A stretch of 47,264 nt of DNA from Candidatus Binatia bacterium (GTDB taxonomy: Bacteria; Desulfobacterota; Binatia; Bin18): positions 1-47,264 of the forward strand of contig CAXXHG010000029.1 of the NCBI GenBank assembly GCA_963666315.2, written 5' to 3'. Positions 1 through 47,264 of the stretch are shown here, piece by piece (the stretch's first letter is position 1; each line of letters begins with the position of its first letter). The notes beneath the pieces are model-generated. The model ran no database searches, was not told where the DNA came from, and saw only the letters and a list, made by a program, of their open reading frames with translations. A program made the position numbers and the translations under genes.

Positions 1-83
1 ATGGATCACTCCGTGATAAAAATGATCCCGAGACTGCTCCCCATCGGGGGTTTGTTGCGTGTCTTTTTCCACGGTGAGGCCGA

Positions 84-1790
84 TTAGGCAAAGAGCATTT
101 CGTGCACGGCCTTGCCTGTGGGCACCATGGGAAAGACGCCTGCACTCTTGGGAATGAGGAGCTCAACCAAAACCGGCCCCGGCTCTGCAAAGGCAGCCTG
201 TAACGTCGCGGACAGCTCGGACGTCTTTTCAGCCCGGAACCCCTTGGCGCCATAGGCTTCGGCGAGTTTCACAAAGTCCGGCATGGCCTCCATATACGAG
301 TGTGCATAGCGTTCTTCGTGAAATTTTTCTTGCCACTGTCGGACCATGCCCAGATAGTGGTTGTTGAGTATCACAACTTTGACCGGGACCTGGTACTGCA
401 CGGCACAGGCGAGTTCCTGCATATTCATCTGGATGCTGCCGTCACCACTAATCACCACAACTTGGCGGTCGGGCGCGGCAAAGTGCGCACCAATGCCCGC
501 CGGCAAGCCATAGCCCATGGTGCCCAGTCCGCCAGACGTCAACCACGAGCGCGGCCGATTAAACGCCATCATCTGAGCGGCCCACATCTGATGTTGGCCC
601 ACGTCAGTCACGACGATGGCTTTGCCCTTAGTGAGCCGGTTAATCTCTTCGAACACCCCCCGCGGAAGGATTTCACCGTTCGCGCCCTGCACATCATACG
701 GGAGCGGCCTTTTCCGTTTCCAGTCCATGATTCGCTTATGCCAGGCGGCCCATTTTTTCTGACTCGTCGCCAGTTGCTCTTGGCTCTTCACCTTCGCCAG
801 CATGACCTGCAGCACTTCTTTGATGTCGCCCACAATGGGAACATCGACTCGGATATTCTTACTGATAGACGAGGGATCAATATCGATGTGGACTATCTTC
901 TTCGCTTTTGGTGCAAAACTATCTGTCCGGCCCGTCACCCGGTCGTCAAAACGCGCGCCCACCGCAATAAGCGCATCGCAGTCCTGCACCGCCATGTTGG
1001 TCCAGTAGCCACCGTGCATACCCAACATGCCGAGGCACAGCGGGTCATCGCTGGGATACACCCCAAGGGCCATGACCGTCGTGGTAATGGGGACCTTGAG
1101 TCCGCGGACAAGCTGGGTGAGCAGCTCGGCTGCACCAGACCACTGGACTCCACCGCCCACATAGAAGAGCGGACGTTCGGCCTGTTCGATGACCTCAAGC
1201 GCCCGATCAATCTGCCGGGCATTCCCCTTGAGCGTGGGCTTATAGCCTCGCAAACTGACTGTTTTGGGATAGGAAAACACGGCTTCGTTGTTTTGCACAT
1301 CCTTGGGCAGATCGATCAAAACCGGGCCGGGTCGGCCACTGCCGGCAATATGAAAGGCTTCTTTAATGGTCCGCGCAATATCGTTCACATCACGAATCAG
1401 ATAATTGTGCTTGGTGCACGGACGGGTAATGCCGGTCACATCGGCTTCTTGAAACGCATCGTTGCCTATCAGATTCGTCGGCACCTGACCGCATATGACC
1501 ACAAGCGGGGTCGAATCCATATAGGCATCGGCGATACCGGTGACCGTATTCGTCGCCCCCGGCCCTGAGGTTACGAGAACCACACCGGGCCGGCCTGATA
1601 CGCGTGCATACCCCTCGGCCATATGCACAGCACCTTGTTCATGCCGAACCAGGATGTGACGCAGGGCCGGGTTCTGCACTAAGGCATCATATGTCGGCAA
1701 AATCGCCCCGCCAGGGTAACCAAAGATGGTATCTACCCCCTCGGCTAGCAGACTTTCAATCGTGATCTGTGCACCAGTCATTTTTGCCAT
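84..1790 (-). CDS. ilvB: Acetolactate synthase (AHAS) large subunit, biosynthetic type
   Basis: 568 aa; FGYPGGAILP, RHEQGA, TSGPGATN, TDVGQHQMW, SGGLGTMGYGLP and TPP-binding GDGS...NN motifs. Confidence 0.95.
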   Translation of the reverse strand: MAKMTGAQITIESLLAEGVDTIFGYPGGAILPTYDALVQNPALRHILVRHEQGAVHMAEGYARVSGRPGVVLVTSGPGATNTVTGIADAYMDSTPLVVICGQVPTNLIGNDAFQEADVTGITRPCTKHNYLIRDVNDIARTIKEAFHIAGSGRPGPVLIDLPKDVQNNEAVFSYPKTVSLRGYKPTLKGNARQIDRALEVIEQAERPLFYVGGGVQWSGAAELLTQLVRGLKVPITTTVMALGVYPSDDPLCLGMLGMHGGYWTNMAVQDCDALIAVGARFDDRVTGRTDSFAPKAKKIVHIDIDPSSISKNIRVDVPIVGDIKEVLQVMLAKVKSQEQLATSQKKWAAWHKRIMDWKRKRPLPYDVQGANGEILPRGVFEEINRLTKGKAIVVTDVGQHQMWAAQMMAFNRPRSWLTSGGLGTMGYGLPAGIGAHFAAPDRQVVVISGDGSIQMNMQELACAVQYQVPVKVVILNNHYLGMVRQWQEKFHEERYAHSYMEAMPDFVKLAEAYGAKGFRAEKTSELSATLQAAFAEPGPVLVELLIPKSAGVFPMVPTGKAVHEMLFA

Positions 1791-1822
1791 TTTTGCCTCT
1801 ATCTCTTCTCACCCGACACGTG

Positions 1823-1850
1823 ATTATACGGGGGCCGGGGAAAAACGCAA
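1823..1850 (-). promoter_or_regulatory. Putative sigma70 promoter of ilvB
   Basis: Minus strand TTGCGT-16 nt-TATAAT, about 30 nt upstream of the ilvB start. Confidence 0.5.
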
Positions 1851-1953
1851 GGAAATATATACGACTGAATATTCCCTTGACAGAATAGCTCAATCTCCGC
1901 TATTTGTTAGTCCCTGGTAACTTTCGACCTCGATACATTCGGTGGAGCTAGGT

Positions 1954-2494
1954 ATGGAACTCGACAACCTCGACACCTTGGATATGCATATCCTGTCCGT
2001 CTTGCAGGACAACTGCAAACTTCCCCTGGTCAAAATCGGTGAACGGGTGGGTCTGTCCGCTCCATCCGTCATAGAACGCATTAAGAAGCTGGAAGAGGGC
2101 GGCGTCATACGAGGCTATACCGCTATCTTAGACGCGCGCAAGCTGGGGAAGGATATTACAGCGTTTATCGGAGTTTCGATTAACCATCCCACGCTTATTA
2201 CGAAGTTTGAAACAAAAATTGCTGGTTTATGAAGATATTCAGGAATGTCACCATGTGACAGGCGAATACACTTTACTCCTCAAGGTCAAAGCCAATAATG
2301 CCACCAGCCTTGAGGAACTCATTCGCCAAATTCGCTCCATTGAAGGCGTTGAACGAACGGAGACCTCCGTCGTCCTGTCTACATACACAGAGGGCTTGTG
2401 GTTGGCACTCGAATCTCAGGACGTTTTAGAAGGCACGCGGCGCGAAGAGAACGGGACTGTATCGTTGGCGCTCAAGGCAAGACGCAGCGCATAG
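1954..2494 (+). CDS. lrp: Lrp/AsnC family transcriptional regulator (split by a +1 frameshift near 2226-2230, probably a sequencing error)
   Basis: HTH part LDTLDMHILSVLQDNCKLPLVKIGERVGLSAPSVIERIKKLEEGGVIRGY, then RAM domain ECHHVTGEYTLLLKV in the next frame; removing one T at GGTTTATGAA rejoins them. Confidence 0.85.
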
Positions 2495-2511
2495 CGCTAT
2501 GCGCTGCGTCT
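2480..2511. repeat. Perfect 32-bp palindrome over the lrp stop codon
   Basis: AGACGCAGCGCATAGC|GCTATGCGCTGCGTCT with no spacer. Confidence 0.9.
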
Positions 2512-2632
2512 CAACCCAGATCGAGGCAGACCTCAGAGTTGAGACTAGAAGGCGAGCTCGGGGATATAACACACCAAGAACGATTACGGCAGCATGTTGT
2601 TGAGTGAGGAAAGGGCTATAAAAGGGCTATAT

Positions 2633-5600
2633 ATGACACACGCCGGTATGCCCCGCAAACAAGGACTTTACGATCCACGTTTTGAGCATGACGCGTGCGG
2701 CATTGGTTTTGTCGTCAACATTAAGGGCAAACGGTCGCACCGCGTTCTTGAACAGGCCTTAACTGTTCTCATGAACTTGGATCATCGTGGCGCACGCGGC
2801 TGTGAAGAAGGCACTGGGGACGGCGCGGGCATCCTGCTCCAGGTTCCGCATGATTTTCTTCAACACTCCTGCGAAGGGCTGGGATTTCAGCTCCCCAAAC
2901 CCGGTCAGTACGGCATCGGTATGGTCTACCTCCCCCCGGACAGGGAGCAGCGGCACCAGTGCGAGCGTATGCTCGACACCATCATACGCGAGGAAGGGCA
3001 ACAGGTGCTGGGGTGGCGGAGCGTTCCCACTGACAATGCGTACTTGGGAGAAACAGCAAAGGCGTGTGAACCGTTTATCAGCCAGGTTTTTATCGGACGC
3101 AATGCTACCCTTGGCGGCGACCTCGCCTTTGAGCGCAAGCTGTATATTATCCGCCGCCGGGTCACCAATGCGATCCGGTACGGCGGTGTGCCTGGTGGGG
3201 AGTATTTCTATATTCCCAGCATGTCGTACAAAACGCTCATCTATAAGGGCATGCTCACCCCGCAACAGCTTGAGACCTTTTATCCGGATCTATCCGACCC
3301 GCGCGTGGAGACCGCTATTGCGCTCATCCATTCCCGCTTCAGCACCAACACCTTTCCAAGCTGGGAACGCTCGCATCCCTACCGTTACCTGATTCACAAT
3401 GGCGAAATTAATACGCTCCGCGGCAATGTGAACTGGATGCATGCCCGCCAGGCGATGATGGCCTCAGAGCTGTTCGGCGACGACCTGGCTAAGGTCTTCC
3501 CGGTAATCTTGGAAGACGGCAGTGACTCCGCAATCTTTGATAACTGCCTAGAGTTTTTAGCTTTAAGCGGCCGCTCGCTGCCGCATGCCATAATGATGAT
3601 GATCCCGGAACCGTGGGAGAATCATAAAAGCATGCCTGACGAGAAGCGCGCGTTCTACGAATACCATAGCTGTCTGATAGAGCCGTGGGATGGTCCGGCC
3701 TCAATCGCCTTCACAGATGGGACGCGGGTCGGTGCGGTACTAGACCGGAATGGACTGCGCCCGTCTCGATATTATGTCACCAAAGATGATTTGGTCATTA
3801 TGGGCTCCGAAGTCGGCGTTCTGGAAGTAGAACCAGAGCGAGTTTTAGAGAAGCGTCGTCTGCAGCCCGGCCGGATGTTCTTAGTTGATACGGAGGAAGG
3901 GCGCATTATTAGCGATGAAGAGCTGAAGCAGGCGGTGGTTTCCGCGCAGCCGTATCGGCAGTGGTTAAACGAGCACACCGTCTATTTTGACCAACTGCCC
4001 AATATTCCCGAAGAGCAACCGGCATATGACCATGACCCCACCCTCCAACGCCTCCAAGCATTTGGGTATAGCTTTGAGGACCTGCGGATCAATATCGGTC
4101 CTATGGCGGTGAATAAAATCCAACCGATAGGCTCGATGGGCACCGATACGCCGCTCGCGGTTCTGTCGGATAAACCCCAGCTTTTGTACAACTACTTCAA
4201 ACAGATTTTTGCCCAGGTCACCAATCCGCCTATCGATCCGATTCGGGAAGAGCTGGTGACTTCAACAACGCTGACTCTGGGGCCTGAGGGCAATCTGATC
4301 GGGGCTCGGCCGAACAGTTGTCGCCAGGTCCGGTTATCTATTCCGATTCTGAAAAATTCGGAATTACAAAAGCTGCGTCAGGTTGATCTGCGGGGACTGA
4401 AAGTCGTCACCTTGCCGATCCTTTTCAATCCGACAGCAGGACAAGCTGAACTTGAGCACGCACTCGAAGAACTCTTCCAAGCCGCGGACAAGGCCATTAC
4501 AGACGGGGCGGCCATTCTGATTCTGTCGGATAGAGACGTTGATCAGAAACGTGCGCCGATGCCTGCCCTGCTCGCCTCCTCCAGCTTGCATCATCATCTC
4601 ATCCGGGCGGGCACACGGACACGTGTCGGGCTCGTGCTCGAATCGGGCGAGCCACGCGAAGTGCATCACTTCTGTCTGCTGCTGGGGTACGGCATTCAGG
4701 CCGTTAATCCCTATATGGTCTACGAATGCCTGCATGACATGATCGGCGAGGGCATGCTGACGAGTATTTCCTATGCTGACGCCGTCAGTGGCTATATCAA
4801 AGCTGCCGTCAAGGGTGTGGTCAAAGTCATGTCCAAGATGGGGATTTCTACGATTAAGTCCTACTGTGGAGCCCAAATTTTTGAAGCCGTGGGTCTGGGG
4901 CAGGAGCTGGTCGATAAATATTTTACCTGGACCCCGTCTCGGGTGGGCGGGATTCAGCTGGCCGAAATCGCGCGTGAAGCCAGGCAGCAACACGCCAAGG
5001 CCTTCCCCGCCATTCCAGTCCGTGGCCGGACTCTCGAGGTCCATGGCCAGTATCAGTTCCGCAAAGATGGGGAACTGCACTTATTCAATCCACGCACCGT
5101 CCACCTGCTTCAAAAGGCGTGTCGTACGAATGACTACGCAATCTTTAAGGAATACGCCCGACTCATCGATGACCAGTCAGAACGGATGGCCACGCTGCGC
5201 GGCTTGCTGGAACTCAAACCCGCGCCAGAGCCCGTTCCGCTTGACGAAGTGGAATCGATTGAAGCCATCACCAAGCGCTTTAAGACAGGAGCCATGTCGT
5301 ATGGCTCCATCGGCCGGGAAGCGCACGAATCGCTCGCCATTGCCATGAACCGCATCGGCGGCAAGAGCAATACCGGCGAAGGGGGCGAAGACGCAGCACG
5401 CTATACGCCCGACCCGAACGGAGACTCGCGCAACAGCGCCATTAAGCAGGTTGCGTCAGGGCGCTTTGGTGTCACCAGCGAATACCTCACCCAAGCGCAA
5501 GAACTCCAGATCAAAATGGCACAGGGTGCCAAGCCGGGCGAAGGCGGAGAGCTGCCGGGCAGGAAAGTCTATCCCTGGATTGCCAAGGTGCGGCTCTCAA

Positions 5601-7231
5601 CACCTGGGGTCGGTCTGATTTCGCCCCCACCCCACCACGACATCTATTCTATTGAAGACTTAGCCCAGTTGATTCATGACCTGAAAAACGCCAACCACAA
5701 AGCCCGCATCAGCGTCAAATTGGTCTCTGAGATCGGCGTTGGTACCATTGCGGCCGGCGTGGCCAAAGGGCATGCCGACGTTGTACTCATCAGTGGCCAC
5801 GATGGCGGGACAGGCGCCTCGCCACAAACCAGCATTAAGCATGCGGGTTTGCCGTGGGAGCTCGGGGTGGCGGAAACACATCAAACGCTGCTGCTCAACA
5901 ACTTGCGCAGCCGCATTGTGATTGAGACAGACGGGCAGCTGAAAACCGGACGCGATGTCGTGATCGCCGCCCTCCTCGGCGCAGAAGAGTTTGGCTTTGC
6001 TACAGCTGCCCTCGTGTCGTTGGGTTGCATCATGATGCGCGTGTGTCACCTCGATACCTGCCCGGTCGGAGTGGCTACCCAGAATCCGGTGCTGCGTAAA
6101 AAATTCACCGGCGACCCGTCGCATGCGGTCAACTTCATGCATTTCGTTGCTCAGGAGATGCGGGAGCATATGGCCCAACTGGGCTTTCGCACTGTCAATG
6201 AAATGATCGGACGGACAGACAAAATTGAACCCAGACAGGCTATTGAGCACTGGAAGGCCAAAGGCTTGGATTACACGGACATTCTGTACCAACCCGAAGT
6301 TGGGCCGGAGATCGGTCGCTACTGTCAGATTGCCCAGAATCATGGACTAGAGAATTCGCTTGATAATCAGACCCTGCTTGACCTTGCTGAGCCGGCTTTG
6401 GAGCGCCAAGAAAAGGTCAAAGCCACCCTGCCCATACAGAACGTCAACCGGGTAGTAGGAACAATCGTAGGCAGTGAAATCACGCGTCGTTACGGCCCTG
6501 AAGGGTTGCCTGAGGATACGATACACTTTCATTTTCAGGGTTCTGCCGGGCAGAGTTTTAGTGCGTTTGTGCCGCCCGGTATGACCCTTGAACTGGAAGG
6601 CGATGCCAATGATTACCTCGGCAAGGGCCTGTCTGGAGGGAAAGTCATTCTGTATCCACCAGCAGGGTCCACCTTTGTCCCGGAGCAGAACATCATTGTT
6701 GGCAATGTTGCCTTTTATGGCGCAACAGCAGGCGAGGCATATATCCGAGGGATGGCCGGCGAGCGCTTTTGTGTCCGCAACAGCGGTGTCCGGGCAGTCG
6801 TAGAAGGCGTGGGGGATCATGGCTGTGAGTATATGACCGGCGGCCGCGCGCTGGTCATAGGCGAGACGGGACGAAACTTCGCAGCCGGTATGTCGGGCGG
6901 TATTGCCTACGTACTCGATGAGAATGACACTTTTAGTGATCTCTGTAATCTTGAGACGGTGACACTCGAACCCCTGGAAGAAAGCGACCTGGATGAGGTC
7001 AGGACGATGTTGCAGCAGCATGCCGCCTATACCCAGAGCGCGCACGCCTTACAGATTCTTGCTGACTGGGATGAGGACGGCCGGAAATTCGTCAAAGTCT
7101 TACCCAGAGATTATCAACGCATGCTCACCGCAATTGCGCAAGCAGAACAGGAGGGACTTATTGGGGAGGATGCCGTCATGGCCGCTTTTGAGGCCAATAA
7201 GAATGCAGCCGCGCGCGTCAGCGGCAACTAA
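2633..7231 (+). CDS. gltB: Glutamate synthase large subunit
   Basis: [16 protein letters not shown] (Ntn Cys1), [43 protein letters not shown] 3Fe-4S motif, GXGXG C-terminal domain; the ORF is open from 2594, ATG 2633 preferred. Confidence 0.97.
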
Positions 7232-7295
7232 TGACAACTAATTATTAGATTCAAGACGACGAGCAAGACGCACAGGGTGAGTGAAGGAAGAGAGT

Positions 7296-8780
7296 ATGGG
7301 GAAGCCGACCGGGTTCATGGAATATCAGCGTGAGTTGCCATCAGACCGCTCACCGCTGGAGCGCATCAACGACTGGAAGGAGTTTCACCAACATTTCCCT
7401 GACAGCAAGCTCCAGCAACAGGCCGGGCGGTGTATGGACTGCGGTATTCCGTTCTGTCACACCGGCACACTCATCGGTGGACTGGCTTCAGGCTGCCCGG
7501 TTAATAATCTCATCCCTGAATGGAATGACTTGGTGTACCAAGGACTGTGGCGAGAAGCGCTTGAGCGGCTGCATAAGACCAATAACTTCCCGGAATTCAC
7601 CGGGCGGGTCTGTCCGGCGCCGTGTGAAGGGTCATGTGTTCTGGGCATCAGCGATCCAGCGGTGACTATTAAGAATATTGAGGCTTCCATTGTGGATCGT
7701 GGTTTTGCTGAAGGCTGGATCACGCCCCAACCGCCTCAGAAACGAACGGGGAAGAAAGTCGCCGTTGTGGGCTCGGGTCCGTCAGGACTCTCCTGTGCGG
7801 CACAGCTCAACAAGGCGGGCCATTTGGTCACGGTGTACGAGCGGGCCGACCGAATCGGTGGGCTGCTCATGTACGGCATCCCCAATATGAAACTCGATAA
7901 AGCTCTCGTACAGCGGCGCATTGACATTCTGGCCGAAGAAGGCATCACGTTTGTCACAAATACCGCCATTGGCGTCGATATCCCGGCCACGCAACTCCAA
8001 CAAGATTTTGATGCCGTCGTGTTGTGTAGTGGCGCAACCAAGCCACGCGACCTGCCGGCGGCAGGACGCGACCTGAAAGGCATTCATTTTGCGATGGAGT
8101 TTCTGCACGCCAATACTAAAAGCCTCCTCGACTCGAACTATACCGATGGTGCGTATATTTCCGCCACAGACAAAAATGTAATCGTCATCGGCGGTGGTGA
8201 TACCGGGACTGACTGTGTGGGCACGTCGCTACGGCACAAATGCAAAACACTCACCCAGTTTGAGATTCTGCCTCAGCCTTCGCTAGAACGGCAGCCGGAC
8301 AATCCCTGGCCGGAGTGGCCGAAGGTTCTTCGGATTGATTATGGGCAAGAAGAGGCGGCTGCCCGCTTTGGCGACGACCCACGGATTTATTTGATACAGA
8401 CCGAGAAGTTTGTTGCGAATACTGACGGCCACGTGAAGGAACTGCATACGGTAGAGATTGAGTGGGCGAAAAACGAGAACGGCGCGTTCATTCCAAAACC
8501 CATATCCGGCACGGAAAAAGTGTGGCCGGCCGATCTCATCCTCTTAGCCATGGGCTTTCTTGGCCCAGAAGATCCCATCTTGCAACAACTCGACGTTGAA
8601 CGCGACCCTCGTTCCAATGCGAAAGCTGTGTACGGAAAATACCAGACCAATGTAGACGGCGTGTTTGCGGCCGGAGATATCCGTCGAGGACAGAGTCTGG
8701 TAGTTTGGGCCTTTAACGAAGGACGCGGCGCGGCCAGAGAAGTAGACCGGTATCTCATGGGCGCAACAGACCTGCCGTAA
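7296..8780 (+). CDS. gltD: Glutamate synthase small subunit
   Basis: [66 protein letters not shown]. Confidence 0.97.
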
Positions 8781-8850
8781 GGGAAGTACACTAAGGGAAG
8801 CAGACTGCCAGCCGATCGTTTCTGCATACCGTTCGAGAGGAGTATAGGCC

Positions 8851-9105
8851 ACGCAATCTATCACCGTGTATTCAATGGACTATTGAGGCTTCTGCACGGC
8901 AGCAAAGGCTTTGCTGACAAAAAAAGGAATTCCATTCGAAGACATTGATGTCTCCGACGATCCGGCCCTGCGCGAAGAGATCGCCCAGCGCTCGGGCCAG
9001 CGAACCGTACCCCAAATTTTCATTGGTGACGAGTCGATCGGCGGATTCATGGAGTTGCAGACACTGGAAGTCAGCGGCGAGTTGGATGACCTCCTGGCTG
9101 ATTAA
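8851..9105 (+). CDS. grxC: Glutaredoxin 3-like protein, probable selenoprotein (active site U-G-F-C, TGA at 8884-8886)
   Basis: Frame reads (ACG)QSITVYSMDY-TGA-GFCTAAKALLTKKGIPFEDIDV...SGQRTVPQIFIGDESIGGFMEL. The TGA is codon 12, the first Cys position of the GrxC CxxC. GAGGAG RBS lies 8 nt before the ACG at 8851. Confidence 0.88.
8900..8916 (+). promoter_or_regulatory. Candidate bacterial SECIS hairpin of the glutaredoxin
   Basis: CAGCAAA-GGC-TTTGCTG; G-initiated loop with a 20-nt spacer after the TGA. Confidence 0.6.
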
Positions 9106-9214
9106 AGCATGGCGAAGCAACGCTTCACCCATCCTCTTTTCCCCCTCTCTTCGCTTTTCCTGTCTGAGAGACCTTGCTATATCTCCCCCTACATTAATGT
9201 AAGGAGGGGATGGC

Positions 9215-9523
9215 ATGGCGCTCTATCTCGATGAAGTTTGGCTAAAAGATCCGAGCCCGGAGCGGATGAAAGAATTCGTGCGCTTGATCGGCTCAGCCGC
9301 AAAGAATCCAGCCTCAGTCGGCGCGCCCCAGGAGGTGCGTTTTGTTGCCGGACCTTGGGCATCGAATGAAGAAGCAAAAGTCATATTCGTTGTTGATATC
9401 CCGGATCATACTCCGACCTACCAAATTTTCGGCAGGCTCCTTTCAACAGGCTTAGTCGAAAAACGCCGTCTCACTCCGATTGTTGAGTGGGGCGAGGTCG
9501 AGAAGATGGTGGAGCAATTGTAG
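9215..9523 (+). CDS. Small hypothetical protein, possibly DUF3303-like (dimeric alpha/beta barrel)
   Basis: 102 aa ORF with AGGAGG RBS; family guess from the GPW...VIFVVD...RLTPIV pattern. Confidence 0.6.
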   Translation: MALYLDEVWLKDPSPERMKEFVRLIGSAAKNPASVGAPQEVRFVAGPWASNEEAKVIFVVDIPDHTPTYQIFGRLLSTGLVEKRRLTPIVEWGEVEKMVEQL

Positions 9524-9566
9524 CGATCCATCATGAGGATTGACCCGGCTCAGGGCTCATCCACAG

Positions 9567-10025
9567 TCAGCCGCTGGGGGGAGGTTGGACCATCTCCAGA
9601 ACGATCTGGTCAGAGTCCCAAAAGTAGCAGGTGTAACCACCCTGGTTGACTCCTGCGGTGATGGCGTTGGGTGGCGAGAAGAAATGGACGCCATCGGCCT
9701 TGAGCTGCTCGTAACGAGAGTGGATGTCTGTGACTGTGAGTGCCAGGTGAGCCTCGCCGGGATTGCATATATCCGGCTTCTGCCGCTTTCCCTTTGGGTG
9801 AACGTACTCAACTAACTCAAGATCGTGGCTCGACACACCACGAGGCTGCCCCGGGATTATGAACTGGGCCACCTTTAGGTGGGCGTTCTCATATCCAACC
9901 AGGCGGCTCGTATATGCATTGGCCTGCTCCTGGACAAGCAGCAGCTCGAGTCCGAGCTGCTTGTAGAAGGCAATTGATCGCTCAAGGTCTGAGACGGTCA
10001 GGCTGAAGTGCCAGACGCCCAACAT
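9567..10025 (-). CDS. VOC/glyoxalase family protein
   Basis: MLGVWHFSLTVSDLERSIAFY...LELVEY...HLALTVTD...YFWDSDQIVLEMVQ. Confidence 0.85.
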   Translation of the reverse strand: MLGVWHFSLTVSDLERSIAFYKQLGLELLLVQEQANAYTSRLVGYENAHLKVAQFIIPGQPRGVSSHDLELVEYVHPKGKRQKPDICNPGEAHLALTVTDIHSRYEQLKADGVHFFSPPNAITAGVNQGGYTCYFWDSDQIVLEMVQPPPSG

Positions 10026-10065
10026 GGCAATCTCCTCATCGATACTTCCCCTCAGCTGCTTCCAC

Positions 10066-10839
10066 TCAGTCAAATGCCAGCCCGCCGCACACGTTGAGCG
10101 CTTGGCCGGTGACATAGCTCGCCGCATCCGACAGGAGAAACCAAATAGCCTCCGCAACCTCCTGGGGACTTTCGATGCGTCCCAGTGGAATAGTGTCAGT
10201 CAGACCGGCGAGCGATTCTTCTACGCTGATGCCTCGTCGTGCCGCACGTTCGACATGGATATCACGAGTCATTGCGGTCTCTACCACTCCGGGGCAGACC
10301 GCATTCACGTGGATGTCGGCAGAAGCAAGACTGACGGCAGCGGAGCGGACCAAACTGGTGAGACCGGCTTTGCTGGCTGCATAGTCGCTGCTATCGGCAC
10401 GTGGGCCGCGCCCGGCCACTGACGCAACCATCACAATACGGCCGGGCCGGTCAGCCTCGACAAGGTGACGAGCGATGGCCTGGATGCTGAAGAACGCGCC
10501 GGTCAGATTCACGTCGAACGTCCGACGCCACTAACGCGGCGACAGCTCAAGGAAGTCGCCGATGTCGACAATGCCGGCGGTATACACAAGCCGACTGACG
10601 ACACCGAACTCGGCACGCGCCTGATCAATCAAAGAGGCATCGGTCACGTCGACGCTTTAGGCAAGGGCCGGTGTGTTGAGACTCGCGACACTCGCCTCCG
10701 CGCGCACATAGTCGATATCAGCAGCAATAATAGGGAAACCTTGGTCGGCGATCTTGGCGACGACAGCGCTGCCTATGCCCCCGCACCCAATCACCACAGC
10801 TGCTCCGTCAATGAACTCAGGTGACTCATGCCCTGCCAT
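10066..10839 (-). pseudogene. SDR family oxidoreductase pseudogene with two in-frame nonsense codons
   Basis: GCGGIG Rossmann motif, YAASK, VNAVCPGVVET, GQALNVCGG all in one frame, interrupted by TAA (10657-10659) and TAG (10531-10533). Confidence 0.8.
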
Positions 10840-10953
10840 CGCATCCACTCCTAGCGCGACCAAGCGCTGTGACCGAACGACCTAGGCCTGTGAGTTTGGG
10901 CAGTCTACACAGAAAATCATATACGCCTCTCAGCAACAGTCTGTAGCTGCCCC

Positions 10954-11855
10954 TTAAGCCGACACTTCACACACCACGCAGACTTCAGGATCATTCTGTT
11001 CAGCCAGAATACGATCCTGTTCGGTTTGGTATTGTGGCGTATCAAGGCGTGAAATGCGCGCATCTCCGTCATTCATGGCTGAGTCTTTCCAGCTGTCATC
11101 TTCAGCCCAGCGAAAGGGCAGCTGGCTTGATTTTCCCCGGCTCTTTGAGCGAGCTGAACGCGTCGAGGGCTTCGATCAGAAATCTCTCGCTGGAGATCGG
11201 GCTCATGCAGTTTTCCGGTCGTGTGGCCGAGCTCATAGTCGAGAAAGGCGGCACGAGGCGGATGAACCGACTCCAGGATGTCCAGCGCACTGCCCATACA
11301 CAGGGTGGGGATGCCAGCCGCCTCAACAGTACGTGCGATCAGTCCCACGGACTGATGACACACGGGTCAGACAGGGACCAGAAGAGCCACATCGACCTGT
11401 TCAGCCCTCAATTGTTCGGTCAGTCGAGGGGCCAGTTCATCCCGCACTTTTCGCGAAGAATAAATTCCACCCATGAAAGTAAAAGCGTTGTCAGCCAGTT
11501 CACCGATCACGCCCTCTTTTTCTAATCGACGCAGCGTATCAATCGGAAAGACTACGTTGGGATCCTGCCGGGCGTCGGTTTGGTCATAGGCAAAATGAGC
11601 CGTACGCAAGTCAGCAGTTTTGACATCCCGGGGAATGACTCGAAACGAAAAATCGTCTTTGGTGTGAAAGGCCACCTGGCCGGTGACATAGATACCGCCG
11701 GAGGCGATCAGCCCGAGGCGACACTCCGCTAGCGGCTTTGTGAGAGGTGTCCACGGCGGGACGTCTTCATTACGCACCCATCGATACGTCTTATAGTCGA
11801 GCGCGGCGTAATTATCGGTAATCCGTTTGATGTAATCGACTGGCAGCTTCTGCAT
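10954..11855 (-). CDS. Glycine/sarcosine/betaine/D-proline reductase selenoprotein B (PrdB/GrdB)-family protein, U-P-V-C motif; two apparent +1 errors in the 3' part
   Basis: PWTPLTKPLAECRLGLIASGG, HFAYD, DPNVVFPIDTL, then VALLVPV-TGA-PVCHQSVGLIARTVEAAGIPT in frame (TGA 11367-11369). Removing single bases near 11181 and 11125 extends it to ...DTPQYQTEQDRILAEQNDPEVCVVCEVSA*. GGAGG RBS before ATG 11855. Confidence 0.88.
11332..11364 (-). promoter_or_regulatory. Candidate bacterial SECIS hairpin of the PrdB-like gene
   Basis: CGTGTG-TC-ATCAGTCC-GTG-GGACTGAT-CGCACG; perfect 8-bp upper stem and GU-initiated loop with an 18-nt spacer after the TGA. Confidence 0.75.
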
Positions 11856-11923
11856 CGGCACCTCCACAGGATTCAGGGTTCAATCTGTCAGTTTTCACCG
11901 GGGAAGACAACGGCTAAGCAGGT

Positions 11924-12272
11924 TTAAAAAGATTCCTCCAGGGGAGTGAAGCGTTCGAGTGCGGCAACCAACGGTTCAAGCTCGTTACTCACCGTATCCC
12001 AGACAACATCGTCATCAAAGACGGTATAGTCGTGTACGATTCTGTTCCGCATACCAATAATCAATTTCCAGGGAATGTGGGGGTTGGCTTTTCGAAATTT
12101 CGTGAGAGATGCCACGGGCAGCTTCTCCGATCACTTGAATGAGATGCACCAACGCCAAACGAAGCGTTTCATCCTGATCAAAAGCCACCCGGTCTTTGCC
12201 TTCGACTAATTGCAGCGCTTTTCGCGCCATATCCAGCATATAGCCGACGTATAACGCATCACCCTTCGGCAT
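11924..12272 (-). CDS. HepT-like HEPN (DUF86) ribonuclease toxin, +1 frameshift near 12097
   Basis: LQLVEGKDRVAFDQDETLRLALVHLIQVIGEAA joined to HIPWKLIIGMRNRIVHDY (RX4H motif) and VVWDTV. Confidence 0.88.
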
Positions 12273-12571
12273 ACTGCTCTTCTGCCTCAGCTAAAACTTC
12301 ATCCCGAATATGGCGATTCAACGACTTAAAAACTCAGCAGATCTACCTTCCGTCCGTCGAAAAATTGTTCAAGCTCTTCCTCAATGCTGCCAAGTCGAAT
12401 GAATCCAGGAACATTCCCAGGGACAAACTCGACCAATACGTCCACATCGCTGTCAGGTCGAAAATCTTCGCGTAGAACGGAGCCGAAAAGTGAAAGTTTG
12501 CGGATATGATGGCGACGGCAAAAGACTGCCAGTTGTTCTTTAGGGATAGATAGCTGGGCTTTCGATGTCAT
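12259..12571 (-). CDS. MNT (minimal nucleotidyltransferase) antitoxin, +1 frameshift in a T-run near 12330
   Basis: FCRRHHIRKLSLFGSVLREDFRPDSDVDVLVEF (GS-X10-DXD). Corrected end GRKVDLLSFKSLNRHIRDEVLAEAEEQYAEG* overlaps the HEPN start. Confidence 0.88.
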
Positions 12572-12574
12572 AGT

Positions 12575-12697
12575 CTCACCCGTGACCTTGGTTTCTTGGA
12601 GACAGACGCTGTCGGGGAATTGCTGAAGAGAAAGCCAGTCCAGCAATCGTTCTTTACGAGCACGGATTGAGTTGACATTCCAGGTGGCAATGCGCAC
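12575..12697 (-). pseudogene. xth: 5' stub (about 40 codons) of exodeoxyribonuclease III
   Basis: MRIATWNVNSIRARKERLLDWL...VCLQETKV is the typical ExoIII N-terminus; the rest of the gene is absent. Confidence 0.85.
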
Positions 12698-12719
12698 GGG
12701 CTCAAGAACGCCGCCTTTT

Positions 12720-14327
12720 CTATGCTGCTGTAGGCGGCGTCTCAGCGTCAGCTAAGAGAGCCCCCTGGAAACCAATCTTGCCGTAGGTGAGACCCGCAAA
12801 GGCCGGGACGGTTTTGGTCAACTCGCCAAACACATCTGAAATGGAAACCGAGTCTGGACCGCCCAGCTGGGTACTGAGCAGGGCAAGGGCCTCCCAACCT
12901 GCTTTGGCTTCTCCCGGTGGTGGAAATGCTGCTGAGAGGCCGCTGAACGCGGCCGGCATGGTTGGTACACGTGCCGTCTGTCTCAGGCGCAGCGCCGATG
13001 GGCAGGACGACGTAAGCGTACTCCGTCGTATCGTTATAGTCTGTGTCGAGCAGAATAACTGTCGCATCGCTCAGTGCTTTGTCTATGCGCTCTTGACCAA
13101 ACGTCGTCACTAAGTCCGCGCCAAAGACGAGCACGACTTTGACCGTCCCATTTTCTACTGCGGACAGAACCGCTTCCGCTTCTCCCCCCCCATTGAGCAG
13201 GCCCAAGCTTTTGAGTCCTTGTGTATTCGGGTTCTTATCAGCATGGATGAGAAAGTCATCGTGGAAAGCGTCAGCAGGGGACCAGGACAGACCGGCAATG
13301 TGAGTCGTACCGACTTGTTCTTTGAGCAGCCGAGACACAAGAAAGGCTTCTTCGTTGGTTGCCTTTGCCCCCACAATTGCCGCAATGGCAGCAGGGCCGT
13401 GTTCTTCTTTCGCTTGGAATAGTATGTTGGCGGCCTTTTTTGTGGCCTCAGCCCACGAGGCCACCTCAAAGGACGATGCACCCCGCACTAACGGATTGGG
13501 AATCCGGCTGTCCTGCTGGAACGACTTATACGAGTTGCGCCCTTCGGTCACACATCCAATACTCATTCACCGCCAGATTCTGGCGCGGCCGAAAGCGGTA
13601 TATCTCACCCTGGCGGTGGTAGATATCGATATTGCACCCAGTGGCACAGCGCGTACACGTTGACGGGGTTTTTTCGAGGTACCACACGCGTGACTTGAAA
13701 CGAAAGTCTTTACTGGTCAGCGCACCGACCGGACACACGTCTACGACATTGCCGGAGTACGGATTGTCCAGTTTCTTGCCCGGGAAGAGACTAATGCGAG
13801 AATGATCGCCCCGGTCAAATATCCCCAGCTCGCCCGTTTTCGTCACTTCGTCCAGAAAGCGGGTGCAGCGGGCACACAAGATGCAGCGTTCCTCGTCGAG
13901 CACGACTTCCGGCCCAAGATCAATAACCTTACGTTTATGAACCTTGGCCTCCAGCCCCATCTCGCTCGTATAGGCCCCGTACAGCATGTAATAGTCTTGC
14001 AGTTTACATTCGCCGGCTTGGTCACAAATCGGGCCAATCAATCGGATGGTTAATCAGGATAAATTCGAGCACGGCCGCCTGCGCCTGCTTGGCTCGTTCG
14101 CTATTGGTTTTCACCACCATGCCGTCGGAAACACGGGTATTACACCCAATCTGGAGCTTGGGCATTTTTTCAATTTCCACCAAGCACATGCGGCAATTGC
14201 CCGAGATGCTCAGCCCGGGGTGGTAGCAGTAGTGGGGAACTTCAATGCCTGCCTGTTCGGCAGCCTGGATGACGTTTAGACCGTCTTCTACTGTAATCTC
14301 TTGACCATCAATCTCTAGCGTGGGCAT
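12720..14327 (-). CDS. nuoG: NADH-quinone oxidoreductase subunit G (short type), with three apparent +1 frameshifts near 14034, 13546 and 12939
   Basis: PHYCYHPGLSISGNCRMCLVE, NHPID(C)PICDQAGECKLQD, RCILCARCTRF, DVCPVGAL, CTRCATGC, TNHAGRVQR; the pieces rejoin by removing one base each. Confidence 0.92.
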
Positions 14328-14358
14328 GAAAACCTCTTGGGCAAAATTCTTGGGATAA

Positions 14359-15651
14359 CTAAGCAGCGTCCGACTGCAGCCCGGATTTCTTCAGCGGGCA
14401 GCCGGCGTGGGTGATATGGGCGACAAACTCGTCGCGAAATTTTGTCAGAAAGCTTTGGGTCGGCATAGCCGCAGCATCAGCCAACACACACACCGTGTTG
14501 CCCATCATGTTGTTACAGATCCGATCGATCAACTCGAGATCGTCGGCTTTGGCGTTGCCCTCTTCGAGCTGGACCAGAAGTTTGTGCAGCCAGCCGGTCC
14601 CCTCGCGACACGGAGAACACTGGCCGCAGGATTCATGATGATAGAAGCGATCGATAATCTCTAGCGCACGGACCATACAGGTGTCTTCGTCCATGACCAT
14701 GATACCTGCGGTTCCCAGAAACGCGCCGATAGCTCGCATGGAATCAAAATCCATGTGGACATCAATCTCATCTGGTGTCAAAACGGGAAACGACGAACCA
14801 GCCGGCATGACGGCCTTGAGTTCTTTCCCCCCACGGATGCCGCCGGCATAGTCATAGATCACTTCGCGTAAGGGCAGGCCCATGGGTAGCTCATACAACC
14901 CCGGTTTCTCCACGTGGCCGCTCACGCCGTAAATCTTGGGACCAGGGCCGCTTTCGGGGCCAATAGACTTAAACCACTCCGGGCCGTTTTTGATAACGGA
15001 CGGCAGGCAGGCCAGGGTCTCCACATTATTGACAATAGTCGGGCAGCCAAACAGGCCATAGACCGCTGGGAACGGCGGTTTGATGCGTGGATAGGCACGT
15101 TTACCCTCAATCGACTCAATCAGTCCGGTCTCTTCACCACAGATATATGCCCCAGCCCCTCTGTGGACATACACCTCAAGATCAAATCCTGTTCCAAAGA
15201 TGTCTTTGCCCAGCAAGCCCTTGGCGTATGCATCGGCAAGGGCTTCTTCAAGACACTTCGCGCCGTAGGCAAACTCTCCACGAATATAGATGTATGCCGT
15301 GTGGGCATTAATTGCGTAGCACGTGATGAGCATGCCCTCTAAGAGAATATGCGTGTTCCACTCTATAATAGCCCGATCCTTAAAGGCGCCTGGCTCGCTC
15401 TCGTCCGCGTTGCAACACAGATAGACGGGCTTATCTGAGTCCTTGGGTAAGAAACCCCACTTTACGCCTGCTGCAAACCCCGCGCCACCTCGCCCACGTA
15501 GATTCGAGGCCTTGACCTGCGCCGTCACTTCTTCGGGTTTGAGCGTCGTGAGCGCCGTGCGGGCCGCCGCATATCCGTCATGGGCTAAATACACGTCGAG
15601 CTTGTGAATGTCAGGGATATTCTCGTGGCGCAGCAATACATTTTCAGCCAT
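14359..15651 (-). CDS. nuoF: NADH-quinone oxidoreductase subunit F
   Basis: LRGRGGAGF, CNADESEPG, GAGAYICGEETGLIESIEG, HESCGQCSPCREG. Confidence 0.96.
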   Translation of the reverse strand: MAENVLLRHENIPDIHKLDVYLAHDGYAAARTALTTLKPEEVTAQVKASNLRGRGGAGFAAGVKWGFLPKDSDKPVYLCCNADESEPGAFKDRAIIEWNTHILLEGMLITCYAINAHTAYIYIRGEFAYGAKCLEEALADAYAKGLLGKDIFGTGFDLEVYVHRGAGAYICGEETGLIESIEGKRAYPRIKPPFPAVYGLFGCPTIVNNVETLACLPSVIKNGPEWFKSIGPESGPGPKIYGVSGHVEKPGLYELPMGLPLREVIYDYAGGIRGGKELKAVMPAGSSFPVLTPDEIDVHMDFDSMRAIGAFLGTAGIMVMDEDTCMVRALEIIDRFYHHESCGQCSPCREGTGWLHKLLVQLEEGNAKADDLELIDRICNNMMGNTVCVLADAAAMPTQSFLTKFRDEFVAHITHAGCPLKKSGLQSDAA

Positions 15652-15717
15652 TCGTCCGTCCTTATTATAACAACGAGAAAGGGAACATTAATGAGAAAGG
15701 AAATTCCACCTGGAGCC

Positions 15718-15746
15718 AAGATATCGACCCCGGTTTTTAGTGTCAA
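15718..15746 (-). promoter_or_regulatory. Putative sigma70 promoter of nuoFG
   Basis: Minus strand TTGACA-17 nt-TATCTT. Confidence 0.6.
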
Positions 15747-15760
15747 ATGGCCCTCGTTAG

Positions 15761-15813
15761 TCCTGGTCAGTCCGGATCAGTCCGGATCAGTCCGGATCAG
15801 TCCTGGTCAGTCC
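15761..15813. repeat. Five tandem 10-bp repeats, TCC(T/G)G(G/A)TCAG
   Basis: TCCTGGTCAG, TCCGGATCAG x3, TCCTGGTCAG, then TCC. Confidence 0.95.
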
Positions 15814-15854
15814 GCCATTTACATTTCCAGGACCCTCTGGTTTAACATCCGCCA

Positions 15855-16385
15855 ATGAGCGACTTCATTCTCCTGTGGGTCCACGTACTCGGATTAGCCG
15901 TTTTCTTTGGCAGCGGGGTGACGTTGCTGGTCATGTTGCTGCCCCCTGCCGCTCAGATTGACGATCCGGCCGAGAAGCAGACGTTTTTAGCCAAAGGGCT
16001 GAAATATTACAATCCTCTCAGTATAGGCTCGCTGGGCGTGGTTCTCATGACCGGTGCCTGGAATCTCACCTCGTTCAAAGCAAAGCCAGGCTTATCCTTC
16101 TTCACGCCAGAGGGCTATCTATCAGACTTCGGCAGCCTGCTGAGCCTCAAGCTGCTCGTTGTGTTTTTTCTGATTAACGTCAGCGCTGCGGTCTCCCTCG
16201 GTATGGGCCATCGCATCGTTCGTACTGAAGTGCGCGGAGAAGCCTTTCCACCTGACAAACTTGCCGGTCTGCTCAAACGCATGCAGATTTTCACCATCCT
16301 CGCCCTGGCGCTTACCGCCTGGATTGTGTGGATCTCGCTCGATATGACGCGGATTGGATTGCTGGTGTCGGGGGCAGGATCGTAA
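15855..16385 (+). CDS. Four-TM membrane protein, CopD/DUF4149-like
   Basis: 176 aa with four hydrophobic helices; LLWVHVLG and LSLKLLVV patterns. Confidence 0.7.
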   Translation: MSDFILLWVHVLGLAVFFGSGVTLLVMLLPPAAQIDDPAEKQTFLAKGLKYYNPLSIGSLGVVLMTGAWNLTSFKAKPGLSFFTPEGYLSDFGSLLSLKLLVVFFLINVSAAVSLGMGHRIVRTEVRGEAFPPDKLAGLLKRMQIFTILALALTAWIVWISLDMTRIGLLVSGAGS

Positions 16386-16442
16386 AATGAGGAAGGGCGC
16401 GACGAATGGTACCTTGCCTCTCAGCCTGAGCTTATTGCCGCA

Positions 16443-17264
16443 CTACTTCCCCGACCAGCGCGGTGGGCGTTTTTCTATAAAGGCCGCTACGCCTTCACGG
16501 AAGTCCGGCTCAGTCATCATCCGGTCGATCAGACTCCGTGAATGATGGACTGCTGAGGCCGCGTCTCTGTGCAAGTCGGTATAGATTTGGTTCTTCGTTT
16601 CCCGCAACGACCCTGGCGAAACCCGGGAGATCATCTGCTGCACATAATCCCTGGTGTGAGGCAGGAGTGCGTCAAAGGGCAGGACTTTATTGACCAGCCC
16701 AAGCTCATACGCCTCTTCCGCAAGGAAAATTCGGCTGGTCAGTAAAATATCATTCGCCCGTGTAACACCCATCAGTCGCGGCAGCAGCCATGACAGCCCA
16801 AACTCAGCCGGGAGGTTGAGCGGGCCGTGGGCGGTCGTGAATTTTGCGCCTTGCGCTGCAAAGCGAATATCCGCATAACACGCCATCGCCAGCCCGGCTC
16901 CAGCCACCGCCCCGTTAATGGCAGCGATAACAGGCTTGGTCAGGCCGAATTGATACACAAAGTCCGCATCAAATTCAGGTCGCACCCCATAGCCGGGGTT
17001 TGCCATCTCTAACGGCGTACCCGGATCGTACCCCCCTTTTTCAACATGGCCTGCAAGCGCACGTGCATCCGCACCAACACAAAAATCTTTCCCCGCGCCA
17101 GTCACTATAATGGCGCGTACTGCAGGGTCGTTCTCCGATTGCTGGATGGACCACCGATACTCAACATGCATTCGGCCCGTCCATGAGTTTCTGCGCTGTG
17201 GACGGTTGAGGGTGACTGTTGCGATCCTATCTCTGACTTCGTAGCTGATGACTTTGAGTTCCAT
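16443..17264 (-). CDS. Enoyl-CoA hydratase/isomerase family protein
   Basis: ATVTLNRPQRRN, FCVGAD, KPVIAAINGAVAGAG, DFREGVAAFIEKRPPRW. Confidence 0.92.
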   Translation of the reverse strand: MELKVISYEVRDRIATVTLNRPQRRNSWTGRMHVEYRWSIQQSENDPAVRAIIVTGAGKDFCVGADARALAGHVEKGGYDPGTPLEMANPGYGVRPEFDADFVYQFGLTKPVIAAINGAVAGAGLAMACYADIRFAAQGAKFTTAHGPLNLPAEFGLSWLLPRLMGVTRANDILLTSRIFLAEEAYELGLVNKVLPFDALLPHTRDYVQQMISRVSPGSLRETKNQIYTDLHRDAASAVHHSRSLIDRMMTEPDFREGVAAFIEKRPPRWSGK

Positions 17265-17273
17265 GCAGGCTCC

Positions 17274-18122
17274 TTACCGTCGTACGCTGTCCTCTTGTTC
17301 GCCCCAGTTATTCGCGAGCGTCGCAAACTCCTCGAGACTTAACGTTTCTCCTCTGCGTTGTAAGTCGATATTTGCTTGGTGTCCGATCATCGTCAGATCG
17401 GCTCCGCCGACGCTGCGCAAGGCATTGCGTAAAATCTTTCTGCGCTGATTAAAGGCGGCCTTCACAATGCGCCGAAAGAGATCGGTATCTTTGACCTCGA
17501 CCCGCGGAGCGTCTTGGAATACGAGCTGAATCACCTGAGAGTGTACCTTTGGGATGGGGAAAAAGCTGCGTGGCCCGACCCTGCAAACGGACTTCGCGCT
17601 GGCATACAGCTGGATCAAGACCGATAAGACTCCATACGCCTTGGTTCCCGGAGACGCGGTAATGCGGGCCGCCACCTCCTGCTGGAGCATAACGGTTACG
17701 ACTCGGAATAGTTTGCGGTAGTCGAGCAGACGAAAGAGGATCGGCGTGGCGACATTGTAAGGCAAGCTTGCCACGATTTTGAAAGATTGGTCGTGGAATA
17801 ACTCATTGAGATCCAGCCGAAGAAAATCAGCTGGAATAACCTGCACCTGTTCGTGGTTGCTAAACCGCTCCGTCAACCGTTGGGCCAGAGTCGTATCCAT
17901 TTCGACCAACGCCAGACGGCCCGCTTTTTTGCTAAGCGTCTCAGACAGCGCACCAAGTCCAGGACCGATTTCTAATACCGCGTCTTCAGGATTAATATCT
18001 GCCGCAGTAACCATGCGCTCGATCACTGCGGCATCAATGAGAAAATGCTGCCCCAGACGTTTATGGGGCCGCATACCCAGTTCGCTGAGGGTGAAATGGG
18101 CTTGTTGGAGGAGAGTAGGCAC
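17274..18122 (-). CDS. rsmA: 16S rRNA m6,2A1518/1519 dimethyltransferase
   Basis: KRLGQHFLID, VLEIGPGLGAL, SLPYNVATPIL, AAFNQRRKILRNAL, RRGETLSLEEF. Confidence 0.95.
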   Translation of the reverse strand: MPTLLQQAHFTLSELGMRPHKRLGQHFLIDAAVIERMVTAADINPEDAVLEIGPGLGALSETLSKKAGRLALVEMDTTLAQRLTERFSNHEQVQVIPADFLRLDLNELFHDQSFKIVASLPYNVATPILFRLLDYRKLFRVVTVMLQQEVAARITASPGTKAYGVLSVLIQLYASAKSVCRVGPRSFFPIPKVHSQVIQLVFQDAPRVEVKDTDLFRRIVKAAFNQRRKILRNALRSVGGADLTMIGHQANIDLQRRGETLSLEEFATLANNWGEQEDSVRR

Positions 18123-18166
18123 AAGAGGCTTTCAGGAGACTAAATTTTTACGCAGGAGACTAACCT

Positions 18167-19189
18167 TCACGAATGCTCTAAACGGAGGACGGCAGAGGCA
18201 TTCAAATCTAATCCAGAACGCTGCCCCGCGGCAAGACGCCACGCACCGGCAAAGGCAATCATTGCGGCGTTATCCGTACACAGCTTCAGCCCAGGGAAAA
18301 ACACCTGCAGGGTATGCCGCTGCCCAACCTCAGCCATACGTTCGCGCAGCCGTGAGTTAGCCGATACGCCGCCTGATACGGCAACGCGCGCAACGCCACT
18401 ATCACCCGCAGCCCGCAGGGTTGTGTCTACCAGCATATCAACGATGGCCTCTTGATAGCTGGCCGCGATATCAGCATCGCTGTATTCTGCTCGCTGCGGC
18501 GAAAGAAGGAACTGACGCAGTGCGGTCTTGAGCCCGCTATAGCTGAAATCGTACTTGGCATTCTTCATACGGGCGCGAGGAAAGCGGAACGCCTGCGGAT
18601 TTCCCTGCTTGGCGAGTTGATCGATACGCCGTCCACCCGGATATCCCAGGCCAAGCATTTTAGCTCCTTTGTCGAAAGCCTCCCCAGCCGCATCGTCGCG
18701 GGTCGCCCCAAGCCGCTGATAGTCTCCCCAGTCACGAGCGAGATAGAGGCTGGTATGACCACCAGATGCCAGCAAACAGACGAAGGGGAAGGCGATGTCT
18801 TGTTCAAGCTGACCGGCCAGAAGATGTCCTTCGAGATGGTTCACCCCAATAAGCGGCAGATTTTTAGCAAACGCCAGAGACTTCGCAAGCGACACACCAA
18901 CAAGTAGCGAGCCAACCAAGCCCGGCCCGGAGGTCACCGCAATGCCACCAATATGGTCAAGGCTGACATCGGCTTGCCGCAGTGATTCATCTAGCAGCGG
19001 GAGAATATTCTGTATGTGCTGGCGAGAGGCCAACTCCGGGACTATTCCGCCGTATGGGCTATGTACGGCATCCTGCGAAGAAACCACATTGGATAGAATT
19101 TGGCGCCCATGCACAATGGCCACTGCCGTGTCGTCACATGAAGATTCTATGCCGAGGACGGTAAGATTGTACTGGCGGGAAGCCTTCAC
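18167..19189 (-). CDS. tsaD: tRNA N6-threonylcarbamoyltransferase
   Basis: LGIESSCDDT, YGGIVPELASRQH, HLEGH, DDAAGEAFDK, CTDNAAMIA. Confidence 0.96.
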   Translation of the reverse strand: MKASRQYNLTVLGIESSCDDTAVAIVHGRQILSNVVSSQDAVHSPYGGIVPELASRQHIQNILPLLDESLRQADVSLDHIGGIAVTSGPGLVGSLLVGVSLAKSLAFAKNLPLIGVNHLEGHLLAGQLEQDIAFPFVCLLASGGHTSLYLARDWGDYQRLGATRDDAAGEAFDKGAKMLGLGYPGGRRIDQLAKQGNPQAFRFPRARMKNAKYDFSYSGLKTALRQFLLSPQRAEYSDADIAASYQEAIVDMLVDTTLRAAGDSGVARVAVSGGVSANSRLRERMAEVGQRHTLQVFFPGLKLCTDNAAMIAFAGAWRLAAGQRSGLDLNASAVLRLEHS

Positions 19190-19818
19190 CCTGCGTCATC
19201 CTCCGGCAGTCGGGCCAACGCACTCAGAGCACGCAGATTCTGGGGAGAAAATTCCAGACAGCGTTGATAGCGCAGCCGCGCCGCAGCGTAATCTCCGGCA
19301 TCTTCGTGGATCGCGCCTTGCAGACAGGTCGTCTCCCCCAACCAGTCAACATTGTCTTGTGTTAACAACAATTCCGCCTTGAGTAAGAAGGCTAAGGCTT
19401 GGTTTGCATCGCCCTGGTCAAAAGTCATGCGGCCGAGGAAGTAGTACCCATACGGTTGCAAGGGGGCGATTTCGATTGCCCGTTCAAAGAGGATGCGCGC
19501 ACGCGCGAAATGTTCTCGCCCGAATGCCGTGCGTCCCTGTTCTACGAAGCGCAATGCCACGCGCTCTTGTGAAGAGAGCCTGAGCGGGGCAGGCACCAGG
19601 GGTGAGGCCTGCTCCGCTAAGGAGCCCGGACTCGCTAAGCCTCCGCCCTCATTTTCCTGCGTCTCGACCTTTCCATTTTCTTCGCCAAAAGGGTGTGAAG
19701 AAAATGGCCCGTTTTCAGCGTAGACAATCTGACTTCCGTGTGTCCAGAGAAAAATTAAACACACAGCTAACCAGACAAGTAGGGGTCGTATCAGCAGTAC
19801 TAGAAGAGCTGCCACCAT
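19186..19818 (-). CDS. Membrane-anchored tetratricopeptide repeat protein
   Basis: N-terminal hydrophobic segment and TPR-like helices (ARILFERAIEIAPLQPYGYYFLG; ARLRYQRCLEFSPQN); overlaps the PBP gene and tsaD. Confidence 0.75.
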   Translation of the reverse strand: MVAALLVLLIRPLLVWLAVCLIFLWTHGSQIVYAENGPFSSHPFGEENGKVETQENEGGGLASPGSLAEQASPLVPAPLRLSSQERVALRFVEQGRTAFGREHFARARILFERAIEIAPLQPYGYYFLGRMTFDQGDANQALAFLLKAELLLTQDNVDWLGETTCLQGAIHEDAGDYAAARLRYQRCLEFSPQNLRALSALARLPEDDAG

Positions 19819-34395: not shown

Positions 34396-36294
34396 GTGCG
34401 ACAACAACTCTACGACTATCTCATCAATCGGCCTGGTGGGGCTACATCAGCCGAACTCCTCAACGAGATCTTCATCTCAGGTGCAGTTTCGCCGTTTCCG
34501 TCTCAGCGCGACCCCGAACTCGGCTCCCGTCTTCTGCATTCATCCCTAGGCGCAGATCCCAATTTTTCCTACGATCCAACCACAGATTGTTGGTCGCTCA
34601 CACTCCATACCCACTTGCAGCAGCCAATTCAGGATACTCAGTTTATCGTTCTTGACTTGGAGACGACCGGACTCAAGCCTGGCAAGGCGGCCATTACAGA
34701 GATCGCAGCTATCCGTGTGGAAAAAGGATGCCTGGGAGAAGAGTTCCATACCCTGGTTCATCCAGGCCGTCGCGTTCCTGTTGCCATTACCCGACTCACC
34801 GGCATCACCGATGAGATGCTGCGCGACCAAGCGCGTATTCAAGAAATCTTCCCTCAGCTCCTTGCTTTTCTTGGCTCTGCCGTCCTGGTCGCCCACAATG
34901 CCGGCTTTGACCTCGGCTTTCTCAACTTTGATGGGCAGCGCCTTGTGTCCACCCCCCTCTTCAACTCCTCGGTCTGCACTCTCAAGCTCGCTCGACGGCT
35001 GCTCTCCGGCATTCGGTCTCGCTCCCTTGACTCAGTCGCTGCCCATCTCGGAGTTTCCTACCCCACCCAGCATCGCGCCTTAGAAGACGCCCGGGTGACC
35101 GCCGAGATTTTTTGTATCTTCCTCGAACAGCTGGCCGCACAAGGCATCACCACACTGGGGCAGCTGATTGATTTTCAACATAGTGCCCGCGATGGACGGC
35201 GCTTTGAGTTCTTTGTTCCCCGCTCGACACTCACCCACCTGCCTGAGGGCCCGGGCGTCTATCGCATGCTCGATGTCGAGGGCGAGCTACTCTATATCGG
35301 CAAAGCTAAAAATCTCCACCGCCGCGTCAATTCCTATTTCACCAATTCGTCCGGACATAGCGACAATGTCCTCGACTTAGTCCGCCACGCACGCGAAGTG
35401 ACCTACGAACAAACCGGCTCGGAACTTGAAGCTTCACTGCGCGAGGCTGAGCTGATTCGCACGCTCAAGCCACCCTATAACCGTCTTTCCAAACATCTGC
35501 CGCGAGTCGCATTTCTCAAATTGACCGTACGAAATGCCTATCCACGTCTCTCAGTGACGGCAAAACCGAGTAGTGATCGGGCCATGTATGTGGGGCCATT
35601 CCGAAATCGAGACTTTGCCGAACAGGCCCAGCGGTTACTTGCGCGGCTGTTTGGACTGCGGACGTGTCAGGGTAATCTCTCCCCTGCTCCCGAGATCTCC
35701 CCGTGTCTGAGTGGCCAGATTGGTACGTGCACGTCCCCCTGTGCAGCCCACGTTTCACAGGAGACTTATAGTGAACAGGTGCAGCGTTTTACGGCTTTTC
35801 TCAATGGAGAAGCCACACCACTGCGAGACGCTCTTGTCGAGAAACGCGACCGTTTGGCCGCCCATTTACAGTACGAAGGTGCCGCTCGCCTGCAGCAAGA
35901 CATTGAACTCCTCGACCACATTCTGCATTTGCACCAACGCTTTCACTGGATCGTGACCCGGGCCAATGCCTTTCTTTTGCTGCCGAGTCGCCAAACCGGC
36001 GCGGCCCAAGCCTATCTCGTTCTTAATGGACGTCTGATCGACAACCGTATCGTTTCCGAACCTTGCGACTTGGAACACTTTGCCGCTCTCGTCCAGGAGC
36101 AGTTTGCGCGTGACCGCGATGTCCCGCTGCGCCCACGAGAAATTGACGCCAGCGTCATTCTGGCGGCCTGGCTGCGCGATCCGGGCCACGCTCAAAGCGC
36201 AGTGTTCTCGATCAAAGACGCCTCGACCCTACGCACCCAACTTGACGAGATCGAGATAGCCCTGCAGGACCTGCAACGCGTGGAGCCGGTATAA
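34396..36294 (+). CDS. DEDDh (DnaQ-like) exonuclease fused to a UvrC/Cho-like GIY-YIG nuclease
   Basis: VLDLETTG, LVAHNAGFD, HRALEDA, then LPEGPGVYRM...LYIGKAKNLHRRVNSYF, Cys-rich region and UVR-like helix LQYEGAARLQQ. Confidence 0.9.
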   Translation: MRQQLYDYLINRPGGATSAELLNEIFISGAVSPFPSQRDPELGSRLLHSSLGADPNFSYDPTTDCWSLTLHTHLQQPIQDTQFIVLDLETTGLKPGKAAITEIAAIRVEKGCLGEEFHTLVHPGRRVPVAITRLTGITDEMLRDQARIQEIFPQLLAFLGSAVLVAHNAGFDLGFLNFDGQRLVSTPLFNSSVCTLKLARRLLSGIRSRSLDSVAAHLGVSYPTQHRALEDARVTAEIFCIFLEQLAAQGITTLGQLIDFQHSARDGRRFEFFVPRSTLTHLPEGPGVYRMLDVEGELLYIGKAKNLHRRVNSYFTNSSGHSDNVLDLVRHAREVTYEQTGSELEASLREAELIRTLKPPYNRLSKHLPRVAFLKLTVRNAYPRLSVTAKPSSDRAMYVGPFRNRDFAEQAQRLLARLFGLRTCQGNLSPAPEISPCLSGQIGTCTSPCAAHVSQETYSEQVQRFTAFLNGEATPLRDALVEKRDRLAAHLQYEGAARLQQDIELLDHILHLHQRFHWIVTRANAFLLLPSRQTGAAQAYLVLNGRLIDNRIVSEPCDLEHFAALVQEQFARDRDVPLRPREIDASVILAAWLRDPGHAQSAVFSIKDASTLRTQLDEIEIALQDLQRVEPV

Positions 36295-36356
36295 CCTTAA
36301 GACACACAAAAAAGAACATTGACAAGTCGTGTGAAAACCGTCGCGAGCGCAGGGAC

Positions 36357-36385
36357 TTGCGACCCCACTAGCCAGCCCCTATAGT
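36357..36385 (+). promoter_or_regulatory. Putative sigma70 promoter of the PEP-mutase-like cluster (probably leaderless mRNA)
   Basis: TTGCGA-17 nt-TATAGT ending 9 nt before ATG 36395; no Shine-Dalgarno sequence. Confidence 0.5.
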
Positions 36386-36394
36386 TTGCCCATC

Positions 36395-38074
36395 ATGACA
36401 GCTGTCCCGGTGACAACTCAACTGCAGACATTACTCAAACGGTCTGGTCCGGCTCTGATCCTTGGTGCACACGATGCCCTATCGGCCAAGCTTGCGGAAG
36501 AGGCGGGATTTGATGCCATCTGGGCTAGCGGCTTTTGCATTTCCGCCGTCAACGCCCTCCCCGATGCCAATATTCTCACCATGAGTGAAACCTTGGATGC
36601 CGTCCGGCGTATGAGCGATGCAGTCACTATTCCGGTGCTGGCCGACTGCGATAACGGCTTTGGGAATGCCATCAATGTCATGCGAACCGTCGCCGAGTAC
36701 GAACGCGCCGGAGCAGCAGGTATTTGCATTGAAGATAATATTTTTCCCAAACGCTGTAGTTTTTATACCGGCGTACAACGCGAACTGGTGTCCATTGAGG
36801 AGCATGCCCGAAAGATCCAGGCCGCTAAGGCCGCGCGCCGCGACCCTGATTTTGTCATTATTGCCCGAACCGAAGCCTTTATTGCCGGTTGGGGCAAACA
36901 AGAAGCGCTGAGCCGGGCGCATGCCTACGCTGACGCGGGCGCGGATGCCATTCTCATCCACTCTAAGGCAGCCACATTTGAAGAAGAACTCAAGGATTTT
37001 GCAGCAAGTTGGGATGGCGCCTGCCCACTCGTATCCGTCCCGACCACCTATGCCAGCGTCACGGCTCAGGATCTTGCTGCAGCCGGCTTTCAGCTCGTGA
37101 TATTTGCCAATCAAACCCTGCGAGCGGCTGTCACCGCTATGCGTCAGGCGCTGGCCACCCTCAGGCGGGAAGAACGACCAGCGGCCGTTGATGAACAGAT
37201 AGTCACGCTTCCTGAGATCTACGACCTGGTTGGAGTCCCCGCTCTTCAAGCCAATGAGAAAAAATTTTTAGTACCGGGTGGGCATGACGTCACCGCCATT
37301 ATTATTGCTGCCGGGTTTGAGGAAGGGCTGCTGCCGCTGATCGAGGACCGGCCCAAAGCCATGCTCGAAATCAAAGGCAAGACGCTCCTAGAGCGGCAGA
37401 TTCAGGCCCTCAACGAGTGTGGGGTCAAAGATATTGTCGTGGTACGCGGCTATCATAAAGAGCAGATCGATCTGCCCAATATTCGCTACTACGATAACGA
37501 CCGTTTCCGCGATACGGGCGAGCTGACCTCGTTGTTCACGGCCAACTCAGAAATGTCAGACCGCTTTCTCTTTCTCTATTCGGACATTCTTTTCGATCCG
37601 TCTATTCTCGAAAAACTCCTCAAGTCCCGGGCTGATATTAGCATTGTGGTAGATCGTGCCTGGAATGACCATGAACGGACCCGGAAAGAACAGCGAACAA
37701 AGAAACCCGACCTCGTCGTGACCCCCCAGCCACCCCAAACTGGCTATCGTTATCTCCCCACAGCAGAAGCAATACCCCTGGCACGAATCGGTCGCCAACT
37801 CCCGCTAGACGAAGCCGACGGTGAATTTGTTGGGATGGCAATGTTCTCGGCAGCAGGTGCCCAGACCCTCTGCACGGTCTATCAGCAGGTCCAAACGCGA
37901 GACTTCTCTCGCGGCTTCCATGAAGCCGGCTCGTTGGAAACTGCGGCGTTCACCGATATGCTGCAGGAATTGGTTGACCAACAACATGAGGTGGCGTGTG
38001 TCGATATCTATAAGGGCTGGCTTGAGATCGACACCTTTGAAGACTACCGACGCGCGTGGGCCAAGATAAAATAG
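36395..38074 (+). CDS. PEP mutase/isocitrate lyase superfamily enzyme (PepM-like, atypical loop) fused to a LicC/PntC-like nucleotidyltransferase
   Basis: N-domain GAHDALSA, WASGF, ADCDNGFG, EDNIFPKRCSF, ARTEAFIAG, ILIHSK, VPTTY; C-domain IIIAAG...RPKAML, VVRGY, YSDILF, WLEIDTFEDY. Confidence 0.85.
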   Translation: MTAVPVTTQLQTLLKRSGPALILGAHDALSAKLAEEAGFDAIWASGFCISAVNALPDANILTMSETLDAVRRMSDAVTIPVLADCDNGFGNAINVMRTVAEYERAGAAGICIEDNIFPKRCSFYTGVQRELVSIEEHARKIQAAKAARRDPDFVIIARTEAFIAGWGKQEALSRAHAYADAGADAILIHSKAATFEEELKDFAASWDGACPLVSVPTTYASVTAQDLAAAGFQLVIFANQTLRAAVTAMRQALATLRREERPAAVDEQIVTLPEIYDLVGVPALQANEKKFLVPGGHDVTAIIIAAGFEEGLLPLIEDRPKAMLEIKGKTLLERQIQALNECGVKDIVVVRGYHKEQIDLPNIRYYDNDRFRDTGELTSLFTANSEMSDRFLFLYSDILFDPSILEKLLKSRADISIVVDRAWNDHERTRKEQRTKKPDLVVTPQPPQTGYRYLPTAEAIPLARIGRQLPLDEADGEFVGMAMFSAAGAQTLCTVYQQVQTRDFSRGFHEAGSLETAAFTDMLQELVDQQHEVACVDIYKGWLEIDTFEDYRRAWAKIK

Positions 38075-38160
38075 GGCAAAGTAGCGGCAAAATAGGAGCA
38101 CCGCAGCAACGAACAATCAGTCCTTGCAGTTCTTGGCTACAGTTCGAGCGGAGCACACGG

Positions 38161-39126
38161 ATGGACCTGCAGCGAATCGACGCACTCATCACAGACGAAT
38201 ACGCCTTCTTCCTGCGCGCACGAAACAGCTGGAGTCTCACCGCAGGACCGCAAGATCTTGAGCTTGTCGCGCATGCTCTGCGCGTCCTCCTCCACGCTCG
38301 AACTACGCCGGATTTTCTTGATGACTATACGGCCCTGGTAGCCTGCCAAAACACCGCTGGCGGCTGGAGTCCGTTGTCCTCCGATACTGACAGCACCGTG
38401 TGGGTGTCTGCCTTCTGTGGCCTCATGCTCATTCGCGCGAATCGTTTCCTCCACCACGATCACCTCACACGATCGGTCCAGCAGGCCATCGACTATTTTC
38501 TCGACACCCAGCACCAGGACGGCCGTTGGGTTGATCCGGCCTGGGCCGACCTCGATACGACCAGCCATCCGGTGAGCTTTTTCAATGTGGTGATGGCTCT
38601 CGGCGAAACGCACCGTCAGCCAGAGGTTCAACGGGCCTGGGAACAGGGGCTACGGTTTATTATCGACAACCAAAGCCCAGACGGCGGCTGGTACGATCAG
38701 GAGTTTCACCCGTCAGGGGTTGAGATTACCGCGCACTTGATTCAGGACGCCCTAGTAGCAGACCTTGTCATTGATCGTCGCGTCAACGGGGTCCGAGCAT
38801 CCTGCACCAAAGGCGCTGCTCGGCTGAGTGAGTGGCAGGCGCAGGCGGGTTCATGGGACGACGAAAATATTGATCACACGATGGACTGCACCCGGTCTCT
38901 CATGTTGGTGACCCGCATTCTCGCCGAAAGCTCACATAACGATACGATTATGCGCGGTCTCGGCTGGATCATGAACAACAAAAACGAGCACGGCTGGGGT
39001 GATTTTCCCGGCATGGAGACTAACCTAGAACGCACCTGTGACGGTCTCGATACCATGCTCAAGTATAAAGCCTACTGTCACAGTGAAGCGGACGCCGTCA
39101 TCAAACTCTGGGGCTACCTCCGGTAG
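38161..39126 (+). CDS. Prenyltransferase/squalene-cyclase repeat (alpha/alpha toroid) protein
   Basis: Five QW-type motifs: QNTAGGW, QHQDGRW, QSPDGGW, QAQAGSW, KNEHGW; no DXDD cyclase motif. Confidence 0.75.
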   Translation: MDLQRIDALITDEYAFFLRARNSWSLTAGPQDLELVAHALRVLLHARTTPDFLDDYTALVACQNTAGGWSPLSSDTDSTVWVSAFCGLMLIRANRFLHHDHLTRSVQQAIDYFLDTQHQDGRWVDPAWADLDTTSHPVSFFNVVMALGETHRQPEVQRAWEQGLRFIIDNQSPDGGWYDQEFHPSGVEITAHLIQDALVADLVIDRRVNGVRASCTKGAARLSEWQAQAGSWDDENIDHTMDCTRSLMLVTRILAESSHNDTIMRGLGWIMNNKNEHGWGDFPGMETNLERTCDGLDTMLKYKAYCHSEADAVIKLWGYLR

Positions 39127-39162
39127 GGACTACCTCCCGTAGGAACAGGCACGCGCGAGGTT

Positions 39163-39495
39163 ATGCCGTCTTCGGAGCCAGCCGCTTCCACAAATCATCG
39201 CTGGGTTGAAGCCTGCACAATAGATGCACTTCCGCCTGGAGAACGTAAGCTCATCAAGATCGACGACGTCGAGATTGCCCTATTCAATATTGACGAGACA
39301 GTCTTTGCCATCAAAAACCGCTGTCCCCATAGCAGCGGCCCGCTCATCCGTGGCTATATAGATAATGCAGGCGGAATTAAGTGCCCGATGCATGGCTGGC
39401 GATTTGATCTCCGAACGGGTGAAAGCAAGCGTCCGGCTCATGCGACTGTCTATCAGGTCAAAATCGAAGGCGGAGATATTTATCTTGCGCTTTAG
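39163..39495 (+). CDS. Rieske (2Fe-2S) ferredoxin
   Basis: CPHSSGPL...CPMHGWRFDL. Confidence 0.92.
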   Translation: MPSSEPAASTNHRWVEACTIDALPPGERKLIKIDDVEIALFNIDETVFAIKNRCPHSSGPLIRGYIDNAGGIKCPMHGWRFDLRTGESKRPAHATVYQVKIEGGDIYLAL

Positions 39496-39628
39496 TCTAA
39501 CGAAGCAGTAAAAGCACGGCCTATTCCAGAAACTGCTTGACCCAAACACTCCCCTTGTGCTGAGACATCGTCTCTCATTCACCCTTATCGAGCCATATCC
39601 CGTGTCAAGAAACGGAGGTTGCCTCATT

Positions 39629-40381
39629 ATGAAAAGCATTCTCATGAAAAACATTCCCCTTTCCTTATTCTTTGTGCTGACCTGGGACCAGGTTGTCGCC
39701 CAGGAGATCACGCCTCGGCGCCAGCCGGGTGCCGATATGACGCTCTACACCCCTGAACAGCACCGGCACTATGACGGTCACTTTGTGTTGTCGGCCGGCC
39801 GAATCTATCAGGTGGGCCGGCATACTGACCCAGCGGGTTGGGACCATATGGGCAGTGATGCGTCAAACGTGCACCCGGTGGAGGGGACGGTTGATATCGA
39901 TGTGGACGAGATCAAAAATACGGGTCACTTTGTCGCCCGGCTCACGATTCCGGAAGGTGACCTTATCCTAGAACTCGACCGATTTCAGGAATTCAGTCCC
40001 TGCCAAGATGGTGGGCTCGCAGCCTACCTGTACGAGCACGGCGATGCGGGCTGTGGTGACACGAACTGGCCTAAAACGTTTGTCTATATAGCTGGTTGGG
40101 GTTATGGGCGGGCAACGCTCAATGCAAAACCGCTGTATGAGAATTACGAAATGCACTTCATGGTCACCCAGGGCATTCGCGACCGGGAGACGCTGCAAGT
40201 GAAATATCCATCCCCAGATAAGCAGACGCTCGCACCAGACAAGCAGTCACCGGCCGGGGCGGTCAATCCCGCGGCCGTGCAGTTAGACTTCTACATTCGC
40301 AGCCCCGAGGTGGACCAGCGCAACCACCCCACCCGTCAGGTCTTCGACCATTTTTTTGCCATGGAAGTGACGTGGAAGTAA
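39629..40381 (+). CDS. Hypothetical exported protein
   Basis: GGAGG RBS, signal-peptide-like N-terminus ending VVA-Q, about 250 aa beta-rich body with two Cys. Confidence 0.7.
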   Translation: MKSILMKNIPLSLFFVLTWDQVVAQEITPRRQPGADMTLYTPEQHRHYDGHFVLSAGRIYQVGRHTDPAGWDHMGSDASNVHPVEGTVDIDVDEIKNTGHFVARLTIPEGDLILELDRFQEFSPCQDGGLAAYLYEHGDAGCGDTNWPKTFVYIAGWGYGRATLNAKPLYENYEMHFMVTQGIRDRETLQVKYPSPDKQTLAPDKQSPAGAVNPAAVQLDFYIRSPEVDQRNHPTRQVFDHFFAMEVTWK

Positions 40382-40401
40382 TGCGCTGGAAGTAAGGATC
40401 G

Positions 40402-40996
40402 CTATTCCCCCGCCGCCGCTCTGGCTAGAGCGAGATAGCGTTTCTGATCCTCTGCCGTGGCAGGTTGGTGACGCACGTCTCCTTCCCCCCCCCATTTCTC
40501 GCGTCCAGGCGGCGAACTCCAATTGAATCCCATCCGGATCAAAAAAATAAATGGAGCGGACAAAGGTAGACGCGTTGACCGTAGGGCTGATTTGCGCACG
40601 CGTGTCATCGTGATTCATGATCTCAGTCACCTCGATGCCTTTGGCGGTGAGCTTCTCACGATACTCTTCGATTTTGTCCAGCGACACATCGAACGCAACG
40701 TGGTTCATCGAACCGTGGGCCGTCGTCAGCGAGCCCTGACCCGCGAGCGCCTCGGGCGCAGCGATTCCAGGGGCCGCCTCCGGTGCGTCCGGGAACCAAA
40801 AGAAGGCCAGCGAGTCGCCATTGCCGATATCGAAGAAAAAATGCTGCCCCATGCCGTTGGGCAGATCGATAGTCTTGGTTAGCGGCATCCCGAGGACGTT
40901 TGAGTAAAAGTCTACGGTTTGCGCCATATCCTTGCAGACCAGAGCCAGATGATTGATACCTCGCAATTCGAACTCTGCGTTTTCTTTTCGTACCAT
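40402..40996 (-). CDS. VOC/glyoxalase family protein, +1 frameshift in a G9 run at 40485-40493
   Basis: GINHLALVCKDM, QHFFFDIGNG, MNHVAF, RSIYFFDPDGIQLEF; corrected end MGGEGDVRHQPATAEDQKRYLALARAAAGE*. Confidence 0.88.
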
Positions 40997-41113
40997 TGGT
41001 CTCCTCCTTTTCCGACAGTAGTGAACGCCCTGTAAAACCGGAGGGTCCTTGTGTCATACTGACATGAAACCATGTCCCCAGTTAATCCTTTTATAATGTG
41101 AGCTGAGGGTATC

Positions 41114-41572
41114 ATGCCAGATACACGTGAGGCCAGAGCTGAACTCAGTCCATTAACCGAGGGAGAACGTCGAACCCATGACGAGTTGGAACGGCTGGTA
41201 GAGGAGCGCACGGCAGAGCTAGCCCAAGCAAATGCTGCCCTGCAGGAATCGGAAAAGCGCTATCGGGCGCTGTCGGAAGTCTCGTCTGATTATGTATTCA
41301 TATTGGCCGTGAGGCCGAACGGGCAAGTTTTCCAGGAATGGGCAAGCGACGGGGTAAAGCGCACCACAGGCCACAGCCTGGACGAGCTGAACCAGCTGCG
41401 CTGGAGGAGCTTTATTGTTGCCGAAGATATCCCCCACCACGCGGAGCATCTTCGAAAAACCGTATTGACGAATCAGCCGACCACATGGGATTCGCGGATC
41501 ATCACCAAGGCGGGAGACATACGCTGGTTGCATTTTTACACACAGCCCGAGTGGGGTGAGGCCCGTCCTTAA
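41114..41572 (+). pseudogene. Truncated PAS-domain sensor (coiled coil plus incomplete PAS/PAC, no output domain)
   Basis: LERLVEERTAELAQANAALQESEKRYRALSE...RIITKAGDIRWL, ending abruptly. Confidence 0.7.
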
Positions 41573-41681
41573 TCTTCAAATGCGGATCTTTTTCATTAAT
41601 CTTAAAACTATTGAGGGCGAGCGAATTGTCGCGGTTGAGGATTTGGGGCGGGGTCAAATAATCGCGCAGATTGATGCTCAT
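41566..41681 (-). pseudogene. 5' remnant of a FixX-like ferredoxin
   Basis: ATGA overlap with the fixC stop; MSINLRDYL...LALNSFKINEK..PHLKIKD resembles the FixX N-terminus; no Cys clusters remain. Confidence 0.45.
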
Positions 41682-42503
41682 AGAAAAGCCTTTCCCAGCT
41701 TGGCCATATTCTGCACAAAGCTCATCACACCGACATCAGAAGGGAAGTGATCCAGCGCGTCGAGTTCAAGCTGTCGCTTGGGCACCTGCAGATCTGCGTC
41801 GTCGGGAGCCACGGCAAATGATTTTTTGGTGATGGCGGCAAAATCATACGGATATTGACTGAAGAGCTCGGGCACCTCCTCGGCTGCACGAGTGAGCTTT
41901 TACGAACGTTGCATGTCTTTCCAAGCAAAGTTCTGCTTGAGCCGCTCTTCGTAGGACTTGAGTCCGCGCGCCGAAAAGTCATCGTCCTTATGTGCCTGGA
42001 TGATCGCCTCGGCCGCCAACAGACCGGACGCCATGGTCATTTTTGTGCCTTCATGAAACAGCGGGTTGGCATTCACAATGCCGGCAGCTCCACCGATCAC
42101 AAGGAGTCCATCCGTCACCAGACTGGGCAGGTCTTCAGGGCTGAGTTCGGGAATCAGGTGGGCAGAATATTCTTCCGGCTTGGTGCCGCGTAGCAGCGGA
42201 CGGACACACGGGTGCAGTTTGAATGCGTTGAGCAGATCGCGCGGCTGGACGCCAGTTTTCTTGCGCGCCTTGAGGGCGTGCAGCGGACATGCCAGCCCGA
42301 CCGATAAGGTGTCTTTATTGGTGTAGATAAAGCCCGCGCCCATAATGCCTTGGACCGCTTCCCCACCCAGATATTCGATTGCGGTTCCCTGATCACCTTC
42401 TAAATTAAAGCGGTCCTCGATGACCTCGCGTGGCAGAGAGACAATCTCTTTCACCCCCAGCACCACACTCAGCCGGAATTTATCACGCAGGCCGGCCTGC
42501 GCC
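41678..42503 (-). pseudogene. fixC: 3' part of a FixC-like (ETF-quinone oxidoreductase) flavoprotein, degraded
   Basis: LGVKEIV, GFIYTNKDTLSVG, EYSAHLIPE, LVTDGLLVIG, SGLLAAE; 5' end replaced by IS sequence; internal stop at 41900. Confidence 0.8.
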
Positions 42504-42987
42504 ACCGACCGCCAGGTCCCCGGCCACTGGGAAGCCGCTCTGATGGTATTCGCCCACTACGGACCGGCCATCCTGACCATGCATGAACGCCACTCCCCGG
42601 TCCTCCTCGCGGCCCGACCGCCCAGCAAGGCGGCTCAGCCCATGGCCCGGCTGATGGTCCAGCTCCTCAAACCCTTGCCCCAAGCTTGCGCCAAACCCTG
42701 ACCTTCGATAATGGCACCGAGTTCGTCCAGCACTACCAATTGCATCCCCTGGCCATTCAGACCTTCTTTTGCGACCCCCATAAGCCGTGGCAGAAGGGCG
42801 GCATTGAAAATGCCCTTGGTCGCATGCGGCGAACCATCCCGCGCAACACCGCCCTCGCCACCCTGAGCACAAACCGCTTTAATGCCCTCATCCGTGCCTA
42901 CAACAACACACCCCGAAAATGTCTTGCCTACCACACTCCTGCAGAGGTTCTTTTACAGCAACTGTTGCACTTCAAATGTGAATCCAC
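42501..42987 (+). mobile_element. IS30-family remnant (transposase catalytic core plus right end), degenerate
   Basis: PGHWEA(A)L, HERHS, TLTFDNGTEF, FCDPHKPWQKGGIEN, NNTPRKCL, TPAE; end sequence TGTTGCACTTCAAATGTGAATCCAC; frameshift near 42686; HTH region missing. Confidence 0.88.
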
Positions 42988-43458
42988 ACCCCACTCTTTA
43001 CTGGCTTGAAAAAACCGCCTCTGGGCCGAATTGAGCAGCGACACCACCCGCTGAAAAACCGAAGGAGCAGATTCTACCAACGTAGCCCAGACCCAGAAGA
43101 CCAGCGAAGGTTCGGTTCCGGCGTAGCGTGTCTGTTCGGAAAAGGGTGAGGCCCATTCCCTGAGCCGCCCTTGGACCGGTGCGTGCATGGCATGAAACCA
43201 GCGCAGGGAGTCCGCCCGCTCTTGAGCAGTCCCAAACAGTATTACGTGCATGAAATCCAGCGTCCGCAAGAGGCGCCCGAACGGGTCAGATAAGAAACGA
43301 CTATGGTCTCGAACAGCCGCCGCGACGAGAGGGTGAGCGAGTTGTAAGAGGAGCGCACGCTGGCCTCCGAAGAGAGTAACCGCGACATGGGTATTGATGG
43401 CATTAAAAGTCGGTGGGGAGACAATCGGCCCATCACCGAACACAGGAGCAGAGAGCAT
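42988..43458 (-). pseudogene. Oxygenase MpaB/DUF2236 family gene truncated by the IS30
   Basis: GGQRALLLQLAHPLVAAAVRDHSRF...GRLLRT...HAPVQG...WVWATLVES. Confidence 0.8.
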
Positions 43459-43802
43459 GCCTTGCTGTCAAGCAATGTGTTGGTGGGAGTAGGACGCGAT
43501 GAGACATGCGTGAGGCAAAATTTTCTGAAAATTGTTTATCTGACGAGGAGCACCCCAGCGCAGACAGAAAAAACTCTTGTAGGCGAGATAGCCTTCCCAC
43601 TCCAAGCGCAATTTCTTGTACGCCCTGCGATAACTCGACAATACCTCCATTCGTCACCACAACGCTATGCATCCCTGCGCGTAGTATAGCTTGACAGTGG
43701 AGCTCCTGAGCAGATACCGTTCCTAAAAATTTCCCTTCATATGTGAGTCTGAGCGTGCAAACACAGAGTGAAATCGGTCCACGGGTGAGCGTTAACCAAG
43801 TA

Positions 43803-44390
43803 TCATGTCGTCCTGATCCTGACTCTGACCGATGGCTCGTAGCCTGGCAGGACCGGATAAAACTGGACGAAAACATTGTCATCCGCCGCATGTTGGACGT
43901 GGCAGGCGTAACACTTTTCCTTAGCAAAGACCTCCGAGGCCTTTTGACCACGCTGAAAATCAAAATACGCCCACCCCTCACCAAATTGGTCGTGATCTTT
44001 GACCGCAACTTCCAGCGCTATTTTTTCACCTTCAAAATGTCCACCCTTATTAATGGAAGCTTCGCTTACCGGCTCGAACACGGCCAAGGCCAGCATGGTC
44101 TTTTCCGGGAAGGTGCCCGTTGCCACATATTGGGCGTACGCAGCGGGGGCGAGGTAGACGTTCCCAAACTTGCCAAGTTCGTCCGCCGTCTCTGACGGCT
44201 CCTCATACGTCATACCAAGGGATGCCCCGACAAAGACCCAGGTCTGGTAGTCCCTCGCGCGAAGAAGTTTGCCCTCGTTCGTCAATTGCGGCCCGGCCTG
44301 TACAGCCGGCGCTTGTTCGTCCACTTGACTGAGACGTAGGCCCACGAGCATAAAAACGCCAACTCCTACCAGCATCCAGAGTCTTCGCAC
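43803..44390 (-). CDS. Cytochrome P460/c'-beta family periplasmic c-type cytochrome
   Basis: N-terminal signal/TM; YQTWVFVG, FGNVY, GTFPEKTML, VAVKD, GWAYFDF, C-terminal CYACH, VFVQFYPVL. Confidence 0.85.
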   Translation of the reverse strand: MRRLWMLVGVGVFMLVGLRLSQVDEQAPAVQAGPQLTNEGKLLRARDYQTWVFVGASLGMTYEEPSETADELGKFGNVYLAPAAYAQYVATGTFPEKTMLALAVFEPVSEASINKGGHFEGEKIALEVAVKDHDQFGEGWAYFDFQRGQKASEVFAKEKCYACHVQHAADDNVFVQFYPVLPGYEPSVRVRIRTT

Positions 44391-44590
44391 GTTTCTCTCC
44401 TCAGAAATTCGAGATAGCTATTCCACGCCGTAGCAATGATAGTCCACAAGCACAGAAACAGATATACGCAGAATCCAAGAACACATCCTGCCGTGCGCCC
44501 TGGAGAAATAATCAGGAAGAAAATTGGTGCAGTCAAGTTGTCGCAGAAAACGCAAACAGTGGACAATGCAACGTAGGCGGAAGAAAGTCT

Positions 44591-44749
44591 TCAGCTTTGT
44601 GTCGACAAATACGTCTCAGCCACGGTGCTCCAGTACTGGACGCCTATCGGCATGACCTCGTCATTGAAATGATAGTATGGATTGTGAAGATGACAGGGGT
44701 GCCCATCCTTACCCGCCCCTCCATTGCCGATGAGTACGTAGCAGCCGGG
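44591..44749 (-). pseudogene. 3' end of an M20D amidohydrolase (hippuricase-like)
   Basis: Frame not in the ORF track: PGCYVLIGNGG...HLHNPYYHFNDEVMPIGVQYWSTVAETYL. Confidence 0.75.
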
Positions 44750-44751
44750 AC

Positions 44752-44871
44752 CTTCAGCGCGTCTAGTTGTTCATCGTTTAATTCAAACTCCAGCTTCAGC
44801 GCACGATAGGTCATCCGCCCAGACTCTTGGAGCAGCGTAATCGTTTCTTTGACGATTTCCGAGAACTTCAC
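44752..44871 (-). pseudogene. 5' stub resembling the N-terminal domain of adenylate/guanylate cyclase-AAA-TPR proteins
   Basis: MKFSEIVKETITLLQESGRMTYRALKLEFELNDEQLDALK; family recalled from the YRALK..F.L motif. Confidence 0.55.
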
Positions 44872-44995
44872 GGACGGGACTCCCCTGCTGAACCTGCAGA
44901 GATAAGAGCAGGAAATGCGGTGAGGGACAAGTCAGCGCAGAGATAATTTCGGCGTGTTGCCCATGCGCCCGCTGGTCCAACAGCAGATCTCTTGA

Positions 44996-45505
44996 TTACA
45001 ATTGGATGGACTTATTCTTATGGCCCGCCCACTTCGGCAGATCATCGGTCATATCCATAACCCGCATCCCGTAGAAAATATGACACGTGGGTTTGAAGCT
45101 CGGTGGAACCTGGGGCGGGTGCCCAAAATCAAACAGGGCGGGAAACGCCAGCCACATCGTGCGGCCTTCATCCGCAATCAGCGTTCCACACACGGCACAG
45201 CTGACTTTGCACGGCAAAATGCGCTCATGCTGATGAAGCGCGCCATTGTAGAAACGGAGCTGAGCGAGGCCTTGCGTGATGCGAACGTGGCGTTTGTGAA
45301 AGATGGCCGCCCACTGCATGGGCGCGCCGTGCAGCTTCTGGCAGACCACACAGTGACATATTTTCGCGTCAACCGGATCTGAGCCTACTTCGTATTGGAC
45401 GGCCTGACAGTGGCACCTGGCGTGGTATTTTGCCGTAAACGTCTCATCTCCAATCGACGCAAATGCTTCTCCAAATTCTTTTTGCATAAGGACGCCCTCA
45501 CTCAC
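44996..45505 (-). CDS. GFA/CENP-V family protein
   Basis: CHCQAV, CHCVVCQKLHGAP, CAVCGT, PTCHIFY. Confidence 0.9.
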   Translation of the reverse strand: MSEGVLMQKEFGEAFASIGDETFTAKYHARCHCQAVQYEVGSDPVDAKICHCVVCQKLHGAPMQWAAIFHKRHVRITQGLAQLRFYNGALHQHERILPCKVSCAVCGTLIADEGRTMWLAFPALFDFGHPPQVPPSFKPTCHIFYGMRVMDMTDDLPKWAGHKNKSIQL

Positions 45506-45580
45506 CCCTCACACTAGGAGAATTTTGCACCCGACCTCAATCACTTGACAGCGTGGCCCGTCCGGCTCTGCGGGCTCCCG

Positions 45581-46594
45581 CTACTCCCCCGTAGGGGGGG
45601 TCAAGGTGGCCTCGGCCAGGCACACGAGCGAGCCCAATTGATTGGTGCCGCGCACGGTACAGCCGACCTGATGGTGATCTCCCCTGGCCTGTGCCGGCGT
45701 CACCTCGCCCTGCAGGGTCACCACATGTCCGGCCCGAAACGGCTCGATGACGCGCATGAGCAAGCGGCCGCCGGAGTAAAACGCGGACAGCGGAAACGAT
45801 AGGGTGAGCATCTGCTCCACGTAGGACAGAGTGGCTGGCCCAGCATTGACGGCCCCACCAAAAATGTTTTGGCGTGCAAACGCCTCATCCGTATGGATAT
45901 TGCTCGTCATGAGCCGGCCCGCCAACTGGACATTATTATAGCCCAGAATCGTGTCCTGGCTCTCCGTGACCTGGAGCGCCGGCAGCGGGGTGCCCACCGT
46001 GGCATGCTCGGCCGTCAGCACGCGATGCGCTTGGGCCACGGGGTGCCCAGGCTTGACCGTAGCTCCCCCCGTCTCGGACCCAGCCGAGGCGGGCGCGGTC
46101 TTCTGCCCCTGGGCATAGGCGAAGATGCACGTGTAATCGTATTCTGCGACCATGATCCCGCGCTGGCTGACCGCCTCCACGTGAAAGGTCACAAACTTGC
46201 TGCCACGTCGTTCATACTTGTCCAGGATCCGACGTGTGGCGGTGATGCAATCGCCGACCACGACCGGCACATGCCACCGAATGTCGCACTTGGCAAACGG
46301 CGTCTGGCGGCGCGCGGTCTTGGAGTCTTCGAGCGCCACAAAACCGTTGTTCGCCGCCAGGTCGTAGCGGAGCAGTGGCGCGTAGGCCAACACCATGCTG
46401 GGCATGGCCAGGACTTCGGCTGAGTGTGTCGCATCGTTTTTCTGATCCAGTTCCGACCCACGAACATATTGGGTGGCACATACGAACGCGTGCAGCGTGT
46501 CCAGGGTGATGGTGACCGTGGTCTCGGTTCCGGTCTGACCGATGGCCACTGCGTCATAGTCCCACAGCTTCTCGTGCTCGTTTGGCAGGCGCAC
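45581..46594 (-). CDS. Tandem MaoC/hotdog-fold dehydratase-like protein
   Basis: PVVVGD, DKYERRGSKFV, NIHTDEAFAR...FGG, PFRAG. Confidence 0.8.
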   Translation of the reverse strand: MRLPNEHEKLWDYDAVAIGQTGTETTVTITLDTLHAFVCATQYVRGSELDQKNDATHSAEVLAMPSMVLAYAPLLRYDLAANNGFVALEDSKTARRQTPFAKCDIRWHVPVVVGDCITATRRILDKYERRGSKFVTFHVEAVSQRGIMVAEYDYTCIFAYAQGQKTAPASAGSETGGATVKPGHPVAQAHRVLTAEHATVGTPLPALQVTESQDTILGYNNVQLAGRLMTSNIHTDEAFARQNIFGGAVNAGPATLSYVEQMLTLSFPLSAFYSGGRLLMRVIEPFRAGHVVTLQGEVTPAQARGDHHQVGCTVRGTNQLGSLVCLAEATLTPPTGE

Positions 46595-46846
46595 CTCCCC
46601 ATCGTTGCTCGTCCGTCCGGTGCTCCAGCCTACGGGAGACTGCTCCCGGGTGCAATTTGCGGTTTTGTCACCAAATTATTGAGGTGATGTTGTCACGTTA
46701 TCACGGACCGGTCGAGCTTCCACACTGGCGAAGGAACAATGGACATTTAACGTATCAGCCATAGCAGCGGTTCATTGCTGCGCCCACGAATTCATGCCAT
46801 GATCCGATCAGTCTCAGCACTGGTGGCGGAGAATGTGTCAAAAGCA

Positions 46847-47264
46847 ATGAGCGTATCAGACGAATCGCAATCCAAGCGTGCCCGCCGCATCCAGATTACG
46901 TTCACGGACGAGCAGGAACAGTTCCGTACGACGATTCGGCGTTTTATGACTGAGAAATCGCCTCCGACCGAAGTCCGACGCCTGATGGACACAGCCGAAG
47001 GGTACGATCCCGAGATCTGGCGCCAGCTCAGCGACCAACTCGGGCTGCCCGGGATCCACATCCCGGAGCAATACGGCGGTGCGGGGTTCGGCATGGTCGA
47101 GCTCGGCATCGTGATGGAGGAGATGGGCCGGGCGCTGCTGTGCGCCCCGTATTTCTCCACTGCGGTGCTCGCCGCGAACGCGCTATTGAACGCCGGCACC
47201 AAAGCCCAGAAAGCTCGTCTCCTACCCGATCTGGCAAGCGGCGCGCGGCTCGCCGCACTGGCCG
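46847..47264 (+). CDS. Acyl-CoA dehydrogenase family protein (5' part; runs off the window)
   Basis: FTDEQEQFRTTIRRF, LGLPGIHIPEQYGGAG, VMEEMGRAL, QKARLLPDLASG. Confidence 0.9.
   Translation, partial: MSVSDESQSKRARRIQITFTDEQEQFRTTIRRFMTEKSPPTEVRRLMDTAEGYDPEIWRQLSDQLGLPGIHIPEQYGGAGFGMVELGIVMEEMGRALLCAPYFSTAVLAANALLNAGTKAQKARLLPDLASGARLAALA

What the first reader, a model, noticed from the sequence alone, without database searches (positions are those of the whole stretch)
10954..11855. Orphan PrdB/GrdB-family selenoprotein with UPVC site, strong SECIS and C-terminal CxxC tail
Seen: two adjacent ORFs are one frame joined by a TGA in LLVPV-U-PVCHQSVGL, with a long hairpin right after it. After two base corrections the protein ends in EVCVVCEVSA. 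No prdA, grdA/C/D/E or trx genes are in the window. Known: PrdB/GrdB are the Sec subunits of Stickland proline/glycine reductases and need those partners. Inference: a stand-alone reductase of unknown substrate, with the CxxC tail possibly acting as a built-in resolving or metal site.
Basis: partly seen in the sequence, partly recalled or inferred. Interest (0 to 1): 0.75.

Follow-up and report, generated by a model that had tools for sequence, protein, structure and literature searches.

The report
Stand-alone PrdB-like selenoprotein gene, intact
This is a real, probably intact gene for a selenocysteine-containing enzyme related to proline/glycine reductase subunit B that works without the usual partner subunits; it belongs to a widespread family catalogued years ago but never studied biochemically, and carries a conserved cysteine-pair tail.

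Summary
On the minus strand, 11855 to 10954, lies a PrdB-like (Pfam GRDB) gene with an in-frame TGA at 11369-11367 (LLVPV-U-PVCHQ), followed by a conserved hairpin.

The two frame breaks are single extra bases in this assembly. Contigs from an otherwise letter-identical public run lack them, and all 10 same-genus relatives read in one frame. Without them the gene gives 299 codons ending EVCVVCEVSA.

The genome (Candidatus Binatia, by relatives' record titles) has tRNA-Sec, selA, selB and selD. PrdA/GrdE and GrdA families were found in 0 of 28 genomes of the genus, so the protein stands alone.

All 80 nearest homologues carry TGA at this site, and 66 of the 79 complete ones carry a C-terminal CxxC. 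The tail is predicted disordered and was lost in about four Sec-bearing lineages. No neighbouring gene is conserved across phyla, and no related solved structure was found.

Best reading: a thiol/selenol oxidoreductase of unknown substrate whose tail may shuttle reducing equivalents. That step is inferred.

The family has been counted as "proline reductase PrdB" in marine selenoproteome surveys since 2005. This is therefore a new member of a known but uncharacterised kind, of moderate interest.

The parts
10954..11855 (-). PrdB-like selenoprotein gene, start ATG to stop TAA. As assembled it holds two spurious extra bases; without them it is 299 codons.
   Evidence: PF07355 59 bits against a cut-off of 22; TIGR04483 154.5 bits against a cut-off of 300
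11861..11865 (-). Shine-Dalgarno-like GGAGG, 5 nt upstream of the ATG
   Evidence: read from the sequence
11367..11369 (-). In-frame TGA read as selenocysteine (residue 163, motif U-P-V-C)
   Evidence: TGA at this site in 80 of 80 nearest homologous loci
11358..11360 (-). Codon of Cys166, the invariant partner in the UxxC motif
   Evidence: invariant in 78 aligned sequences
11332..11364 (-). SECIS-like hairpin: lower stem, 2-nt bulge, 8-bp upper stem, apical GUG
11180..11182 (.). Run of three A on the + strand; one is an extra base of the assembly and causes the first frame break
11124..11125 (.). GG on the + strand; one is an extra base of the assembly and causes the second frame break
10969..10980 (-). 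C-terminal C-V-V-C, four residues before the stop
   Evidence: CxxC tail in 66 of 79 complete homologues; tail residues 290-298 have pLDDT below 50 in the model of the relative's protein
10066..10875 (-). Downstream short-chain dehydrogenase gene with two in-frame stops (TAA at 10659-10657, TAG at 10533-10531): a pseudogene in this strain
   Evidence: the X21 contig over 10313-11364 shows no differing letter
9573..10037 (-). Glyoxalase/VOC-family gene, next downstream on the same strand
11924..12697 (-). HepT-like / nucleotidyltransferase (MNT) pair directly upstream. Relatives carry a different gene here, an endonuclease/exonuclease/phosphatase-family gene in 14 loci.
12748..15651 (-). NuoG-like and NuoF-like iron-sulfur/flavoprotein genes further upstream. 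They are linked to the selenoprotein gene in this genus and in some other Binatia genomes (L059, L060, L062, L067), but not in other phyla or in G019, G020 and G028.

Best explanation
The locus encodes one intact protein of 299 residues, a stand-alone member of the GrdB/PrdB (Pfam GRDB) superfamily.

Shown:
- UGA at codon 163 sits in a conserved, continuous reading frame and is followed by a conserved hairpin.
- The genome has the full Sec-insertion machinery.
- The two frame breaks are extra bases of this assembly.
- The partner subunits of Stickland reductases are absent from the whole genus: the PrdA/GrdE pyruvoyl proprotein family and GrdA.

Inferred:
- The hairpin recruits SelB so that Sec is inserted.
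- Sec163 and the invariant Cys166 lie between a beta-strand and the start of a helix in the model. They would form a selenol/thiol redox pair that cycles through a selenenylsulfide while reducing an unknown substrate.
- The disordered C-terminal CxxC, which sits about 10 residues after the conserved QYQxEEDR motif, would swing in to re-reduce that bond. It would then itself be reduced by a thioredoxin-type donor. Recalled examples of such tails are ribonucleotide reductase R1, some MsrA enzymes and thioredoxin reductase. I put this last step at about 0.35.

The protein is not a D-proline or glycine reductase subunit.
For: Gene and decoding:
- TGA lies in frame with homology on both sides.
- 80 of 80 nearest homologous loci have TGA at the site.
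- The hairpin is kept in 72 of 72 sequences and has 2 compensatory pairs.
- tRNA-Sec lies next to selA (592.8 bits); selB scores 378 bits and selD 308 bits, all above their cut-offs.
- An earlier scan noted two other candidate selenoprotein genes in this genome (not checked here).

Intactness:
- X21 contigs with 0 differing letters lack both extra bases. They also lack 7 further single bases between 9185 and 14034.
- Removing the 4 of those that lie in the NuoG-like and HepT genes restores their frames: 272 to 532 aa and 87 to 117 aa.
- 10 of 10 same-genus relatives have one frame of 298-300 codons.

Stand-alone status:
- PF09338 and PF04723 hit 0 of 28 genus genomes. The PF09338 search does ring in G035.
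- TIGR04483 scores 154.5 bits here and 174.1 bits for the intact orthologue, against a cut-off of 300.
- No neighbouring gene cluster is shared across phyla among the 80 loci.

Tail:
- CxxC is present in 66 of 79 complete homologues. It starts 10 residues after the DR motif in 51 of them, and 2 or 4 residues follow it in 52.
- It is also present in 9 of the 14 more distant C-terminal pieces fetched.
- pLDDT is below 50 for residues 290-298 in a model with mean pLDDT 92.1.
Against: - Nothing here shows Sec incorporation, expression or any activity.
- 13 of 79 Sec-type homologues lack the CxxC. They include members of the same genus (L050, L056, L058) and the Entotheonella clade. The tree needs 5 changes of the tail state, so the tail cannot be essential for catalysis.
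- Cys- and Thr-type homologues lack the tail (0 of the 14 fetched, not counting two more distant fusion proteins that also lack it). They form essentially one clade, so only 1-2 independent contrasts exist and no co-evolution can be claimed.
- The hairpin matches no Rfam family, even at E = 10. Over 86 nt the fold is no better than shuffles, z = -0.35.
- The downstream dehydrogenase gene is a true pseudogene, so some decay of the neighbourhood is real.
- Logan contigs show that the uninterrupted form is present. They do not show that the interrupted form is absent.
Confidence: 0.8

Rival explanations
1. The gene is a decaying pseudogene. The two frameshifts are real, so only a scrambled product of about 260 residues, or none, is made.
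For: The window as deposited has both frame breaks. The adjacent dehydrogenase gene has two nonsense codons that the independent contigs confirm. The closest relatives L036 and L037 lack the dehydrogenase and glyoxalase genes downstream.
Against: All X21 contig depth at 11124 and 11180 lacks the extra base (7.97 of 7.97), in a contig otherwise identical to the window. Runs X2 and X22 lack them too. Seven more single-base insertions within the same 5 kb are also missing from the contigs, and removing those in the NuoG-like and HepT genes restores their frames. This points to a local assembly fault. The rest of the gene shows no stop or damage and is 94% identical to the intact orthologue.
Confidence: 0.07
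2. The C-terminal CxxC is a metal site rather than a redox shuttle. For example, two tails of a dimer, or the tail with Cys166/His167, could bind Zn or Fe, giving a structural or regulatory role.
For: CxxC is a common metal knuckle (general knowledge). The tail is conserved in 66 of 79 homologues at a fixed distance from the core. It is dispensable in some lineages, as accessory structural sites often are.
Against: There is only one CxxC per chain, and no second conserved Cys or His pair in the C-terminal extension (invariant list). The tail is predicted disordered. No evidence here separates the two roles.
Confidence: 0.15
3. It is a genuine D-proline (or glycine/betaine) reductase B subunit, working with a diverged partner that the family models do not recognise.
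For: The best family match is PrdB (TIGR04483, E = 3e-45). The orthologue is 35% identical over 217 residues to a representative that passes the PrdB cut-off. JGI annotation calls many homologues PrdB.
Against: The score is about half the curated cut-off. PF09338 and PF04723 hit 0 of 28 genomes, while the same PF09338 search finds the family in G035. No conserved neighbouring gene exists. A conserved extension of about 49 residues follows the point where the PrdB-type protein ends. Only 1 of 48 related representatives scanned passes the PrdB cut-off.
Confidence: 0.03
4. TGA is an ordinary stop, and two separate small proteins are made.
For: Gene callers cut most database homologues at about 165-220 residues: 108 of the 120 listed.
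Against: Coding conservation continues in the same frame across the TGA in 80 of 80 loci. Cys replaces it in homologues. One listed entry has W at the site, as expected if TGA was read by another code. The hairpin and the Sec machinery are present.
Confidence: 0.02

Closest known systems
PrdB, the selenoprotein subunit of clostridial D-proline reductase (NCBIfam TIGR04483)
   Same: Best-scoring family. The two proteins are colinear over about 217 residues at 35% identity. Both have a [U/C]xxC-H motif after a beta-strand, and Sec is encoded by TGA.
   Different: The score is 154-174 bits against a cut-off of 300. No PrdA (PF09338) occurs in any of the 28 genus genomes. The motif is UPVCHQ rather than CGTCHR in the PrdB-type representative. 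The protein carries a conserved C-terminal extension of about 49 residues ending in CxxC. It occurs in Binatia and other groups not known for Stickland fermentation; that last point is recalled, not tested.
GrdB / GrdF / GrdH, the substrate-specific selenoprotein B of glycine, sarcosine and betaine reductases (PF07355, TIGR01917, NF040794, NF040795)
   Same: The Pfam GRDB domain is matched above its cut-off (59 bits against 22). The UxxC motif is shared.
   Different: Only profile positions of about 200-385 out of 431-435 are matched. Scores are 59-67 bits against cut-offs of 602-800. The N-terminal half of GrdB is missing. No GrdA or GrdE was found in the genus.
'Proline reductase PrdB' selenoprotein family of marine metagenome surveys (Sargasso Sea, 42 genes; GOS, 235 genes, UxxC, pfam07355)
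   Same: Same Pfam family, same UxxC motif and the same habit of being cut at TGA. The family is described as abundant in oxic marine samples (PMC1088965 and PMC2398784; I read the passages and tables found by term search).
   Different: Those papers treat the family as proline reductase. In the passages I saw they mention neither a missing PrdA nor a C-terminal CxxC. 'PrdA' does not occur at all in the GOS paper. I could not compare their sequences with this one.
Enzymes with a flexible C-terminal cysteine or selenocysteine tail that re-reduces the active site (class Ia ribonucleotide reductase R1, some MsrA enzymes, mammalian thioredoxin reductase). Recalled knowledge, not tested.
   Same: This is a resemblance in how it may work only: a disordered tail bearing a redox pair close to the C-terminus, next to a catalytic redox pair in the core.
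   Different: No sequence or fold relationship. The shuttle role here is inference.

Membership tests
GRDB superfamily (Pfam PF07355) | Match to the family HMM above the gathering score | tested here: met
   59 bits against a cut-off of 22 for the part upstream of the TGA. PF07355 is also found at this place in the genome-wide search.
GRDB superfamily (Pfam PF07355) | UxxC / CxxC redox motif at the conserved position | tested here: met
   U163-P-V-C166. Cys166 is invariant in 78 sequences. TGA is present in 80 of 80 loci.
D-proline reductase PrdB (TIGR04483, equivalog) | HMM score at or above the curated 300 bits | tested here: not met
   154.5 bits for the window reading and 174.1 bits for the intact orthologue P0122. 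A true PrdB-type representative, P0158, scores 453 bits.
D-proline reductase PrdB (TIGR04483, equivalog) | Pyruvoyl proprotein partner PrdA (PF09338) encoded in the genome | tested here: not met
   No match in the window's own genome, which is 92% complete. 0 of 28 genus genomes have a match. The same search rings in G035 as a positive control.
Glycine/sarcosine/betaine reductase protein B (TIGR01917, NF040794, NF040795) | Full-length match above the cut-offs, including the N-terminal half | tested here: not met
   59-67 bits against cut-offs of 602-800. Only the C-terminal part of the profiles is matched.
Glycine/sarcosine/betaine reductase protein B (TIGR01917, NF040794, NF040795) | GrdA selenoprotein A (PF04723) in the genome | tested here: inconclusive
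   0 of 28 genus genomes have a match. However, this family rang in no genome searched, so there is no positive control.
NCBIfam TIGR01918 (glycine/betaine/sarcosine/D-proline family reductase selenoprotein B, subfamily model) | Score at or above 65.45 bits | tested here: inconclusive
   62.1 bits for the window's frame-1 reading and 66.3 bits for the intact orthologue. The result sits on the border.
Bacterial selenoprotein genes (SelB/SECIS-dependent UGA recoding) | Conserved in-frame TGA with Cys in some homologues | tested here: met
   80 of 80 loci have TGA. 9 of the 11 full-length database homologues fetched have Cys at the site, and the other 2 have Thr.
Bacterial selenoprotein genes (SelB/SECIS-dependent UGA recoding) | Stem-loop just 3' of the UGA, supported by covariation | tested here: met
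   10 pairs, 2 of them with compensatory changes, across 72 sequences. The hairpin folds at -18.5 kcal/mol and 6 of 200 shuffles fold as well. It matches no Rfam model.
Bacterial selenoprotein genes (SelB/SECIS-dependent UGA recoding) | tRNA-Sec, SelA, SelB and SelD in the genome | tested here: met
   all protein matches are above their curated cut-offs.
Bacterial selenoprotein genes (SelB/SECIS-dependent UGA recoding) | Selenium actually incorporated into the protein | not testable with these tools
   This needs 75Se labelling or mass spectrometry.

The most novel reading that the evidence does not exclude
These orphan PrdB-like proteins may be a self-contained class of selenoenzyme. A C-terminal extension and CxxC tail would have replaced the PrdA/PrdC/GrdA partners. 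The UxxC centre alone would then carry out a reductive cleavage, or a detoxifying reduction, of an abundant small molecule in oxic marine and soil bacteria. That would explain why 'PrdB' ranks among the commonest selenoproteins in the surface ocean, where Stickland fermentation is not expected.
Probability: 0.2. Interest if true: 0.7.

Novelty: new member of a known kind. Interest (0 to 1): 0.42.

Why it matters
PrdB-like genes are among the most frequent selenoprotein genes in ocean metagenomes: third in the Sargasso Sea survey and 235 genes in GOS. They are still labelled 'proline reductase', although this work shows that a whole genus carrying them lacks the partner subunits that chemistry needs.

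Three results make the family easier to approach experimentally:
- The family stands alone.
- It is strongly conserved across phyla, at 62-93% identity among the nearest 66 Sec-type sequences aligned.
- Most Sec-type members end in a flexible CxxC.

Together these give a concrete hypothesis, tail-assisted recycling of a selenenylsulfide, and a defined protein to express.

There is also a practical point. Gene callers cut these genes at the TGA, and in this assembly nine single-base insertions within 5 kb make several intact genes look like pseudogenes.

Tried and rejected
- Pseudogene reading. I took it seriously because six neighbouring genes looked broken. I rejected it for this gene after laying public contigs on the stretch and testing base removal. 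It stands for the dehydrogenase gene.
- Functional link to the NuoF/NuoG-like genes upstream. They are linked in the genus and in a few other Binatia genomes (L059, L060, L062, L067). They lie on other contigs in G019, G020 and G028 and are absent from the loci of other phyla. I dropped this idea.
- Conserved neighbours. Clustering 852 ORFs from 80 loci gave no shared partner. Glyoxalase/VOC genes recur in three unrelated contexts (14 of 80 loci) and luciferase-like monooxygenases in 10 of 80. This is too weak to build on.
- Sec / CxxC co-evolution. Raw counts look striking: 66 of 79 Sec-type against 0 of 14 Cys/Thr-type. The tree gives only 1-2 independent contrasts, so I do not claim it.
- Solved structures. 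The sequence search found nothing better than E = 0.17. Foldseek found nothing at E <= 0.001. The wide structural search gave a best Z of 8.3 to generic Rossmann-like / LacI-type folds, which is background level.
- Rfam. No SECIS or other family matched at the hairpin.
- Protein Atlas. A natural Cys-type homologue returned only GRDB-labelled clusters.
- Fusion proteins. N-terminal AMP-binding, kinase or HTH domains occur in more distant Cys-type relatives. They gave no usable functional lead.
- Literature. Searches for 'PrdB-like' with selenoprotein (0 papers), PrdB with 'absence of PrdA', Binatota with selenocysteine, and selenoprotein B with C-terminal, CxxC and orphan found no paper on the orphan status or the tail. 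This covers only the held library.
- Habitat.
- Complex prediction was not run, because the report claims no binding.

Full report
**What is in the sequence**

On the minus strand an ATG at 11855-11853, preceded by GGAGG at 11865-11861, opens a frame that reaches TGA at 11369-11367. The same frame continues as PVCHQSVGLIAR... The part upstream of the TGA matches Pfam GRDB (PF07355) at 59 bits against a cut-off of 22. The read-through product matches NCBIfam PrdB (TIGR04483) at 154.5 bits, below the curated 300.

Right after the TGA lies an interrupted 14-bp hairpin at 11364-11332. It folds at -18.5 kcal/mol with z = -2.2, and 6 of 200 shuffles fold as well. A longer 86-nt stretch is no better than shuffles. 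No Rfam family matches.

**The two 'base corrections'**

Homology to full-length relatives jumps from frame 1 to frame 2 to frame 0 within about 60 nt. Aligned to a same-genus relative (G009, 96% mean column identity), the window has one extra T (TT to TTT) and one extra C (C to CC).

I first suspected a pseudogene. The neighbouring dehydrogenase, HepT and NuoG-like genes also looked broken.

Laying public contigs on 9000-14400 settled the point.
- Run X21 holds 0.90 of the sampled words, and its contigs show 0 differing letters across this gene.
- X21 lacks one base at 11124 and one at 11180, in all the depth there (7.97 of 7.97).
- X21 also lacks one base at each of 9185, 12095, 12328, 12698, 12938, 13546 and 14034.
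- Runs X2 and X22, from other studies, also lack the base at 11180. X2 lacks the one at 11124 as well.

A script removed the two bases. The result is 299 codons with the TGA at codon 163 as the only internal stop. It ends DPEVCVVCEVSA and is identical to the relative's protein in 281 of 299 aligned columns. Removing the other listed bases restores the NuoG-like frame (272 to 532 aa) and the HepT frame (87 to 117 aa).

The frame breaks are therefore local assembly errors. One caveat remains: contigs show that the uninterrupted form is present, not that the other form is absent.

The dehydrogenase gene is different. It carries TAA at 10659 and TAG at 10533, and the X21 contig has the same letters, so it is a real pseudogene.

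**Relatives**

All 10 same-genus loci I read have one frame of 298-300 codons with TGA at codon 163. Nine of the 10 end in CxxC; G016 has a single Cys.

A database search gave 564 homologues at E <= 0.001. Of the 120 listed, 108 are 165-219 residues long, meaning they are cut at or near the TGA.

Of the 11 full-length homologues fetched, 9 have Cys and 2 have Thr at the site. One 195-residue entry has W, as expected if TGA was read by another code.

A scan of one genome per species found 497 relatives. Record titles place the nearest ones in Candidatus Binatia. Further ones come from Methylomirabilota, Chloroflexota, Entotheonella, Deferrimicrobia and various 'delta/proteobacteria' MAGs. All 80 best loci have TGA at the site.

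The hairpin's 10 pairs are kept in 72 distinct sequences. Two pairs carry compensatory changes: UA 48 / CG 18 with 6 broken, and GC 71 / AU 1.

**Sec machinery and partners**

The genome (4.99 Mb, 47 contigs, 92% complete) has:
- tRNA-Sec next to selA (592.8 bits);
- selB at 378 bits;
- selD at 308 bits.

The PrdA/GrdE family PF09338 and the GrdA family PF04723 give no match in this genome or in any of 28 genomes of the genus, many of them single contigs.

The PF09338 search does work. It rings in one of five other genomes that carry the orphan (G035), far from the orphan gene there. PF04723 rang nowhere, so that negative has no positive control.

Thioredoxin genes exist, but none lies on this contig.

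**The C-terminal tail**

Of 79 complete Sec-type homologues, 66 have CxxC in the tail, 4 have one Cys and 9 have none. The 80th locus runs off its contig. The pair starts 10 residues after the conserved QYQxEEDR motif in 51 cases, and is followed by 4 residues in 31 cases or by 2 in 21. Nine of 14 more distant C-terminal pieces also carry it.

An AlphaFold2 model of the relative's protein was built from a 78-sequence alignment. It has mean pLDDT 92.1 and pTM 0.91. Residue 163 sits between strand 156-160 and helix 164-179, and residues 290-298 are left below pLDDT 50.

None of the 14 Cys/Thr-type full-length homologues has the tail. On a tree they form essentially one clade. Sec/Cys changes state only twice, and only 1-2 independent contrasts exist, so no co-evolution can be claimed. 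The tail state changes 5 times, with losses inside Sec-type lineages.

**Family placement**

A profile search of 1.84 billion representatives found 3155 proteins at E <= 0.001 and 181 at E <= 1e-30.

Of 48 related representatives scanned, only one (P0158, 241 aa, 453 bits) passes the PrdB cut-off. The intact orthologue scores 174.1 bits, and 66.3 bits on the broad subfamily model TIGR01918, whose cut-off is 65.45.

Against P0158 the orthologue is 35% identical over 217 residues, and continues for about 49 residues after the PrdB-type protein ends.

No solved structure is related by sequence or clearly by fold. Foldseek gave nothing at E <= 0.001, and the best wide-search Z was 8.3 to generic Rossmann-like folds.

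**Gene context**

In the genus the order is NuoF-like, NuoG-like, a variable gene, the selenoprotein gene, a dehydrogenase, then a glyoxalase-family gene. The variable gene is an endonuclease/exonuclease/phosphatase-family gene in 14 loci; here it is a HepT/MNT pair. Outside the genus the neighbours differ, and no cluster is shared across phyla.

**How it most likely works**

Shown: one continuous conserved gene, a conserved TGA and hairpin, the Sec machinery, no Stickland partners, and a conserved disordered CxxC tail.

Inferred: Sec163 and Cys166 form the catalytic pair, as the UxxC of PrdB does (recalled knowledge). The substrate is unknown. The tail re-reduces the selenenylsulfide and is itself reduced by a thioredoxin-type donor; I put that last step at about 0.35. 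A metal-binding role for the tail cannot be excluded.

**Comparison with the literature**

Term searches of two selenoproteome surveys showed passages and tables listing 'proline reductase PrdB' with a UxxC motif. It was the third most abundant selenoprotein family in the Sargasso Sea (42 genes; PMC1088965) and had 235 genes in GOS (PMC2398784).

I also saw passages of three further papers (PMC13188914, PMC9312934, PMC1794560). They list D-proline reductase among known families. The last names 'proline reductase' selenoproteins in Anaeromyxobacter and Geobacter.

In none of the passages seen, and in none of five library searches, did I find the orphan status or the CxxC tail discussed. Supplements were not opened.

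**Verdict**

The gene is a new member of a catalogued but biochemically unstudied family. The added value lies in three points: the demonstration that the partners are absent, the breadth of the tail's conservation, and the correction of the apparent pseudogene.

Noticed in passing
window 9185, 11124, 11180, 12095, 12328, 12698, 12938, 13546, 14034: Nine single extra bases in the assembly within about 5 kb. All are absent from otherwise identical contigs of run X21. They make the HepT, NuoG-like and PrdB-like genes look frameshifted, while genes elsewhere in the window (for example the 1545-aa GltB) are intact.
   Followed up: yes
window 10066-10875 (-): Short-chain dehydrogenase gene with two in-frame stops (TAA at 10659, TAG at 10533). 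The independent contig confirms them, so this is a genuine pseudogene. In run X2 position 10659 reads G, which gives a sense codon.
   Followed up: partly
G000 C41:32677-33339, C43:506599-507228, C46:92902-93528: Three further PrdB-like genes in the same genome. Each has one in-frame TGA and each scores below the PrdB cut-off. Two have a U-P-L-C motif and a long extra C-terminal domain. One has U-P-V-C-H-Q and no CxxC tail. The C41 copy changes frame at a run of prolines, possibly another assembly error.
   Followed up: partly
window 11924-12697 (-), remnant at 12569-12703: A HepT-like / nucleotidyltransferase (MNT) toxin-antitoxin-type pair sits where same-genus relatives carry another gene. 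In 14 loci that gene is a complete endonuclease/exonuclease/phosphatase-family gene, of which only an N-terminal remnant remains here.
   Followed up: partly
G000 C28:39602-40519: The selD match lies in an open frame of 761 aa, far longer than a usual SelD. This suggests a fusion with another domain.
   Followed up: no
P0003 and P0010: Two full-length database homologues have Thr, not Cys or Sec, at the Sec position (LVPV-T-PVCHQ). It is unclear whether these are real redox-dead variants or artefacts.
   Followed up: no
P0142, P0153, P0254, P0173: More distant Cys-type PrdB-like domains occur fused behind AMP-binding (acyl-CoA synthetase-like), protein kinase or HTH domains.
   Followed up: partly
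L036, L037, L057, L059, L061, L063: Several MAG records whose gene is 74-93% identical to the Binatia protein are titled 'uncultured Enterobacteriaceae bacterium'. These look like mislabelled bins.
   Followed up: no
window 26204-31134 (-): A complete rRNA operon segment: 23S, two tRNAs in the spacer, and 16S.
   Followed up: no
L035 / L012 (G009) tail against window 10954-10990: The closest relative has a 10-nt insertion, apparently a duplication, in the tail. It shifts the stop yet keeps the CxxC (ends ...EACVVCEVV).
   Followed up: partly

Follow-up and report, generated by a model that had tools for sequence, protein, structure and literature searches.

The gene described here, carried by a 47,264-nucleotide stretch of DNA from a Candidatus Binatia bacterium (the window), specifies an uncharacterised and widespread relative of the enzyme responsible for forming carbon-phosphorus (C-P) bonds, and it probably encodes a real C-P bond-forming phosphoenolpyruvate (PEP) mutase that mining with the EDKX5NS motif has missed. 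The initial annotation had weighed a divergent C-P mutase against new chemistry on a phosphonopyruvate-like substrate. The former appears to be the better reading, judging from the position of the protein in the PEP mutase/phosphonopyruvate hydrolase (PepM/PPH) subfamily, the 2-aminoethylphosphonate (AEP) gene clusters around its relatives and the genomes that carry the variant and lack a canonical PepM. The features of the locus are collected in Table 1.

Table 1. Features of the window at and around the mutase-like gene (residues of the protein are counted from position 36386)
Feature	Position	Strand	Basis and details
DEDD exonuclease / GIY-YIG (UvrC-like) fusion, upstream	34396..36294	+	Pfam RNase_T and GIY-YIG
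Fused-protein gene	36395..38074	+	ORF; 559 aa from ATG 36395
PEP mutase/isocitrate lyase superfamily barrel, PepM/PPH subfamily	36395..37285	+	PF13714, 207 bits
Mg2+-site acids D60 (36563-36565), D87 (36644-36646), D89 (36650-36652)	36563..36652	+	Mytilus D58, D85, D87 (1m1b alignment)
Gating-loop motif EDNIFPKRCS	36731..36760	+	Translation; E116, D117, N118, K122, C124, S125
Phosphoryl-binding R161 (36866-36868), H192 (36959-36961)	36866..36961	+	Mytilus R159, H190
LicC/PntC-type nucleotidyltransferase domain, C-terminal	37289..38074	+	PF12804, 1.7e-13
Terpene cyclase/mutase-family protein, single alpha/alpha-toroid	38161..39126	+	321 aa from ATG 38161; ORF opens 38056
Small Rieske [2Fe-2S] ferredoxin, third gene of conserved trio	39163..39495	+	ORF; Rieske matches

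Gene and domain organization

The reading frame opens at TTG 36386, which would give 562 aa, and ends at 38074. From the sequence, ATG 36395 is the likely start, giving a protein as long as its closest homologs; homologs of 556-559 aa begin at the MTA... position. The initial annotation had delimited the feature as 36395-37300, a span that does cover the N-terminal domain, but the gene runs on to 38074, and neither the fusion to a nucleotidyltransferase nor the gene's surroundings in the genome had been noticed. Pfam places PEP_mutase at residues 14-258 and NTP_transf_3 at 322-427, the latter (PF12804) with 51.5 bits against a cut-off of 27, and the best PDB matches of the C-terminal domain were LicC (1jyk, 1.1e-14) and Tde PntC-AEPT (6pd1, 1.8e-7). 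This layout of an N-terminal PepM and a C-terminal nucleotidyltransferase in about 540-560 aa is the one seen in many canonical EDK..NS representatives, among which the PF12804 fusion is frequent too. The signature of the fused domain is atypical, reading AAGFEE(G) in the alignment as against AAGVGKRF in a stand-alone PntC of the same pathway, and other stand-alone PntC-like proteins of the pathway have A-A-G-R-S-T-R-L there. The G-x-G-x-R loop is the nucleotide-binding loop of nucleotidyltransferases, and an intact N-terminal copy was absent from the fused domain in this alignment.

Gating loop and catalytic residues

Translation of the forward strand bears out the loop motif that the initial annotation had read, and the PepM-type strings it had pointed to lie in the same frame (WASG 36521-36532, ARTEA 36863-36877, LIHSK 36953-36967 and VPTTY 37037-37051). 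A gapless alignment to solved PEP mutases puts N118 (codon 36737-36739) in the column of Mytilus Lys116 and C124 (TGT, 36755-36757) in that of Mytilus Asn122. Measured against the E-D-K-x5-N-S signature, the loop has N for K and C for N and retains E, D, P-K and S. The accompanying claims that the catalytic Cys of the lyases stands in the PepM Asn column and that the PPH loop is distinct agree with the alignment, in which Cys occupies this column in 6/6 lyase-type rows and PPH keeps EDK with D-T-S. Three of these six rows are paralogs from the window genome that read EDQ..P[KR]RCG.

All ligands expected of a PEP mutase are present, namely the Mg2+ site (D60, D87, D89 and E116) together with R161, H192 and S125, the roles of the Mg2+-site and phosphoryl-binding residues being those given in PMC7916636. 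Across 18 EDN/S..CS rows (Mytilus numbering), W44, S46, D58, D85, D87, E114, K120, S123 and R159 are kept, with R in 18/18 rows at the R159 column and H in 16/18 at the H190 column. In the lyase-type rows the H190 column is I, E or D and the S123 column G or A, and for this reason we regard H190 and S123 as mutase-specific. Compared with 82 canonical rows, the EDN/S..CS rows differ systematically at positions 118 (N vs K), 124 (C vs N), 132 (R vs Q) and 127 (Y vs I/L/V), all four within the gating loop; relative to the canonical enzyme these are Lys116 to Asn, Asn122 to Cys and Q130 to Arg, with Tyr at 127. In the alignment columns 118, 123, 124, 127 and 132 the loop is lyase-like. Mutants of the mussel enzyme at N122 are badly impaired.

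Family scores, structure comparison and tree position

Solved structures of the closest known enzymes are Mytilus edulis PEP mutase (1M1B/1PYM), Streptomyces platensis 5UNC, Variovorax PalA/PPH (2DUA) and PrpB (1MUM). By sequence, the barrel matched 5unc (3.7e-82), 2dua (4.2e-74) and 1m1b (2.4e-67). It scored below the curated cut-off of each family model: 288.4 bits for PEP mutase (TIGR02320, cut-off 319.55; 290.8 in the genome search), 278.8 for phosphonopyruvate hydrolase (TIGR02321, cut-off 374.4), where it has Cys and not Thr at the Asn122 position, 202.4 for methylisocitrate lyase (TIGR02317, cut-off 354.4) and at most 38.5 for the isocitrate lyase models (cut-off 562). The lyase signature has Gly-His after the Cys; of the lyase loop K-[KR]-C-G-H, the window protein has K-R-C, followed by S-F-Y. 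When the motif was sought in solved and curated families, it was common to none of them.

The AlphaFold2 model, built from a 15-row alignment, had a mean pLDDT of 73.5 with values <50 at residues 50-64 and 121-130; since the latter are the gating loop, the model was used for fold assignment and not for geometry. Its best Foldseek match was 5unc (TM 0.76, normalised to the target). The variant thus shares the barrel of canonical PepM at 41-49% identity over about 287 columns, with the same Mg2+ ligands and the equivalents of R159, H190, S123 and K120. With the PrpB/isocitrate lyase type it shares the superfamily fold, the P-K-R-C stretch and the Cys column at only 28-32% identity, the residue after E-D being an amide in both (N in the variant, Q in the lyases), and, unlike lyase-type rows, it retains the mutase His and Ser. 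PPH belongs to the same subfamily, and both replace Asn122 by a small polar residue, but the PPH loop combines EDK with D-T-S whereas the variant combines N with R-C-S.

Trees placed the window protein inside the wider mutase subfamily (support 99) and outside a clade (support 97 in FastTree and 96 in IQ-TREE quick) that includes those representatives closest to 1M1B, 5UNC and 2DUA, with the variant rows branching at the base of the subfamily beside lyase-type rows. The initial annotation had allowed that the protein might group with an already characterised clade sharing its motif; no such clade was found, and the variant falls outside the PepM/PPH structure clade. PPH is nested inside the canonical clade, and the PPH-like representative P0170 lies in a different clade from the window protein, so PPH, despite its different activity, is closer to canonical PepM than the window protein is.

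Conservation and spread of the variant

The motif is a family trait and neither a chance feature nor a sequencing error. EDN[IVL][FY]PKRCS occurs in 120/120 of the best 120 homologs listed (58-98% identity), and in a sample of 121 genomes from the same class 42 matched a degenerate nucleotide pattern encoding EDNx[FY]PKRCS, each at a single site and with synonymous codon variation; the reversed pattern, used as a control, gave 0 matches. The homolog alignment has a mean column identity of 72% across phyla. At least 559 stretches carrying the variant were confirmed, and the record titles of variant loci include Nitrospirota, Polyangiaceae, Planctomycetota and Acidobacteriota. A metagenome scan with a basal stand-alone EDN..CS query (P0132) listed 80 loci at 32-45% identity, none of them with EDN..CS and 70 with the lyase-type EDQ..CG. 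Among five multi-domain proteins of the motif tally, four have EDK..NS further along and the fifth has EDN..NS.

Gene neighbourhood and genome-level co-occurrence

In the closest relatives of the window gene (loci L001-L021) the toroid gene lies 3' of the mutase gene in 20/21 loci, the sequence of the remaining one (L019) ending too early, and the Rieske gene keeps the same position; the adjacency of toroid and mutase genes is kept only in these closest relatives. The toroid protein matches Pfam SQHop_cyclase_C with 31.8 bits and SHC (2sqc) at 2e-7 over about 80 residues, and it falls in an Atlas cluster of 321-aa proteins with a score of 0.98. The upstream fusion, which matches NCBIfam DEDD exonuclease models below their cut-off and lies 5' of the mutase in most of L001-L021, is probably a syntenic neighbour outside the pathway.

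In more distant relatives the neighbourhood is usually that of a phosphonate pathway. Among 80 loci from species genomes, 35 had a split phosphonopyruvate decarboxylase (Ppd) in the fetched flank. Where the flanks measured 3 kb or more on each side (51 loci), both Ppd halves were present in 23, and all 23 fall within the 34 such loci at <=61% identity (23/34). These loci also carry an AEP transaminase (AEPT; TIGR03301, 355.6 bits vs a cut-off of 360.8), a second NTP_transf_3 gene, a CDP-alcohol phosphatidyltransferase and an LPG-synthase-TM gene, and the complete AEP cluster occurs in three further Nitrospirota loci. The neighbours Ppd, AEPT, PntC and CDP-alcohol transferase are those of canonical PepM, in a cluster type described in PMC8942020. 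Variant loci likewise resemble the Ppm-PntC fusions and AEP clusters of PMC6697681 (where Rice et al. 2019 described the fusions) and PMC8942020 in combining a PepM barrel and PF12804 with a second, stand-alone PntC, Ppd, AEPT and phospholipid-type transferases. Within the family of the window gene itself, Ppd adjacency was found in 0/15 genomes and 0/17 well-flanked loci. The split decarboxylase scores about equally on sulfopyruvate decarboxylase models, and a sulfonate pathway with a sulfopyruvate decarboxylase and a taurine-type transaminase was considered; it was set aside because the transaminase matches the AEP family at the cut-off and because we know of no role for a PepM-type barrel in such a pathway.

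Co-occurrence was analyzed in 121 genomes of the same class as the window genome. Exactly one PepM-like gene was found in 45 of them, the variant in 42 and a canonical form in 3, and when 26 Nitrospirota genomes with a PepM-like gene (22 canonical, 4 variant) are added, the two forms occur together in 0/71. A canonical PepM was likewise found in 0/6 variant genomes that were inspected, and a split Ppd with an AEPT-like gene in 5/5 of those other than the window genome. Ppd-like halves are present in 40/42 variant genomes of the class sample and, by coordinate count, lie within about 3 kb in 23/27 variant genomes outside the window's own family. Ppd-like matches without any PepM-like gene occurred in 14 genomes of the sample, so at E<=1e-30 Ppd is an imperfectly specific marker. 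The variant pairs with a split (alpha/beta) Ppd, whereas 2/3 canonical class genes adjoin a full-length Ppd (about 354 bits).

The AEP genes of the window genome itself lie on a separate contig (C40), at its end and beside the hopanoid genes hpnI/J/K/L. They include an AEPT with 360.1 bits against the cut-off of 360.8 and a PntC-like gene, and the final ~200 bp of the contig encode the C-terminus of Ppd beta, broken by the contig end. This break explains why a TIGR03297 search for Ppd in the window genome returned generic TPP enzymes only (best 33.5 bits). Coupling to Ppd is found for the variant family as a whole and in part for the window genome, where the Ppd-beta C-terminus stands beside AEPT. 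The Ppd-AEPT-PntC genes form one stretch with hpnK and face hpnI/hpnJ, an arrangement that points to a possible phosphonate-decorated hopanoid.

Proposed function and alternatives

From the sequence, conservation, tree, context and co-occurrence described above, we infer what the enzyme does, how its Cys takes part and what is finally made. With a loop of the formula EDN-x4-K-R-C-S in place of EDK-x5-N-S, the protein would bind PEP to the Mg2+ held by D60, D87, D89 and E116, the loop (residues ~117-135) would shut over it, and the phosphoryl group would shift from the enol oxygen to C3, held by R161, H192, S125 and the thiol of C124 in place of Asn122, to give phosphonopyruvate. This thermodynamically uphill step would be pulled by the two-subunit (split) decarboxylase, after which AEPT would form AEP and a PntC-type cytidylyltransferase (the stand-alone protein, perhaps joined by the C-terminal domain of the fusion) would convert it to CMP-AEP, the activated AEP then being joined to a membrane lipid or glycan. 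In the window genome the mutase gene would have moved away from the other pathway genes. Several observations count against the mutase reading: both Asn122 and Lys116 are replaced, the TIGR02320 score is below its cut-off and the tree position is outside the solved-enzyme clade, and in its own family the gene lies beside terpene-cyclase-like and Rieske genes and never beside Ppd. The similar scores of the split decarboxylase on sulfopyruvate decarboxylase models and the 14 genomes with Ppd-like matches but no PepM-like gene count against it as well.

Were the protein a consumer of phosphonopyruvate and not a maker, either a PPH-like hydrolase or another P-C-cleaving or editing enzyme, the loop Cys could protonate the pyruvate enolate as it does in the lyases. 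The lyase-like loop columns fit this, the PPH model scores close to the PepM model (278.8 vs 288.4 bits), and position 122 is the one that, according to PMC7916636, most authors tie to the outcome, Asn giving a mutase and Thr the hydrolase PPH. We consider such a consumer very unlikely, however, on the strength of the biosynthetic neighbours (decarboxylase, transaminase, cytidylyltransferases and lipid transferases), the score below the PPH cut-off and the distance in the trees between the window protein and the PPH-like rows (EDK..D[TS]S), which lie within the canonical clade. The context of PPH itself is catabolic, unlike that of the variant family. Moreover, the 46 variant genomes (42 of the class and 4 Nitrospirota) have no other PepM-like gene and therefore no source of phosphonopyruvate for a hydrolase to act on. 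That the retained Cys serves as general acid/base in a lyase or aldolase, recruited for a later step of the cluster and working on C-C bonds of a carboxylate or phosphono-carboxylate, seems quite unlikely: the K-R-C triad is shared with the methylisocitrate-lyase-type paralogs (EDQ..PKRCG) and the variant rows are basal, beside lyase-type rows, but S-F-Y and not Gly-His follows the Cys, the mutase-specific H190 and S123 are kept, the lyase models score far under their cut-offs (202 vs 354 for TIGR02317, 38 vs 562 for isocitrate lyase), and the pathway would be left without a C-P-forming step.

Exceedingly improbable, in our estimate, is a barrel that survives as a non-catalytic or regulatory remnant while the partner genes alone matter. 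The barrel has lost two canonical motif residues, and the signature loop of the fused nucleotidyltransferase is degenerate too, but a remnant would hardly show such strong conservation (72% mean column identity across phyla, metal and phosphoryl ligands kept) or synonymous variation of the motif codons across 42 genomes, nor be the single-copy, sole PepM-like gene of genomes that keep Ppd and AEPT. A bolder form of the preferred mutase reading combines a catalytic Cys, a non-canonical route to the C-P bond (for example through a transient S-phosphocysteine), a living intermediate between lyase and mutase and AEP on hopanoids, the last in view of the hpn genes beside the AEP genes and of the terpene-cyclase-like gene beside the mutase gene; taken jointly we consider it unlikely. 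Retention at phosphorus was at one time accounted for by a covalent double-displacement mechanism of PEP mutase, a proposal that the S-phosphocysteine route, if true, would revive. An active variant mutase, with Cys for Asn122 and Asn for Lys116, would also change the list of essential mutase residues and be a natural test case for the origin of mutases from Cys-dependent lyases.

Implications for phosphonate mining

Phosphonates include antibiotics, herbicides and cell-surface lipids and make up a large marine and soil phosphorus pool. The statement of the initial annotation that PEP mutases are mined with EDK-X5-NS is corroborated by four published pipelines in which EDKX5NS is a hard filter (PMC6697681, PMC8942020, PMC8931226 and PMC12723261), so the variant would be discarded. 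The inventories of PMC6697681 (Rice et al. 2019) and PMC8942020 (Li & Horsman 2022) kept EDKX5NS proteins only, and the 22 fused proteins without EDKX5NS were removed, with no further description in the accessible text of PMC6697681. A literature search, in which subscription journals were thinly covered, found no paper on an EDN..CS PepM or on the motif strings. Applied to our class sample, the filter would drop 42 of 45 genomes that have a PepM-like gene, and given this and the wider spread across phyla, phosphonate production may be undercounted in soils, sediments and nitrifying communities.

Gene, loop motif and family assignment

Translation of the window yields the loop EDNIFPKRCS that the initial annotation had read, and the PepM-type strings WASG, ARTEA, LIHSK and VPTTY share its frame (see the table). 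The span proposed for the gene, 36395..37300, was too short: the open reading frame is far longer, 562 aa counted from a TTG (the numbering used here), and the likely start is ATG 36395, giving 559 aa, with the same start in the closest homologs (556-559 aa). None of four curated equivalog models was reached by the window protein, which scored 288.4 bits (cut-off 319.55) for PEP mutase (PepM; TIGR02320), 278.8 (374.4) for phosphonopyruvate hydrolase (PPH; TIGR02321), 202.4 (354.4) for methylisocitrate lyase (TIGR02317) and 133.7 (420) for CPEP mutase (TIGR02319). The top solved-structure matches were S. platensis PepM 5unc (3.7e-82), PPH 2dua (4.2e-74) and mussel PepM 1m1b (2.4e-67), with lyase structures well behind (1e-39 or weaker). 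The loop alignments to these three are gapless, so C124 falls in the column of Asn122 (Mytilus numbering), the position that had been given for the lyase Cys, and N118 in that of Lys116. An AlphaFold2 model (15-row alignment; mean pLDDT 73.5, < 50 at residues 50-64 and 121-130) supports the fold assignment alone: Foldseek placed 5unc, 1s2v, 2dua and 1pym first (TM 0.75-0.81 normalised to target) and the lyases behind.

Features of the window and of contig C40 of the source genome, with scores and loop rows
Feature	Position	Score or remark
rRNA operon	26204-31134 (-)	16S 29581-31134; two tRNAs 29329-29506; 23S 26204-29185
TldD/PmbA-family metallopeptidase gene pair	31555-34349 (+)	upstream of exonuclease gene; syntenic in 16/80 loci
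DEDD exonuclease/GIY-YIG fusion	34396-36294	upstream of variant gene
Variant gene	36386-38074	
WASG	36521-36532	
EDNIFPKRCS	36731-36760 (+)	
ARTEA	36863-36877	
LIHSK	36953-36967	
VPTTY	37037-37051	
PEP_mutase PF13714	residues 14-258 of fused protein	207 bits (Pfam)
MobA-like nucleotidyltransferase PF12804	residues 322-427, after PEP_mutase	51.5 bits (Pfam)
Altered nucleotidyltransferase loop	37289-37400, residues ~302-340 of fused protein	AAGFEE; G-x-G-K/T-R in stand-alone PntC-like enzymes
Single-toroid terpene cyclase/mutase family protein, 321 aa	38161-39126	downstream of variant gene
Rieske ferredoxin	39163-39495	downstream, after cyclase-like gene
AEP/hpn stretch	C40:112150-119148	L088 4151-11149
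AEP aminotransferase	C40	TIGR03301, 360.1 bits vs 360.8
PntC-like gene	C40	alongside AEP aminotransferase; hpnK next
hpnK	C40, after AEP aminotransferase and PntC-like gene	319 bits vs 233
hpnI	C40, facing AEP genes	380 bits vs 310
hpnJ	C40, facing AEP genes	721 bits vs 578
HpnL-like gene	C40, facing AEP genes	183 bits vs 196
Loop row, 5unc	gapless alignment	IEDKRFPKVNSF
Loop row, 2dua	gapless alignment	MEDKTFPKDTSL
Loop row, 1m1b	gapless alignment	LEDKLFPKTNSL
Loop row, window	gapless alignment	IEDNIFPKRCSF

Spread of the motif

The pattern EDN[IVL][FY]PKRCS was present in all of the best 120 homologs (90 EDNIFPKRCS, 26 EDNVFPKRCS, 3 EDNVYPKRCS and 1 EDNLFPKRCS), taken from 2636 proteins at E<=1e-3 out of 8000 scored candidates; the EDN..CS motif is a trait of the family. 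Searched for at the DNA level with degenerate codons, EDNx[FY]PKRCS occurred once in each of 42 of the 121 genomes sampled from the window's class, while the reversed pattern gave no match in the same 121; the matches coincide with sub-cut-off PepM-like matches, and their codons vary synonymously. In species genomes, at least 559 of 587 pattern-matching stretches code for a relative, and the titles of the 80 loci among the matches listed name Binatia, Nitrospirota, Polyangiaceae, Planctomycetota, Acidobacteriota and others. Among the nearest relatives, three (L001, L002 and L014, 79-95% identity) are titled uncultured Enterobacteriaceae bacterium, labels that look wrong because the remaining close relatives are all titled Binatia or Deltaproteobacteria.

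A barrel-only search of 1.84 billion representatives gave 10329 matches at E<=1e-3, and we examined the best 150. EDN..CS occurred in 25 and EDS..CS in 2, and the canonical EDK..NS in 82 by first match, or 86 with the second match of four multi-domain proteins. Further loops were EDN..NS (13), EDQ..NS (4), EDN..HS (2) and EDK..SS (2), with single cases of EDH..NS, EDA..NS and EDG..NS and a small number of EDK..TS among P0121-P0270. The mining passages of PMC6697681, PMC8942020, PMC8931226 and PMC12723261 demand EDKX5NS, a filter that most non-EDK..NS loop variants of the PepM/PPH subfamily would likewise fail; 22 fused proteins without it were dropped in PMC6697681, whose passage on them gives no further description. 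Searches of mostly open-access literature turned up no relevant report of the motif strings or of motif-less PepM.

Catalytic residues and phylogeny

We aligned 137 PepM-domain rows, namely the window, 133 of the 150 representatives (17 with < 240 residues aligned were left out) and three lyase-type paralogs of the source genome. W44, S46, D58, D85, D87, E114, D115, K120 and S123 (Mytilus numbering) are retained in the 18 EDN/S..CS rows, as are R159 (18/18) and H190 (16/18); the six lyase-type rows carry I, E or D in the His column and G or A in the Ser column. Four positions, all within the gating loop, separate the variant from the 82 canonical rows: 118 (N vs K), 124 (C vs N), 127 (Y vs I/L/V) and 132 (R vs Q), and at all four the variant is like the lyase-type rows. 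As described in the active-site passages of PMC7916636, D85 is the direct Mg2+ ligand in PepM, D58, D87 and E114 bind via water, and the phosphonyl oxygens are contacted by R159, H190 and, hypothetically, N122 and S123; by these roles, the residue changed in the variant is one that matters.

The phylogeny called for in the initial annotation was computed with FastTree (137 rows) and with an IQ-TREE quick search under a site-mixture model (85 rows: all 55 not labelled EDK..NS and 30 hand-chosen from the 82 EDK..NS), both rooted on the three lyase-type paralogs, with SH-like supports and no bootstraps. The trees agree on a mutase subfamily (support 99 in each) that leaves out the EDQ..KRCG rows, and on an inner clade with nearly all EDK..NS rows (support 97, 91 rows, FastTree; 96, 39 rows, IQ-TREE). 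This inner clade includes the representatives nearest to solved enzymes (P0174 to 1m1b, 418 bits; P0149 to 5unc, 491; P0170 to PPH 2dua, 334), and in both trees the EDN..CS rows fall outside that clade of characterised PepM/PPH relatives. Together with the EDN..NS rows they form a basal grade beyond it, of unsettled branching order, most forks there being < 95. Since these forks are mostly below 95 and the supports SH-like, we infer, rather than observe, that the variant Cys was plausibly kept from a lyase-like ancestor.

Gene context and co-occurrence

De novo clustering of open reading frames around 80 loci returned recurrent split TPP decarboxylase halves, a second NTP_transf_3 gene, a class-V aminotransferase, a CDP-alcohol phosphatidyltransferase and an LPG-synthase-TM protein. 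The decarboxylase halves scored 136 and 179 bits against TIGR03297, phosphonopyruvate decarboxylase (Ppd), and about equally, 120 and 195 bits, against sulfopyruvate decarboxylase subunit models; the aminotransferase scored 355.6 bits against AEP aminotransferase (AEPT) TIGR03301, cut-off 360.8. A clean-query recount found Ppd halves within the fetched flank at 35/80 loci. Both halves were present at 23 of the 51 loci flanked by at least 3 kb on each side, all 23 among the 34 loci of <=61% identity and none among the 17 close relatives. Three more Nitrospirota variant loci have the order LPGs-CDPOH-PntC-AEPT-Ppd, divergent from a small ORF, the variant gene, HlyD and AcrB; at one, L125, the beta-half Ppd query alone matched. 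Six canonical EDKLFPKTNS loci of the same phylum (36-38% identity to the variant) have other contexts, with split Ppd in one. In the Nitrospirota-type loci (L024-L026, L043, L070, L074, L079, L123-L125), HlyD and AcrB-type efflux genes follow the variant, and a small ORF family, c18 (~150-200 aa, no Pfam match), precedes it.

In the class sample, 45/121 genomes had a PepM-like match at E<=1e-60, exactly one apiece: 42 sub-cut-off (233-298 bits) and 3 canonical (361-387 bits). A Ppd-like match at E<=1e-30 was found in 57/121, comprising 40/42 variant genomes (the exceptions being G202 and the window's own), 3/3 canonical and 14 without any PepM-like gene; the marker is therefore not fully specific, these 14 having lower scores. 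By coordinates, Ppd lies <~3 kb from the variant barrel in 23/27 variant genomes outside the window's family (on different contigs in three of the other four, none in one) and in 0/15 inside it. In the phylum of G002, a genome titled Nitrospirota, 26/151 genomes carry one PepM-like gene, 22 canonical and 4 variant. None of the 71 PepM-like-bearing genomes of the two samples had both forms, and no match above the TIGR02320 cut-off was found in the window's genome or in five further variant genomes, all five of which encode the two Ppd halves as well as an AEPT-like protein (over the cut-off in two). Relatedness makes these genomes non-independent, so the counts are descriptive and do not amount to a statistical test. 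In the class sample the variant, where Ppd is present (40/42), is always paired with split alpha/beta Ppd (~110-187 bits per half), and this looks like a cassette distinct from canonical PepM with full-length Ppd. Full-length Ppd (~354 bits) adjoins canonical PepM in two of the three canonical genomes of the class, G200 and G218.

Function of the variant

Indirect evidence from five independent directions, namely the retained catalytic set, the gene context, the co-occurrence, the fact that variant and canonical forms exclude each other, and a fusion architecture common to both, makes the variant most likely a genuine PEP mutase with an altered gating loop. This can be doubted, in that the substitution falls on the residue regarded as determining whether the enzyme acts as mutase or hydrolase, the differing outcome of PPH being credited by most authors to the single Asn122Thr change according to the corresponding passage of PMC7916636, and in that PPH lies nearer to canonical PepM in the phylogeny than the window protein does. 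As a PEP mutase, the variant would feed the split Ppd and then AEPT and the cytidylyltransferase PntC, and the predicted product would be CMP-AEP, destined for membrane decoration.

The fused nucleotidyltransferase domain is homologous over its full length to that of canonical PepM fusions, with LicC 1jyk (1.1e-14) and T. denticola PntC-AEPT 6pd1 (1.8e-7) as relatives. The basic residue of the N-terminal loop in such domains binds the nucleotide triphosphate. In the pathway's stand-alone PntC-like proteins this loop is AAGVGKRF or AAGRSTRL, whereas the fused domain has AAGFEE, and canonical PepM fusions are degenerate at this loop too. The fused domain may thus be altered or inactive as a cytidylyltransferase, which would fit the constant second, stand-alone enzyme.

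Source genome and hopanoid genes

The window comprises contig C29 in full, and the remaining pathway genes of the source genome lie at the end of contig C40. A first Ppd search of this genome was empty because Ppd beta runs off that end: its C-terminus lies in the last ~200 bp (83% identity over 36 residues to a G001 protein) and is interrupted there. The order hpnJ-hpnI and, on the opposite strand, hpnK-PntC-AEPT-Ppd is the same in 4/4 other fetched genomes of the family. The source genome also has squalene-hopene cyclase (639 bits vs 431) and hpnH (379 vs 225); with the AEP genes running into hpnK, this gene content hints at an AEP-decorated bacteriohopanepolyol. Terpene-phosphonates are speculated on for canonical PepM clusters in passages of PMC8942020 and PMC8776678.

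Within the window, the ORF-poor stretch is due to the rRNA operon. Solved relatives of the 321-aa cyclase-like protein included none matching past ~80 residues of squalene-hopene cyclase. Its gene lies downstream of the variant in 20/21 of the closest loci, the 21st ending before that point, and the Rieske gene is found in the same loci. Among distant loci the cyclase-like gene adjoins the variant only in L071, and the copy in L023 is ~7 kb off on the other strand.
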